64,000 bases of DNA from Candidatus Poribacteria bacterium (GTDB taxonomy: Bacteria > Poribacteria > WGA-4E > WGA-3G): the NCBI GenBank assembly GCA_963663765.2, contig CAXXUA010000004.1, positions 448,001 to 512,000 of the forward strand, given 5' to 3'. Under the pieces are notes generated by a model. That model was not told the origin of the DNA, did not search any database, and saw only the letters and a program-made list of their open reading frames with translations. Positions 1 to 64,000 of the stretch are shown one piece after another (the stretch's first letter is position 1; every line of letters begins with the position of its first letter). The position numbers and the translations under genes were made by a program.

Positions 1-2237
1 TTACTATCTCTATCAAGTTCTATTCTAACATCACCTAAACCTAAAGTTCCTCCTCCACCAGAAATCGTAGAACTGCTATTTCCCTGTTTGAGCTGATATC
101 CCTTACCTTTTTTCTTCAACTCAATCTGTTCTGTTTGCATCCAGTTGAGGATTGCTTTTGCTTCTTCAGCTTTGCTTGCATATTCTATCGGTGGTTTCGG
201 TGGGATTATATTATGGCTTAGTTCCTTACCTTTAATCTCATTTCTTGCTTTAGTAACTATTTGATCCCAATCCCAAAGGAGTATTGTACCATCAGAACTT
301 GCGGTAGCTAATGTCTTTCCATCATGAGAGAACTTGAGGGAATTGATTCTTTCTGTATGTCCCGTTAGTCTTCCAAGATTCCAACCCATGTTAGCATCAA
401 TTAATTGGATCTCGTAATCCCAACCTATTCTTCTTGCGAAGAGTAGTATCTTACTATCAGGAGAGAATCCTAACTCGTCCCCTATTCTGGTGACCTCTAT
501 CGTTCCAAGTTTTATTATCTCGTTTTGTTCAATCGTCCACAGAACGATGCCCTTTCGCGAACCAGTAGCCAGTCGTGTGTTGTCAGGAGAAAATGCTAAT
601 GCTGTAGTCTTTTCCATATCTTGGTGTGTTATTTCCTTTTGTGTTCTTGCATTCCATAAACGTGTTGTCGCATGTGTGCCATAAGCTGCAAAAAGTTTTC
701 CATTTGGGGAATATACCAACTCTCTTGGAAATGGTTCTATTGCATGAATGCTGAACACTTCCTCTCCAGTGTCAATGTTCCATGCAATAATGCCATCCCA
801 GCCGACACATGCAGCTAGGACCTTCTTATCGTTGGAAAATACAAGTCCATTAATGGATTTCTCTATATTTTCCCACGGACCGGAAATCTCCTGATCTGTG
901 GTAATGTCGCGCACTCTAACCCCATCAAGATTGATTTCTCCACCTCCGCTGAAACCAGAACTCAACGGATCATAAACCTTTATCCAGTTTTGGCTGCGCG
1001 TAGCAAGAAGCGTCGCATCATCAGATAATGTCACAACGTCTAAAAATTTATTTTCACCTAAATTGAAACTATTTATACTGCTGCCGTCTTTAACATTCCA
1101 AACATCTATTGTGCCATTCAAACCTACACTTGTAAGTATCGTGCTGTCTTTAGTAAATTCCATTGTAGAGACTGATTCGGAAAACCCAGTTGCAAAAGTT
1201 GAAATCTCAAAACCCGTGTTTTGGTCCCAAAATCGAATTGTTCCATCATAGCTACCGCTCGCAATCGTTCTACCATCTGGGGACGCGGTTAACGCACATA
1301 TCCCATTCGTGTGTCCTGCAAGTATTGCAAGTTCGTCATTCGTTTCTACTGACCATAGTCTGATGATACCTGCTGCATCACCACTTGCAAGGATTTCTCC
1401 ATTGTGAGAAAAAGTAACGGATAAAATCCGCGATCTGTGATTTTTTAGGATTGAGAGGTTCTTGCCATTTTCTGTGTTCCAAATACAGACTGTCTTATCC
1501 TCACACCCACTCGCAAGAATTTTTCCATCTGGTGAGAATGCTAATGTCCATACTTCCTTGTCTTCATTATTCAGTAATCCTGCGTGTCCTCTTAGTCTAA
1601 CACGGGTATTCCCTATTGTGTCAAATAGATTTATCCCTCCTACCCGATTGCCAGTCGCAAATCCGTTGTATTCTTTTGAGTAAGCAAGTGCTTCGAATGA
1701 TTCTAACTGACCAACTCTCTTTGATCTTGTTCCTGATTCAATATCCCAATGACTAATTGTTCTATAAGTGTTCATAGTAATAAATGTATTACCATCTTCA
1801 ACATAATCCAAGAATGAAATAGAGGCGTGACTTGATATAATATCCCTAATCTCTATATTTTCATTTGTTAAGTTAACATGCGATAGTTTTTTTGCTGTAT
1901 TTACATCCCACAGTTGTATGATAGGGTTAGAAAACCCTCCACTTGCAATTGTCTGTCCATCTGGTGAGAACGCAATTGCATTGACCTGTCCTTTATGTCC
2001 TGTAAACATAGCAGTCTCTTGACCTGTTTGGACATCATATAACCACAATCCGACATCTGTTCCCACGGCAAGATGTGATCCATCTGGTGAAAATCGCATG
2101 ATATTTATGCCACCTTTACCTAAACGTGCGATTGCTCCTTCAGGTAATCCTGCCTTCGTGTTGTCTTGGGCATAACTTAACGTGAGACATGTCATGATTA
2201 TCTGCAGAACAATGACAAATATAAGTTTCGTTTTCAT
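1..2237 (-). CDS. Secreted WD40-repeat (beta-propeller) protein, runs off the window start
   Basis: Hand translation from ATG 2237: MKTKLIFVIVLQIIMTCLTLSYAQDNTKAGLPEGAIARLGKGG (signal peptide), then WD40 units such as GHKGQVNAIAFSPDGQTIASGG..IQLWDV. Absent from the ORF track, consistent with no stop inside the window. Confidence 0.85.
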   Translation of the reverse strand, partial: MKTKLIFVIVLQIIMTCLTLSYAQDNTKAGLPEGAIARLGKGGINIMRFSPDGSHLAVGTDVGLWLYDVQTGQETAMFTGHKGQVNAIAFSPDGQTIASGGFSNPIIQLWDVNTAKKLSHVNLTNENIEIRDIISSHASISFLDYVEDGNTFITMNTYRTISHWDIESGTRSKRVGQLESFEALAYSKEYNGFATGNRVGGINLFDTIGNTRVRLRGHAGLLNNEDKEVWTLAFSPDGKILASGCEDKTVCIWNTENGKNLSILKNHRSRILSVTFSHNGEILASGDAAGIIRLWSVETNDELAILAGHTNGICALTASPDGRTIASGSYDGTIRFWDQNTGFEISTFATGFSESVSTMEFTKDSTILTSVGLNGTIDVWNVKDGSSINSFNLGENKFLDVVTLSDDATLLATRSQNWIKVYDPLSSGFSGGGEINLDGVRVRDITTDQEISGPWENIEKSINGLVFSNDKKVLAACVGWDGIIAWNIDTGEEVFSIHAIEPFPRELVYSPNGKLFAAYGTHATTRLWNARTQKEITHQDMEKTTALAFSPDNTRLATGSRKGIVLWTIEQNEIIKLGTIEVTRIGDELGFSPDSKILLFARRIGWDYEIQLIDANMGWNLGRLTGHTERINSLKFSHDGKTLATASSDGTILLWDWDQIVTKARNEIKGKELSHNIIPPKPPIEYASKAEEAKAILNWMQTEQIELKKKGKGYQLKQGNSSSTISGGGGTLGLGDVRIELDRDS

Positions 2238-2729
2238 CTCTTAATCTATGCAATATGTTACTTAATCTATGCAATATGTTAGTCGTTTTGCGTTGTGCTA
2301 AACGAATGTTTATTTTTATTCAATGAAAGTACTGATTATCTGAATACATACCGTTGATATGTCGTGTAAAATAACTTTTAAGCCAGTCATAGTAAGGACT
2401 GAAAGGCATTAATTTTCCAGAAGATAATTTTTTATGTGGTTTATTGGTATTTGTTTTTTCAATCATTTATTTTTGAGTTAAATTTGACGATTCGTTTTTA
2501 AAATGTTTTCAAATGAAAACATTTTTCGTTTTTTGAAAACATTATATATATATTGCTATAAGCCCAGTCGTAGCAAAGGTTTTCAGATGTTTTATTGGAA
2601 ATTTAAAAAATATTTTTCGGTGAAATGTAACATTCTGTTATTTAGATGAGCAGTACGTTTCAACTCTATATATTTGTTATGTAATATGTATTATAACACA
2701 TATAAATATTCCTGTCAAGAATTTTTCGA

Positions 2730-2851
2730 CAGGACATACGCAGTTTTCATGATTTAATCAAGAATTGTGCTGAAAATGATGTAATTTCCAGCACAATTCT
2801 TGCTTCCAGCGCGCTTACAAAGCGCGCCTACCGTTGGGTGTTTAAGTCCTG
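2730..2851. mobile_element. 122-bp MITE (CAGGACTTACGCA-type TIR), copy 1
   Basis: Ends CAGGACATACGCA / TGTTTAAGTCCTG; 5-bp target duplication TTCGA (2725-2729, 2852-2856); homologous, inverted, to 26079-26200 and 26264-26385. Confidence 0.85.
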
Positions 2852-2884
2852 TTCGAAATAACTGATGCAGTTATAAAAGTATTA

Positions 2885-3886
2885 TTACATCTCATCATTC
2901 CATTGAAGAACAACCCCGAGTAGTCCAGGATTCCATTCCATTAGCAATTGATAGGCTTTCGGTGCGTCATGACCGGGAACACGATGACTAATCAATGGTG
3001 CAACATTGAACCTTTTATGTGCGATGAGAGATAACATCAACCGTCCATCATCTTCGCTGGTCCAGAAATTTGGTGCGGACTCTTGTCGTGGACGAATGGA
3101 ATTGTGTGCACCATAGAGTACTAATCCCTTTTTATGCACATCACGATAGAAGTTAACTTTTGGTGTTTCTCCACGTGTGCTTGCTAACAATACCAGGCGC
3201 GCTCCCCAACCTGCTGCAGACAACGCTGTTGTAATCGCATCTGGATGTCCCGTTGCTTCAATCACGATTGCTGGACCTTTACCCATGGTGGCATTTTTCA
3301 ATCTTTCAGAAAAATCTAAATCCTCTGGGTTTAGAGTATCATCAGCACCAACGCATTTTGAGAGTTCAAGACGGCTATCAGTTAAATCTGCTGCTATCAC
3401 GGGGATTGCACCACTCAATTTCGCAAGCTGCAGCGCAAGCAAACCGATGAGTCCTTGTCCTATGACCAATGCAGATTCTCCCAATTCAATCCGTGCTTTC
3501 CGTACCCCTTGTAGGGCAATTGCACTGAGATTGAAAAAAACTGCTTCTTCTGATGGGAAATCAGTAGAGTCAACTTTTAACAAGCGATTCGGAGATGTAA
3601 CAAAATGACTCGTATGTCCGTGTGTTGATGCAACGCGATCCCCTACTGCAAATCCACTCACACCATTTCCAACATCAACGATTTTACCGATATTGCTATA
3701 ACCGGGACGTGATGGATACCTTCCCATTGCATTTGGAAGACCCAATAAAAATGCACGTTCAGTTCCAGGACTGATGAGCGTACATTCTGATGCAACCAGT
3801 ACTTCATTGTCTTTTATCGCTGGAATTTCAAACTCTTCAATGTCAACTTTGGCACGTTCCAGCCAAATCACTCGTTGTCCTTGCAT
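2885..3886 (-). CDS. Medium-chain (zinc-binding ADH family) dehydrogenase/reductase
   Basis: ISPGTE, PGYSNIG, GQGLIG Rossmann motif, IEATG; 333 aa. Confidence 0.85.
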   Translation of the reverse strand: MQGQRVIWLERAKVDIEEFEIPAIKDNEVLVASECTLISPGTERAFLLGLPNAMGRYPSRPGYSNIGKIVDVGNGVSGFAVGDRVASTHGHTSHFVTSPNRLLKVDSTDFPSEEAVFFNLSAIALQGVRKARIELGESALVIGQGLIGLLALQLAKLSGAIPVIAADLTDSRLELSKCVGADDTLNPEDLDFSERLKNATMGKGPAIVIEATGHPDAITTALSAAGWGARLVLLASTRGETPKVNFYRDVHKKGLVLYGAHNSIRPRQESAPNFWTSEDDGRLMLSLIAHKRFNVAPLISHRVPGHDAPKAYQLLMEWNPGLLGVVLQWNDEM

Positions 3887-3997
3887 AAAATATTCACCCC
3901 TTAAAAAATGAAGGATAATCGCTTATGGAGTATACCACAAAAACGACTATCCTTCAATTGAATATTTCATCTGAAGAAACGACACTATATTTGGATT

Positions 3998-5623
3998 CTA
4001 CCTGTCATTGGGTTTAATCCTTAATGTCTTATAATGTCCAGTGTTGTCTATTTCTTTGAAATAGATGAGCACAAGGCTTTCATCACTCTCTTTGAGTTGT
4101 TTGACGATTTTCTCGTAATCTTTAAAGTTATTTACAGGGTTATAATCTATCTCTTTAATGAGAAACCCTTTTTGTATACCTTTATTTGCTGCACTACTGT
4201 TAGGTTCAACCTTGGTTACAATTACACCTTCATCGTCCTTGTGTCCGTATCGTTTTGCGAGTTCAGGTGTTAGTTTTTCTACCTGCATGCCAGCAAAAGT
4301 TTCCTTTTCTTCATCCTTTTTTGGTATAACTGGATCCTCATTTTCAGTTACACTCGGATCAAGCGTAGCTAAAGCTTCTACTGTCCTTTGTTCTAATTTT
4401 GCAGTTAGCTGCTTGACTTTGCCTCTTCGGAGTATCTGTATCTGCACAGAAGCACCAACAGCAGTTGCACCAACAGCATGTCTTAAGTGTGCTGGATCCT
4501 GAATCTTTTCATTATTGAATACGAGTATAATGTCACCGCGTTTAATACCAGCCTTTTCTGCTGGACTCCCTCGTCCGACTTGATCAACAAGTACACCGAT
4601 TGGTTCATCAAGATTGTGTTTTTCTGCAAAATCATGGGTGATAGGTCCCATAGTTATTCCAAGCCAACCACGAATGATTTCTCCATTTTCAATGAGATCA
4701 GGGAGTATCTGCTTTACGAGATTGCTTGGAATTGCGAAACCTAAACCGATGTTGCCAGTTGTTATTCCACCAGTTGCAATGAAGGTATTAATACCAACTA
4801 GTTCTCCCCTGATATTTATCAGGGCACCACCACTATTCCCTTTGTTAATGGGGGCATCGGTCTGAATGAATCTTCCATAAGCAGTGAATCCTGTTCGTCC
4901 TTTTGCACTCACAATCCCGCGTGTTACCGATTGGGAATAGTTCAACGGTGTTCCAATAGCGATGACCCATTCTCCAACTTCCAGAGCGTTTGAATCTCCG
5001 AAAGGCAGCACAGAAAGTCCATCAGCATCAATCTTAATAACCGCTAAGTCCGAACCACCTACATTTTTCATAGCAGAATCGCTTCCAATTAACTCTGCTT
5101 TATATTCCTTACCGTTCGCTAAGGTTACAGAAATCTCTTCTGCATTTTCAATAACATGGTTATTCGTCAGAATATAACCGTCTTCACTGACTATCACGCC
5201 AGAACCGACTCCGCGGGGTGGAGTTGGGTTAGGTATATTCGGCATGTTCGGCATTAACTCTCTAAAGTCGAACTCAAACCAATCATCAGGTCTTCTCTGG
5301 TTGTCTCTATCCCTATCTTCCCGTGGAATTCCCTGAAATCTAAAGCGATTATTAGACTGGTTATTATTTTGCTTTATTTTCGTTGTAATTTGCACAACTG
5401 AAGACCGCGTTCGAGAAACAAGATTTATAAATGCACGATTGGCGCGATCAAGATATTGAAAATCTTCTGATTCTAAAAATGCATTGTCGGTTTCACCGAT
5501 AGCTGTAGGAATAACAAACTTATCTCCACCCTGTTGTATAATTAATCCTGTTACCAATACAAGTCCAACAAATACCAAAATGAATGCTGTACGTCTACCG
5601 AGTTTGTTTTTCAAATTAGTCAT
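3998..5623 (-). CDS. HtrA/DegQ (Do family) serine protease with two PDZ domains
   Basis: N-terminal TM; catalytic motifs TNNHV, SDLAV, IQTDAPINKGNSGG; two PDZ-like segments (SPAEKAGIKRGD, SSAANKGIQKG). Confidence 0.95.
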   Translation of the reverse strand: MTNLKNKLGRRTAFILVFVGLVLVTGLIIQQGGDKFVIPTAIGETDNAFLESEDFQYLDRANRAFINLVSRTRSSVVQITTKIKQNNNQSNNRFRFQGIPREDRDRDNQRRPDDWFEFDFRELMPNMPNIPNPTPPRGVGSGVIVSEDGYILTNNHVIENAEEISVTLANGKEYKAELIGSDSAMKNVGGSDLAVIKIDADGLSVLPFGDSNALEVGEWVIAIGTPLNYSQSVTRGIVSAKGRTGFTAYGRFIQTDAPINKGNSGGALINIRGELVGINTFIATGGITTGNIGLGFAIPSNLVKQILPDLIENGEIIRGWLGITMGPITHDFAEKHNLDEPIGVLVDQVGRGSPAEKAGIKRGDIILVFNNEKIQDPAHLRHAVGATAVGASVQIQILRRGKVKQLTAKLEQRTVEALATLDPSVTENEDPVIPKKDEEKETFAGMQVEKLTPELAKRYGHKDDEGVIVTKVEPNSSAANKGIQKGFLIKEIDYNPVNNFKDYEKIVKQLKESDESLVLIYFKEIDNTGHYKTLRIKPNDR

Positions 5624-5738
5624 TTTCTAGTACCTCCACCAAATATAATCAATTCTGTATTGTAATATTTCTTTTTTTACCTAATTAAAACACACTTTTT
5701 AAGCATCAAAGTTGCAAAAAGTATATGTAAAAGTCTTT

Positions 5739-6095
5739 CTACTCTCCACGAGAAATCTTGTCTACATGTTCACGGACAATTTGTTCTGGGCAACTCTTGA
5801 TAAATATCCATGCTCCCGGTACCAAAATAATCAAAGCACCAATCAAGAGATCTTCTAACCTTCCAACAATAGGAAAGACATCAGGAATGAAATCAATAGG
5901 GATCACCAAATAGGCGATAGCAAATGCTCCAGCGAGAATTTCTGTAATTACAAGAATCGCCTTCCGATAGACAGGAACGCGCTCGTCACGAAATAACCGC
6001 ATAGTCAACCGAATAAAGTTCGGAAAATGGAGTAAGATGCGAAAAAAACGTATGAGACCCCGTCCTTTAGCACCAAAGAAAAATGGATTAATCAT
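5739..6095 (-). CDS. YkvA/DUF1232-like membrane protein
   Basis: Motif YLVIPIDFIPDVFPIVGRLED. Confidence 0.8.
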   Translation of the reverse strand: MINPFFFGAKGRGLIRFFRILLHFPNFIRLTMRLFRDERVPVYRKAILVITEILAGAFAIAYLVIPIDFIPDVFPIVGRLEDLLIGALIILVPGAWIFIKSCPEQIVREHVDKISRGE

Positions 6096-6299
6096 ATATC
6101 CATTTTACCAAAACAATAGGACACAGTGCAAGTCATTTTTCTTTGCTACTATGTTAAATAGCGTCGATTTAATTTTTCTTTTATTTTTTTGCAATTTGTG
6201 TTAGTATATTTTTTACTATTCTGGTAATAATTGTAATTATCCGTAACCTTTAGTGGAAATCAAAAACAGACGATATGTCACACAAGGAGAACTTCAGAA

Positions 6300-7091
6300 A
6301 TGAAAACTAATTACATCTTCACAATTTTGGTCCTTATAATGATGTTGAGTGTGTCTGTGTCATTGTATGCACAAGTGCAAAAAGAAAACCTTGTTGGGTG
6401 GTGGCATTTTGAAGACGAAACGGAAGAAACAGGTAACTGGAGTGATTTGATGCTTGAAGGTGCTACACTTGAGGGTGGTCAACTTGTCCTTGGAAACGGT
6501 ATGTGGGCACATACTGTTGAATACAGTGGACCTGACATCATAGAATTGACGTTGGCAGCTTGGGTAACATTAGATAACCTTGACGAAAAAAATGGTTCCG
6601 CATTAACATTGGATGGAAATAATAGAGATCAGTTTTGTGGAATAGTCTATGGTGAGAGGACTGCCAGACAGTGGATGTCCGGCAGTAGCAACTTTCTTCG
6701 GACACATGATTTTCCACAAGTAGTTACTGAAAGCAAAACTGGTGAAAAGCTTTTGTTAGCGATCACTTACAAGGATACTGGGAATAAGTACGAGGTCACT
6801 GGCTACCGGAACGGAAAAAGTATGGGGAGTTATAAAGCTAATCATCAAGGTAACCCTATGGTTCTCCAAACATGGACAGAAGATACTTCCGAGGCAATAA
6901 TGGGTACGCGCCATACTACTGGTGGAAATAATAAGGTGACTCGCAATTTCATCGCTGCACATCTTGAAGAAGCACGAATATACAATGTTGCATTGACAGA
7001 AGCAGATATTCAAAAAATGTATAGTGGTGACCTTCCAGTTGAACCACTCGGAAAACTTGCAACGCGTTGGGGAAAAATAAAATCACGGTAA
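6300..7091 (+). CDS. Secreted LamG/concanavalin-A-like jelly-roll protein
   Basis: AAGGAG RBS, signal peptide, LVGWWHFE...EARIYNVALT pattern, C-terminal PVEPLGKLATRWGKIK tail. Confidence 0.8.
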   Translation: MKTNYIFTILVLIMMLSVSVSLYAQVQKENLVGWWHFEDETEETGNWSDLMLEGATLEGGQLVLGNGMWAHTVEYSGPDIIELTLAAWVTLDNLDEKNGSALTLDGNNRDQFCGIVYGERTARQWMSGSSNFLRTHDFPQVVTESKTGEKLLLAITYKDTGNKYEVTGYRNGKSMGSYKANHQGNPMVLQTWTEDTSEAIMGTRHTTGGNNKVTRNFIAAHLEEARIYNVALTEADIQKMYSGDLPVEPLGKLATRWGKIKSR

Positions 7092-7136
7092 GATTTGAAT
7101 ACTTTTGTAGGTGCGGTGTTCTGTCGTACCCTTATA

Positions 7137-7268
7137 CGTCAATTTAAGGATTTTGACCTCTTGTGGGAGGGGTTTTCAACCCCGATTTAGCAATTTGAAA
7201 CCTGTATATTCGGGGTTGAAAACCCCTCCCACAAGAGAATATGCCATCAGCACTTTCTTAAATTGACG
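7137..7268. repeat. MITE-like element (TIR CGTCAATTTAAG) with internal 28-bp inverted REP pair
   Basis: CGTCAATTTAAG (7137) / CTTAAATTGACG (7257-7268); internal IR 7158-7185 vs 7210-7237; related ends near 10560 and 50332. Confidence 0.7.
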
Positions 7269-7410
7269 CTTAAAGTGTTGATTTCTATCTACCGTGAATA
7301 ATGAAGACTATTGTGTTTATATTGACGAGTTGTGCTAATTAACTATATGTTAATCATTGTTTCACATAAGCATGACGTTTTGCAAGTCTCATTCATAGTT
7401 TGAAACGATC

Positions 7411-7488
7411 TTCAGTCCCGTAGGGACGATATGTTTATAGAAAAACGTCATAGTACATCCTCTTTAGTCCCGTAGGGACGATATGTTT
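7411..7488. repeat. REP-like hairpin repeats AGTCCCGTAGGGACGATATGTTT
   Basis: Two direct copies here; further copies, partly inverted and tandem, at about 27228-27360. Confidence 0.7.
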
Positions 7489-8262
7489 GCATTATAAACC
7501 TAATATAACGCAAGTTGCTACCTATAAGGTTTAGACAAATAAGCACCTATTTTTATAGAGTATAATCCACTTTTCGGTAGTATTTGTAGCACAAACTGTC
7601 AGTTTGTGTTCACTGATGCACATTCTAACAGATTGTGCTACATTGGTAGCAACATAGGTTAATATATGTAAAAACTTTGAAAACAATGGGTTAACTGGCA
7701 CAAGTCGTTATGTTACCAAATCAATACACTACGAACAAAACGCAAACCCTCTTTGCTCCAGCGAAGCAATATGTTTATAGCCACATTGTCAACCGAACAA
7801 ACTGAAAACTAACAACTGAAAACTACTGTAAATCTATTGGAAATCCCAATAAACAAACACCCAAAACCTTACCAACCCCACCCATAAACATATATAATAT
7901 AGACAATACAAAATACACGAAAAAAACACAAAATACATCAACAAAAAAACCGTACCGAAAAATAGAAAATATTTTCCAAAAAACCGCACAAAAAACAACG
8001 ATCAACATAGATGACAACTGGACGCAACGCGTGTTTTCAAAACCGTACCGCAAACCGAGAAAACCGTACCGCACGGTACGGTTTCAAATTGTAGAAATTT
8101 CTTATGAAATCTCAAAAAATAAACTACAATTTGCAGTCATTTTTCACTAAAAAAGAGCAAAATCTCACTAACTATCGTAAAGCATATAATTATTAGGACA
8201 TTTTGAGCATCAACCTGTTAATTTATGCAGAGGTGGACATAAACTACAGCATTCCATAGAGT

Positions 8263-8582
8263 ATACTATAGTTTGGACAATTTTATTCAAACATGTGTTG
8301 ATAAGAAATTGGTTGACCGCTTATGATACCAAATCAAGACAAAACGACCAGTACAGAATCTTTCTTTGCTCCAGCAGAGCAATATGTTTATAGTCACATT
8401 GTCAGTCCACATCCCCGCTCCAGCGGAGCGGTATGCGCGGATATTCCGTTTTCTATAAACATAGCACTCCGCTGGAGCGCAGCATTTTCTACAGTTTCAC
8501 GAATATACGAAACTCGTAGAAAAATAGACGTTCTATTGAATACTCAACTTCTACAAACTGAGAATTGTCCAAACGATAGTAT
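8263..8582. mobile_element. About 320-bp MITE (TIR ATACTATAGTTTGGACAATT)
   Basis: TIRs at 8263-8282 and 8563-8582; internal GCTCCAGCGGAGC hairpins; inverted partial copy at about 60230-60478 and a fragment at about 7705-7790. Confidence 0.75.
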
Positions 8583-9015
8583 TTAATAGCAAAAAACAAA
8601 AATGTCACACTTTCCAAAATAAGAGTTTTTTAGATTCACACAAAAACACTTCTAAACCCTTACTATGACTGCGACTATAGCCAATATGAAATGTTACCAA
8701 AAAAACGATAAAAGTGTCCATTTGGAAACATTTTGTGAACAATAAAACGAAAATACATTGGAAATTTAACACCCGTTTGTCTCTGAATTAGAAAAAAGTT
8801 GTGCAAAAAATATGAGATTTCAAGTAAAATAACTACTACTTATCTCATAAATGGAAGAAGGGGGTTCTAACCGCGATTTAAAAGACACACGAAATGGCGA
8901 AGTGGAACAAAATCGCATTTATGAGATAGGGTGTATAGAAGGTTAATGTATACGATCAAAATAACAGTTTCAGACAAAATAACAGTTTCAGAATACATAA
9001 ACGGAGACATTGAAT

Positions 9016-10521
9016 ATGCAAACACATTCAAACCTGTTAAGCGATAAACAGATGCAAGATTTCATTGTACGCGGATATGTCACTGTGAAAACGGAGCTTC
9101 CAAGAAGTATCCACGAAACCATCTACCGAAAAACACAGGACTGCACGGAGAAAGAAGGAAACCCAGGGAATAATATCTTACCAAGGGTGCCAGAACTTCA
9201 AGCAGTTTTTGATGATTCTAACGTACGTGGTGCATTTACCAGTATCTTAGGTAAGAATTATGTGATGCATTCACATCGGCATCCACATCGGAATGCACCA
9301 CATAGTAAAGGTCAAGGTTTCCACATGGATAGCTACTGGGGACATCAGAAGGTACGACACCATTATCCACGTTGGGCAATGGCGTTCTATTATCCACAAG
9401 ATACTCCACAGGAAATCGGTCCTTCGTCTGTCCTATCGGGAACGCAATACTACAGTCAACGGATTACGGATGATAACAACGGTGAAATCGTCTTGAGTGG
9501 TGAAGCAGGAACAGTATCCATCATCCATTTTGATTTGTGGCATCGTGCGATTGCAAATCAGACCGACAAAACACGTTACATGATGAAGTTTCAGTTTATT
9601 CGTCTGGATGAACCACAAAAACCGGAATGGAATGTGGAAAGCAATAATTGGAATACTCATGAATATGAATTAAATAAGAATCCTGCATCAGAAAAGCATC
9701 AAACCACATGGCGACATGTGTGGAATTGGATGACAGGAAATGGAAACAGACATGCCACCCAAAATACCAATGGTAATTTGGGGAAACACATTGAAAAACT
9801 ATGTGATGAGAACCCTAATGTCCGTTCTGATGCTGCTGATGAAATAGGACAGTTAGGTGAAAATGCATCAGATGCACTTCCCGCACTTAGTCAAGCATTG
9901 CATGATGAATATGAACCTGTACGACTAAACGCTGCTTATGCTTTGGGGGCAATTGGGGAAGAGGCAGTACCTGTTCTAATTGAGAATCTTGTCTCCGAAA
10001 ATGGACAAGTAAGACGTAAGGCTGCGTATGGTTTAGGCGCAGTTGGAGCACCTGCAGTACCAGCACTTATTGAGGTATTAGAACATGAAAATGATGATGT
10101 TAGAGTTGAAGCAACTTATGCATTAGCACAAATTGGAAATGATGCTAACCCCGCAGTTGCAGCATTGATTGCAAGATCAAAAGATAATAAGGTTGAAGTC
10201 CGTAGATATATTCCAGAAGCTTTTGGCAGCATTGGTGTAAACGCAGCACCCGCAGTACCAACGTTAATTGAAATGTTAGAAAATGATGAAGATGTACAAG
10301 TCCGTTTTGAGTCTGCATTGGCATTAGCACAGATTGGTCCTGCCTCTGTTGATGCAATACCAGTATTGACAAACGCTTTACATGATAAAAACCGATATGT
10401 ACGTGACAATTCTATACATGCACTCAGACAAATAGATACGCCAGAAGCTAAGACTGCACTAATGGATTACTTAGTGACAACGCGTTGGTGTGACATCACC
10501 AACAAGGACAGTAAATTTTGA
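9016..10521 (+). CDS. Phytanoyl-CoA dioxygenase (PhyH)-like domain fused to HEAT/PBS-lyase repeats
   Basis: GFHMD (HxD) and DLWHRA motifs of the Fe/2OG facial triad; C-terminal repeats VRxxAAYALGxIG..AVPAL. Confidence 0.85.
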   Translation: MQTHSNLLSDKQMQDFIVRGYVTVKTELPRSIHETIYRKTQDCTEKEGNPGNNILPRVPELQAVFDDSNVRGAFTSILGKNYVMHSHRHPHRNAPHSKGQGFHMDSYWGHQKVRHHYPRWAMAFYYPQDTPQEIGPSSVLSGTQYYSQRITDDNNGEIVLSGEAGTVSIIHFDLWHRAIANQTDKTRYMMKFQFIRLDEPQKPEWNVESNNWNTHEYELNKNPASEKHQTTWRHVWNWMTGNGNRHATQNTNGNLGKHIEKLCDENPNVRSDAADEIGQLGENASDALPALSQALHDEYEPVRLNAAYALGAIGEEAVPVLIENLVSENGQVRRKAAYGLGAVGAPAVPALIEVLEHENDDVRVEATYALAQIGNDANPAVAALIARSKDNKVEVRRYIPEAFGSIGVNAAPAVPTLIEMLENDEDVQVRFESALALAQIGPASVDAIPVLTNALHDKNRYVRDNSIHALRQIDTPEAKTALMDYLVTTRWCDITNKDSKF

Positions 10522-10852
10522 TAGTGGTTGTAATAACATTTTCTCAACCTATTGACACGGGTTGCGAACCTACCATAGACGTCAATTGAAGAAAAATGTG
10601 TTTGCGTTCTCTGTAGGATCGACCTCTCGGTTGTGACCGTATGGAGACCATATATAATAACAGTTGTGACCAGGAGGTCGCTCCTACCAAATAAAAGAAT
10701 AGAATACGTAGTAGAAATGTAAACTTATTTTCAAATTTCACTATAACTGCTTTTGCTCATTGATAGAAAAGATATGGAATAATAAGTATAGATTTGATAT
10801 ACTATAGAAATATATACCAATTTCATGGTGATCTTTACATAGGAGTTTAACA

Positions 10853-11545
10853 ATGCTCAGACGATTCATTTTATCCTGCTTATTTATCGGTTTTATCGTA
10901 TTTTCAATAGGTTGCCAAGCTATACTAACAGAACAAGTATGGAGTGAAAACTACGCACTTTTGAATGGAGTTACCTCATCAAGTCCACAGATGATTGATG
11001 GCGATATTGCAACTATTGGAGAAACTCAACATCTTAGTAACCAAAGGTTTGCTGGGTGGGGTACTGGTGTTTCAATCAAATTACCTGAAAAAAAGAACAT
11101 CCGTAAAATCGTTATACATTCCGACAATATCAAAAAACTAATTGTCTATGCTGATAAAGGTGGGACTGCTTTATCCCAGACAGATTGGCACATTATTAAA
11201 GAGGTCAGAGGCATAAAAAAATATCCGATTGTAATACCAATTTTACATTCTTTTCCAGTCGACCATATAAGAATTGTCGTTTCTGACACTTCAGACGATG
11301 GAATTCAACGACGACAAGAAAAAGCTGAATTCTACAGTCAAACTTCAACAAGAGATAGACAATTTATGGGAAATAACTTCAGTAATAGGATGAGAGGGAG
11401 AAGGAGTTTTTCTGCACGAATAGGTGAAATTGAACTCTATGGATACAAAGCCAAAACAGATGAGCCAATCAATACAGAAAACAAACGTGAAGAAGAACTT
11501 GATGCAATTCTTGAACCAAATCAAGATACTTCCAAATTTGAATAG
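10853..11545 (+). CDS. Lipoprotein, discoidin/F5-8-type-C-like fold (paralog A, 230 aa)
   Basis: AGGAG RBS; lipobox SIGC; MIDGD..T and ARIGEIELYGYK motifs; paralog of the next gene. Confidence 0.75.
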   Translation: MLRRFILSCLFIGFIVFSIGCQAILTEQVWSENYALLNGVTSSSPQMIDGDIATIGETQHLSNQRFAGWGTGVSIKLPEKKNIRKIVIHSDNIKKLIVYADKGGTALSQTDWHIIKEVRGIKKYPIVIPILHSFPVDHIRIVVSDTSDDGIQRRQEKAEFYSQTSTRDRQFMGNNFSNRMRGRRSFSARIGEIELYGYKAKTDEPINTENKREEELDAILEPNQDTSKFE

Positions 11546-11684
11546 TTATTATTGAAAATCAGAATACTGAAATTATAAGAAAGTTGATTTAGTTGACATT
11601 TCGGTTATACTAAAGTTATAATGTTAATACTTGACAGAATTAGTCAATAATTTTCAAATTCATTACACACTCGGAGACAATAAA

Positions 11685-12377
11685 ATGAATATTAGATTTG
11701 TTCTAATGATCCTCGTATTTTGTGTTTGCGTACTTACCGCAGGTTGTAGTGCTTTGTTATCTCAACAGGAATGGAGCGATAACTATGCACTTCTCGACGG
11801 TGTTCACTCAACGAATATACAAATGACAGATGGTGATTTAAACACAGTTGGTGTAACTGGCTCCTCAGATGTCCCAAGAAATCGTGTAGGTAGAAACTCC
11901 AGTTCATCTCCTGAAGTAATCATCACCTTGCCTGAGAAAAAAGTCATACGACGTATTGTGATCCATTCAGACAATATAAAGAAATTTAACATATACGCAG
12001 ATAAGGGTGGAAGTGCCTTATCAAAAACTGACTGGCAATTAATAAAAGAAGAAAAAAGCGTCAAGTCCGGTCCTATTGTTGTTCCAGTCTTATACGCATA
12101 TCCTACAGACAAAATACGGATTGTGGTCTTAGGAACAACCGATGATGGTGCAATGACCCGTAGAGAAGTTGCACGTGGCGTCCAAAGTGCACTTCTAAGC
12201 TCACAAAGTGGTTCCACCTGAGGCACTGCGGACTGTGGGACTGGAGGTCCCACCCGTATCCGCGCAGCTGCAAAAATCAGTGAAATTGAACTGTTTGGGT
12301 ACAAAACCGTAAGCAATACAGATGATGACCCGATTGACGATCCCCAGCAAAAACAAATTGATTCTTTGCTGTTTTAG
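11685..12377 (+). CDS. Lipoprotein paralog B with in-frame TGA at 12219-12221 (candidate selenoprotein, 230 aa on read-through)
   Basis: GGAG RBS, lipobox LTAGC; the frame continues for 51 codons past the TGA (GTADCGTGGPTRIRAAAKISEIELFGYK...IDSLLF) to TAG 12375-12377 and matches the C-terminus of paralog A. Confidence 0.7.
12222..12267 (+). promoter_or_regulatory. Candidate bacterial SECIS hairpin
   Basis: GTGGGAC-TGGAG-GTCCCAC (12235-12253) stacked on GCGGA/TCCGC (12228-12232/12259-12263), immediately 3' of the in-frame TGA. Confidence 0.55.
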
Positions 12378-12486
12378 TTGAACATGTTTTAGTTGAACAT
12401 TAGATACTCAGTTTCCAGTTAAGGTTATTTCTACTTGGGAATTGCTTTTTACTGGAAACTGACATCAAAATTACATATTTCCAACC

Positions 12487-12984
12487 ATGAAATACTTCGC
12501 TTATGGATCAAATCTTAATATTAAACAGATGACGTGGAGGTGTCAGGACGCTGACCCCTTAGGTGAGTTTACGTTGGAGGGGTATCAACTCGTTTTTCGG
12601 TATTATGCGGATATTGTTCCTGTGGCGGGAAAGTCTGTGAAAGGTGGTCTTTGGGAAATTTCAAAAGACGATGAGAAAGTCCTTGACAGTTATGAAGCGT
12701 ATCCACACCTATATGGAAAATACTACAAGAAAGACATCATGTACTATAGGATGCACGATAATGTCCGGCATTTAGAATTACCATCACCTGGATACCTTGC
12801 GGGAATGCTTGAAGGTATGGAAAATTTCGGTTTATCACCATTAGAAGATCTAAATCACAATCTTGGAAACGAACCCACTGATAAAACAAAAAGAAAAGGC
12901 GATCTTTTGCAACCAGCATTACAGATGATCGCAGACTCCATGGGACTTTCAATTGCAGAGGATGATTCAATCAATATTGAGTAA
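12487..12984 (+). CDS. Gamma-glutamylcyclotransferase (GGCT/AIG2-like) family protein
   Basis: YFAYGSNL N-terminus, LDSYEAYP, PSPGYL. Confidence 0.85.
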   Translation: MKYFAYGSNLNIKQMTWRCQDADPLGEFTLEGYQLVFRYYADIVPVAGKSVKGGLWEISKDDEKVLDSYEAYPHLYGKYYKKDIMYYRMHDNVRHLELPSPGYLAGMLEGMENFGLSPLEDLNHNLGNEPTDKTKRKGDLLQPALQMIADSMGLSIAEDDSINIE

Positions 12985-13168
12985 TTGCAAGTAACCAATT
13001 GTTTAAGCAGGATTATTTTTGATAGATTATACAATTAATCCTATATTCTGAGTTGTAGGAGCGACCTCCTGGTCCCGATACTCTCAGAAAACGGGTATTA
13101 AGAGTAAAACTAAATATCCTAATGTTTAAGAGTTTTACTTTCTAAAAAATCTGTAAATAAGCGATTAT

Positions 13169-14119
13169 CTAAAGAATCTTTAATTCGTCATCTTCCCCAC
13201 TTTCCCGAAGAACTTTATCTAATTCCGCTGCAACAGCAGCAAAAGCACCTGTTTGTGGTGAATTTGGTTTACCCGCAACAATTGGCACACCAATATCCCC
13301 CGCAGTACATACTTCTGCGTCAAGTGGAATCTGTCCTAAGAGTGATACACTAAACCGTTCACTCATGTTCTTACCCCCATCGGAACTGAAAATCTCTGTC
13401 TTCTCATTGCAATGCGGACAAAGGAAATAGCTCATATTCTCAATAATCCCAAGTATCGGTACACCAAGCCGTTCAAACATGGCTACACCACGGCGCACGT
13501 CCGCAAGCGCAACATCCTGCGGTGTCGTTACAATCACAGCACCGGTCATGGGAATTGCCTGCGATAGGGTAAGCGCAACATCACCTGTTCCTGGAGGTAA
13601 ATCAATAATAAGGTAATCAAGTTCTTCCCATTCAACATCTGTGAGAAATTGGCGGATAGCACTATGCAACATCGGTCCACGCCAGATCATCGCTTGTTCT
13701 TCTGGAACCATAAATCCGATTGACATCAACTTAATATCGTGACGAACCAATGGAATTAACTTACGCTGCGGAGTTGTCTGAGGTTTATCCTTAATACCCA
13801 TCATCGTTGGAATACTGGGACCATAAGCATCTGCGTCCATCAAACCGACTGCAGCTCCGTTTTGTGCAAGTGATATAGCCAAATTGGTTGCAACAGTGGA
13901 CTTCCCAACACCCCCCTTACCGCTTGCAACTGCTATCTTATATTTTATGTTTGGTAATGTAATGTTCTGCTGTGACGTTTGTTGCTGTTGGGGTGATGGC
14001 TGCTGTTGGGGACGTTTCCCAGAAATTTCAGAACCACTGATAACTTTTAACTCAGGATGTGATTTTGAGGATTGGTTGGCTTTGTCAGTATCTTTGTCAC
14101 CTTTCTTAAAAAATTTCAA
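13169..14119 (-). CDS. mrp: Mrp/NBP35 (ApbC) Fe-S cluster carrier ATPase
   Basis: SGKGGVGKST, WRGPM, DLPPGTGD, ENMSYFLCPHC. Confidence 0.93.
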   Translation of the reverse strand: MKFFKKGDKDTDKANQSSKSHPELKVISGSEISGKRPQQQPSPQQQQTSQQNITLPNIKYKIAVASGKGGVGKSTVATNLAISLAQNGAAVGLMDADAYGPSIPTMMGIKDKPQTTPQRKLIPLVRHDIKLMSIGFMVPEEQAMIWRGPMLHSAIRQFLTDVEWEELDYLIIDLPPGTGDVALTLSQAIPMTGAVIVTTPQDVALADVRRGVAMFERLGVPILGIIENMSYFLCPHCNEKTEIFSSDGGKNMSERFSVSLLGQIPLDAEVCTAGDIGVPIVAGKPNSPQTGAFAAVAAELDKVLRESGEDDELKIL

Positions 14120-14325
14120 TGTATTTGCTCCTTATTCAATATATCATTACATAATAATGCCATAAAAACATCAGAATTGCCAATCTTTTTTAGATTGTAT
14201 TATTATCAGAACATCTTCTAAGCTAACCAAAATATGCTCATCTGATTACTTACACGAATATTGATTACATTTTTATCAAGTTCTTGTATAATAACAACAA
14301 ACTATCTGAATTGAAAGGCAATATC

Positions 14326-14991
14326 ATGAATATACTAATGTTACGTCACTCTGTTGGTTTTGAACATAGTTACCTACCCGATGCGGAAGTAGCACTCAAG
14401 GCAATTGGTGATGTAAATGGATGGAGAGTCACAACGACGCATCGTTGTGATCGTATCTCTGAGGACAACTTAGCAAAACAGGATATCGTTGCATTTGCAA
14501 CAACAGGAAACTTACCTTTTGATGAAATGCAAAAAGCAGCTCTACTCAACTTTGTCCGGGAGGGAAAAGGTTTCTTCGGTATCCACAATGCTACTGATAC
14601 TTGCTACGATTGGCCTGAATTTGGGGAAATGCTTGGTGGGTATTTCAATGGACATCCATGGCATGAAGAGGTTAACGTCATCGTAGAAGATACTGAACAT
14701 CCTGCAACACGGATGCTCGGAGAAAGTTTCAAAGTTGTTGATGAAATCTATACATTCAAAAACTGGTCTCGTGAAAAGACTCATGTACTAATGCGTTTAG
14801 ACAACGACTCTATTGATGTTTCACGTGGGAACCGTGACGACAACGATTATGCCCTTGGATGGTGCCATTCTTACGGAAAAGGTCGCGTCATGTATACTGC
14901 ATTCGGTCATCCCGATGTGCTTTGGAGTCAACCCTGGTTCCGTGAACACATCACCGGATGCCTAAAATGGGTAGGTAGTTTAGAAGACTGA
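14326..14991 (+). CDS. ThuA-like (trehalose utilisation, GATase1-like) domain protein
   Basis: GFEH, GKGFFGIHNA, GGYFNGHP, DEIY, GRVMYTAFGH. Confidence 0.85.
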   Translation: MNILMLRHSVGFEHSYLPDAEVALKAIGDVNGWRVTTTHRCDRISEDNLAKQDIVAFATTGNLPFDEMQKAALLNFVREGKGFFGIHNATDTCYDWPEFGEMLGGYFNGHPWHEEVNVIVEDTEHPATRMLGESFKVVDEIYTFKNWSREKTHVLMRLDNDSIDVSRGNRDDNDYALGWCHSYGKGRVMYTAFGHPDVLWSQPWFREHITGCLKWVGSLED

Positions 14992-15062
14992 TAGAAATTC
15001 ATAGTTGTAGCAACAGTAGGAAGGTCTACGTACCTGCCTTACTGTTGCTACATTTTCTGTTC

Positions 15063-16064
15063 CTATGATTTAATTAGACCCGTTGCCCGTAGCAATGTCT
15101 CCTGAACCAATAATTCATGAGATACCGGTCTATCAGGGGGTTGTTCTCCAGCAATTGTCGCCAAAAACGCTACCAATTCCAGCTCATATAAACGTTGTCG
15201 ACCTTCACCTACAATATTCAGGAACTGTTCTCCTTTAGAATATCCATCCTTTGCTTCCTGTAAACAGAGACGGATTGTATTGCCCGGTTCAAACGGTTCA
15301 ACGATGATAGCACTGCCTTCCGTGCCATACACCTCAAATCGGCGTGCCATGGGTCTCGGTTCTATAGCAGAAATCGTAATGAAAGCTATTGCTTTTTCAA
15401 ATTCATAAACAGTGAGTGTATTATCCTTGAATGGTTCTACCGATCCTCCATCATTGCGGAGAAAACTCGTTACCTTTTCAGGTCTACCTAACATCCACAC
15501 AATTTGATCCAGAACATGTCCACCTAAATCAAAAAAGATGCCACCCGTATGCTGACTTATCCGCATTCGTGCTTCTTGTGAGACATTAGTTGACATGTGT
15601 GCGCGAACTGAGAACACGTTCCCCAGAAAACCTGATCGCGCCCAGTCAGTCACTTGTTTGAAACTGGAGTGGTATCGCAACATATAACCCAACTGTACCA
15701 GTAGAGATTTTTCTTGAACTGTTTTGATAACACGTTGCCACTGTTCCCAGTTTTCACCAGCGGGTTTGTCGTACCATACATGTTTACCAGCATTTACAAT
15801 CTGTTCTGTCTGATCTAAACTTTCAATGTTGCTCCCTTCTGATGCCACCGCAACGATTGTCTCATCTTCTAACATCTCGTTGACATTTGCAAACCAGTGG
15901 ACATCATCAGACCAACCACCATTTGCTTGCAGTTTTAAGCGTTGTTCTTCGTCCGGTTCAAAAACCCCAGCAACCTCTACATTAGGATTGCTGAGCATTG
16001 CATGGAGTTTACCACGCGCATGTCCATGTTTGGTGCCGTATTGTGCCATTCGTATTTTTGTCAT
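15063..16064 (-). CDS. Gfo/Idh/MocA family oxidoreductase
   Basis: GKHVWYDKP, GYMLRY, GGIFFDLGGH. Confidence 0.88.
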   Translation of the reverse strand: MTKIRMAQYGTKHGHARGKLHAMLSNPNVEVAGVFEPDEEQRLKLQANGGWSDDVHWFANVNEMLEDETIVAVASEGSNIESLDQTEQIVNAGKHVWYDKPAGENWEQWQRVIKTVQEKSLLVQLGYMLRYHSSFKQVTDWARSGFLGNVFSVRAHMSTNVSQEARMRISQHTGGIFFDLGGHVLDQIVWMLGRPEKVTSFLRNDGGSVEPFKDNTLTVYEFEKAIAFITISAIEPRPMARRFEVYGTEGSAIIVEPFEPGNTIRLCLQEAKDGYSKGEQFLNIVGEGRQRLYELELVAFLATIAGEQPPDRPVSHELLVQETLLRATGLIKS

Positions 16065-16084
16065 ATCTTTATCCTATAAAAAAG

Positions 16085-16942
16085 TTAGCTTGCAAGTTTA
16101 CTATTCCGTTGAAACAACTTCCAACTACGACCTGCAATGTCACTATGAAATACCTCTACGTTCCCACGGTCAGCCATTGTTACATAACATGTGCGACCAT
16201 CAGGACCACCAAAAGCGATGTTCGTACAGAGTTTACCTTTCAATTCTACTTCCAATAATACCTCTCCTTCAGGTGAGAGTTTAGCGACTGTGCCTTTACC
16301 GTGTCGCGTGACATAGAGGTTGCCTTCTATATCACACCGCATACCGTCCATGTTGAAATCTGGGAATTGTATAAGCAAGTGTTTTTTGCTAATTTCTCCA
16401 TCGGGTGATAAATCATACACCCAGATGTTTCGTTGCACAGATTCGTTGACATAAAGTTTCTTCTCATCGGGACTGACTTCTATTCCATTTGTCGTTCCCA
16501 TGTCTGCTTCCAACAACGTAACCTTACCGTCAGTGTCAACTCTCCAGAGCTGACCAGTAGACTCACTCCAATTAGGGTCGCTTGCGTAGAGAATATCATT
16601 GGCACTAATTGCAAGGTCATTTGGTTGATTCATTTTCGGTTCGTGCGCATACACACTAATTTCATGAGTTTTCATATCCACCTTCAACACATTGTGATTT
16701 GTGTAGTCTGCAATAAACATGTATCCTGCGCTGTTGAATCTGATACCATTGCCGATACTTCCAGTAGGTAGTTCAACAAAAACACTTGCTTCACCTTCAG
16801 GTGTAACTTTGCCGATAGTGTGTTGTTGTTCAAAGTTAACAGCATATAGATTTCCATCTGCATCACAAGCAGGACCTTCTATTCCAGATGTAAACCCATT
16901 AGTTGAGGTGAATTCTTTGCTTTCAAATAGTTCGTGGTTCAT
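16085..16942 (-). CDS. SMP-30/gluconolactonase family protein
   Basis: IEGP, PNDL, TNGIEVSPD, DGMRCD..GNLYV, TNIAFGGPD. Confidence 0.9.
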   Translation of the reverse strand: MNHELFESKEFTSTNGFTSGIEGPACDADGNLYAVNFEQQHTIGKVTPEGEASVFVELPTGSIGNGIRFNSAGYMFIADYTNHNVLKVDMKTHEISVYAHEPKMNQPNDLAISANDILYASDPNWSESTGQLWRVDTDGKVTLLEADMGTTNGIEVSPDEKKLYVNESVQRNIWVYDLSPDGEISKKHLLIQFPDFNMDGMRCDIEGNLYVTRHGKGTVAKLSPEGEVLLEVELKGKLCTNIAFGGPDGRTCYVTMADRGNVEVFHSDIAGRSWKLFQRNSKLAS

Positions 16943-16977
16943 GAAATGACTACCTTGTAATAAAAAATGACCTAAAG

Positions 16978-18030
16978 TTAGGGTATAAGACAGACTTTTC
17001 CAAAGTTTTTGCGGGATTCCAACAATTGATGTGCTTCAGCTGCTTGTTTTAAGGGTAATGAACGATCAATGATAGGGATAATTCTTTTCTGTTCGGCGAG
17101 GTGTACAAGCGTTCGCAATTCAGTTTGCGTGCCTAAGGCAGATCCCATGATAGTGAGTTGTTTTTGATACATTTTTCGGATGTTTATTTCACCGATGTTA
17201 CCTGTGGTTACCCCACATGAAACGAGTCTTCCATTTTTTGCGAGACTGCTGATACTCTGTTCCCAGGTTGTAGCTCCAACATGCTCTAAAACCACATCAA
17301 CACCTCGACCGTTTGTCAACTCAAGTATTACTTCAGAGAAATCAACATCCTTGTAGTTGATAGTGAAGTCTGCACCATATTCTTTTGCTTGTGATAGTTT
17401 TGCATCAGTGCTTGCAGTAGCAAAGATGCGAGCTCCAACAAGTTTTGCTATCTGTAAACCCGCACTTCCCACACTTCCGCCGGCACCGAGTATTAGGACA
17501 TCTTCACCTGCTTTGAGTTGCGCGCGTGTCATAAGCATGTGCCATGCTGTGAGATAAGCGATGGGTAAAGCTGACGCATCAACATAAGACAACGTATCTG
17601 CTATCTGAATCGCATTCTTGATAGGAGCTTTGACTAACTCTGCATAACCACCATCTGTTTGAAAACCAAGAAGCTGCTGTGTAACACACAGATTTTCATA
17701 ACCGTTGATGCAGTCGTTACAGACACCGCACGGAATACAGGGCGCAAGCAGTACACGATCCCCGATTGACAGTTGAGGATGAATACCTGATATCTCTACT
17801 ATTTCGCCAGCAATATCAGAACCTAAAATATGGGGTTTGCTTGTTTCGTCAAGTTTCTGCTTTATCTCAGGTCGGTCGCGTCGTGCGTGAATATCCAAGT
17901 AGTTAACAGAACATGACTTGACTTTTACAAGAATTTCATTAGGATTAAGGGTAGGAATGTCTACACCTTGGTATTGTAATACCTCAATTCCACCTTGTTT
18001 AGAAAACGCAATTGCTTTCATTACCATCAA
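16978..18030 (-). CDS. Zinc-binding dehydrogenase / quinone oxidoreductase-like
   Basis: Structural Zn motif CGVCNDC...C, GAGGSVG, GRGVDVVLEHVG, FGKV. Confidence 0.88.
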   Translation of the reverse strand: MMVMKAIAFSKQGGIEVLQYQGVDIPTLNPNEILVKVKSCSVNYLDIHARRDRPEIKQKLDETSKPHILGSDIAGEIVEISGIHPQLSIGDRVLLAPCIPCGVCNDCINGYENLCVTQQLLGFQTDGGYAELVKAPIKNAIQIADTLSYVDASALPIAYLTAWHMLMTRAQLKAGEDVLILGAGGSVGSAGLQIAKLVGARIFATASTDAKLSQAKEYGADFTINYKDVDFSEVILELTNGRGVDVVLEHVGATTWEQSISSLAKNGRLVSCGVTTGNIGEINIRKMYQKQLTIMGSALGTQTELRTLVHLAEQKRIIPIIDRSLPLKQAAEAHQLLESRKNFGKVCLIP

Positions 18031-18075
18031 TTTCCCGATGAATCAGAAAATAGGCGCCAGATTGAATCGCTAAGT

Positions 18076-18222
18076 CTAAAATGACCAGTCCATTATTTTG
18101 TCTAATAGCCCAAACAAAATAGGACTGATTGTAAGACCGAGAATTCCACTAACGCAAATATATACACAAATACAAGAATAACAGAGCACTTTTATCAGAA
18201 GTTCAAAATCTAATGCAATCAT
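18076..18222 (-). CDS. Small (48 aa) hydrophobic Cys-rich membrane peptide
   Basis: Hand-read ORF MIALDFELLIKVLCYSCICVYICVSGILGLTISPILFGLLDKIMDWSF with AAGGA RBS, co-oriented with neighbours; below the ORF-track cutoff. Confidence 0.45.
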   Translation of the reverse strand: MIALDFELLIKVLCYSCICVYICVSGILGLTISPILFGLLDKIMDWSF

Positions 18223-18404
18223 AGATCAAATCCTTTCAAAAATTGTGGAAACTAATATCAAAATAGTAACCGTGTTGTTGGTGATAATACCCGTTATACG
18301 TGGGTATCTATGAAATTATAAAGATAACTTAATAGCGCAATACAAAGTTGTGACTATGCACAAGATGTGTGCAGTTTACTAACTGATACTTTGTGTAAGT
18401 GTGT

Positions 18405-19214
18405 CTAACCATAAGCACCATGACTGAGAAAACCCAACAATCTTCGAAGCCGCGGGCTTGCGTCCTGATATACCGATTCTGGCATATTGTAATTCATAAA
18501 CGGATAGAATTTATGACCAACCAGTCGACGGGCGTAAGTTACTTGAGTGATGTATCGTGTGCGTTGACTCTGATTAGGACCACCGCGATGCCATACCTGA
18601 TTGTTAAACATGATAACACTTCCCGCTTTGCCGAGGTTATATTGGATATTTTCTTCCCACTCAGTTCCCCCAATTGGGTTCGGGGGTGATGCCCCAAAAA
18701 GATGTGAACCCAGAACAACCTCTGTTCCACCATGTTCAATCTCAGTGACATCAGTAAGGTAGTAGTTTGCGGTAAAAAGCATAACAGGAAGTTTAACATT
18801 TTTGGGTGGATTGCCATCAGTTACGAGGTAGTGGGGTGAATCATCTTGATGCCATGACGTTATACCGCCACCAGGACGTGTTTGAAAGGAATTGTTGTGT
18901 ATTATGTGACATTCCCCTGGAATCAGTGCTTCTGCGAAAGAGACAATCGGTTCAAGATCAAATAAGCGAAGATTTGCTTTGCTGTGCTCAAACATGCGGT
19001 GACATAGATGCATGGTTGATTCATGGTTTCCACTGTTCAAGCCATTTGGATTGTTTTCAAGTGACCACTCCAAATCCTGACGAAGTTCTGCACAGTGATC
19101 GGGTGTTAACACATTTTGAAGGAATAGGCATCCGTCACGGTGAAAGGTTTCAACCCATTCCTGAATTTGTTCAGAACTGACGTTTTGTTCAGACAAGTAA
19201 GATATTCGTTCCAT
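18405..19214 (-). CDS. Phytanoyl-CoA dioxygenase (PhyH) family protein
   Basis: WHQD, GGTEVVLGSH, VWHRGGPN. Confidence 0.9.
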   Translation of the reverse strand: MERISYLSEQNVSSEQIQEWVETFHRDGCLFLQNVLTPDHCAELRQDLEWSLENNPNGLNSGNHESTMHLCHRMFEHSKANLRLFDLEPIVSFAEALIPGECHIIHNNSFQTRPGGGITSWHQDDSPHYLVTDGNPPKNVKLPVMLFTANYYLTDVTEIEHGGTEVVLGSHLFGASPPNPIGGTEWEENIQYNLGKAGSVIMFNNQVWHRGGPNQSQRTRYITQVTYARRLVGHKFYPFMNYNMPESVYQDASPRLRRLLGFLSHGAYG

Positions 19215-19294
19215 CTATCGTCCCTACACTGTTTTACTTTTATGTCGATTAATTCCTATAAACTTATGTCGTATTACCATCAGTAAATCTGTTT

Positions 19295-19684
19295 TTAGTT
19301 AGAACGTTTGCCACCAATGATGATAAGGAAAGCACTATCCTCGTTGGCGTGTACTGAGTGAATAATATCTGCAGTAAAGGTAACAGATTCACCTTGGACG
19401 AGAGTAACATTATTGGTTTTTGATGTAAAAAGGATGTTACCGCTGAGTGTAATAACTGTAGCAGTCGCTGGAGCTGAGTGTTCGTCAAGGGTTTTCCCCT
19501 CTTTCATACAAACCAGAACCACAGTCATTTCATCACCACGTGCTAACGTCAACGATGCGCGACCAGAAGTAGCAGAATTAGCATCTTGCATCAACTGTTC
19601 TGCCATTGCTGTAAGTGGAAATCCCTTAATTTGGGATAGGTTGAGATCTATCGGTTTGTATGGTCTTTCAAAAGCTGTATTCAA
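19295..19684 (-). CDS. Cupin domain protein
   Basis: LDEHSAP...LSG...HSVHA cupin motifs. Confidence 0.8.
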   Translation of the reverse strand: MNTAFERPYKPIDLNLSQIKGFPLTAMAEQLMQDANSATSGRASLTLARGDEMTVVLVCMKEGKTLDEHSAPATATVITLSGNILFTSKTNNVTLVQGESVTFTADIIHSVHANEDSAFLIIIGGKRSN

Positions 19685-19888
19685 TATGTAACTCCGTGTT
19701 GTTTATAGTTGTATGCAAAATGGCACCATGACAAAAATGTTGTATATAAGATATCTATGGTAAATTCTAATGAAATGAGATACATTCAATGAGCAGTGAG
19801 TGGTAAGCTATGGATTTTGACTCAATATGAATTTGTGTGTCTGAATAACATCAAAACCTACCATAGAAAATACATACTTACTAACCTA

Positions 19889-20230
19889 TCATCCCATAGC
19901 AGCTGCAACGATAATACCGAGTGAGACAAGGACACCCGCAACCGCAATCCCCGCGGCGACGTTGTTATCTTCAGCAATTTGTCGGTTCAGGTCATAAGGT
20001 GTTGACATGTCAAAAACCTTATATCCGACCATTAAAATGATCAGTCCAACGATACTAAAGATTGCTACTAAGATAATATCTCTTGCAATACCTACGAAGT
20101 CAAAAAGTAGCGGGCTATCGTCAGAAGCACTGTCATCCTGTGCATTTGCTGTCGTAACAAAGACTGCGAAGACACAAAGTGCTACCATTACAAGACAGAA
20201 GGTTGTGGATACGATTCTTTTCGCGTTCAT
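19889..20230 (-). CDS. DUF350 family membrane protein
   Basis: FDMSTPYDLNRQIAEDNNVAAGI..G..LGIIVAAA. Confidence 0.8.
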   Translation of the reverse strand: MNAKRIVSTTFCLVMVALCVFAVFVTTANAQDDSASDDSPLLFDFVGIARDIILVAIFSIVGLIILMVGYKVFDMSTPYDLNRQIAEDNNVAAGIAVAGVLVSLGIIVAAAMG

Positions 20231-20338
20231 GATTCCTCCTATTGGGATAGAATCCCATTTCTATGTTTTTTATATTAATATAAACCCAATCAAAAATACT
20301 ATTACATTTCTTTAGACACTTTACACAAAAAGGAAAAT

Positions 20339-23300
20339 TTATTCAACATCTTTTAACAATTGGAACTGCAATATATCAGTTACGTGCAGTTGTTTTATCA
20401 AGATTGCGTCTTTTTCAGGTATATAACGCCAACCGGATGTCACCTCTTCAAGCGATTCTACTTGAGGGATTTCAAAAGATGAATTATCTTTTTCTCCTTC
20501 TGTCTCAGCGATTTGTGCCCGTATAATTGTCGGGGAATGACCGTATCCAGATATGAGTGTATTGCTTATTTCGTTTTTTGCGTAACTTAGAGTCCACTTT
20601 ACAGTACCAGTTTTTGAGACGGTAAACTCTTCAGGTGTTGCACCAGAACTCAGATGAACATTTCCTGATATTTTCGTTTTTACACCTGGATCCAGCCCGC
20701 GTTGTGAATAAACATTGACCATAATATCTTCAGGATTGAGATGGGGTCCTTTGCCTTCAGTACAAAATCCATAGTAACCATCAGGATAAGTACCTTTTAG
20801 TTCTCCATCAGTCCACTGCTGATACATGGCACTGATAGTAATTCCTTCGGCAATCTGACGCCATCTATCATCTTCTGTATGTTGATTGAGTTGCTGCAGA
20901 TAATATGCGTACACCAAACCGTTCCACTGCACAGGAACTCCAAACCATGAATGTGTATAAAAGGTAGTTCCAAATACTGGAATGGAAGCATACTGCATGC
21001 CGGGGCGATCAGGTAGATGCCAATGATAGAGGAAAGGTAATCCAGCATTAGCCCAATACTCTGCACGTTTCAAATATGTCTTATTTCCTGTGACTGCATG
21101 TGCTTCTACATACGCTCCAATAGCATGTGCAGCTGCAAGGATATCAGGTTCATATAACGGACATTCCCAACCTTGTGCGCCACGCGGTACAGTAAAGCGA
21201 TCCATATAAGACAGTGCTTTCTTACCAGATTCAAGAGAAGTCTTGTTTCCAGTAATGCGTGCATGTTTTAGCAGTTTTAATGCGTTAGCTGCACAAGTTC
21301 CTAAAACCACATCGCCAGTTTTTCCAAGTGTCTGGGTCTTATCTGAATTAGGTTGAAAACCCCATGCACCGTTGTCTGCTTGTGCATCAATTATTGGTTG
21401 TAATTCAGCTTCGTAGTATCCAAGGGCAGCGTCTATGTGTCCATAATAAAATGGAAACTCACCACCGAGAATATGACATGAACCGCGAGAAGCTAATCCA
21501 CCCGGATCCGAATCAGCAATTGTTTTTTGAGCAATCTCTTTCACCTGGTCTTTAACAGAATCAGATTTAGTAATTAGATAATCGTACCAAAGCAAGGTTG
21601 CAAATCCGGGTTCGTTACGTGAAGCCCAATCGACACAATGTCTGGATTGTCTTTTGTCTTCATCCCAGACTGTATGCATAAATCCGTGGCGTGATAGTAA
21701 AATCTGTTCTTTATCCTCACGTGGCGGATCAAGTTGTTTCGGTGTTCCATACGCTGATGTCCAATGTGCGACAGCATCTAATATAGTCGCGTTGTTGTCT
21801 GCAATGATCTCACATTCAAATTCAATAGGACTTTCAGGTGTCATGGTATAAGCGTTTTCGGCAATAAGTGTATTCTCTTCCACCCATTCTGGTATTGTCG
21901 GTAGAAAAACACCCATCAAATGATTTCTTTGGTGATGGACCGAATTGGGTGAAGCAAAAACTGCAGAAAGATTTTGATTTTGATCGTCCCATTGCTGTAA
22001 TGGATTCCAAACAATGCCGACCAGTGATTTCTGTATTTCTACTGCCATTACTGGTACAGTAATTTTATATGGATGGGGTACTAATCTGTTATTAATTGGC
22101 GGTGCTGCATCACGTGTACTTGAGGATGGTTCGTCTCCTTCAAGAAATTCGAGGCCTGGAAATAGTGCTGCAGTTTTCTTCTCACGTGTACTCTTATGTC
22201 CAGCATATAATTCCACTCCACGAAATGCTAAAAGTTCGCGCGGTTTGTCTACAGCCAATCGATACGATGTCTTTATACGTTTGGTATCTTCAGTGAGGAT
22301 CAACTGTACTTGAAGTGTCCATTTTACACCATCAGAATCTGTGTATTCATCCGACAAACGGACAATTGATTCGCCTAAACTATTTCCTGAGATTTGAATA
22401 TCATTCGGAATGAATATATGGTTATGTGTCTTACCATCTGAGATATGTGTTATCTCAGCAATCATATTAGATGTTGCAATTTGTTGATAGGAACTTCCCT
22501 TTGCAACATAGATTGCGTAATATTCAATTCCGGTCTCCAAATTATCCTGTACATTCTTAGGAGATTGATTATCCTTTGATTTGGATTGATCACCAGAATG
22601 TACGAACACTAAACGTAGGTGTTTGTTGCTTAGTACCACACTATCATCATGAGTGTAAGTGTGAAGTTCTGGAATAACTTGTGATTCAAGTTTTGGAAGC
22701 GCAGGTCGGATGTGAACTTCTCCTGTCATCTTCGCTGATCCCTCAATAAAACGTGTTCGTAAAGATACAGAGAAATCAATTGTCGTTGACCGTGAAACAC
22801 CACGAGCATACCATACATAAGTAGACAACTCACCTGGAGCAAGTGTCTTGATATATTGAGATGTTCTACCCCGTCGCAATTTTATGTTATGAATATTTAT
22901 TCGGGTTTTGCTGTCCTTTGAAAGAGGTCCTGTACCGACGTTTTTAATTGTGCATTGTATCTCATAAGCTTCACCCGTGCTGACCATTGCCGCAGTAGTT
23001 CCTACACTGACAATTTCTAATTTCGGTTGCGATGCATATAGTACCAATTCAATCGGTTCAGTTTCTAATTGGCTAATGATTTCCTCGGCAATTTCCTGTG
23101 CTGGTGTAAAACTATCCCGACTGAATTCAAAAAATGTTGTTTGCTCTTCAGGCAATTTTGCTATTGCAAGTCCACATTGGATTGTTGATGGTTTTTCTTT
23201 TTCTTCAATTCGGGTGAGTTTCAATAGCTTCGGTTCTCCCCACAGTCCCCACGCAAAATTGCTATTGCCTTCAACATTACATTGTGTGAGAAAGACAAGT

Positions 23301-24241
23301 TCAACTTTCTTGTCTGCATAGTGAGTCAAGTTCACACAGTTTTGAGTCCAACTGCATTCAGTTGAAGCGGATTCAAAACACTGTTCACCCGAAACTTCAA
23401 TAGAGAATTTTACACCACCGGGTTGTCTCTGTGGATCATCAAACACCACACCATCTCTCAGTCCAATACTGAAATATAAGCAAAGATTTTCGTTCTCATT
23501 GACTTTTGGAAGGTCCAAATGAAATACAATTCGCGAAGAATCAGTTGATGGCGGATGTTCAAGGATTGCAGGTTTTGTAACACCACCAGAAGAATCTACC
23601 ATGTTCACCGAAATATGATCGGTGCCGCTGTATTCACTATCCTCAAACATTGCGATGAAATCAAATAATTCCTCACTTTCACCTAAAGTATATTGGATTT
23701 GTGGTTGTCTGGAATCTGGTGTTTCCTCTACTTCAGGTATATTTGCAACCTCAGAGGTGTCTGGAACTTCTGGTACGACTTCAGTTTCTGTTGTCTCTGT
23801 TAAATCAGGTGTTTCCTCTACTGTAGCAATTTCTTCTTCGTCATCTACATTATGATCTTCAAACTCTTCTTGATCGGTAGATGATTCAACAGTATCAGAT
23901 TCCACCTCTTCTGTAGTTTTTTCTTCTGTTTCTGCTGTTTCCACCTTCACAGCAGGTTCAATGATTTCTTCAGCTGAAGCTATTTCAGAAGTTTCTTCAG
24001 GATGAGATTCTTCCTTAGTAGCGGATATATCTTGTGAAGATTCCGATTCATTTTCAGACTCTGGTTGAGGGTCGTCAGGAGTTTCCTCTTTATTAAGTTC
24101 TTCTTCATGTTGAGGTGCATCCAGAATTGGTGTCTCTTCTGAAGGTTTAGACTCCGGTTGCTCAGGATCAACTACCTCCTCTGTATTCTGTGTTTCTTCT
24201 TCCATTTTTCCCATAAGTACATTTTGGAAAAACGTTGACAT
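20339..24241 (-). CDS. Large (1300 aa) protein: acidic disordered N-terminus, CARDB/Ig-like segment, probable (alpha/alpha) barrel glycosidase-like C-terminus
   Basis: About 180 E/D/T/P-rich N-terminal residues; CTIKNVGT..LAPGE Ig-like motif; helical C-terminal region (TGNKTYLKRAEYWA). Fold calls are tentative. Confidence 0.55.
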   Translation of the reverse strand: MSTFFQNVLMGKMEEETQNTEEVVDPEQPESKPSEETPILDAPQHEEELNKEETPDDPQPESENESESSQDISATKEESHPEETSEIASAEEIIEPAVKVETAETEEKTTEEVESDTVESSTDQEEFEDHNVDDEEEIATVEETPDLTETTETEVVPEVPDTSEVANIPEVEETPDSRQPQIQYTLGESEELFDFIAMFEDSEYSGTDHISVNMVDSSGGVTKPAILEHPPSTDSSRIVFHLDLPKVNENENLCLYFSIGLRDGVVFDDPQRQPGGVKFSIEVSGEQCFESASTECSWTQNCVNLTHYADKKVELVFLTQCNVEGNSNFAWGLWGEPKLLKLTRIEEKEKPSTIQCGLAIAKLPEEQTTFFEFSRDSFTPAQEIAEEIISQLETEPIELVLYASQPKLEIVSVGTTAAMVSTGEAYEIQCTIKNVGTGPLSKDSKTRINIHNIKLRRGRTSQYIKTLAPGELSTYVWYARGVSRSTTIDFSVSLRTRFIEGSAKMTGEVHIRPALPKLESQVIPELHTYTHDDSVVLSNKHLRLVFVHSGDQSKSKDNQSPKNVQDNLETGIEYYAIYVAKGSSYQQIATSNMIAEITHISDGKTHNHIFIPNDIQISGNSLGESIVRLSDEYTDSDGVKWTLQVQLILTEDTKRIKTSYRLAVDKPRELLAFRGVELYAGHKSTREKKTAALFPGLEFLEGDEPSSSTRDAAPPINNRLVPHPYKITVPVMAVEIQKSLVGIVWNPLQQWDDQNQNLSAVFASPNSVHHQRNHLMGVFLPTIPEWVEENTLIAENAYTMTPESPIEFECEIIADNNATILDAVAHWTSAYGTPKQLDPPREDKEQILLSRHGFMHTVWDEDKRQSRHCVDWASRNEPGFATLLWYDYLITKSDSVKDQVKEIAQKTIADSDPGGLASRGSCHILGGEFPFYYGHIDAALGYYEAELQPIIDAQADNGAWGFQPNSDKTQTLGKTGDVVLGTCAANALKLLKHARITGNKTSLESGKKALSYMDRFTVPRGAQGWECPLYEPDILAAAHAIGAYVEAHAVTGNKTYLKRAEYWANAGLPFLYHWHLPDRPGMQYASIPVFGTTFYTHSWFGVPVQWNGLVYAYYLQQLNQHTEDDRWRQIAEGITISAMYQQWTDGELKGTYPDGYYGFCTEGKGPHLNPEDIMVNVYSQRGLDPGVKTKISGNVHLSSGATPEEFTVSKTGTVKWTLSYAKNEISNTLISGYGHSPTIIRAQIAETEGEKDNSSFEIPQVESLEEVTSGWRYIPEKDAILIKQLHVTDILQFQLLKDVE

Positions 24242-24282
24242 TTCAAATCTCCTATAGTCTATCTATTGCAGGACATAGTAAG

Positions 24283-25431
24283 TTATTGTCTCTTTTGCCA
24301 CTGCTGTTTTTTCTCTATCATTTCATCATTGAGTGTGATGTCTGACAATTGGGTTTGGTTGCTTTCATCTAATATCCAATTGCCATCTTCGTCCTTCAGC
24401 ACAGGTTTACGTTGTTCTACTGGTAGCACATCAAACGGTTTGTGTGGCTCAATTTGATACCAATATGCGACTGAGGACATCTCATTTCTGAGATGGTTGC
24501 CATGACCGTGTTCAATTGTTACTCGAATTTCTTTTTCAAATCGGATAGGGTTTTCCAAGTGATACACATAAGATGTCTGATAGCCATTGGTATGGTTTTC
24601 ATGTATAGATGAACCGTTATGTGCGAATGCATTCGGCTGCATACCCCACGCTTGATTGAGATAATCTTCCGAACCTGTGCCATGCAAATCGGGTGGCCAC
24701 TTGTAACCGTCTATCCAAATCATATCATCGCCTTCACCCCACCATGTGCCTTGAAAGTTACTAACAGATAGATTGCAACCAATATAGTGACCCTTACCGA
24801 TTGCCGACAATATCACATAATTGTTTTCCCAAGCAAGACGTTCTGCATTAATGATGTTTGATTCTGGAGTATTGACATTGATCTCATGACCCCATCCGTC
24901 ACAAGGATTTTCGCGATGGAATTGTGAGTGAAGATATGCAACATCCTCTCCAAATTCTGCAGGATAAGTTTCATAGTCTATGTAAAAATACTGACGATGT
25001 GGGGTTTCACCTTCATTCACAAGTTCCACACGAGCGGAACGGTTAAAGGGCATTTGCAAATAGCAGTTCAGAGCACAACCCGTATTGAAGCGATTGTTGT
25101 GATGTGTAGATGCTGAGAACGGTATGGAATCGTAAGAGTTAACGATTTCATTTCCAAGTCCAAAAAAATCACCCAAAGGACATATCACACTTGGATGTTC
25201 TTCATCGTCCCAGAACATTTGAATCAATACGTTCCGATAGCCATTAGGTTGTGTCATCCATATATGATTGATACATCCTGGTCCTTTTATATCGGCAAGC
25301 ACGCGTGTTTCACCGGGAGCAATATTCCATGCATCGTTATTACGACCTGAGGTATCCCACGAGGAAGCACGTGATGTCCGCGCATCTTTGACACGTGTCA
25401 AAGATGACAATAATCCATCAATATAGTTCAT
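24283..25431 (-). CDS. DUF2961 / glycoside hydrolase family 172 protein
   Basis: GPGCINHIWMT, PLGDFF, WWGEGD, GTGSEDY, IEHGH, SSVAYWYQ. Confidence 0.9.
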   Translation of the reverse strand: MNYIDGLLSSLTRVKDARTSRASSWDTSGRNNDAWNIAPGETRVLADIKGPGCINHIWMTQPNGYRNVLIQMFWDDEEHPSVICPLGDFFGLGNEIVNSYDSIPFSASTHHNNRFNTGCALNCYLQMPFNRSARVELVNEGETPHRQYFYIDYETYPAEFGEDVAYLHSQFHRENPCDGWGHEINVNTPESNIINAERLAWENNYVILSAIGKGHYIGCNLSVSNFQGTWWGEGDDMIWIDGYKWPPDLHGTGSEDYLNQAWGMQPNAFAHNGSSIHENHTNGYQTSYVYHLENPIRFEKEIRVTIEHGHGNHLRNEMSSVAYWYQIEPHKPFDVLPVEQRKPVLKDEDGNWILDESNQTQLSDITLNDEMIEKKQQWQKRQ

Positions 25432-25520
25432 TTAGTTTCCTTATTCTTATAGTAGACTTTAGAATTAATTGGACAATATGTTAGACAGAATACGCCAAAT
25501 CAAGTAATCAAGAAATCAAC

Positions 25521-25628
25521 GGTATGAATGCCTTTTGGCATTCCCCGGGTATGAATACCTTATGGTATTCCCCGGGTATGTATACCTTATGGTATTCCCC
25601 GGGTATGAATGCTATATAACATTCCCCG
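25521..25628. repeat. Four tandem 27-bp hairpin units GGTATGAATRCC-N4-GGYATTCCCCG
   Basis: Direct tandem units without spacers; dispersed single units at about 50423-50458 and, inverted, about 27148-27207. Confidence 0.8.
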
Positions 25629-26078
25629 TGTGGTATTCTGCATTGGTTAGGAAACAGAGCCTTCCAGGGGTTTTGATGCTCAAAAAGTCCAAATAATTAT
25701 ACGTTTACTATATTGCAGTAATCGTTCAAGTGGAGCACTGAGATTATTTCACAGAGATCATCTGACTTATAACTCGCTATCAGACCAGAAAAATTTATGG
25801 TGTAAAACTAAAGATCGTAGATGGAATTGGTTCGGTATTAATGATATGTTTAGAATAACTTATACCTATATCAAAACAAGATAGGAAATTTGCTCCTAAT
25901 AATCCGTGTGCATAAGTCTCATCGGGTAAATAACTCGTTGCAACTTCCATTCCTTCAAAAGTATGACCAATTACTGATATTCTGCTTACGGCAATAATTT
26001 CCACCTTGGTAGTTCCACTCACTGTGACAAACTCTATCTTATGTATATTTGGATCTGTATGATCATATCCTAAATCTG

Positions 26079-26200
26079 CAGGACTTACGCACCCAACGGT
26101 AGGCGCGCTTTGTAAGCGCGCTGGAAACACAAATAAAGTTGAAAATTACATCATTTTCATCACAATTCTTGATTAAATCATGAAAACTGCGTAAGTCCTG
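26079..26200. mobile_element. 122-bp MITE, copy 2
   Basis: Perfect 13-bp TIR CAGGACTTACGCA/TGCGTAAGTCCTG; TSD ATCTG (26074-26078, 26201-26205). Confidence 0.9.
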
Positions 26201-26263
26201 ATCTGATAAAATTTCAGTGTTAATAGTCGTATAAGAGGCACAGTATCTAATATTAAATCTATA

Positions 26264-26385
26264 CAGGACTTACGCAAAAAAGGTAGGCGTGCTTTGTAAG
26301 CGCGCTGGAAACCCATAAAAACGCTGATAATTGCATCATTTTCAACATAATTTTTGATTAAATCAAGAAAACTGCGTAAGTCCTG
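26264..26385. mobile_element. 122-bp MITE, copy 3
   Basis: Same TIR; TSD CTATA (26259-26263, 26386-26390). Confidence 0.9.
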
Positions 26386-26481
26386 CTATAGTAATATGTT
26401 TGCTTAAGTCCAAGGCATGTATTGTAACTTGAACTATAATTAATCTGTCAGGGGTTAACTAAAAACGTGTCTGACTCATTT

Positions 26482-26696
26482 TATAACTGGCACAATCTCC
26501 CTTTTGGAATCTATCCAGAATAACGTATAATGGCACCCCCTATAAGGGTGCTAAGTTCACTATAAACATCATCTCTGAAATCGCTATGTGCAGTAACTAT
26601 GCCCGATATAAGTTCTGAAGATTCATTATTTATTTCTGGATCAACAAAAAACAACCACTGATCAGGATACTTCTTTATCATTTCATCCAGCATCAT
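26482..26696 (-). pseudogene. Small partner gene upstream of the aspartyl protease (KYPDQW type), premature TAG at 26511-26513
   Basis: 61-aa ORF whose frame continues IPKGRLCQL to a TAA next to the protease ATG. Confidence 0.5.
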
Positions 26697-27003
26697 ACTC
26701 TCTAACCCGCCACCGCGCGTCTTATTAATATCAAAGTGTTTTTCTAATTAGTCGTAGCTGTTTTATATTTATCCTTTAGTGTCTGGCAAATAGTGTCTGG
26801 CAAAGCAGTCTGGAGCATATTCTGGAATTCGTGATAAGTCATTATTTTTCAAACTACGAAGTGTAGTATAACACATTTTGCACGTCAATAGTAACCGAAA
26901 ATCGGTCAAAATATCTTATTAAAAAGTCCTATATTCAAATCAATTCAATTCGGTAATATTATAGCATATACCCAAGAAAAATCAAAACTTTTATTAACAG
27001 GGC

Positions 27004-27436
27004 CAGGGTTATTCAGTTTTAAAAGTTTTCTGTTATTGAGATTTACTGAAAGTTAATACCCAAATGAGGTTTCCTAACTGCACTTAACACATCAATTTTA
27101 GATTATTGAAACATAAACATCAGTCTTTAGTCCCGCTAAATGCCATACGGGGAATGCCTTTGGGCGAATGCGCGTGTGGCATTCGCCATGATTCATACCG
27201 TTGATTTGGCGCATTTGGCGTTGATTTGGTAGGGACGATATGTTTATTCTTCTATACCGTTCCTACGGAACTCCATAGGGATGGATAACATTTTTCTATA
27301 AACATATCGTCCCTACGGGACTAAAGACTATAAACATATCGTCCCTACGGGACTAAAGACATGGACAAGATGGCAACACATAAAATTAAGGTTATAGTAG
27401 ATAATTATCAAAAACACCTAAAACTGAATAACCCTA
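27004..27436. mobile_element. MITE with TIR AGGGTTATTCAGTTTT carrying nested REP units
   Basis: TIRs at 27005-27020 and 27420-27435; imperfect flanking duplication TAACAGGGC/TAACAGGAC; shorter relative at 50368-50522. Confidence 0.7.
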
Positions 27437-27457
27437 TAACAGGACTGAGGATGTTAA

Positions 27458-28182
27458 CTAACTAATGATATTTGGTTGTCCTCCGCCGAGATTTAAAATG
27501 TCAAATACGTCCGCATTGACACGGAACCGCGCAAACAAAGCAATCGTTAGGTCTACCATTTCCACGCTTTTGGATACAATAATGGACTTACGTTTGAACC
27601 TACCGAACCAATGCCGCATCAGACAGTTATTACGCTCAATACCGTGTTTCTCTGCTTTATCCTGAACATGTTTTGAAGTAGATAGGACGGTTTCATAGAC
27701 CTGCCACTTGTCAGTCCAATACCTCTTGACGTTGAAGACTGCAAGGCGATTCGTCAGTTTTGTAAGGGTTTCTGCGTTGCGTCCACCGCATTCACAATCT
27801 ATGAGGTGTCCCGTGTTTCTGTCCAATGCCTTCCATATCCAAAGTTTGTTTTTCTTGTTTTGGATGTAGTGCCACATCTCATCAAGTTCTAAACTAACAA
27901 GTGTACCGGGTGTGAGCGCGGGTTTCGGTGCGTGCTTTTCGCAAAGGTGCGTATCCAGTTCAGCACAGCAAGCACAGAGACATCAAAAAGTTTTGAGATA
28001 GCATGCATTGAAATGCCATGGCAAGAAAAAAGCACAGACAACCTTTTATGCGCGGGTGGGTGTCCTCGGGGTGTCGGGCGCGTCCATTGATATCCACAAA
28101 GTTTACATTTATGGCGTTGATTTTCGTTAATGAAACCATTTCTCACAAAGTCCTCATTTTGAATTCTTGGACACTTGTTCAT
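27458..28182 (-). mobile_element. IS1-family transposase, split in two frames (probably degenerate)
   Basis: InsA-like N-terminus (QRHKCKLCGYQW, HTH, VLNWI) and InsB-like DDE part (LELDEMWHY, WTDKWQVY, IERNN); frame shifts near GCGAAAAGC (about 27935-27943). Confidence 0.85.
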
Positions 28183-28383
28183 GATATCCCCCTCGTAGAA
28201 GTGGGTTGTTTTGATGTGGATAAAAGTTTTCGGTAACATTAAGTCAACGAAAATTCGTTTGATTTTATTTTGACTTTTTTATTAAATATGTTATCATTTG
28301 TTTAATTGTTTTGATACATCACAGTTTTGATGGACTGTGAGTTTTCGCATCATTATTTAGTTAACACCCTCAGGAGATTTTAC

Positions 28384-29469
28384 ATGTCTAAAAAAATGAA
28401 ATTGTGGTTCGTGACCCTCATCATTCTGCTGCTTGGCATTGGTGTGTTTTTCATCACAAGTGAGTTGGATTTCTTGAAGTTCAATGAAAAAATGGATACA
28501 GACGTTGCCAGAGATCCAGAGTCCGCTGAGAGTCACGACTCGGTTGCGTCTGAGAATGGAAAAAAACCACTTCTCATTGATCAGCTTGACGCAGTAGTCC
28601 CCTCTGAAAACGTTCCCAAAGCAAAGACGAAAACGGAATATGCGTCAGAAGTCAAGGGTTACGAGAAGGATGGTGTTGAAGGTATGTATGTTACGCACAT
28701 TCCGCGCGATCCGTCCCGTTTTGCGCACCTTCCGCCGCCGCCGCTGCCTCCCTCTGCGGTGCCAGAGGACTGCCCCGAACATCTCAACTTTCGCCCTGAA
28801 TGGATAGATGGGGTGTATCGTGGAGCGGAACCGCCACCCGCAAATGATCAATTCACTGAAGAAATAGGAGAACGCATAGGGAACATTCTACTGGAGATTG
28901 TTCGTGAACATAACCCGAAACGTCCCTATGCAGAGATATGGGATCAGTTTATTGAATATGAAAAGATGTATCGTGCGTATGCGGAATGGGAACTCGGTTT
29001 TACGCCATCTACTCATGGGGCGTGGTCTCGGTTAGATTGGATGTATAAACAGACATGGGCATTTCCTGAATTCACAGAATTGTTAATAGCAGAAAATGAT
29101 CGTCCTGATGGTGAAGAAGATCGTTTTGTTGCAACTTATGAAGTTGCTATGGGAATATTAAATCAGGACTGGAACAAGATCACGTTGAAAGATGGTCGTG
29201 ATTTTTTCATTAAAGGGAATTCGCGTTATGAGTTTTCGTATTCGGGTGTCACCGAAGATGGGAATGAGTGGGGGCAGGTCACGGGTTTTAGTCGTGTTCG
29301 TCTGACGGACAACACTCCTGTTGTTCATATTGATGTGTATAACACGTCGAATGAGGAGTTGGAGGCGATGATGGGTTGGGATTACAAGATCAACCCGATT
29401 ACGATGCGTCCGTTAGCCCATGATAGTTCTCATGTGCCGTTGTATCCTCGTTTTATGGAGGCAGATTAG
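28384..29469 (+). CDS. Membrane-anchored Pro-rich hypothetical protein
   Basis: AGGAG RBS, N-terminal TM, PPPPLPP; long uninterrupted ORF. Confidence 0.7.
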   Translation: MSKKMKLWFVTLIILLLGIGVFFITSELDFLKFNEKMDTDVARDPESAESHDSVASENGKKPLLIDQLDAVVPSENVPKAKTKTEYASEVKGYEKDGVEGMYVTHIPRDPSRFAHLPPPPLPPSAVPEDCPEHLNFRPEWIDGVYRGAEPPPANDQFTEEIGERIGNILLEIVREHNPKRPYAEIWDQFIEYEKMYRAYAEWELGFTPSTHGAWSRLDWMYKQTWAFPEFTELLIAENDRPDGEEDRFVATYEVAMGILNQDWNKITLKDGRDFFIKGNSRYEFSYSGVTEDGNEWGQVTGFSRVRLTDNTPVVHIDVYNTSNEELEAMMGWDYKINPITMRPLAHDSSHVPLYPRFMEAD

Positions 29470-29879
29470 GTTGCTATTTTCTTTTTAGCAGCATATTTTC
29501 TTTTAACAGGACTGACGCACTATAATAGATTTGTGTTATACTATTCCATTATGATTACATTTACACTTTCTAAAAAGAAACAAAGTTTATATTCAGATTA
29601 TTGTCAATTTTTGTTATTATCTGCGTATTGGACTTGGTAGGTTTGTTTTAACTATAGTTAATTATCAGTTATTATACCCTCCCCATTCAATTTACAATCG
29701 TTAATATTTAATAATTACAAAACCGTCCCGCAAGCATTCGTGTTAGTGGTATTTTCGTGCCCGTACATTTCGTCGCGGGTTTTTGTTGTTGCATTGGAAT
29801 ACGTTTCAATGTTTGTCATCTATGTTGTGCATATACACAGCACAAGAATTTAACTGATAGTTTTATCTTGATGATATAT

Positions 29880-30006
29880 CACAAAGGAGATATAATTGGT
29901 AACCATATTATTCCAGAACGGGGGTTCATCAACCCCATAGTAACGGAACCTTACCAGCAAGACGCATTTAGTTCGCAAGGGGACAAACAAAAAAGGAGTT
30001 TTTGAC
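29880..30006 (+). promoter_or_regulatory. Conserved 5' leader of cassette 1
   Basis: Colinear and highly similar to 32531-32655. Confidence 0.55.
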
Positions 30007-30753
30007 ATGTCAAAACAATTACAATGGACAATAGGTGGACTCGTGCTACTTATAGTGGGTTTCGTGGCATTGCAAATATACTTGCATGTAGACATGAAAC
30101 AGTTCAAAGAGGAACTTGCCGGTCCAGAACCCAAAACGGAGACAGAACAACCCCCTCAACAGGTGCAAGTGCCTGAAGTGGATAACAGACCGCCACAGCC
30201 AGATGATGGACGTGAGTATGTGTGGCACGGGGATCACTGGCATGAAATACCGGTGGAGCAAAGAAAGGTGATTCCACGTAAGACTAACAAACAAGGGACA
30301 ACGGAAAGACTCAGCTATTATGAACGTATCTATAAGAAATATGGTGTGGTTCCACCACCACCAGGCTACCGGTACCGCATGACTGAACCGGGGGTTTTAA
30401 AATTAGATGAAAACAGAAAACCTATCCTATATAAAGAAGGCGAACCCGTTTTTGATATCCACAAAATACCTGGGTTCGCGCCAACGTATGAACAATATCA
30501 AGAATATGAAGCACTGATAAGACAACGGGATGAGGAGCGTTGGGCAGGCAATGATGCAAGAGCCGAACAACTCAACGCAGAAATTCGCCAACTCAAAGGA
30601 AAGGCACAAGGGTCAATCCCCTTTGTTACTGGTTCACTTGGTGTACCAACACATCTAAAAGAAGAGGCTTCGGCAGAAATGGATAGAAGAGCACATGAAG
30701 TTATAAAACAAGCCTACATAGATATGGGATTGGAACACATGGTTGAAGATTAG
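30007..30753 (+). CDS. Membrane-anchored hypothetical protein with WHGDHWH motif (cassette 1 gene A)
   Basis: AAGGAG RBS; N-terminal TM; paralog of 32656-33192. Confidence 0.75.
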   Translation: MSKQLQWTIGGLVLLIVGFVALQIYLHVDMKQFKEELAGPEPKTETEQPPQQVQVPEVDNRPPQPDDGREYVWHGDHWHEIPVEQRKVIPRKTNKQGTTERLSYYERIYKKYGVVPPPPGYRYRMTEPGVLKLDENRKPILYKEGEPVFDIHKIPGFAPTYEQYQEYEALIRQRDEERWAGNDARAEQLNAEIRQLKGKAQGSIPFVTGSLGVPTHLKEEASAEMDRRAHEVIKQAYIDMGLEHMVED

Positions 30754-30792
30754 TAGGTATTGAATAATTAATATTTAGAAAAGGAGATCATA

Positions 30793-32370
30793 ATGTTACG
30801 GAAAAAGCAATTTACATTGAGTCTATTCTTCTCTACGGTTATAGTGTTTGCGCTTATGTGGCCCCCCTGGTATCTTTACAAATGGGGATCATCCGCCTGT
30901 ATCCGTTACGACGATCATATACCCAGTTAATCCGGTTACACAGATGTCAACGGGTGCACAGATGTCAATTAACACCGACACGCTTACAAAGTATACTTAT
31001 TGTGCAATTGAAGAGCATTATGGGAATTCGTCGTGTGGGACAGCAACACCAAGCGACCACCCCTTTCAACCAAATGGGACCCCTCTCATAGAAGACTGAT
31101 CATTACCATAGAAGCGGATGTTGCTGCATACGGTCAAACGAAAGCCTCCGTAACATCCGGGCATGTAAATATAGGTGATCAGAAAGTAGAACTCACGAAT
31201 CTCGGTGGTGATGTCAAAAATGTTGGTACCTGGGATGACCCTAACGATGTTACGTCTCTAAAATATACCCCGATCCATAAAGCGTACTTCGAATGTCCAA
31301 AAGATGTAGAATCGGATAGTTACACTTATTCTGCTTCAGGCAAAGTTGAGATATCGGGAGTCTACTGGGAAGGTACTGGGACAATTTCAATTACCAGCAC
31401 TGTTGGTGTGTCGGTAGGGTTAGACATAAGTGGAACTTATCAAGTCAGTACAGGTGTTTCGGAAAGCGTTACCGGCGACGTATCTGGCAATACAAGTGAT
31501 AGTTTTAGAAACCATACAGATGTTACATGGACAGTTGCTCATAGCACATTATGTGGGCACGTTCAATGTTGGAAATCAATCACGGATCCTCATGCACACC
31601 ATTGGTGGTGTTGGGTGAACGAGAACGGGTGTGGAGATCATATTAAGTGTAAAGATTATATTCCTGCAGAACATGTTATACACGAAAAGTGCTGGAATCA
31701 CACTCATGGGTGTGAAGAAACAGATGTAAGAAGGTGTACCCATGAGTGTGCGTTTGCTGGTGTTTTTTTGAATGGTACAGATTTTAATGTTAATGACACG
31801 CTTACTGTCAAGGTTGTACGAAAAAACCTTGGTGCGACCACTGTATATTTTAAGAAACCTGGTGATACAGGAGAATTTGGCGTAAGAGTGGCATCTAGTG
31901 GCACCCCAGATGGAAACGGCATTGAAGACGATTTGATGGTATTTAATATAACGTTTTCAGAAGAAGATGTAGGAACTTTTACAATGAACATACATATTTT
32001 CGAAGAAGGGAACTATCTTGACGTTGTTGAATGGTGGGTGGCACAGATAACGGTGATAAACGTTGAAAATGGAAGCTCCTCAGATGATGATGGACTCTGT
32101 GGTGACGAGACAATATGGGGTACAACTTACGGCACATCAGGATGTGGCAATCCGCGAAACGAAAACTCTTGCACACATCCGTATATTGTTGACCATTATA
32201 CAATCATGTGGTGTGAAGACTGTAATCAGTACTACCGTTAGTGTTCGCCGCCAGACTACTGTTCAGCTGATCATAGGAATGCATACGAAATTGAATGTTT
32301 AGATGCTACACCAAATTGTGATGATTGCTATGATGGAAGGTCAGATTGTACAAATGCAAGTGCCCATTAA
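30793..32370 (+). pseudogene. Secreted Cys/His-rich protein (cassette 1 gene B), frameshifted and with an in-frame TAG at 32239-32241
   Basis: RBS and ATG at 30793 with a signal peptide; frame breaks near the C6 run (about 30862) and near 31090; the frame continues 42 codons past the TAG (CSPPDYC...TPNCDDCYDGRSDCTNASAH) to TAA 32368-32370. Confidence 0.65.
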
Positions 32371-32389
32371 AGTCATTCTATCAACAATG

Positions 32390-32423
32390 AGGCAGGTATC
32401 CTTTTTGGGTATCTGCCTTTTTT
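32390..32423 (+). terminator. Intrinsic terminator, cassette 1
   Basis: AGGCAGGTATCC-TTTTT-GGGTATCTGCCT followed by a T-run. Confidence 0.75.
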
Positions 32424-32530
32424 CTTCGGAATAAGTTCTTACTGAAATTTTATATAAAACTTAACATACTGATGCGTTGATTTAGAGATTGCATCATTGG
32501 ATAACATATAGTTTTATATTTACAATATTT

Positions 32531-32655
32531 CACAAAGGAGATATATTGGTAACCATATAATTCCTGACCGGGGGATCATCAACCCGTAGCAATTGAACCT
32601 TGCCAACAAGACACATTAAGTTCGCAAGGGGACACACAAATAAGGAGGTATTGAC
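32531..32655 (+). promoter_or_regulatory. Conserved 5' leader of cassette 2
   Basis: Homologous to 29880-30006. Confidence 0.55.
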
Positions 32656-33192
32656 ATGCCAAAACAATTACAGTGGGCAATAGGCGGACTCGCCTTACTT
32701 ATAGTCGGTTTCGTGGCATTTCAAATCTATGACCAATTTTATATTCAATTAGGTTTGAAACCACCGCCACAAGGATATGAATATAGATGGGCGGATAAAA
32801 ATGTCCCACTCCTAGATGAGAACGGCAACCCTGTTTTACACAAAATCGGGGACCCTTATGTAGATATTGCCATAGAAGTTGGGTTTGCTCCGACGAAAGA
32901 AGAATACGAACAACTCAACCAACTCAAAATAGATAAGCTTCAAGCTGAATTCAGAGGTTCGGTAGACAAACTTGCAGTCATTACAGAAGAAATTGAACAA
33001 CTGGAAGCAGCCGTTCAACGCGAACGTCCTGTTCTAAAAACTACTATGTGGATGGGGGAGGAGGGGACATATGATAGAGAACGCACTCGGAGAATGGCGC
33101 GTGAACAGTTGAATGAAGCACTGAGGTCATACAATTTAGAACACTTAATAGAAGAGGGTCCACCAGTACTAATAAAGGATCTACCACGTTAA
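32656..33192 (+). CDS. Membrane-anchored hypothetical protein (cassette 2 gene A; lacks about 70 aa present in 30007-30753)
   Basis: Near-identical N-terminus KQLQWxIGGLxLLIVGFVAxQIY; shared PPPxGYxYR, LDEN, GFAPTxExY motifs. Confidence 0.7.
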   Translation: MPKQLQWAIGGLALLIVGFVAFQIYDQFYIQLGLKPPPQGYEYRWADKNVPLLDENGNPVLHKIGDPYVDIAIEVGFAPTKEEYEQLNQLKIDKLQAEFRGSVDKLAVITEEIEQLEAAVQRERPVLKTTMWMGEEGTYDRERTRRMAREQLNEALRSYNLEHLIEEGPPVLIKDLPR

Positions 33193-33222
33193 TAACTAAT
33201 TTCATTACTTGGAGGTTTTATC

Positions 33223-34243
33223 ATGAAAACATATAAATGGAGAATTCCATTACTAATCACAGTTTTAGGTTTTATAGTTGTTTTAGTGACTATAAAGAAT
33301 ATAGTGGCACATCAAGAAGCACGTGCATTGTTGGAATTGGGTGATCATGCGGTATCAAATCCTTTTTTTGAGAGCACTACACCAGAAATTACATGCAACA
33401 TTGATGGCAGAACCTTTACTTATGTCCGACAGTTTTACTGTGACGGTATACTAATACGGGATTATTGGCACGATCCAGGTTTAGTTAACCATCCTGAAGT
33501 AACAATGAAATTTGAATTACATGGAGCAGGGTGGCTACGAACGAAAATCTAGGGTAGTTTAGATGGCGAGTTAAAAGGAAATCATAACTTTAGCTCCCCA
33601 AAAAAAGTAGGATGGTGAGTTGCTGTTATTGTACCGGTTCTCGATTTTGTACACAACAAAGAAATTAAGTTATCGTTTGAAGGTAACCTGAAGAAAGATA
33701 CAAAAACGTATCAATGGAGTGCTAATGGAGAGGTAGAGTTAACTCCAATGTATTGGCATCGTAGATTTGGATTACACATAGGTACATCTGCACAGGGTTT
33801 AGCTCTGACCGGTTCGTGGAAAGAAGGAATGGTACAAACTTATACCCCCTTGCCCAATAATCAATCCGTTACAGGATCTTGGGAAGTAAAAACGAAAGAT
33901 GAATTTTCAGACGTTAGCAGTACTGGTGATCCATGTCCAAATGATGCCGAAGAAGATGAGATGGAAGAGGGTGTCTTTGTTAACGATACAAGTTTCGATG
34001 TTTATGAAACCTTAACAGTCACAGGAAAAAGAAAGGACTGCGCCGAGCTAAGTTGACTGTAGGTGGAAATATTGTTGAAACGGTAACCGCGTCAGGGATA
34101 CCGCTACTTTGTCGCATACGTTTTCCTCTCAAGATATTGGATCCGATCAAAATATATGGATTGATATTGTTTACGTGCCCGAAAACTCCGTAAGAGATGT
34201 TATTGCTAGTGAATACTATTATAAGATTATTTCTGTAGAATAA
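33223..34243 (+). pseudogene. Secreted protein pseudogene (cassette 2 gene B)
   Basis: One frame from 33223 to 34056 broken by TAG 33550 and TGA 33616; EGVFVNDTSFDVYETLTV matches AGVFLNGTDFNVNDTLTV of cassette 1 gene B; 3' end degenerate, so the end coordinate is approximate. Confidence 0.6.
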
Positions 34244-34339
34244 TCCATTCTACTTTTTAAATAGTTTTAGCACGAGCATTATAACGGGATCCAAGACGGT
34301 CACCACGCGATAGTTGCTTTCCCCTTTTACTTTACTTAC

Positions 34340-34379
34340 AGACAGGTATCCTTATTTGGGTATCTGCCTTTTTCTTTTT
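34340..34379 (+). terminator. Intrinsic terminator, cassette 2
   Basis: Near copy of the 32390 terminator, followed by a T-run. Confidence 0.7.
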
Positions 34380-34523
34380 GTGAGTTCCATCAGCTTTACG
34401 CGGGCGAGGAGACCTCGCCCCTACGATGTCCACAGTTCCCTTACGTCAAGCAATATTTGATAGAAACTGGACGGACTTCTTTTAATATCAAGCTTTTTAC
34501 AAAAACTTTACACACCCCCAAAC

Positions 34524-35981
34524 GGGTGTGTAAAGTTTTTGTCACTAAGTGTTATGCGGCTTTTGTGTCTGGATACCAATATCTGTCCCAGGCATTATTC
34601 TTCAACAGACATCTCCAACTTAGAACAGCATTAATACCCGGTTTCTCCCATCTCATAGAAGCTTGTTTACACCTTTGTCCCACAACATGTTTACACGCAC
34701 TCTCAATCACACCACTCCCAACCTGATACCCCTTATCTCTAAACGTTTTATATTGCATCCGTTTCGCGTGTTTTTCAAAATAACCTGTTTCTCTTACTAA
34801 AATCTCACAAACGTCTGGGTGCTGTGTGGCTAAAGCACGGATACGTGAGACAACTTCTGGAATGTTGCCATCAAAAAGAAAGGGTTCTGTCTCTGTGACC
34901 CAAGTTTCTACGTCTTCTGTTTCTGTCTCACCAAAGGCAACTTTAGCCACATCATAAAGATGTGATTTGGCATGCATGTAATCCACAATCTCTACAGCAT
35001 TCGGGAAGTATTCAGCCGCTAAGTTCCATATCCACGCCGCTCCATCTCCGATAAACACGACCTCTTGCGTGCCTATATCTTCTTGATAGATGCCGCTCTG
35101 CGTTGCTAACTTATACAACGCTTTACCGAAATGAGCAGCATTCTCACGCTCCGCAACATAACGAATGCTTGGTGTTCTCGCACTCGGTGTCGCACCAGAA
35201 CTATTTGGAGGTTGTGGATAATCTCTATAAATACAACCAACTTTGGTTTCTTTCCACCCCTCTTGTGAGTTGGTGTGGCATCCATCACAACTCACATACC
35301 AACGCTGATTTGCCTCAAGTTTTTGTGTTTCCACTTGTTGTGAATCCCGCAACGCTTTTGACCATTCACGCACATTTTGATTGAGGGTCGTATGACTGAC
35401 TTCTATCCCTTGACGAAACAACTCCTCTGCTGCCTCCCTGAAGTCAAGACGCGCAGACATACGACACATCACTTCAGCTACACGATGTGTGTATTGACCT
35501 TTCAACTTTTCTTTCGTATCCCACGGAAAATGATAATGACCCGAAGCACAACGATACACCCAACGGTCAACACGAATAACACCACATAGCGTCGTAATAC
35601 GGCGTTCTCTTTTACGATACGGACGACACGCTTGTTGACATTGTGGACATTCAACAGATCCAGAAACTTGTTCAACGGAATGTTTGAGAACACCCATTTC
35701 TAACATCATTTGACCTAACGAACGCATCGTCTCTAAGGCTATTATCTCCATAGCGTCTACATAAAGACTGTCTGAACTAAGGGTGTGTAAAACATTATTG
35801 ATCTTTTCTACAAAATGGATTGCATCTTCTCTAAACTCTTCGACTTCACAACTTGCTAATGATATACTAAACATTGGTATCCTCTCTGATAAAAAAGTGT
35901 TTTTTAGAAGGATACCATTTAACCTAATACTAAGCAAGATCTGTATTCAGTACATTCTTGTGACAAAAACTTTACACACCC
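34524..35981 (-). mobile_element. ISKra4-family insertion sequence (intact)
   Basis: 22-bp TIR GGGTGTGTAAAGTTTTTGTCAC (34524-34545 / 35960-35981); 8-bp TSD CCCCAAAC. Confidence 0.9.
34552..35874 (-). CDS. ISKra4-family transposase
   Basis: CPQC zinc ribbon, SCDG, GDGAAWIW, DYMHAKSHL, GSGVIESACK, MRW. Confidence 0.9.
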   Translation of the reverse strand: MFSISLASCEVEEFREDAIHFVEKINNVLHTLSSDSLYVDAMEIIALETMRSLGQMMLEMGVLKHSVEQVSGSVECPQCQQACRPYRKRERRITTLCGVIRVDRWVYRCASGHYHFPWDTKEKLKGQYTHRVAEVMCRMSARLDFREAAEELFRQGIEVSHTTLNQNVREWSKALRDSQQVETQKLEANQRWYVSCDGCHTNSQEGWKETKVGCIYRDYPQPPNSSGATPSARTPSIRYVAERENAAHFGKALYKLATQSGIYQEDIGTQEVVFIGDGAAWIWNLAAEYFPNAVEIVDYMHAKSHLYDVAKVAFGETETEDVETWVTETEPFLFDGNIPEVVSRIRALATQHPDVCEILVRETGYFEKHAKRMQYKTFRDKGYQVGSGVIESACKHVVGQRCKQASMRWEKPGINAVLSWRCLLKNNAWDRYWYPDTKAA

Positions 35982-36054
35982 CCCCAAACTGATTCCTTGA
36001 ATTTAATAGTACTTTATAGTATGATATTCACAACCTGAATAAAGGAGAGAATAC

Positions 36055-37560
36055 ATGAGCTTATTAGGTATAGACGTTGGCACAACAGGATGTAAAGTGA
36101 TCGCATTCCGAGAGGATGGTGAGATCCTTGCACAAGCGTATGGTGAATATCCTTTGATACATCCACAACCGGGTTGGTCTGAACTGGATTCCAACATAGT
36201 TTGGGAAAATGTATCAAACGGTATACGTGAAGTCGCAGTACAAACAAAATCGGAGCCAATTGAAGCAATCAGTGTTGCATCACAAGGAGAAGCGGTCACA
36301 CCTGTGTGGGGTAACTGTGACGTATTAGCAAATGCTATAACCACTTTTGATTCACGCACGACAGGAATCTGTGATGAAATCCTACAAGGAATAAGTCCAA
36401 TTGAAGTGATGCAAATCACAGGAATGCCGCCAAGCGATATACATACACTTGCGAAACTGGTCTGGATACAGCGGAACGACCCAGATTTGTATAAAGAGGT
36501 ATGGAAGTTTTTCGGTTATGAGGATTTCATTAATTTCAGGTTAGGTGTGCAACCAGTTGTTGACTATTCTCTCGCAGCTCGAACCATGGCATTTGATATT
36601 ATTGAAAAATGTTGGTCAGAAAGAATGCTCGGATTGGCAAATGTGGATGTCTCCATCTTACCTGACACAGTCCCTTCAGGAACTATCATAGGAGAAATTG
36701 GCACTAAAGTATCAGGAGAACTCAATCTACCGAAAGGCGTTGTTGTTGTTGCGGGAGGGCATGACCAACCTTGTGGTGCGTTAGGTGCCGGCATTATTCG
36801 CGGTGGAGAAGTTATGGACGCTACCGGCACGGTGGAATGTATTGCACCTGCATTTCCTGAACCTGTGGCAAATCAACAGATGATAGATGGTAACTTTTCT
36901 TGCTATCCTCATGTGGTTGAAGGACTCTATGTTACATTAGGATTTGTCTCAAGTGGTGGCGTTGTACTTCGATGGTTTCGTGATACTTTAGCACAAGCAG
37001 AATTAGCCGAAGCTGAAACGTCAGGACAGGATATATACGATATACTCCTTGATGATATTCCGGATACACCCGGTACAGCCATGTTACTTCCGCACTTTAC
37101 AGGTTCTGGTACACCCCATCTTGATTTAGGTTCTAAAGGGGCAATAATAGGACTGTCGCTTTCTACCACCAAAGGTGAACTCGTCAAGTCTATACTTGAA
37201 GGTATCAGTTATGAAATTAAGCAAAATCTGACGATGTTAGAAGCAGCAGGAGTAGAGATCAATGAAATTCGTGCCATCGGTGGCGGCGCGAAATCTGAAA
37301 AATGGCTGCAATTAAAAGCAGATATGTTCGGGAAAAAAGTCATTGCACTTGACATATCAGAAGGTGTTTGCTTGGGTACAGCAATTCTCTCAGGAACAGC
37401 AATTGGGAAGTATAACTCAATTGAGGAGGCAGTTGACCTGTTGGTGAAACCACAAAAGACCTACTATCCACGTGAGGACATTTCACAAGAGTATGATGAG
37501 AAATTAAAGACGTATGAACAGATATATCCTGCACTGCGTGATATAAACAATCAACTGTAA
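36055..37560 (+). CDS. FGGY-family carbohydrate kinase (xylulokinase-like)
   Basis: GIDVGTTGCK, AGGHDQ, LPHFTGSGTP, GGGAKS. Confidence 0.92.
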   Translation: MSLLGIDVGTTGCKVIAFREDGEILAQAYGEYPLIHPQPGWSELDSNIVWENVSNGIREVAVQTKSEPIEAISVASQGEAVTPVWGNCDVLANAITTFDSRTTGICDEILQGISPIEVMQITGMPPSDIHTLAKLVWIQRNDPDLYKEVWKFFGYEDFINFRLGVQPVVDYSLAARTMAFDIIEKCWSERMLGLANVDVSILPDTVPSGTIIGEIGTKVSGELNLPKGVVVVAGGHDQPCGALGAGIIRGGEVMDATGTVECIAPAFPEPVANQQMIDGNFSCYPHVVEGLYVTLGFVSSGGVVLRWFRDTLAQAELAEAETSGQDIYDILLDDIPDTPGTAMLLPHFTGSGTPHLDLGSKGAIIGLSLSTTKGELVKSILEGISYEIKQNLTMLEAAGVEINEIRAIGGGAKSEKWLQLKADMFGKKVIALDISEGVCLGTAILSGTAIGKYNSIEEAVDLLVKPQKTYYPREDISQEYDEKLKTYEQIYPALRDINNQL

Positions 37561-37701
37561 TTGTTTCATTCTTTTGAGTTCTGATTCGGTGGGAAGTTTC
37601 TTGACAGCTCAACTCTATTTAAGGTATACTTGTTCAGAAAGTTAATATACATCGTATAAGAATCTTAACTTACCTTTCATGCTATTCTGGAGTTAGGAAA
37701 A

Positions 37702-39249
37702 ATGAGAAGCCAGAAAACTCTAATAATTATCTCATTTCTTTTCATCGTCTGCATATTCAATAGCAGTCTATTGTATGCAGAAGAATCCGCTTTGGTCTAT
37801 GTTATTGACATCCGCACTGAAATTGGAGGTGGTGTCCATACTTACATTAAGAAAGGTATCCAAAAAGCAGAGGATATGAAGGCAGATGTGATTATATTTG
37901 ATATTGATACACCTGGTGGAAAAGTTGACTCAGCTGTAAAAATTGTGAGATCCATTCAAGACACGAAAATTCCTACGATTGCTTTCGTAAACAAGCAAGC
38001 GATTTCTGCCGGTGCGATGATTTCTACTACATGCACCCAAATTGTAATGACATCCGGATCAACTATCGGTGATGTTGCACCTGTAGACATTCAAGGAAAC
38101 GAAGCAGGTGAAAAAATAATCTCATATATTAGAACAACCTTTCGGTCAATTGTTGAGGATCAGCAGATAAGTCCAAGAAATCCTGATATAGTAGAGGCAA
38201 TGGTAGACAAGAAACTTGTACTTGTTAGATTAGAAAATGGTGATATAATAAAGTTGCGACCTGAAGAGTACTATAATGCACAAGAAACCGGAGAACAAAT
38301 GCAAGTGTTGTGTGCGGAAGGAGAACTGCTGACACTAACAACTCGGCAAGCTCTTGAATATAAATTCGCTGAAGCTCAAGCAGAAACAATGAAAGAACTC
38401 TTGTCAAAATACCAAATAATTCAGGTCGGACGTAGTTATCTTAAAGATGACAATGATGTCGTTACAATGGCACTGACAGAGGAAGACTTTCTTAGTAAAC
38501 AGGAAGAACTCGGTATTGCACAAGTAAAAGTTATTAAGACATTGGAAAATGCTAAGATTTCTAAATTTGTAGTTACACTGGCAGACCGTCTCGTATTTTT
38601 TATCACAAGTCCTTACATCAGTGCATTGCTTCTTTCTCTTGGTGGACTCGGGCTCCTTGTAGAGATTCGCACGCCTGGATTCGGAATTCCAGGTATGCTC
38701 GGAATGCTATTCATCGGTCTGTTCTTTGGTGGACATATGCTAAACCAGATTCCTCATCCTTGGATGCCGGTTATCTTTGTAATCGGGTTGGCATTCATAG
38801 TGTTAGAAGTGTTTGTAATTCCAGGCTTTGGCATTGCAGGAATTCTCGGTTTGGTCTTTATGTTAGGTAGTGTCTTCTATGTGTTTTTTCAAAGCACAGA
38901 CGACATAGCAACTGCGTTGTTATGGCTTTCTATCTCAGTGATCTTGACATCAATATTAGGTATACTCACAACAATCTACCTTCCGAAATCCACACCATTT
39001 CAAAGGTTCGCTCTGTCCACAGTGATGAGTACTGACGAAGGATATCATTCCGCTGGAACTGAAGATTTTCAAAGTTTTCTCGGAAAAACTGGGGTCGCTT
39101 TAACTCCATTACGTCCTGCCGGTACAGCAAGAATTGATAATAAACGTCTGGATGTTGTCACAGTGGGTGACTTCATTGCACAGAATTCCCCTGTAAGAGT
39201 TCTTGAGGTTGAGGGTTCTAAGGTTTCTGTTGAAGCACTTGAAGAATAA
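37702..39249 (+). CDS. nfeD: Long NfeD (ClpP-class protease domain, TM region, OB fold), YqeZ-like
   Basis: IDTPGG, AISAGA, PGFGIxG TM repeats, C-terminal TPLRPAG. Confidence 0.88.
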   Translation: MRSQKTLIIISFLFIVCIFNSSLLYAEESALVYVIDIRTEIGGGVHTYIKKGIQKAEDMKADVIIFDIDTPGGKVDSAVKIVRSIQDTKIPTIAFVNKQAISAGAMISTTCTQIVMTSGSTIGDVAPVDIQGNEAGEKIISYIRTTFRSIVEDQQISPRNPDIVEAMVDKKLVLVRLENGDIIKLRPEEYYNAQETGEQMQVLCAEGELLTLTTRQALEYKFAEAQAETMKELLSKYQIIQVGRSYLKDDNDVVTMALTEEDFLSKQEELGIAQVKVIKTLENAKISKFVVTLADRLVFFITSPYISALLLSLGGLGLLVEIRTPGFGIPGMLGMLFIGLFFGGHMLNQIPHPWMPVIFVIGLAFIVLEVFVIPGFGIAGILGLVFMLGSVFYVFFQSTDDIATALLWLSISVILTSILGILTTIYLPKSTPFQRFALSTVMSTDEGYHSAGTEDFQSFLGKTGVALTPLRPAGTARIDNKRLDVVTVGDFIAQNSPVRVLEVEGSKVSVEALEE

Positions 39250-39281
39250 AACTAAACATAAAACGTCTGGAGGAAATAGCA

Positions 39282-39764
39282 ATGTTGTGGGTTCCAACTA
39301 TTCTGATTGCAATCGGAATTCTACTAATATTTGTTGAGGTTTTAATTCTACCTGGATTTGGTGCTGCCGGTATACCAGGTCTTCTAATTTTCTTGGTTGG
39401 TATCGGTATGATATGGGCAGAATCTGGGTACGTTACTGCTCTCATCTATGCAAGTGTTGCTCTCGTTTTCGTTATTCCGATGTCAATCATAGGATTAAAT
39501 CTGCTTAAAGACTCATCCATTGGTAAAAGTCTCATACTCAGTGCTTCAGAAAATTCTGAAAAAGGTTTTCAAGCAGCCCCACAGGAACTAAAAGCACTCG
39601 TAGGAAAATCAGGGAAAACTGTAACACCGTTGCGTCCTGCTGGTGTTGCTAACATCAACGGTCAACGTGTAGATATCGTTACGCAAGGGGAGTTTGTAGC
39701 ACCAGAAACTGAGGTAGAAGTTATTCTGGTGGAAGGGAGTCGTGTCGTCGTCCGAAGTTTGTAA
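39282..39764 (+). CDS. Short NfeD-like protein (TM and OB fold)
   Basis: EVLILPGFG, TPLRPAG, VEGSRVVV. Confidence 0.85.
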   Translation: MLWVPTILIAIGILLIFVEVLILPGFGAAGIPGLLIFLVGIGMIWAESGYVTALIYASVALVFVIPMSIIGLNLLKDSSIGKSLILSASENSEKGFQAAPQELKALVGKSGKTVTPLRPAGVANINGQRVDIVTQGEFVAPETEVEVILVEGSRVVVRSL

Positions 39765-39824
39765 AATCAAGGAAAAAAGAGTTGTTATTCATTTTAATAT
39801 ACACAAATTAAAAGGAGATCTGAT

Positions 39825-40745
39825 ATGGGAGAATTTACGTCAGTAACATTTCCAATCATTGCTGTCATTGTTCTCATTGGTATCTTTATATTCTTTTGGT
39901 TCGTCCCAGTTGGGTTGTGGATTGCTGCGATTGCAGCGGGTGCACCCCTTCGCATTTCTGAACTCATCGGAATGCGGTTAAGACGAGTCAACCCAAATGT
40001 CATAGTCAAAGCGTTAATTAGTGGCCACAAAGCGGGATTGAAAGTAGTAACTAACGAATTAGAGGCACACTATCTCGCGGGAGGGAATATACTAAATGTT
40101 GTCAGCGCACTTATTGCAGCTGATAAAGCAAAAATTGACCTTACTTTTCAAAGAGCATCGGCGATTGACCTTGCAGGTAGAGATGTCTTTGAAGCGGTTC
40201 AAGTCAGTGTAAATCCGCGTGTCATTACAACACCAAGGATCAGTGCACTTGCACTTGATGGTGTTGAACTCATTGCGACCGTTCGCATTACAGTACGAAC
40301 CAATATCAATAGACTCGTTGGGGGGGCAGGTGAAGATACCATCATTGCACGAGTAGGTGAAGGGATTATCAGTGCTATCGGTGCATCTGAAACTTATGAA
40401 GATGTTCTTGAGAATCCAGACATTATCTCTAAAACCGTGTTGGATCGCGGTCTTGATGCTGGTACTGCTTTTGAGATTCTATCCATTGATATCGCAGATG
40501 TAAATGTTGGTAAAAACATCGGTGCAGAACTACAGGCAGAACAAGCAGAAGCGGATCTTGTAGTCGCTCAAGCAAAAGCGGAAGAACGCCGTGCGCTCGC
40601 AGTTGCTCGAAAACAACAGATGACAGCAAACGTGCAGGAGATGCGTGCAAAAGTTGTTGAAGCTGAAGCAACTGTACCGCGAGCATTAGCTGCTGCTTTC
40701 CGTGAAGGAAATTTAAATATCACACCATTCAGAGAAGGAGAATAA
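39825..40745 (+). CDS. floA: Flotillin-like protein FloA (YqfA), copy 1
   Basis: [35 protein letters not shown]. Confidence 0.92.
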
Positions 40746-40747
40746 AT

Positions 40748-41779
40748 ATGTTTCCAGTTATTCCCGCAATAATTGCTGTTTGTATACTGCTATTTATTAT
40801 CGTTATTGCATGGTTCGTACCACTCGGATTGTGGATTACTGCAATAGCTGCAGGTGTTAAAGTAGGGATTTTCGATCTCGTCGCGATGCGTCTTCGTCGC
40901 GTACCACCTTCTGGTATTGTTGAACCACAGATTAACGCGACAAAAGCAGGATTGAGTCTCTCACTTGATGAACTTGAAGCACATTTCCTTGCTGGTGGAC
41001 GTGTTGGAAGCGTTGTGGCTGCACTCATCGCTGCTGATAAAGCTAACATCCAACTTGGGTTTGCACAAGCAGCTGCCATTGATCTGGCAGGTAGGGATGT
41101 CTTACAGGCTGTACAAGTTAGCGTTACCCCGGAGATCATTGATATACCAAGTAGAGAAGACCCAAATACTGGAATCACGGCAGTTGCACGCGATGGAATC
41201 CAATTGATTGTAAAAGCACGTGTCACCGTGAGAGCAAATATTGACCGTCTTGTTGGCGGTGCGACTGAAGAAACGATCCGCGCAAGAGTCGGGGAAGGTA
41301 TTATCACTACGATCGGTTCTTCAGGAAATCATAAGCAGGTATTGGAGAATCCAGTTAGAATCTCTGAAACAGTGCTTGAAAAGGGACTTGAAGCAGGCAC
41401 AGCTTTTGAAATTCTCTCAATTGATATTGCGGACATCAACGTAGGTGAGAACGTCGGTGCAAAACTGCAAACTGATCAAGCACAAGCTGAACTGAAGATT
41501 GCACGCGCAAAAGCAGAGGAGCAACGTGCCAGAGCAGAAGCTGAAGAAGAAGAAAACAAGGCTCTTGTAGAAGAGATGACTATCAAACTAATTGAAGCAG
41601 AAGCAGAAATTCCTCTTTCTATATCTGATTCATTTAATTCCGAAAGAATGAGCGTCATGGATTATTACACGCTTCGTAATATCTTAGCTGATACAGAGAT
41701 GCGTCAGTCTATTGCATCACCTGGTGATACAACTGATTCTGACACAACTCGTTCAACACACTCATTAGGATTGTCGTAA
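40748..41779 (+). CDS. floA: Flotillin-like protein FloA (YqfA), copy 2
   Basis: Same motifs plus the C-terminal VMDYY..NI.ADT.MR.SI segment. Confidence 0.92.
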
Positions 41780-41800
41780 TCTCTACTAAAGGAGAATAAG

Positions 41801-42265
41801 ATGGATCTTGATCTTCAGACATTAATACCGATAATTCTTGCAATTCTATTCATTGTCTTCGGTGGTTCACGTCGTCGCAAACCTGAGCAGCGACCACAAC
41901 CACAACCTGGTAACAACACAGAAGCGGATGTACAACCCGATGGTGATGTCGTGTTCCCTCCTTTCATGGAGAGTTTTGACAATTTTCCAGCAGAAAATGA
42001 GATGTCTCAAGAGGTAGTAGAGACCAACGAAGCGGAAATATCCGCAGTAACACAGGAAGTTGTACCAGATACTCCTCAAGAAACAATTCCAGAGAGAAAG
42101 CAAAGTGAACCACCTCCGGTGCCAGTGGATTCTCCAACAAGGTTACCCATAAAGTCGATACCTTTAACTTCACTGATTGATCCATCACCAGAGACTTTTC
42201 GTCAAGGTATAATTCTTGCTGAAATACTTGGTCGTCCCAAGACGCTTCGCAATAAGCGACGTTAA
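41801..42265 (+). CDS. YqfB-like membrane-anchored protein
   Basis: N-terminal TM, disordered linker, C-terminal RQGIILAEILGRPK; located after floA. Confidence 0.7.
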   Translation: MDLDLQTLIPIILAILFIVFGGSRRRKPEQRPQPQPGNNTEADVQPDGDVVFPPFMESFDNFPAENEMSQEVVETNEAEISAVTQEVVPDTPQETIPERKQSEPPPVPVDSPTRLPIKSIPLTSLIDPSPETFRQGIILAEILGRPKTLRNKRR

Positions 42266-42329
42266 TTATAGATTCTGTTTTTTTACGTAGTTTTCAAAAT
42301 TGACTTGATTCCACATATTTGAATTATAT

Positions 42330-44537
42330 TTGGAATCAAGTCAATTTATATTGTTCCTCTTCCTTACCAACAATCTTATGTTTCGCAGAATGTCTGTTCG
42401 ATTTTTTGTCTTTTCCACCTGTCTATTGTTATTTGCGATCTTTCCTATTTACTCTCAAGACAACACATTAGAACAACCTGAACAAAAACCAGACGAGAGT
42501 AAACTCCCACCTTATTCGCGCTTTCTGAATGGAATTAAAATATGTCTTGATCCAGGTCATGGTGGACAAGGACACATTCCAGACTACAAACGCGGACCCA
42601 CGGGTCTGCGTGAAGCGGAAATCAATCTAAAGGTCGCAAAGTATCTAAAAACTTTGTTGGAGCAAGCAGGAACTACAGTCATTTTGACACGCATTGATGA
42701 TACTTATGTGAGTTTAGCAAGACGTAGTGAAATTGCAAATGAAAATGAAGTGGATTTCTTCATTTCCCTACATCACAACGGAATTGACAACAATCCAGAG
42801 GTAAATTTTACATCAACGTGGTATCACGGTGATGCAGACGAATCCCGCACAAGTTTGGACCTTGCGCGCTATATACAGAAAGGTGTATCAGACGCGTTGT
42901 CCTTGCCTAAATCAACTCCCGCTGGTCTCTTTTCTGATAAGTTGATTGTGTCATCTGGTTTCGGAGTTTTACGTTTAACAAAATGTCCTGCGATTGTTTG
43001 TGAAGCATCTTTTTATACGAACCCAGAAGAAGAGGCACGATTGAAAAATGAAGAATACCTCAAAAAGCAAGCTTATGGATACTTTCTTGGAATTGCCCGT
43101 TATGTTGAAGCCGGATTTCCAAAAGGAGTTCTAATAACACCGAAACACGAAACCAAAATTCAGACGAAAACTCCTACAATCAAGATACAAGTAAATGACG
43201 GATTACATGAAAGAGGAGCGTGGATGTTAAAACGTCAACAGGTTTTTACAGACACAATCAAAGTCAAAATAAATGGTGTCAATTCTCCTTTTGAATATGA
43301 CCGAGAGACAGATATTATCACAGTAAACATCAAGGAACCGTTGCCCAACGGTATCAATACGGTTCAAACTGAAATGGTGAATCTATATGGAAACCATAGT
43401 TTACCAAAGTCTGAGCATTTTATAGTCGCACCCCCCGCGGATGAATTGCAACTAAATGTGTGGACAGATACGATGCCTTATAATGGCAAGGGATACGTTG
43501 GTATAGGGGTTACTGCACTTGATGCTGATAGACAACCGATTGCTAATGGTGAAATTATTACAGTAAAGACTTCAAAAGGCACAATCTCAGATACAGAAGT
43601 GGTTACTTTAGATGGAAAATCGCACTTTTATCTAAATGCTCCCAATACACCTGGGACTGCTTTGATAGAAGCGACTTATGGTGATACTCGTAATACTCAT
43701 TATATTTATTTCACAGATATTGGGAATGGAATTCTTCAAGGTCAGGTAATAGATGCAGAAACCAACGAACCAATTTCAGCAGCTATATTACAAGCCGAAC
43801 CCAACCTTATCACTATATCGGATAGTATGGGACATTATCTTACAAAAACTGATCCTGCCGCAGAACATCCCTATGAAACTGCCGTCCATCTGTCAAAAAA
43901 GGGGTTTTATCCTGCAACAAAACATATACTCATAAAGGCAAATAATGCAAATATCCTCAATTTGAAACTACATGCAATTGCGGATGGCGTATTCGAAAAC
44001 TTTGTTATAATTCTTGATTCACAGACACATTCACCAAGAATTAATCAACTAATTGGAAACTTAAATGATATGTTGGAGCTTGCTGGTGCTACGGTGTATA
44101 ATATCCATTCACCTGAACAGCAGATGTCAACGGAGGAGAGAATAAAATTAGTCAACAATATCAATGCAGAAGGTTACTACCTACAAATCAATCATTCATC
44201 AGCAGTAGAAGGTGTGTCTTCAGTAATTGCTAAACACAATCGCGGAAACCGAGATACTGAGATGCTATTGAAAGAAATACTTAAACAGTACAACTATACG
44301 TTCATTAAGACACCGATTGTCACGGTGCAGGATAGAGATACACCTATAATACAACAGACAAACAAATTGGCAATGACGTTTGAAATCCGATCTTTAGAAA
44401 AAACTGATACAGTCCCAGAACAAGAAGCGACTGCTATATTCATCGGTGCATGGTTGTTTTTAAAAGAGGAAACTGAGATTGAAAAAGAAAAAATAGAACG
44501 TTTTATGGTATATTATAACAGAATACGGGGTGAGTAA
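42330..44537 (+). CDS. N-acetylmuramoyl-L-alanine amidase (Amidase_3) with Ig-like domains and a degenerate second amidase-like domain
   Basis: LDPGHGG, EAEINL, FISLHHN, PAIVCEASF; true start may be 42378 or 42390. Confidence 0.85.
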   Translation: MESSQFILFLFLTNNLMFRRMSVRFFVFSTCLLLFAIFPIYSQDNTLEQPEQKPDESKLPPYSRFLNGIKICLDPGHGGQGHIPDYKRGPTGLREAEINLKVAKYLKTLLEQAGTTVILTRIDDTYVSLARRSEIANENEVDFFISLHHNGIDNNPEVNFTSTWYHGDADESRTSLDLARYIQKGVSDALSLPKSTPAGLFSDKLIVSSGFGVLRLTKCPAIVCEASFYTNPEEEARLKNEEYLKKQAYGYFLGIARYVEAGFPKGVLITPKHETKIQTKTPTIKIQVNDGLHERGAWMLKRQQVFTDTIKVKINGVNSPFEYDRETDIITVNIKEPLPNGINTVQTEMVNLYGNHSLPKSEHFIVAPPADELQLNVWTDTMPYNGKGYVGIGVTALDADRQPIANGEIITVKTSKGTISDTEVVTLDGKSHFYLNAPNTPGTALIEATYGDTRNTHYIYFTDIGNGILQGQVIDAETNEPISAAILQAEPNLITISDSMGHYLTKTDPAAEHPYETAVHLSKKGFYPATKHILIKANNANILNLKLHAIADGVFENFVIILDSQTHSPRINQLIGNLNDMLELAGATVYNIHSPEQQMSTEERIKLVNNINAEGYYLQINHSSAVEGVSSVIAKHNRGNRDTEMLLKEILKQYNYTFIKTPIVTVQDRDTPIIQQTNKLAMTFEIRSLEKTDTVPEQEATAIFIGAWLFLKEETEIEKEKIERFMVYYNRIRGE

Positions 44538-44539
44538 GT

Positions 44540-45541
44540 GTGCGTGTCTCATCAAAAATCACCAGATTGTATCTCAAGCATCCGTTCAAGATTTCACGTA
44601 GGGAAACAGACGCATTCCGTGAAGTGGTTTCCGTTGAAATAGACGGTGGGATTGGAGAAGCATCTCCAGCTAAGTTCTATGGTGAAACTGTACAATCTGC
44701 AGCAAATGCCTTTGAGAGTTGTTCATCAGCATTTGACGGTAACCTTGATCATATTCAAGATGTGATGCGAGAAATTGAATCAATGCTTGAAGGGAATTAC
44801 GCTGTAAAATCAGCAATTGATATGGCATTGCACGACAGGTTGGGCAAGAAACTTGGTGTTCCTCTTTACAACCTTTGGGGACTTAACCCCCAAAACACAC
44901 CATGCACATCCTTCACCATCGGTCTTGACGAACCAAATGTGATGGCTGAAAAAGCACGACAAGCTGAAAAGTATTCAATACTTAAAGTTAAACTTGGCAC
45001 TAATCGTGATATAGAGATTCTTCAAACATTGCGTAGAGTCACCGACAAACCGATATATGTTGACGCAAACACTGCATGGACACCGAAAGAAGCTGTGCAA
45101 AAAATAAGACAACTTGAAGAATATGGCGTTGAATTGATCGAACAGCCGACAAAGTCCGATGATATTGAAGGACTTAAATATGTCCGAGAGAATTCAGAAC
45201 TGCCCATTATTGCTGATGAAAGTGTAAAAAAAGTAAGTGATATTCCTGATTTAGTTGAAGCAGTCGATGGTATCAACATCAAATTGGTTAAATGTGGAGG
45301 TATTTCAGAAGCATTACGGATGATACATATTGCACGTGCCCACGGTTTGCTTGTTATGATCGGTTGCATGATTGAAAGTTCGCTTGGGATTACTGCTGCC
45401 GCACACCTGTCACCGCTCGTAAATTATGCCGACTTGGATGGTAACTTGTTGATTTCAAATGACCCGTATAGTGGTGTAACACTTGATAGTGGCAAATTGA
45501 TTTTACCTAATCGTCCAGGTATTGGTGTTTTAGCAACATAA
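44540..45541 (+). CDS. L-Ala-D/L-Glu dipeptide epimerase (enolase superfamily)
   Basis: KVKLG, VDAN, IEQP, ADES, NIKLVKCGG, GCMIES, DLDG. Confidence 0.92.
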   Translation: MRVSSKITRLYLKHPFKISRRETDAFREVVSVEIDGGIGEASPAKFYGETVQSAANAFESCSSAFDGNLDHIQDVMREIESMLEGNYAVKSAIDMALHDRLGKKLGVPLYNLWGLNPQNTPCTSFTIGLDEPNVMAEKARQAEKYSILKVKLGTNRDIEILQTLRRVTDKPIYVDANTAWTPKEAVQKIRQLEEYGVELIEQPTKSDDIEGLKYVRENSELPIIADESVKKVSDIPDLVEAVDGINIKLVKCGGISEALRMIHIARAHGLLVMIGCMIESSLGITAAAHLSPLVNYADLDGNLLISNDPYSGVTLDSGKLILPNRPGIGVLAT

Positions 45542-45572
45542 TTAGAAGGATATACATTTCAAAGTAGAAAAT

Positions 45573-46529
45573 ATGAGATTATACAAAAAACAAATTACAT
45601 CCAGTGAAAAACCGATTGCGAGTGGGCAATACGACATCGTATCAAAAACTGTCATTCAACAAAATCCTAAGGATTGGCTTCAGTTTGGTCTCGGCATTAG
45701 AGATGTTCAATTCGTACAGCTTCTTGAAACTGAACAACCTACTGTTAGATCAAATCGAGCTGATAGTTTTATTCAAGCGAATGTAAACGGTAAAGATGCT
45801 ATCATACATTTTGAATTTCAGACACGTGATAGTACAGAAAAACAGATGGAACACCGAATTGCCGGTTACGTAGGAAGAGGAATTGAAACCTATGGCATGC
45901 CGGTTTATTCACATGTCGTCTATTTGCACCCTGATGCGGGACGAAACGACCCCGGTGAATATAGACAAAAGGGACATGGATATAACATACATATCCAATA
46001 TAAGGTGATTAGACTCTGTGATTTGGATGGACAAAATATTCTTGATGCCAAAATCAAAGGATTAATTCCGTTCACACCTCTTATGAAGACTCCAGAAAAT
46101 ATAGGTACTGAAGAATGGTTTCGGCATTGTGTTCAAATCGCTACGTCAATTACAAAAAACGAGTCAGAACAGGCAGATTATCTTACCAACCTTGGCATAC
46201 TTAGTGGTATAATATTAGACTATGAAATAATAAGAAAAATCATAATGGAGGAAACCATGCAAGAATCTTCTGTGATCCAACACTTTACACAACAAGGTAT
46301 TGAACAAGGTATTGAACAAGGTATTGAACAAGGTATTGAACAAGGTATACGTGAAGGGACTATTGAAGCAATTCTTGAAGTTCTTGAGGAACAATTTCAA
46401 TCCAACGATGTTCAGTCATTGAAACCTATACTTAAAAATATTGAAGAACTACAACGTCTAAAGCAAATACTTCGCAAGGCAGCACGGGCAACAAGTCTTG
46501 AAACCTTCAAACAAACTTTAGAGGAATAG
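45573..46529 (+). CDS. Rpn-family recombination-promoting nuclease / putative transposase
   Basis: RADS...HFEFQT PD-(D/E)XK-type core; (GIEQ)n repeat encoded by 12-bp tandem units at about 46291-46348. Confidence 0.82.
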   Translation: MRLYKKQITSSEKPIASGQYDIVSKTVIQQNPKDWLQFGLGIRDVQFVQLLETEQPTVRSNRADSFIQANVNGKDAIIHFEFQTRDSTEKQMEHRIAGYVGRGIETYGMPVYSHVVYLHPDAGRNDPGEYRQKGHGYNIHIQYKVIRLCDLDGQNILDAKIKGLIPFTPLMKTPENIGTEEWFRHCVQIATSITKNESEQADYLTNLGILSGIILDYEIIRKIIMEETMQESSVIQHFTQQGIEQGIEQGIEQGIEQGIREGTIEAILEVLEEQFQSNDVQSLKPILKNIEELQRLKQILRKAARATSLETFKQTLEE

Positions 46530-46539
46530 GGGTTGAAAA

Positions 46540-47253
46540 GTGAAAACTATAAATCGCAATGTCCTTATCACAGGCGGCACAGGTATACTGGGTAGTGCAG
46601 TAACAAAAGCTTACCTTGCAAAAGGTAACACCGTTGCTGTAACATATCTGTTTGATAATGAGGTGGAACGTTTCAAGGAGTACAATCCTGAACTTAGCAA
46701 TGATGTTACTTTCCTTTTTGCAAACGTTACTGATGAAGCAGAGGTACAGCAAACCATCAAAACTTTCATCACGCAATTTGGCAATCTTGATATTTTGGTG
46801 AATATCGTTGGTGGATTTGTCGGTGGCATCCCAACTGCAGAACTTGATGAGGACAAATGGAACTTCATGATGAATCTCAACCTAAAAAGCGTTTACCTCT
46901 GTTGTAAGGCAGCTATTCCATATATGACAGAACAAAGTTATGGTAAGATCGTTAATGTATCTGCACGTGCTGGTTTGAAAGGTGAAGCGGGTTTGAGTGC
47001 ATATTGCGTGTCAAAAGGGGGAGTGCGGACATTGACCGAATCATTGGCTGCAGAAGTAATGGATTCTGGTATCAATGTCAATTGCATCATGCCGAGTATT
47101 ATGGACACGCCAATGAACAGAGAAGCAATGCCAGATGAAGATCATGACCGTTGGGTCAAACCTGAGGATGTCGCCAAAGTAATTTATTTCCTTACCTCTG
47201 ATGATGCATCTATAATCAACGGTGCTGCTATTCCTGTTTATGGTAGGGCTTAG
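46540..47253 (+). CDS. SDR family oxidoreductase
   Basis: TGGTGILG, YCVSK. Confidence 0.92.
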   Translation: MKTINRNVLITGGTGILGSAVTKAYLAKGNTVAVTYLFDNEVERFKEYNPELSNDVTFLFANVTDEAEVQQTIKTFITQFGNLDILVNIVGGFVGGIPTAELDEDKWNFMMNLNLKSVYLCCKAAIPYMTEQSYGKIVNVSARAGLKGEAGLSAYCVSKGGVRTLTESLAAEVMDSGINVNCIMPSIMDTPMNREAMPDEDHDRWVKPEDVAKVIYFLTSDDASIINGAAIPVYGRA

Positions 47254-47541
47254 AGTCTGTTTTCTAATCTTAGATATGTCCACGTCATAATCCCAATCAG
47301 GCCGTGGATTAACATTAACACCTTCCATTACCTGTGGAGGTTACTGTTTGTTTTTATCCATCCAAAATTCTCATCCCACCAAGTTATAGTGAATTCTAAA
47401 TTTACCTTTACAGTTCTTTTTGTGTTTGATAGGTTGTAGTCGAGCAATTCAATGCACCTCTTACATTGACCGGTAGGCGAGGTTTCTAACCTCGCCTGTT
47501 GCAGTGTATAAGTAATGATAAAATCTACTATAATTTCCTAA

Positions 47542-47580
47542 TGCCAAAAAAATAAGAATTTACTGCGTAAAAAATAAGCA
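47542..47580 (+). promoter_or_regulatory. Two NtrC-type enhancer-binding sites
   Basis: TGCCAAAAAAATAAGAA (47542) and TGCGTAAAAAATAAGCA (47564; GC-N11-GC), 22 bp apart, upstream of the sigma54 promoter. Confidence 0.55.
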
Positions 47581-47653
47581 ACTTAAATTTTAATTATTGT
47601 TTTCAATCCTTGAAATCATTGTGAATGCTTGCTATTAACCATTTCTAAGTACT

Positions 47654-47668
47654 TGGCACTAATTTTGC
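47654..47668 (+). promoter_or_regulatory. Sigma54 (-24/-12) promoter
   Basis: TGGCAC-TAATT-TTGC, exact consensus spacing, upstream of nasT. Confidence 0.8.
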
Positions 47669-47747
47669 TATATGATTTATGTCTTAGGCTTAATTATGAG
47701 TTTACACTCACATAGTATCGGATTTAGAAAGGTTTAAATTCAACAGG

Positions 47748-48350
47748 ATGGAAGCAGTCGCTGAAACACAGAATGTATTAATCGTTGATGAAGATGTGAA
47801 TCGGATAAATCAGTTAGACCAAGTCTTTGAGGCAAGCAGATATAACGTCATAGCGCATCTGACGCTACAGCAAGGTCTTCTGCAACAGGTCAAACAAGCA
47901 AATCCGGACATCATTCTGATTGGTGTGGAATCGCCTTGCGATAAGACTTTAGAAACCGTTTCTTCAATCAACCAAAATCATCCTTGCCCGATTGTAATGT
48001 TTGCACAAGATGCGCGATCTGAAACAATTCAAAACGCCACATTGGCGGGTGTATCCGCGTATGTTGTTGGAAAGCTTAGTAAGGAGCGGATCGAAACAAT
48101 AATAAAAGCAGCTGTTGCTCGCTTTTGTAAGTTCCAAGCACTGCAACAAGAACTTGAAAAAACGAAAACAAGTCTCGCTGAACGAAAAGTCATTGAACGA
48201 GCAAAGGAAATCGTTGCCCAACAACGCGGGACTACCGAGGCAGAAGCATATCAAACATTACGGAAAATTGCGATGGATCGCAGAAAACGACTCGCAGAAA
48301 TTGCCCAAGATGTCTTGTCAATCGCAGAAGTATTGACAAACAAGACATAA
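47748..48350 (+). CDS. nasT: ANTAR-domain antiterminator NasT (pseudo-receiver and ANTAR)
   Basis: Receiver-like N-terminus; LAERKVIERAK..E.EAY..LRK.AMD ANTAR motif; heads the nitrate operon. Confidence 0.88.
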   Translation: MEAVAETQNVLIVDEDVNRINQLDQVFEASRYNVIAHLTLQQGLLQQVKQANPDIILIGVESPCDKTLETVSSINQNHPCPIVMFAQDARSETIQNATLAGVSAYVVGKLSKERIETIIKAAVARFCKFQALQQELEKTKTSLAERKVIERAKEIVAQQRGTTEAEAYQTLRKIAMDRRKRLAEIAQDVLSIAEVLTNKT

Positions 48351-48389
48351 GAAATCTAATCATTACATTTTAGATTGAGATAAAGTGCT

Positions 48390-48520
48390 CGTTCAACGTT
48401 GAACGATGTTGCTAAATAAAAAGAGAATAACAAAGATATCCAACCAATGTTGGTTTGGGTTCGGACAGAGGTGTCCATCTGGCAAAAGCATTACGCTTTC
48501 TGATGGACGCTTTTTTGTTT
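48390..48520 (+). promoter_or_regulatory. ANTAR-target leader hairpins and intrinsic terminator (attenuator)
   Basis: Hexaloop hairpins with A1/G4: CGTTC-AACGTT-GAACG, AACC-AATGTT-GGTT, GGAC-AGAGGT-GTCC; the last overlaps terminator GTGTCCATC...GATGGACGC-TTTTTT. Confidence 0.8.
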
Positions 48521-48610
48521 TAACTTTTCATCAGTATTCATAAGATAGCAAATTCATATTCAGGTGCAATACTGACCGGATGCCACAGTATTAAAATTGG
48601 AGATTCAAAG

Positions 48611-50164
48611 ATGACCCAACTTGAAAAGAAAAAACCGAGATTGAAGAGAACAGGTTCCCCAAAGAAGGACAAATCCAAACTTCATCCCGCTGAAGCACTC
48701 AAACGTGAAAAAAACGGTCTTGAAGTGATAGATGACATTCCACACTACGTCCGGAATGGGTGGGAGTCAATTCCGCCAGAAAAACGCGACAGACTTAAGT
48801 GGGTAGGAGTGTTCTACCGTCGACAAACTCCGGGTGCATTTATGATGCGTTTACGAATGTCAAGCGGATTAAGCAACGCTGATCAATTTCGGACTATCGC
48901 TTCAATCAGTGATGCACATGGACCAGGGTTTGTTGACCTCACCACTCGTCAGCAGATACAACTACGCGGATTTACTATTGAAACCGTGCAGAACATCTGG
49001 AACCAACTTGAAGAGGTCGGGTTAAACTCACTTCAAACCGGATTTGACAATATCCGGGGTGTTACAGGTTGTCCCGTTGCTGGACTGACACCCAATGAGT
49101 TGTTGGATGCTTCACTTGTTGCAAAGAAGTACACTGATATAATCGTAGGCAATAAGGAATTTACCGATCTTCCGCGTAAGTTCAATGTTGGCATTACAGG
49201 ATGTTTGGACAACTGCACACACGCAGCATCTCAGGATATAGCGCTTACTCCTGCAGTTAAAGAGGTTGATGGTCAAGAAACAAAAGGCTTTAATGTCTTG
49301 GTCGGAGGGAAAATGGGTTCTGGCGGTTATACCCTTGCGGAAGACCTTGATGTGTTTGTTTTACCTGAAGATGCTGCGGCGTTGTGTGCTGAAATAACAT
49401 TGATTTTTAAAGATCACGGTCCACGCACAGTTCGGAACAAATCACGAATGGCTTTTTTAATTGCTGACTGGGGAGTGGAGAAGTTCAGGAAAGAGTTAGA
49501 GTTTCGGTACGACAAATCACTTTTAACAGCAGGCATAGATATGCGCGGTAAGAAGAAAACAGACCATACAGGCATTTTCTCACAGAAGCAGAAAACACTT
49601 AACTATGTAGGACTTGTTGTACCAGTTGGACGCATGACAACAGCACAACTTTATGAAGTTGCACGCCTTGCTGATGAATACGGTTCAGGAGATATACGGT
49701 TAACCCAAGGACAGAATCTAATTATTCCCAATGTGCCGGATGCAAGAATTGGCGAGTTAACGGCTGAACCGCTCCTACAAGAATTACGCTATGATCCGTC
49801 AGAGGTTATGCGTGGAATGGTCAGCTGCACAGGTATTGACTACTGCCACTTCTCTCTCATTGAGACCAAAGAACGTGCAATGGAAGCCATCCGACACTTG
49901 GAAGCGAAACTCGGCAATACCAAGCCTCTTACCGTACATTGGTCAGGGTGTCCAAACGGATGTGGTAACCACGCTGCTGCTGATATTGGACTTCTCGGTA
50001 GAAAAACCAAAATCAATGGCGTCGTTACTGATGCTGTTGATGTATTTGTAAAAGGCGATACCGGTCCAAATCCAAAAATTGCAGCAAAGTTATTAGAAAA
50101 TGTACCTTGCGATGATTTACCACAAGTACTTGAAGGACTTGTACCTTACCTATCAAAAAAATAA
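48611..50164 (+). CDS. nirA: Ferredoxin-nitrite reductase
   Basis: LTTRQ, LPRKFN, siroheme/Fe-S motifs CTGIDYC and SGCPNGC. Confidence 0.92.
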   Translation: MTQLEKKKPRLKRTGSPKKDKSKLHPAEALKREKNGLEVIDDIPHYVRNGWESIPPEKRDRLKWVGVFYRRQTPGAFMMRLRMSSGLSNADQFRTIASISDAHGPGFVDLTTRQQIQLRGFTIETVQNIWNQLEEVGLNSLQTGFDNIRGVTGCPVAGLTPNELLDASLVAKKYTDIIVGNKEFTDLPRKFNVGITGCLDNCTHAASQDIALTPAVKEVDGQETKGFNVLVGGKMGSGGYTLAEDLDVFVLPEDAAALCAEITLIFKDHGPRTVRNKSRMAFLIADWGVEKFRKELEFRYDKSLLTAGIDMRGKKKTDHTGIFSQKQKTLNYVGLVVPVGRMTTAQLYEVARLADEYGSGDIRLTQGQNLIIPNVPDARIGELTAEPLLQELRYDPSEVMRGMVSCTGIDYCHFSLIETKERAMEAIRHLEAKLGNTKPLTVHWSGCPNGCGNHAAADIGLLGRKTKINGVVTDAVDVFVKGDTGPNPKIAAKLLENVPCDDLPQVLEGLVPYLSKK

Positions 50165-50367
50165 ACTGAATATAACGATCAAATATTGGTAGGGTTGAGT
50201 AGAGTGAAACCCATAACTGTAAATTTAGCGAACACCAATAAGGTAGATACGGTTTCCTAACCGTACCTGGTTTATTCTGTTCTTGTAGGTTGGGTTGAGG
50301 AATGAAACCCAACCTACAAGAACATGAAGACCTAAATTGACGCTTATAGGTAAAGCAGAGCGAAACC

Positions 50368-50522
50368 CAGGGTTATTTAGTTATAGGTATTTTAGCTATT
50401 TCCTGAGAAAATCGCGACCGGCAAATCAACGGTATGAATGCCTGATGGCATTCCCCGGGTCGCTCCTACCGCGGGGTTTCTTTTTTTAAAAATCCAAAAA
50501 TTAGGAAAACTGAATAATCCTG
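50368..50522. mobile_element. MITE (CAGGGTTATT TIR family) within a REP cluster between nirA and narK
   Basis: CAGGGTTATTTAGTT ... AACTGAATAATCCTG, flanked by GCGAAACC/GCGAAATC; contains the 27-bp hairpin unit inside a GTAG-REP. Confidence 0.6.
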
Positions 50523-50575
50523 GCGAAATCCAACAACTACTGACAACTGAAAGGAAAATATAAAATAGGTGAAAA

Positions 50576-51931
50576 ATGGATATTAAAAATAAAGCAACAC
50601 AAATTAAACTGTTTAGTTTAAAAACGGTTCAGATGCGGACGTTTCATACGACATGGTTTGCCTTTTTCTTAGCCTTTTTCGGATGGTTCGGTATTGCTCC
50701 TCTTATGGCAATTGTCCGTGAAGATTTGATGTTAACGAAGACACAAGTTGGTAACACAATAATTGCCTCTGTTGCAATTACAGTGTTGGTCAGAGTTCTC
50801 ATTGGTCCGCTTTGTGACCGAATCGGGTCTCGAAAGACGTATACGTGGCTGCTCATTCTCGGTTCAATACCGGTGATGGGTATCGGACTTGCACAGGATT
50901 ACAAGACGTTCCTGCTATTCCGTTTAGCAATTGGCGCTATTGGTGCATCATTTGTTATCACGCAGTATCACACCTCAGTCATGTTCGCGCCGAATTGTAT
51001 CGGGACTGCAAATGCTACTACTGCAGGTTGGGGAAATCTGGGAGGTGGTGTTACCCAGATGGTTATGCCGCTTATTTTTTCGGTTGTCTTGAGCTTTGGA
51101 GTGAATGAATTTCTTGGTTGGCGATTGGCTATGATTGTTCCAGGAATTGCCCTCTTTATCATGGGATTCGTCTATTACTTCTCTACCCAAGATGCACCAG
51201 ATGGCGACTATAAGGAACTTCGCGAGCGAGGTGACCTTGAACCTGCTGAAGGCAAAGGTATGGAATCTTTCTTGCTTGCAATTACAGATTATCGCGTTTG
51301 GGCACTATTTTTTATTTATGCTGCATGTTTCGGCTTAGAACTTACCATTAACAATGTTGCCGCACTTTACTACCATGACCGCTTCCAATTAAATGTCCAC
51401 ACAGCGGGACTCATTGCAGGTTTGTTCGGACTGATGAACATTTTTGCACGCACTGTCGGCGGTGTTTTCTCTGATTTCTTTGCGAAAAACATGGGGCTAC
51501 GAGGACGTGTCCTGTTTTTGTTTATTGTCCTATTAGGTGAAGGTATTATGCTTATGCTGTTCTCGCAGATGGCACTCCTCATTTTTGCTATTCTAACTAT
51601 GCTTGTCTTTAGTTTTTTTGTCCAAATGGCCGAAGGCGCAACGTATGGTATTGTCCCATTTATTAACAGGAAAGCATTAGGAGCAGTTGCTGGTATTGTC
51701 GGTGCTGGTGGAAATGCAGGAGCAGTTGCTGCAGGCTTCCTTTTTCGGGCAGAAAGTATCACAACACAGCAGGCATTCCTTTTCCTTGGTGGAATGGTAA
51801 TTGTTGGTGCATTTGGAACGGCTTTAGTGCGGTTCTCGCCCGCAGTACAAGACGCCGAAAAAAGAGCATTTAATGCTGCACTTGCAGAAAAACAACGTCT
51901 GAAGGCAGAAACAGGGAATGTCCATGCCTAA
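50576..51931 (+). CDS. narK: NarK/NRT2 MFS nitrate transporter
   Basis: Nitrate signature AGWGNLGGG and AGGNAG; about 12 TM segments. Confidence 0.92.
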   Translation: MDIKNKATQIKLFSLKTVQMRTFHTTWFAFFLAFFGWFGIAPLMAIVREDLMLTKTQVGNTIIASVAITVLVRVLIGPLCDRIGSRKTYTWLLILGSIPVMGIGLAQDYKTFLLFRLAIGAIGASFVITQYHTSVMFAPNCIGTANATTAGWGNLGGGVTQMVMPLIFSVVLSFGVNEFLGWRLAMIVPGIALFIMGFVYYFSTQDAPDGDYKELRERGDLEPAEGKGMESFLLAITDYRVWALFFIYAACFGLELTINNVAALYYHDRFQLNVHTAGLIAGLFGLMNIFARTVGGVFSDFFAKNMGLRGRVLFLFIVLLGEGIMLMLFSQMALLIFAILTMLVFSFFVQMAEGATYGIVPFINRKALGAVAGIVGAGGNAGAVAAGFLFRAESITTQQAFLFLGGMVIVGAFGTALVRFSPAVQDAEKRAFNAALAEKQRLKAETGNVHA

Positions 51932-52019
51932 TAATGTGCTTAGTCTCAATTAGCGATTGAGGTTAAAAAGCAAATAGTTAATGAAATTGTGAATTTACCT
52001 CTATTCATGGGAGATATTA

Positions 52020-54164
52020 GTGAAAAGTTCAACAGGAAAAGCCGTTTGTCCTTATTGTGGCGTCGGTTGTGTTATCCGCGCGAAAGTTCAAGAAAACAAG
52101 ATCACGAGGATTTCAGCAGACGACGATGTAGCACCAAATTTCGGTATGCTTTGCCCAAAAGGCGCCCATCTCAAACAAGTATTTCAAAATCACGATGGTA
52201 GACTTGCTTATCCGATGATTCGGGAGCGCAAGGGTGAAGCACCGCGTCAAGTTTCGTGGGAACAAGCCATCGCCTTTACAGCGAATCGTCTTCAGGAGAT
52301 TCGGTTAGAACACGGTAAGGATGCTCTTGCCTTATACGGGTCAGGACAATTGGACACCGAAACCTCATACACTTTCAATAAGTTATTCAAAGGATTTCTG
52401 CGAACGAATAATATCGACACGAATAGTCGACTCTGCATGTCTTCTGCAGTTGTTGGTTATAATCAAGCGTTCGGTTCAGATGGACCACCGACCTGCTATG
52501 ATGATATCCAGCATGCGGATGTATTTCTAATCATCGGGGCGAACATGGCGGCAAACCATCCTGTTCTATTTCAAATGATTAGAAAACGACGGGCATCAGA
52601 ACCCAATGTGCGAATTATCGCAGTAGACCCGCGACGTACCCAGACAGCAGAATTTTCTGATGTACATGTCCCACTTGCACCGGGAAGCGATGTCGCTTTC
52701 CTGCAACTTATTGCAAAACGTCTGCTCGCAATGGGACGTGTTGATAAACGTTTTGTCCAAAGAAATACGGAAAACTTTAGCGCTTATAAAAATCATCTTG
52801 AAAGTCTTGACGAAGAAAAACTTCTCTCTATTTGTGATGTCCATCCAGGTCGTATTGACGAAATTGTCGAATTTTTATCAAAACCGAGCAATCGTCTACT
52901 TAGTTTTTACTGTCAAGGCACAAATCAAAGCACAAGCGGGGTTGATAAAAATGTTGCACTTATCAATCTTCATCTTCAGTTAGGTGAGGTAGGAATAAAG
53001 GGTGCCGGTCCCTTCTCATTGACAGGACAACCGAATGCTATGGGTGGTAGAGAGGTTGGATATCTGTCACATCAATTACCGGGCTATCGCGTTGTTACCA
53101 ATGATATGCACCGCGCTTATCTTGAAGGGGCGTGGAGAATTCCACCCGGAAGTATTGATCCTGAACCAGGATTAACGGCTGTGCCAATGTTTGAAGCTGC
53201 CGATGCAGGGGATGTCCGTGCACTCTGGATTGTATGTACAAATCCTGCTGTAAGTATGCCCGATACAAAGGTATCTCAATCGGGACTAAAACGTGCTGAC
53301 TTTGTAATCGTGCAGGATTGTTATTATCCGACAGAAACAGCGGAATATGCTGATGTGCTACTTCCCGCTGCGCAGTGGGGTGAAAAACGTGGCACAATGA
53401 CAAATAGTGAACGTCTGGTTGTCCGAAGCGATAAATTTCTGGATCCGCCTGGAGAAGCGAGACCCGATTGGTGGATATTCTCACAAATTGCCAAGGTGAT
53501 GGGATTCAAACGTGATTTTGATTTTCACAACCACGAGGAAATTTGGGACGAATATCGTTTGTTGACCGCAGGAACACCGTGTGACCAGATAGGGATGACG
53601 AATGAACGGCTTGAAAAAACGTCACTCCGATGGCCTTGTCCTAACCCGCGACACCCTGGAACGCTTCGTCGTTATACACGCAGAAAATTTTACACACCAT
53701 CTGGAAAGGCACAATTTAAAACGCCTGTCTATCAACCACCCAATGAAATAACAGATGAAGAATTTCCATTCGGTTTGACAACTGGGCGCGTTGCGAGTCA
53801 ATGGCATACACGAACCCGTACTGGCAAAGTGCCACAATTGACACGAAAAGACCCTGAACCTTTCGTTGAAATTCATCCTGACGATGCAGCGGAAAATAAG
53901 GTTGAAGACGGAGATTGGATTTATCTTGTTGGACGACGTGGGAGATGTTATGCGCGTGCACGCGTTACAGATACTATTCGGCGCGGATTGTTGTTCACAC
54001 CGTTCCATTGGGGCGATCTTTTTCACGCGGAGACGAATGCGAATTATGTAACAAATTCGGCGTTTGATCCGGTGTCTAAGCAACCGGAGTTAAAATACTG
54101 TGCTGTGCGGATTGAAACTGCAGGACAGCACGAAGATGCCGCACCTATAACACAGATTTCCTGA
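52020..54164 (+). CDS. narB: Assimilatory nitrate reductase, molybdopterin catalytic subunit (NarB/NasA type)
   Basis: CPYCGVGC...LCPKG, NSRLCMSSA, LTGQPNAMGGRE, QWHTRTRTG, DPVSKQPELK. Confidence 0.92.
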   Translation: MKSSTGKAVCPYCGVGCVIRAKVQENKITRISADDDVAPNFGMLCPKGAHLKQVFQNHDGRLAYPMIRERKGEAPRQVSWEQAIAFTANRLQEIRLEHGKDALALYGSGQLDTETSYTFNKLFKGFLRTNNIDTNSRLCMSSAVVGYNQAFGSDGPPTCYDDIQHADVFLIIGANMAANHPVLFQMIRKRRASEPNVRIIAVDPRRTQTAEFSDVHVPLAPGSDVAFLQLIAKRLLAMGRVDKRFVQRNTENFSAYKNHLESLDEEKLLSICDVHPGRIDEIVEFLSKPSNRLLSFYCQGTNQSTSGVDKNVALINLHLQLGEVGIKGAGPFSLTGQPNAMGGREVGYLSHQLPGYRVVTNDMHRAYLEGAWRIPPGSIDPEPGLTAVPMFEAADAGDVRALWIVCTNPAVSMPDTKVSQSGLKRADFVIVQDCYYPTETAEYADVLLPAAQWGEKRGTMTNSERLVVRSDKFLDPPGEARPDWWIFSQIAKVMGFKRDFDFHNHEEIWDEYRLLTAGTPCDQIGMTNERLEKTSLRWPCPNPRHPGTLRRYTRRKFYTPSGKAQFKTPVYQPPNEITDEEFPFGLTTGRVASQWHTRTRTGKVPQLTRKDPEPFVEIHPDDAAENKVEDGDWIYLVGRRGRCYARARVTDTIRRGLLFTPFHWGDLFHAETNANYVTNSAFDPVSKQPELKYCAVRIETAGQHEDAAPITQIS

Positions 54165-54244
54165 ATCAAAAAAGAGAAGGGCAGGTAGGAATGCCTGCCC
54201 ATAACATTCACCGGACACGAACGCCGGTTTCGAAAATCTAAAAG

Positions 54245-56341
54245 TTACACTTTGGGTGGTGTAATCTCATAGTTTACACTTTTATTGCAGATAATCATGG
54301 AGTGGGCACCTTTAGCAAGTTTAGAGTATTTTGCCAAGTCTGGCAGATGGTTCATCAACTCGTAAAAGTCTTTGCTATCAAACTCAACCTGTTTCCGTTC
54401 GGATTTCCCATCATATTCGCTATCTACCCACATGCTGCCGTGGCGATGGAACGTCTTACGACCAACGTGTTTCGTGTCAGCATACTGTCTCTTGGACCGA
54501 AGGATTTTCCGTTCTTCTAATTCCCGGTTGTCTCTAATCCTCTCGTGGATAGGTATCGCTTCCGTGTAGGCATCTGAAATCCGTGAATCATCATACACTT
54601 TTCGTAGTGAACCATCGTCTGCATCAACAAATGATGTGTAAGGTGTGGGTACCCCGTATTTCTTACTAAGGCGTTTAATCTCATTATAAAGTTCGTCGCT
54701 TCCATCACCCAGTGCAGCTTGGTCCACCAGTTCCGCTATTCTACCTTGCGCCCAGAGGTGCGGCAAATAATCGTGGTCCGGTTCAAGCTTAGAGAAGTGA
54801 ACGTTTTTGGAGAATTCATACCCTCCGCTGCCGATGATCCCGCTAAGTTTGAGGACAGTGTCGCCGTGGTCTTCATAGCGTCCGAGGATTGTTAACTGCT
54901 CCTCACGGAACAGGTCTGGCAGGTTTTTTGGGGTTAATTCTTTCGTAATAATCCGTCCGAAATTAATTCCAACATCCACCAGTACTGGTTCATTCATTTT
55001 TCTGAAGAGAGAGGACACAGCATCTTCAATGTTTTCGTTTGGCGTTACATAGTTACGTGTACCACCGTTATCTGCCGCCATTTTGTCAAGTAAATGGTCA
55101 TTCACATCGTACCCAACACCAAATACGAAAATGCGAGATTGATTTTTATTTGCCTTCGCGACATTTTCAAGGATTCTCGCTGCGTTCGTTACACCCACAG
55201 TTGGTCGTCCATCCGTAAGGAATACGATGATCCTTGGACGGTTTGGATCCGGGTTCTCCGCTAACGCAGTACGAAGTGCATCATTAATGTTTGTCATACC
55301 GCGTCCTTCAATATCGTTAATGAACGCGAAGGCTTTTTCACGACCATTTATCACATCAATGAGCTTGTCGGACAAAACTGTGGAGTCGGGCCAACGTTCG
55401 CCACCAAACCATTCTTCGCCTCTGTTCAACCTATCAGTTAAGGAAGTCATATCTTCGTTGAACAGGATAAGATTGAACCGATCACCTTCGTTCAGATTCT
55501 GGACACAATAGCGGAGTGCTTCTTTCACTTGTGTGACTTTTCGACCCGCCATGCTGCCAGAATGGTCTAAGACGAAGATGAAATCCTTCTCAACAATTTC
55601 TGTCTGTTTCACCTCGTACTTAGGCGAAACGAGCAGCATAAAGATTCCATCTTCTTTCTCATCGGTGCGATGGGTGAGTAAGGTAATCCCAAAATTTTCG
55701 TCCGAAACCGAATAATAACAGAGAAAATCGTCGTCTGGATCTACATCCGTGGCTTCATAACTGACCCGTACGTGGTGATCGTCCTTGCGGTCGATGGTGA
55801 CCTCGTGTGAGGGTGAATGCATCATCCTGAGCGCGTCATCACTTTTAATCTCCATTTCAATATGGAGATTTCCGATCGGGGCAGATGCCGATTTCGCGAG
55901 CGATAAAGGATAGGTATATTTTGCATGATCGCTATCCATGGAAATAATCTGAGAATATTCAAATTGAACACGTCGTTCACCGTATGCTGGAATTCCAGGT
56001 ACCTTTGCTACAAACGCCTGCATTCCGATATGCTCCAGAATAGCCTTGTTATCACCGTAGCGGGCACTGTCCCAATAAATCCGGTGGGATTCTTCTTGAG
56101 AGAGGAGTTTTCCGCTTACCAATTCTCCATCAATGGAGAGTGCAAGTTTTGAGATGACTGCATCATCTGGCACAGGGAAGATATACATACCGTTTACTTC
56201 ACAGCTGTTCGGATTGACGAAAACCTGGTCTATCTTCGTTGTCGTGAGTTGGTTTTTAATGCCGATCTTGATGAGGTGGCGATCAATTTTTAAGGGGATC
56301 GCACGACCCCCTGCATGTTGAAGAGAAACTATAGTTAACAT
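54245..56341 (-). CDS. VIT (vault/inter-alpha-trypsin) and vWA domain protein
   Basis: QVFVNPN...YIFPVP VIT segment; MIDAS DHSGSM, FLTDG, FGVG. Confidence 0.88.
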   Translation of the reverse strand: MLTIVSLQHAGGRAIPLKIDRHLIKIGIKNQLTTTKIDQVFVNPNSCEVNGMYIFPVPDDAVISKLALSIDGELVSGKLLSQEESHRIYWDSARYGDNKAILEHIGMQAFVAKVPGIPAYGERRVQFEYSQIISMDSDHAKYTYPLSLAKSASAPIGNLHIEMEIKSDDALRMMHSPSHEVTIDRKDDHHVRVSYEATDVDPDDDFLCYYSVSDENFGITLLTHRTDEKEDGIFMLLVSPKYEVKQTEIVEKDFIFVLDHSGSMAGRKVTQVKEALRYCVQNLNEGDRFNLILFNEDMTSLTDRLNRGEEWFGGERWPDSTVLSDKLIDVINGREKAFAFINDIEGRGMTNINDALRTALAENPDPNRPRIIVFLTDGRPTVGVTNAARILENVAKANKNQSRIFVFGVGYDVNDHLLDKMAADNGGTRNYVTPNENIEDAVSSLFRKMNEPVLVDVGINFGRIITKELTPKNLPDLFREEQLTILGRYEDHGDTVLKLSGIIGSGGYEFSKNVHFSKLEPDHDYLPHLWAQGRIAELVDQAALGDGSDELYNEIKRLSKKYGVPTPYTSFVDADDGSLRKVYDDSRISDAYTEAIPIHERIRDNRELEERKILRSKRQYADTKHVGRKTFHRHGSMWVDSEYDGKSERKQVEFDSKDFYELMNHLPDLAKYSKLAKGAHSMIICNKSVNYEITPPKV

Positions 56342-56502
56342 TGTTCGCTCCTTTTGTTTATCATTAAATCTATTATTATAGTATATATACATATAATATA
56401 TTACTATATGTAGTATACTACATGACGTGTTTGAAAGTCAAATCTATTTTTTAATGTGTAAATATTTTAGTCGTTGTAGTTGGATCATGATCGCCTATAA
56501 TC

Positions 56503-56763
56503 TCAATAGTAGCTTGATTTTTCAGTCAAAAGTTGTTCGATGGTGGTACCAAAAACTTTGGCTATCAGGTAGCATCTCCAAACCGAAGGTGAATCTTTTC
56601 CTTTCTCAAAACGGGAAACCATCATTTGCGATGTACCGATCTCCTTAGCAAGTTCGGCTTGGGTCATCTTTCGGATAACGCGTTCCCTTCGGATGTTTTC
56701 GCCGAGCGTTTCTCGAATGTGTTGCGGAATGCCGGATCTACCTTTTCTCATGAGATTCTCCAA
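56503..56763 (-). CDS. XRE-family HTH regulator, copy 1
   Basis: MTQAELAKEIGTSQMMVSRFEKG; differs from copy 2 at two residues. Confidence 0.85.
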   Translation of the reverse strand: MENLMRKGRSGIPQHIRETLGENIRRERVIRKMTQAELAKEIGTSQMMVSRFEKGKDSPSVWRCYLIAKVFGTTIEQLLTEKSSYY

Positions 56764-56845
56764 TATTGATCTATATAATAAATTATTTGTAAAACTAATA
56801 ATTTATTATACTGTATTTCCTGCCTTAAGTCAATTTATTTTATTG

Positions 56846-57457
56846 TTAATCGGATGGAAGTCTGTCTGTGACCGGTTCTTGCACCATAGGAATAACGTAA
56901 CTCCGAATCATCAACCCATCTATCGTCTCTGTCTCTGTGCGCGGTTCTGGCGGCTCGCGATGATCGAATACTACGTAGTAACCCGCCGCTACACATTCTG
57001 TTGATAGATACGCGGAGAGTTGTTTCTTCCCTACGGCATAGTGCCGGGCACTTCGCCATATCTTTGTTTCAATGACATATTTTCTCTGATTGTGAAAAAT
57101 AATCAGATCCATTCTGCCGCGCCCTGTTGGAACTTCCATATACATTACCCCGTTCACGCTGGTAACGAACTAGCCCAGATAAGCAAAGAGCAAGTGCTGT
57201 CCGATGAATTCTTGAGGGGTTTCGGGGACTTGTAGAATCCTGAATCCAACGCGGGCAATAAAGTCTCGGAAGTTATCCAAAAGCCGCTCCATCTGTATCT
57301 GTCCGAAGTCGGTTAGGTACTCAAACCTATCGGTATCTTCGGGGAAGTAGTCACGCTCCAATCCGTTGACTAATGGTTTGAATGCTTGGATAATACGGTA
57401 TAGGTAAATCGGGTTGACAATCTCACACTTTCTGTCAACCCCTTTCGTGATGACCCC
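56846..57457 (-). pseudogene. C-terminal fragment of an AAA-ATPase/PD-(D/E)XK (GxxExxY-like) protein, copy 1
   Basis: EVPTGRGRMD..IETK; in-frame TAG at 57170-57172 where copy 2 has CAG; 5' part removed at the ISAs1 boundary. Confidence 0.7.
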
Positions 57458-58793
57458 CAGAGGCATTCAATTGTCGATGTTTGCTCCTAAGAGTGCAAGT
57501 GCTTCTTTAGGTCTTGCTGCAAAATAGCGGAACGCATAAGCTATTTTAGTGTTTTGCGAAGTGCGCAACAGAGTAAGGGTCGCATTCCGTAATGCACACA
57601 TCACTTGAGGTATGTTGCCATCCCGCACTTGAGACGCATCCTCATCAAATAACACATCCCGCGTGCGATGCGACAGGTTCTCTATCGCCCAATGTCCACG
57701 ACGGATCATCAAAATCCGTTCTGCTGAGCCACACTCGGGTGTCAAACTTGTTATGCCATATTGTGTCATACTGGTCTTTTTCCCGGATCGGGTATGTTCT
57801 CGTTCTGTCTTGTATTGATACACTTGTGCAAGCCCCGGCCACTCTTCATAACCTGAATCTATCATGATTGTACTGACAAGATTGTGCTGGTCGTCATCGT
57901 GCGCTGTTGGATCCAGCCATTTTCTTTTTCAATAGTGCTGCACGTATCTGTATGTGCGCCGATATCCTTATGTAAGCATTCATAAGTGTTTTCGTGAGGG
58001 GACAAGATGCCAGGTTCAAAGACGGTGCGAATACCTTCTAAAAGTTTAGGTTGGTTCTCTTTGACAGGCATGACATAATCCGCATCCGCATCACATAAAT
58101 CTTGACAGAACTTGCGTTGTGTCAGAAGCGCATCTGTTGTCACCACCTTTCCTGCGACATCAAACGCTTCAAGGATGCGTGAAGCAATAGGGATTTCATT
58201 AGTTTTGTCAGACACGGGACGCTGTGTGAGGGTTATGCCGAGTTGATGCGTTACAACAGATAATAGGTGTGTGATTTGAGCATCTTGAGTGAGACTTCCA
58301 CATAAGATTTTGCCATCTATGGCGACTGCGTCCTTATCTTCTGTGTCAATAGTATCGAACACATCAGCTGCCAACTCGCTGAGTGTTTTTTCTAAAGCAC
58401 TGATGTCTAACTTTTTGAAACAATAATGGAGTGTTGAGGCACAGGGTGTCTTCTGATGGGTGAACCCAAGGGCTACAGCGAGTTCGGGCGGATAAGTGCG
58501 CCCCCATTCAGCGATGGCACTATAACTATGATATCCACACATCATAGCGACCACAGAAAGACCTAAAATAGCGGGTAGCGGATGTCGTTTTCCTCGTGGG
58601 TTGCGTTTATCAGGAACTTCTGCTAACATATCAAGTAGATGGCGAGATTCTTTTTTCGTCATTTTTACCTCCAAAGCATAAATGCTTATATATATTTTGA
58701 GGTAAAGTATATCAGAAATAGCGTGAGAAGTCACGCTATTTCTGATATATACAGACATACGCCCAAACTAATATCGACAATTGAATGCCTCTG
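57458..58793 (-). mobile_element. ISAs1-family insertion sequence, frameshifted transposase (58662-57467)
   Basis: 21-bp perfect TIR CAGAGGCATTCAATTGTCGAT; motifs AIDGK, KTNEI, TTDALLTQ, VKENQ, RGHWAIEN, FDED; frameshift at about 57865; no TSD. Confidence 0.9.
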
Positions 58794-59144
58794 GATTCCA
58801 GACACTTCTGCAACAAACGCACGTGTCCTGATATGTTCAAGGATTGCTGTATTATTACTCAAACGAGCACTTAATCTATAAATCTCATGCGATTCCTCAT
58901 GAGAATACAATTTACCTTCTACCGGCTTTCCATCAATAGAAAGTGTAAAGTTAGAATGCTCTGTATCGTCTGGGACAGGGAAGATATAAGCACCTTCTAT
59001 TGTAAAAATGTTCGGATTGATAAAAACTTGGTTAATTTTTGTAGTTGTCAGTTGATTATTGACTGTGATATTGATATGGTACCGATCAATTTTAAACCGG
59101 ATTGCGCGACCATTGCTCTGTTCAATGTTTAATATAGTCAGCAT
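58794..59144 (-). pseudogene. Truncated VIT-domain paralog of 54245-56341
   Basis: MLTILNIEQSNGRAIRFKIDRY aligns with MLTIVSLQHAGGRAIPLKIDRH; cut at the IS TIR. Confidence 0.8.
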
Positions 59145-59875
59145 GTTTTTCTCCTTTCTGTAGCGGCATTGATAAAGGCTTCAAATAATTTTATTGCATG
59201 TTTAAGAAACCCTCCATTAGGGTACGGAGAGGTATATTTATTTCCCATTCGTTCAGGATGGTATTGTACAGCAATAACAAACGGCTTTGCTGGATATTCT
59301 ATTGCTTCAATGATTCCATCTTCTGATTGAGCAGTTACAATAAGACCTTCGCCGATAGTTTTCACAGCTTGATGATGGGCTGAATTGACTTCTGTGAAGC
59401 TATCATCAGTAAATTGGTTAAGCAGGCTACCTGGTTGAATCTTAATATTATGCCAAGCATCATATTTACTTTGCTCATCTTTATGAAGTAAACAGTTATT
59501 AAGTTGCGTGTGAATATCTTGGTAGAGGCTGCCACCCGTTGCAACATTCAGTATCTGAATCCCGCGGCATATACCAAAGACAGGTATATCGACTTCTAAT
59601 GCCTTCAGACATAATTGTAACTCTGATGTATCGCGCGACCTGCTAACGCCTTTGATCTTGCTAATACCCTTAACATGGTACCGAGATTCATTATAACGGC
59701 GCGGATCAATATCACCTCCGCCAGGAAGTAAAAGTCCATCAAGATCAGCAACAATTTTTTCTGCAGCTCTATTGTCACGGATAAATAATTCTTTAACTCT
59801 TCCTCCATGTTTCTCAATCGCATATACATAATTTTCAGAGTTATAGCATTCTGTAATTCCAATTATGGGTTCCAT
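59138..59875 (-). CDS. Peptidase C26 / gamma-glutamyl-GABA hydrolase (PuuD-like) family
   Basis: LLLPGGGDIDP, GICRG, VNSAHHQ, VQYHPE. Confidence 0.9.
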   Translation of the reverse strand: MEPIIGITECYNSENYVYAIEKHGGRVKELFIRDNRAAEKIVADLDGLLLPGGGDIDPRRYNESRYHVKGISKIKGVSRSRDTSELQLCLKALEVDIPVFGICRGIQILNVATGGSLYQDIHTQLNNCLLHKDEQSKYDAWHNIKIQPGSLLNQFTDDSFTEVNSAHHQAVKTIGEGLIVTAQSEDGIIEAIEYPAKPFVIAVQYHPERMGNKYTSPYPNGGFLKHAIKLFEAFINAATERRKTC

Positions 59876-59925
59876 TTTGATTTTCTCCTTTTTATAGTTT
59901 TGAACAATTAGTTACTAAAAGTTCT

Positions 59926-60216
59926 TTATTTTAGCAGTGTTGCGCGGTTAATCATTCTTTGTAGATATGGTATGATTCGGTCATTCGTGGTTTCTTGATT
60001 AGATACTGGACAAATATGGATAAGTGTTTCACCATCTACTAAGTAAAAATCTTGAGCCACCAATACAATATTGCCATTCCTAAATCCAACAGCTTCGTCA
60101 AAAATGACAATTTTCCAGTTTTCATGCGTTGGATCATCCTCGTAGAGATTGCGATATTGGATGAGGTTTATAGAGATATTTCGGTCACGGAGAACTGAGA
60201 CATTTAGGTTTTTCAT
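59926..60216 (-). CDS. Hypothetical protein
   Basis: AGGAGG RBS, co-oriented with the PuuD-like gene. Confidence 0.55.
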   Translation of the reverse strand: MKNLNVSVLRDRNISINLIQYRNLYEDDPTHENWKIVIFDEAVGFRNGNIVLVAQDFYLVDGETLIHICPVSNQETTNDRIIPYLQRMINRATLLK

Positions 60217-60229
60217 TTTAGATGTCCTC

Positions 60230-60478
60230 CTTCGGCGTGCTATGTTATAGAAAATGGACTATCCGCATTCTTGCACTCCAGCGGTGTGCTATGTGCGGTT
60301 CCCACGTCCCCGCTCCGCTGGAGCGGGGACGTGGACTGACAATGTGACTATAACCATATTGCTCCGCTGGAGCAAAGAAAATTTCTGTTTTGGTCGTTGT
60401 GTCTTGATTTGGTAACATAAACGGTGAACCAATTTCTTATCAACACATGTTTGAAAAAAAATTGTCCAAACTATGGTT
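60230..60478. repeat. Inverted partial copy of the 8263-8582 MITE
   Basis: AATTGTCCAAACTAT end and shared internal sequence. Confidence 0.7.
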
Positions 60479-60639
60479 ATATTTATCATTTAAAATTATA
60501 TTATAATACATAATATAATAATATATTACTATAAGTAGTGTACTGCCTAAAACTTTTAAAGTCAAATTTATTTTTGAATGTGTAAATATTTTAGACCTCT
60601 CAGCCGGACAGGGTGTAGACTTCTGATAAAAAATGTGGC

Positions 60640-61461
60640 TTATTTGTAATCAATCCGAAGCATCTTTTCAATCACTTCAAGGATATCCGGAGCATCGGTG
60701 AGATATCGATTTTTTGTTTGTTCAATGAGATCGCTAGGAATGCCGTGCAACGCTTCAGCAACAGGCCCAGCGATAGCAGCGAGTGTGTCGGAATCACCAC
60801 CAAGAGAGATAGCATTTCGCACTGCATCTTCGTAACTCACTGACTCCAGGGCACATGTTATTGCTTGTGGAACAGACCCCATGCAGGTCACGGGTCCAGG
60901 GAATCCGGGCGTAAATACTAGCGGGTACTCTGGTGGGTAATCGGAACGGATTTCGTCTACTGTCTGTGTCAAGTCATAACCGTATTCAGTAGCGATAATT
61001 TGGCGAATGTCTGCAGAGTTTTTGCCATGAAACGCGAGCCAGATAGTGTGTGTCGTTGCCCGCGCGCCTTTCATGCCTTCTGCGTGGTTGTGTGTGATCT
61101 CGGTGACCTTATCGGAAGCGGAGAGAGCAGCTTCCAGATCGTCACGGTTCAGGAACGCCGCTGGAGAAACACGCATCGCTGCACCGTTGCCGTAACTGTT
61201 GTAAGGCTCAGGTACATCGGAATCTCTCCATTTCCGAAACATTCCACCGTAGCCTCGACCATGATAGCGACGGCACCACGCCTGCATCGTCTCTGCTGGC
61301 GGAAGGTCATGCAGCAGAATATCCGCGACTGCGATTGTGCAGACAGTATCATCTGTGAAACGGCAATATTTACCGAAAAACGGAACATCCTTTGTCTTAA
61401 TTCGGTATCGTTTGTGTTCATACATGGAACCAGCAATGTCGCCTATGATTGCACCTAACAT
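60640..61461 (-). CDS. ADP-ribosylglycohydrolase family protein
   Basis: GAIIGD, FTDDT, SYGNGAAMR, GGDSDT. Confidence 0.92.
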   Translation of the reverse strand: MLGAIIGDIAGSMYEHKRYRIKTKDVPFFGKYCRFTDDTVCTIAVADILLHDLPPAETMQAWCRRYHGRGYGGMFRKWRDSDVPEPYNSYGNGAAMRVSPAAFLNRDDLEAALSASDKVTEITHNHAEGMKGARATTHTIWLAFHGKNSADIRQIIATEYGYDLTQTVDEIRSDYPPEYPLVFTPGFPGPVTCMGSVPQAITCALESVSYEDAVRNAISLGGDSDTLAAIAGPVAEALHGIPSDLIEQTKNRYLTDAPDILEVIEKMLRIDYK

Positions 61462-61493
61462 GTTTGCTCCTTTTTCAGGGTGGTTCTAAAACT

Positions 61494-61972
61494 CTACACG
61501 TCTGCTGACGCACTCGTAGGATCGCAAGCACCGCTAAACTTAAGACTTTGTACCCCTATATCCACATAAGCACTAAAGTGTGTATCGTCATGATTTTCAG
61601 CAACATCAATTTGCGTGGATCCATATCCGATCTTTTCGAGAAAAAGAAAAATAATAATTTTCAACGCCTCGGGTGTGATAATCGTAGCACGCTTTAATCG
61701 GACTAACTTTTTTTCCCTTACTAAGGCTTGGATCTCATGATTTACTTGTTCTCCCCAGAGATTTACACTTGCATTTCTTCTGTTTTTGAGCTCTTTTGCT
61801 CACCTGATAAACAAAACTGATCTGCTAATTGGTTCTTGGCCTCTATATTTGAAATGGCACCGTTTGAATAGTCAAGATTAAGCAAGGCCTGTCTAATAAC
61901 ATTAAGGGTTGGAAGCTTGATTGTAGTTGTATTGCCAACTTCGTCAAAACCATCTATTTCGCGCAACTCCAT
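61494..61972 (-). pseudogene. Frameshifted hypothetical gene, Mrr N-terminal winged-helix-like
   Basis: LPT..IRQALL...LADQFCLS; a second frame continues NLWGEQVNHEIQALV..KLVR to TAG 61494. Family call is tentative. Confidence 0.4.
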
Positions 61973-62143
61973 GATAAAAACCTCCCGATATATTTCAAAA
62001 CTATATGTGCTAAAATACTTATTTAGTATCTATAGTAATAATTATACATTAAAAAGAAATAAATTGCAAATATTTCTTTAAAACCGTTGAGATACCAATA
62101 CCTACAAGTACTCGTTGTAGTTGGATCATGATCGCCTATAATC

Positions 62144-62404
62144 TCAATAGTAGCTTGATTTTTCAGTCAAAAGTTGTTCGATGGTAGTACCAAAAACTTT
62201 GGCTATCAGGTAGCATCTCCAAACTGAAGGTGAATCTTTTCCTTTCTCAAAACGGGAAACCATCATTTGCGATGTACCGATCTCCTTTGCAAGTTCGGCT
62301 TGGGTCATCTTTCGGATAACGCGTTCCCTTCGGATGTTTTCGCCGAGTGATTCTCGGATGTGTTGCGGAATGCTGGATCTGCCTTTTCTCATGAGATTCT
62401 CCAA
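62144..62404 (-). CDS. XRE-family HTH regulator, copy 2
   Basis: Near-identical to 56503-56763. Confidence 0.85.
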   Translation of the reverse strand: MENLMRKGRSSIPQHIRESLGENIRRERVIRKMTQAELAKEIGTSQMMVSRFEKGKDSPSVWRCYLIAKVFGTTIEQLLTEKSSYY

Positions 62405-62482
62405 TATCGATCTATATAATAATTTATTAGCAAATATAATAATTTATTATATCATATTTACTGCCTTAAGTCAATTTTTTTG

Positions 62483-63200
62483 TTAATCGGATGGAAACCT
62501 GTCTATGGACGTTCTTGTACCACAGGAATAACGTAACTTCGAATCATCAATCCATCTATCGTCTCTGTTTCTGTGCGCGGTTCTGGCGGCTCGCGATGAT
62601 CGAATACCACGTAGTAACCCTCCGTTACGCCTTCTGTTGATAGATACGCGGTGAGTTGCTGCTTTGCTTCGCCATAGTGCCGGGTACTTCGCCATATCTT
62701 TGTTTCAATGACATATTTTCTCTGATTGTGAAAAATAATCTGATCCATCCTGCCGCGGTCTGTTGGGACTTCCATATACATTGACATGTTCACGCGGGTA
62801 ATACCTTTTTCATGTGATAATGTCTCATTAGCAGCGGAAATCTGGTAGGAGCGACCTCCCGGTCGCGACCGGGAGGTCGCTCCTACCGAAGAGAGTAACC
62901 CCCTGCCAGTAAACAGTAGAATTCCTTAATGAGACAAGATTTATTTGAATTGGTATAATAAACTGGTCCAGATAAGCAAAGAGTAAGTGCTGTCCGATGA
63001 ATTCTTGAGGGTTTTCGGGGACTTGTAGAATCCTGAATCCAACTCGGGTAATTAGGTCAGGTCTTCAGCAGTAAGGGCTGCAACAGCGCGTTGGAAAAAA
63101 GTTGTCTTGCCCGATTCTCGGGGTGCAAAGATGACAATATAACGTCCCTCTTTGACGCGCTTGACGAATTCTGTGAGTTCTTCCGTTAGTGAGACAATTT
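62483..63200 (-). pseudogene. AAA-ATPase/PD-(D/E)XK protein remnant, copy 2 (internal deletion and MITE insertion)
   Basis: Walker A FAPRESGKTT at about 63100-63130 joined directly to the C-terminal segment shared with 56846-57255. Confidence 0.7.
62799..62957. mobile_element. MITE-like insertion containing a perfect 44-bp REP palindrome
   Basis: Absent from the paralogous site near 57163; palindrome GGTAGGAGCGACCTCCCGGTCG|CGACCGGGAGGTCGCTCCTACC at 62844-62887. Confidence 0.75.
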
Positions 63201-63221
63201 AATTCCCTTCATTAGAAGGCG

Positions 63222-64000
63222 TCACTCCATCTGCGGTTTTTCAAAACTTATTTTCAGCCCTTGATCGCGGAGCGTCTTTTGGATTACTGCTGCGGTTTTC
63301 TCAATTGAATCCATCTGAGCCACCGTGGTGTGAAACTGTTTGACGAAATCTGCCTGCTGGGGGGGCGTGAGTGCGTTGAGACGTTCGACATTAGGTTTGA
63401 CGACAGTTTTCTTGTTCAGGGTAAGTATGTTGTCGTTTTCAAGTTGAAAGAGGTAACGAACAAGCCCGGTGTGGTCTTTTATTTCACATTTGTGTTCTGT
63501 GCATTCGCGATATTTTTTCGGTAGCGTACACAATGGGTTATCACAGGTGAGTATTGTGCTGTGCCGGGGCTCACATGTGAAGAATGTTTCACCGCATCCC
63601 CCCACGTCCATCCTATAGCCACATAATAAGAAGCTATCGCCAGCACATGTCGGGTCTCCACATCTGGGGCAGGTATCAATCTCCGCGAGAGAACTTTTCA
63701 GTTTGTAGTATTTTATAAAAGCTGCTGTTGATATATCTGCAAGGGTGTCCCCCCATTCCGCTGCGGTGATGTCTCGTAGCGCGGATACCATCTGTTTAGG
63801 ATTTTGATTGATGCCTAAACCCATATCTGGATTTTTCTCTATTTTTCGGTATGTGAGAATTGCTGGAATAATCGGATACTGTTGGAGGAACGTCTCGGGA
63901 TAACGCGTGTGAAAATCTACGAGTGTCGGAAATGAGGAACATATTTCTTTTAGTATCTTTCGGGTTTCTATTTTGAGGCTTTGTAACAGACGGCGGGTCT
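63222..64000 (-). CDS. Cys-rich hypothetical protein (5' end beyond the window)
   Basis: Frame is open to the window edge; CPRCGDPTC, CGETFFTC, CDNPLC, YRECTEHKC. Confidence 0.6.
   Translation of the reverse strand, partial: TRRLLQSLKIETRKILKEICSSFPTLVDFHTRYPETFLQQYPIIPAILTYRKIEKNPDMGLGINQNPKQMVSALRDITAAEWGDTLADISTAAFIKYYKLKSSLAEIDTCPRCGDPTCAGDSFLLCGYRMDVGGCGETFFTCEPRHSTILTCDNPLCTLPKKYRECTEHKCEIKDHTGLVRYLFQLENDNILTLNKKTVVKPNVERLNALTPPQQADFVKQFHTTVAQMDSIEKTAAVIQKTLRDQGLKISFEKPQME

What the first reader, a model, noticed from the sequence alone, without database searches (positions are those of the whole stretch)
11685..12377. Candidate new selenoprotein: lipoprotein with a lone in-frame UGA and a SECIS-like hairpin, next to a Sec-free paralog
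Seen: the ORF track stops at TGA 12219-12221, but the frame continues for 51 codons. Read-through from ATG 11685 gives 693 nt / 230 aa, the same length as the upstream paralog 10853-11545, and restores the shared C-terminal motif (AKISEIELFGYK vs ARIGEIELYGYK). The UGA lies in a Gly/Ser/Thr-rich loop, SGST-U-GTAD-C-GTGG (UxxxxC), where the paralog has an unrelated Cys-free loop. A GC-rich hairpin follows directly in otherwise AT-rich DNA: a 7-bp apical stem GTGGGAC/GTCCCAC starting 13 nt after the UGA, a G-containing loop, and a lower stem GCGGA/TCCGC. Established: bacterial Sec insertion (SelA/B/C/D) uses a stem-loop immediately 3' of the UGA with an apical-loop G, and known selenoproteins are mostly oxidoreductases. 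Inference: this is an exported discoidin-like selenolipoprotein with a possible selenenylsulfide loop, a family I do not recognise. I see no other lesion in the gene.
Basis: partly seen in the sequence, partly recalled or inferred. Interest (0 to 1): 0.9.

Follow-up and report, generated by a model that had tools for sequence, protein, structure and literature searches.

The report
New selenocysteine lipoprotein family in Poribacteria
This gene of a sponge-associated bacterium almost certainly encodes a membrane-anchored, lectin-like protein that carries the rare amino acid selenocysteine on a flexible loop, a selenoprotein family that is not in current catalogues and has no cysteine-containing counterpart.

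Summary

**What is there**
- ATG 11685 to TAG 12377 is one 230-codon gene with a single in-frame TGA at 12219-12221.
- The genome (Candidatus Poribacteria) has selA, selB, a Sec-containing selD and tRNA-Sec. It also has at least 11 other TGA-containing redox genes.

**Conservation**
- The TGA is kept in 35 genes from 30 of 40 genomes of one genus. In the 28 genes aligned it falls in the same column.
- The 51 codons after the TGA are under purifying selection (dN/dS 0.29). They encode a strand of the fold that is conserved across the whole family.

**Hairpin**
- A G+C-rich hairpin with a small G-containing loop follows the TGA at +20 to +27 nt in 26 of 29 Sec genes. It appears in 0 of 12 Sec-free paralogs.
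- Its sequence differs between clades, with compensatory changes.
- Its geometry matches the hairpins of the same genome's peroxiredoxin-type TGA genes.

**Protein**
- It is a lipobox lipoprotein with a discoidin/CBM32-like fold (Z 10-11).
- Sec lies in a disordered Gly/Ser/Thr loop.
- A Cys lies within 8 residues of Sec in 28 of 35 genes, at four different spacings.
- No Cys homologue of the Sec position exists. One sublineage has Arg or Gln there.

**Status**
- There is no Pfam or NCBIfam match, and the family is absent from a 2026 list of 119 selenoprotein families.
- Selenium incorporation and function are untested.

The parts
11593..11622 (+). sigma-70-like promoter, TTGACA - 18 nt - TATAAT (12 of 12 matches)
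   Evidence: This is a consensus match only; function is not shown.
11673..11676 (+). GGAG ribosome-binding site, 8 nt before the ATG
   Evidence: read
11685..12377 (+). selenoprotein gene: 230 codons plus TAG, with one in-frame TGA
   Evidence: with orthologs
11685..11747 (+). signal peptide ending in the lipobox L-T-A-G-C (Cys21)
   Evidence: Sequence. C21 is invariant and G20 nearly invariant in 52 family members. lspA is present in the genome.
12219..12221 (+). TGA read as selenocysteine (U179)
   Evidence: All 28 full-length orthologs aligned have TGA in the same alignment column. A further 7 genes were read.
12234..12236 (+). TGT, Cys184, the only Cys of the mature protein other than the lipid-modified Cys21
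   Evidence: A Cys lies within 8 residues of U in 28 of 35 Sec genes.
12235..12253 (+). apical SECIS-like hairpin: GUGGGACU / GGA loop / GGUCCCAC. The loop begins 24 nt after the U of UGA.
12228..12263 (+). whole predicted stem-loop including the lower stem GCGGA/UCCGC. The lower stem is not conserved in relatives.
12282..12305 (+). codons 200-207, EIELFGYK. This is the last beta-strand of the fold and lies after the TGA.
   Evidence: E200, I201, E202, G205 and Y206 are invariant in 52 sequences. The model shows a strand at 198-207.
10853..11545 (+). Sec-free tandem paralog (230 aa, 44-47% identical), also a lipobox lipoprotein
12487..12984 (+). GGACT/AIG2-like gene directly downstream
   Evidence: Pfam PF06094, E 9.5e-11. 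It follows the Sec gene in 8 of 9 loci compared. This may be no more than genus-level synteny.

Best explanation
The gene is a genuine selenoprotein gene. SelB carrying Sec-tRNA(Sec) reads UGA 12219-12221 as selenocysteine. It is guided by the hairpin that starts 13 nt downstream (a bacterial SECIS element within the coding sequence), so the ribosome goes on for 51 more codons.

The product is exported and lipid-anchored through its lipobox Cys21. It folds as a discoidin/CBM32-like beta-sandwich.

Sec179 sits on a flexible Gly/Ser/Thr-rich loop between a helix and the last beta-strand. In most orthologs the only free Cys of the mature protein lies next to it.

My inference, not shown, is that the selenolate acts in the cell envelope as a redox-active or soft-metal-binding group. 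In most orthologs it would work through a selenenylsulfide or a Se/S chelate with the neighbouring Cys.

The Sec form arose once, by duplication of a Sec-free and Cys-free paralog, within one genus of Candidatus Poribacteria.
For: **Machinery**
- selA, selB, selD (itself with an in-frame TGA) and tRNA-Sec (anticodon TCA) are in the genome.
- selA scores over its cut-off in 37 of 40 genomes of the genus.
- TGA is otherwise an ordinary stop: it ends 457 of 2438 ORFs of at least 300 aa.

**Conservation of the TGA**
- Thirty-five genes in 30 of 40 genomes of the genus have exactly one in-frame TGA, out of 176 genomes of the phylum searched.
- The 28 full-length genes aligned have it in one column. 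Seven more were read by eye.
- Identity to the window's protein goes down to 52%.

**The part after the TGA is translated**
- dN/dS is 0.29 after the TGA and 0.18 before it, over 151 pairs.
- This part holds the family-wide invariant strand EIE..GY.

**Hairpin**
- 26 of 29 Sec genes have an uninterrupted stem of at least 5 bp with at least 3 G-C pairs and a G-containing loop at +20 to +27. None of 12 Sec-free paralogs does. All 6 further Sec genes fold likewise.
- The apical helix is paired in 85.6% of cells in class A and 87.5% in class B. With partners slid it is 35-60%.
- Compensatory changes are G-C to A-U (4 sequences), U-A to C-G (2), A-U to C-G (1) and G-U to C-G (3).
- Three unrelated stem sequences occur at the same place: GGGAC/GUCCC, GGGGC/GCCCC and GCGGC/GCCGU.
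- G+C of the 63 nt is 0.56 against 0.40 for the rest of the gene. In Sec-free paralogs it is 0.41 against 0.38.
- The geometry is the same as in the genome's other TGA-containing genes. Five of 12 fold with a 6-7 bp stem and a triloop (AGU, GGC, GUU, GGA) at +24 to +26, exactly like the candidate.

**Independent data**
- A 549-nt contig of an RNA library spans 11800-12348. It has 3 differences, none at the TGA.

**Protein**
- The lipobox Cys is invariant.
- The fold matches CBM32 / F5/8 type C, with Z 11.1 (3gza_B) and 10.3 (2xqx_B). Foldseek E is about 1e-4.
- A Cys is near U in 28 of 35 genes. The mature parts of the Sec-free paralogs I read have none.
Against: - No experiment shows selenium in the protein.
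- No homologue has Cys at the Sec position. That is 0 of 51 close full-length relatives. Among 66 distant cluster representatives, 1 has any Cys in the 38 residues before the last strand. Most known selenoprotein families do have Cys forms (PMC1088965, passages read).
- One nested sublineage has CGA (Arg) or Gln at the position, so the residue can be dispensed with.
- Seven of 35 Sec genes have no Cys nearby, so a selenenylsulfide cannot be the universal mechanism.
- Energy z-scores against shuffles are modest (mean -0.52). Much of the stability comes from G+C content.
- Covariation counts rest on related sequences. Only 23-55 of 500 shuffles reach the observed values, which is suggestive but not decisive on its own.
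- The model's loop 177-186 has pLDDT under 50, so its position relative to any binding site is unknown.
- Rfam has no match.
Confidence: 0.87

Rival explanations
1. The UGA is read through, but not as selenocysteine. A near-cognate or suppressor tRNA inserts Trp, Arg, Cys or Gly, and the hairpin merely slows termination.
For: There is no Cys homologue at the position. A relative has CGA (Arg) one base away from TGA. The residue lies in a variable, disordered loop.
Against: The hairpin has the same size, loop type and distance from the UGA as those of peroxiredoxin-type, SelW-like and SelD genes of the same genome. The complete Sec machinery is present. A Cys recurs beside the position at four spacings in 28 of 35 genes. 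That is expected for a Se-S pair and not for Trp or Arg.
Confidence: 0.05
2. The UGA mainly works as a selenium-dependent switch. With selenium the full lipoprotein is made. Without it the product is truncated and unstable, and a Sec-free paralog takes over. On this reading the chemistry of Sec matters less than the control. This is compatible with Sec insertion and is not exclusive of the best explanation.
For: Every genome also has Sec-free paralogs, in tandem in 10 of 28 loci within 1.5 kb. The position tolerates Arg or Gln. Sec lies in a loop, not in a recognisable active site.
Against: The recurring neighbouring Cys argues for chemistry at the site. No regulator or selenium-responsive element was found, and none was searched for.
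Confidence: 0.1
3. The TGA is a true stop. The gene would be a decaying pseudogene, a sequencing error, or a 178-residue protein followed by non-coding or separately used sequence.
For: Public gene calls end there. About 60 of the 120 best database hits stop at ...SGS[ST].
Against: The TGA is kept in 35 genes of 30 species. The same frame stays open for about 50 codons in all of them, with dN/dS 0.29. In the six genes checked, the other two frames hold 1-4 and 6-10 stops. The downstream part supplies an invariant core strand of the fold. Independent assemblies and an RNA-library contig carry the TGA.
Confidence: 0.02

Closest known systems
Peroxiredoxin-like (AhpC/TSA), SelW-like and SelD selenoproteins of the same genome
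   Same: They share an in-frame UGA followed about 14-17 nt later by a 6-8 bp G+C-rich stem. The small G-containing loop sits at about +24. The presumed SelA/SelB/SelD/tRNA-Sec pathway is the same.
   Different: Those are cytoplasmic-type thioredoxin-fold or kinase-fold enzymes with widespread Cys forms and fixed motifs such as UxxC. This protein is a lectin-like lipoprotein with Sec in a disordered loop, no fixed motif spacing and no Cys form.
F5/8 type C (discoidin) / CBM32 carbohydrate-binding modules (for example PDB 2xqx, 2v72, 3gza C-terminal domain)
   Same: They share a beta-sandwich fold. VIA-align gives Z 10-11, rmsd 2.2-4.1 A over 93-110 residues. Foldseek gives E about 1e-4. From my own knowledge and no call, the sequence hallmarks near both ends (xIDGDxxTxG and EIExYG) resemble those domains.
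   Different: There is no Pfam PF00754 match at E <= 1. The protein stands alone as a lipoprotein and is not appended to an enzyme. It carries an insert of about 45 residues (a helix plus the Sec loop) before the last strand. None of the matched modules is described as a selenoprotein in the listed titles.
Predicted exported bacterial selenoproteins listed in PMC13188914 Table 1 (DsbA-like, DsbG-like, substrate-binding SaoB/SaoX, BtuF, FCYXU-type TonB-dependent receptor)
   Same: In these too Sec is used outside the cytoplasm, and they were predicted by comparative genomics (table read).
   Different: All of those belong to families with a Pfam, NCBIfam or CDD model. This protein matches none.

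Membership tests
Bacterial selenoprotein gene (UGA decoded by SelB with a SECIS hairpin) | In-frame UGA conserved at the same codon in orthologs | tested here: met
   There are 35 genes in 30 genomes. The 28 aligned share one column. Seven more were read.
Bacterial selenoprotein gene (UGA decoded by SelB with a SECIS hairpin) | Coding sequence under selection continues in frame after the UGA | tested here: met
   dN/dS is 0.29 over 151 pairs. The invariant EIE..GY strand lies after the UGA.
Bacterial selenoprotein gene (UGA decoded by SelB with a SECIS hairpin) | Stem-loop immediately downstream of the UGA with a small apical loop containing G (criterion as worded in PMC1088965) | tested here: met
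   The geometry equals that of the same genome's other TGA-containing genes. bSECISearch itself could not be run.
Bacterial selenoprotein gene (UGA decoded by SelB with a SECIS hairpin) | selA, selB, selD and tRNA-Sec in the genome | tested here: met
Bacterial selenoprotein gene (UGA decoded by SelB with a SECIS hairpin) | Cys-containing homologues aligned with Sec (a usual search criterion, not a requirement of the mechanism) | tested here: not met
   None of 51 close relatives has Cys there. One of 66 distant relatives has any Cys in the loop. Arg or Gln occupies the position in one sublineage.
Bacterial selenoprotein gene (UGA decoded by SelB with a SECIS hairpin) | Selenium shown in the protein | not testable with these tools
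   This needs 75Se labelling or mass spectrometry.
Any of the 119 prokaryotic selenoprotein families of PMC13188914 Table 1 | Match to the family's Pfam, NCBIfam or TIGRFAM model | tested here: not met
   There are no families at E <= 1 in Pfam or NCBIfam. The table was read. The few families defined only by CDD or PANTHER ids were not scanned directly.
F5/8 type C (discoidin) / CBM32, galactose-binding domain-like superfamily | Sequence match to PF00754 or related models | tested here: not met
   (no hit at E <= 1)
F5/8 type C (discoidin) / CBM32, galactose-binding domain-like superfamily | Beta-sandwich fold superposable on solved members | tested here: met
   All 50 VIA-align rows shown have Z of 8.6 or more, and nearly all are this superfamily by their titles. 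The top Z is 11.1. See also Foldseek. The model's core has block-mean pLDDT 81-88.
F5/8 type C (discoidin) / CBM32, galactose-binding domain-like superfamily | Sugar- or ligand-binding residues and Ca site | not tested
   No coordinates of the model were available to me.
Bacterial lipoprotein | Signal peptide with lipobox [LVI][ASTVI][GAS]C (consensus recalled, from no call) | tested here: met
   The signal peptide is MNIRFVLMILVFCVCVLTAG|C. C21 is invariant across 52 sequences.
Bacterial lipoprotein | Lgt and LspA in the genome | tested here: inconclusive
   lspA scores 133.4 bits, over its cut-off. The lgt-like gene scores 91.2 bits, under the cut-off of 118.9, with E 1.7e-25.

The most novel reading that the evidence does not exclude
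This would be a selenoprotein family born de novo. A UGA plus SECIS arose in a surface loop of a lectin-like lipoprotein that never had a Cys there. Selenium would then serve as an exposed envelope-side ligand or tether, not as the centre of a thiol-oxidoreductase-type active site. It might capture a soft metal or metalloid, or form a covalent Se-S link to a partner or host molecule bound by the discoidin-like domain. That would be a use of Sec outside the Cys-replacement paradigm on which most selenoprotein searches rest.
Probability: 0.25. Interest if true: 0.8.

Novelty: new member of a known kind. Interest (0 to 1): 0.62.

Why it matters
- **A blind spot in detection.** Selenoprotein discovery in bacteria has leaned on Sec/Cys pairs in alignments (PMC1088965, method passages read). 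A family with no Cys form is invisible to that filter. Here the public gene calls are cut at the TGA: about 60 of the 120 best database hits end there, and every hit that carries a name is called a hypothetical protein. More such families may be hidden in the same way.
- **An unusual setting for Sec.** It puts Sec on a non-thioredoxin, lectin-like, lipid-anchored protein of uncultured sponge symbionts. Its genome is already rich in TGA-containing redox genes.
- **A young, datable case.** The Sec form arose once within one genus and shows one or two losses. That makes it useful for asking how a UGA and its SECIS arise together inside a coding loop.
- **A practical fix.** The annotation of these genes in Poribacteria genomes should be corrected from about 175-aa fragments to full-length proteins of about 225 aa.

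Tried and rejected
- **Pfam and NCBIfam** scans of the read-through protein and of the paralog gave nothing useful. The only row was a sub-threshold hemagglutinin-domain hit for the paralog (E 0.021).
- **Rfam** on 12150-12330 at E <= 10 gave only chance rows.
- **The lower stem GCGGA/UCCGC** was tested as part of a conserved element and rejected. It is 49% paired across 20 sequences.
- **The first MAFFT alignment** of all 29 hairpin regions (A1) put the two hairpin classes out of register. I re-cut the segments around the loop and aligned each class apart. One segment (G009) was anchored wrongly by my pattern and I shifted it by 12 nt.
- **A mobile UGA-hairpin cassette.** blastn-short of 12201-12290 against the genome found only itself.
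- **A functional partner from context.** The GGACT-like gene follows the Sec gene in 8 of 9 loci. However, the next three genes are syntenic as well, so this may be plain genus-level synteny. I draw no functional link.
- **Anticorrelation between the Sec form and the Sec machinery** is uninformative. selA is over its cut-off in 37 of 40 genomes of the genus. The three misses (G013, G025, G016) are fragmented assemblies of 140 to 720 contigs; two of them are only 73-81% complete.
- **RNA-library contigs** cover only parts of the gene. I take from them only that the TGA is present in an independent data set, not a level of expression or an RNA end.
- **The row G110 '1 TGA, 1 TAA'** proved to be a Sec-free 211-aa gene ending at TAA.
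Lists of predicted selenoprotein genes there (for example in PMC12013277 or the works behind PMC13188914 Table 1) might contain this family, and I could not check.
- **Literature searches.** Searches found no paper on a discoidin-like or Poribacteria-specific selenoprotein family. The one paper holding both 'Poribacteria' and 'selenoprotein' concerns [NiFeSe] hydrogenases (passage read).
- **Caveats on counts.**
  - The dN/dS pairs are 151 of 378 possible, kept by filters on dS.
  - The tree kept the loop columns, with U read as a gap.
  - Related sequences are not independent, so the Mann-Whitney values overstate.
  - In my notebook I first wrote 10 of 24 AhpC/TSA hits with a TGA. The correct count is 9 of 24.
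Full report
**Observation.** The window holds, on the + strand, an ORF from ATG 11685 to TAG 12377.
- It has one in-frame TGA at 12219-12221, which is codon 179 of 230.
- A GGAG lies 8 nt before the ATG. A perfect TTGACA-18-TATAAT lies at 11593-11622.
- The paralog at 10853-11545 is also 230 aa.
- After the TGA the frame restores AKISEIELFGYK, which matches the paralog's ARIGEIELYGYK.
- The hairpin is as described. RNAfold gives an 8-bp apical stem (12235-12242 with 12246-12253) around a GGA loop. It also gives the lower stem GCGGA/UCCGC. The energy is -24.6 kcal/mol, z = -2.41.
- Such a hairpin is rare after TGA in this genome. Only 201 of 263,016 TGA triplets have at least 7 bp, at least 5 G-C pairs and a G-containing 3-5 nt loop at +20 to +28.

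**Organism and machinery.** Named database relatives are from Candidatus Poribacteria. Public runs that hold the stretch include sponge metagenomes.
- The 6.35-Mb assembly holds tRNA-Sec (78.5 bits, anticodon TCA) directly after selB (361.6 bits).
- It also holds selA (620.8 bits) and selD (367.6 bits). selD has its own in-frame TGA, in CAG-U-ASK.
- TGA is a normal stop here. It ends 457 of 2438 ORFs of at least 300 aa.
- The genome uses Sec widely. Nine of 24 AhpC/TSA matches, the single Rdx/SelW match and a formate-dehydrogenase-like match each have one in-frame TGA.

**Conservation.**
- Among 61 genomes of the order, every one has family members. Thirty rows had exactly one TGA.
- Across 176 genomes of the phylum, 35 rows had exactly one TGA. 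All are in the window's genus, in 30 of its 40 genomes. The sister genus (65 genomes) has only Sec-free forms.
- I extracted 29 of these genes and six more.
- In the 28 full-length genes the TGA falls in one alignment column, usually after S-G-S-[ST].
- The frame stays open for about 50 codons.
- dN/dS (NG86, ratio of means over 151 pairs) is 0.18 before and 0.29 after the TGA.
- The post-TGA part contains E200, I201, E202, G205 and Y206. These are invariant in 52 Sec and Sec-free family members. They form a core strand in the model, so a product ending at the TGA would lack part of the fold.
- A 549-nt contig from an RNA library of another study spans the TGA unchanged.

**Hairpin.** Two classes occur at the same place.
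- Class A (20 sequences) is G(G/A)GAC-(C/U)GG(U/A)G-GUC(C/U)C.
  - Its 8-pair apical helix is paired in 85.6% of cells.
  - For the structure as a whole, including the unconserved lower stem, 71.5% of cells pair, against 35-48% when the partners are slid.
  - Changes on both sides are G-C to A-U (4 sequences), U-A to C-G (2) and A-U to C-G (1).
- Class B (9 sequences) is G(G/C)GGC-AGUUC-GCC(U/G)(C/U).
  - It is 87.5% paired, with G-U to C-G in 3 sequences.
- Three paralogs of G063 use a third stem, GGGGC/GCCCC.
- An uninterrupted stem of at least 5 bp with at least 3 G-C pairs and a G-containing loop starting 20-27 nt after the U of UGA is found in 26 of 29 Sec genes. It is found in 0 of 12 Sec-free paralogs at the matching place.
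- The 63 nt concerned have G+C 0.56 against 0.40 for the rest of the gene. In Sec-free paralogs the figures are 0.41 against 0.38.
- The lower stem of the window's copy is not conserved (49% paired).
- In the same genome, 5 of 12 other TGA-containing genes fold with a 6-7 bp stem and a triloop at +24 to +26. A sixth has the same stem-loop sequence. The candidate's GGA triloop is at +24 to +26.
- This fits the published description of bacterial SECIS elements as stem-loops just after the UGA with a small G-containing apical loop (PMC1088965, passages).

**Protein.**
- The N-terminus is a signal peptide with the lipobox LTAG-C. The Cys is invariant, and lspA is present.
- With a 52-sequence alignment, AlphaFold2 gives mean pLDDT 66.8.
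  - The beta core is confident: 10-residue block means of pLDDT are 81-88 over residues 81-160, and 73-76 over the last strand (198-207).
  - There is a helix at 154-174.
  - The loop 177-186, which holds U179, has low confidence.
- The fold is that of discoidin / F5/8 type C / CBM32 modules.
  - VIA-align gives Z 11.1 (3gza_B, 2.2 A over 93 residues) and 10.3 (2xqx_B).
  - All 50 listed rows have Z of 8.6 or more, and nearly all are in this superfamily by their titles.
  - Foldseek gives E about 1e-4 to APC10 and CBM32.
  - An Atlas search with the paralog points the same way.
- No Pfam model matches.

**The Sec site.**
- A Cys lies within 8 residues of U in 28 of 35 genes, at different spacings in different clades:
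  - +5 or +6 in 12 genes;
  - +1 in 5;
  - -6 in 6;
  - -8 in 5;
  - none in 7.
- In the window's protein this Cys is the only one of the mature chain other than the lipid-modified Cys21. The mature parts of the Sec-free paralogs I read carry none.
- That pattern is what a Se-S pair on a flexible loop would give. It is not universal.
- No relative has Cys at the Sec position. That holds for 0 of 51 close full-length hits. Among 66 distant representatives with the terminal strand, 1 has any Cys in the 38 residues before it.
- In a maximum-likelihood tree of 90 rows, the 28 Sec forms lie in one clade (SH-aLRT 99) together with 4 Sec-free rows. Those four have Arg or Gln at the position. G034 has CGA where its sister G015 has TGA, and its hairpin is degraded.
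- So Sec was gained once from a Cys-free ancestor and lost once or twice.

**Mechanism.**
- Shown by comparison: a recoded, translated UGA with a conserved SECIS-like hairpin in a Sec-using genome.
- Inferred:
  - insertion of Sec by SelB;
  - export and lipidation;
  - an envelope-side selenolate that acts in redox chemistry or binds soft metals, often together with the adjacent Cys.
- I rate Sec insertion at about 0.87. Any specific function rates much lower.

**Known families.**
- The 2026 review PMC13188914 lists 119 prokaryotic selenoprotein families, each with a domain identifier (Table 1, read). This protein matches no Pfam or NCBIfam model.
- Searches of the held literature found nothing on it. 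Supplements were closed.
- Every database relative that carries a name is called a hypothetical protein. About 60 of the 120 best relatives are cut at the TGA.
- The family is small: 181 clusters at E <= 0.001 among 1.84 billion representatives.

**Verdict.** This is a real and apparently unreported selenoprotein family. It uses the ordinary bacterial recoding mechanism, so it is a new member of a known kind. Its unusual traits are a lectin-like lipoprotein scaffold, Sec in a disordered loop, a shifting Cys partner, no Cys form, and a recent single origin in one genus.

Noticed in passing
window 12370-12399: A 15-bp unit (TGTTTTAGTTGAACA) is repeated in tandem across the stop codon of the Sec gene. 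One RNA-library contig (run X8) lacks 15 nt at 12370, so a variant without the duplication exists.
   Followed up: partly
window 12408-12462: There is an inverted repeat TCAGTTTCCAGTTAA / TTTACTGGAAACTGA with 25 nt between the arms. It lies between the Sec gene and the GGACT-like gene. It is not scored as an intrinsic terminator.
   Followed up: no
G000:C5:150463-150828, C5:472289-473413, C6:87407-88231, C8:52546-52932, C15:303703-304074, C5:1756583-1760625, C5:1158529-1158747, C13:518987-519784: The genome is rich in selenoprotein candidates. Nine of 24 AhpC/TSA matches, the Rdx/SelW-like match and a formate-dehydrogenase-like match each carry one in-frame TGA followed by a hairpin. Several lie in pairs.
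   Followed up: partly
G000:C4:273328-286381 (about 162-175 kb upstream of the window on the same contig): selB is followed within 54 nt by tRNA-Sec, and selA lies about 10 kb away.
   Followed up: no
L058-L061 (G063:C8 and C25): One species has four Sec paralogs. Three of them are close copies with the loop GSTU-GSMTGAGGP, no nearby Cys and a different stem (GGGGC/GCCCC).
   Followed up: partly
window 12487-16064 and loci L050-L057: The block GGACT-like, Mrp/NUBPL ATPase (opposite strand), ThuA and GFO/IDH/MocA oxidoreductase is syntenic next to the Sec gene in 7-8 of 9 loci. The upstream side differs between species.
   Followed up: partly
window 11804-12316 (- strand): A 170-aa ORF lies antisense to the Sec gene. 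It also appears 'conserved' in 3 of 9 loci. That is most simply explained as the shadow of the conserved sense gene.
   Followed up: no
window 9010-10521: This protein combines a weak PhyH (phytanoyl-CoA dioxygenase) match with a long run of HEAT repeats. It lies upstream of the paralog pair.
   Followed up: no
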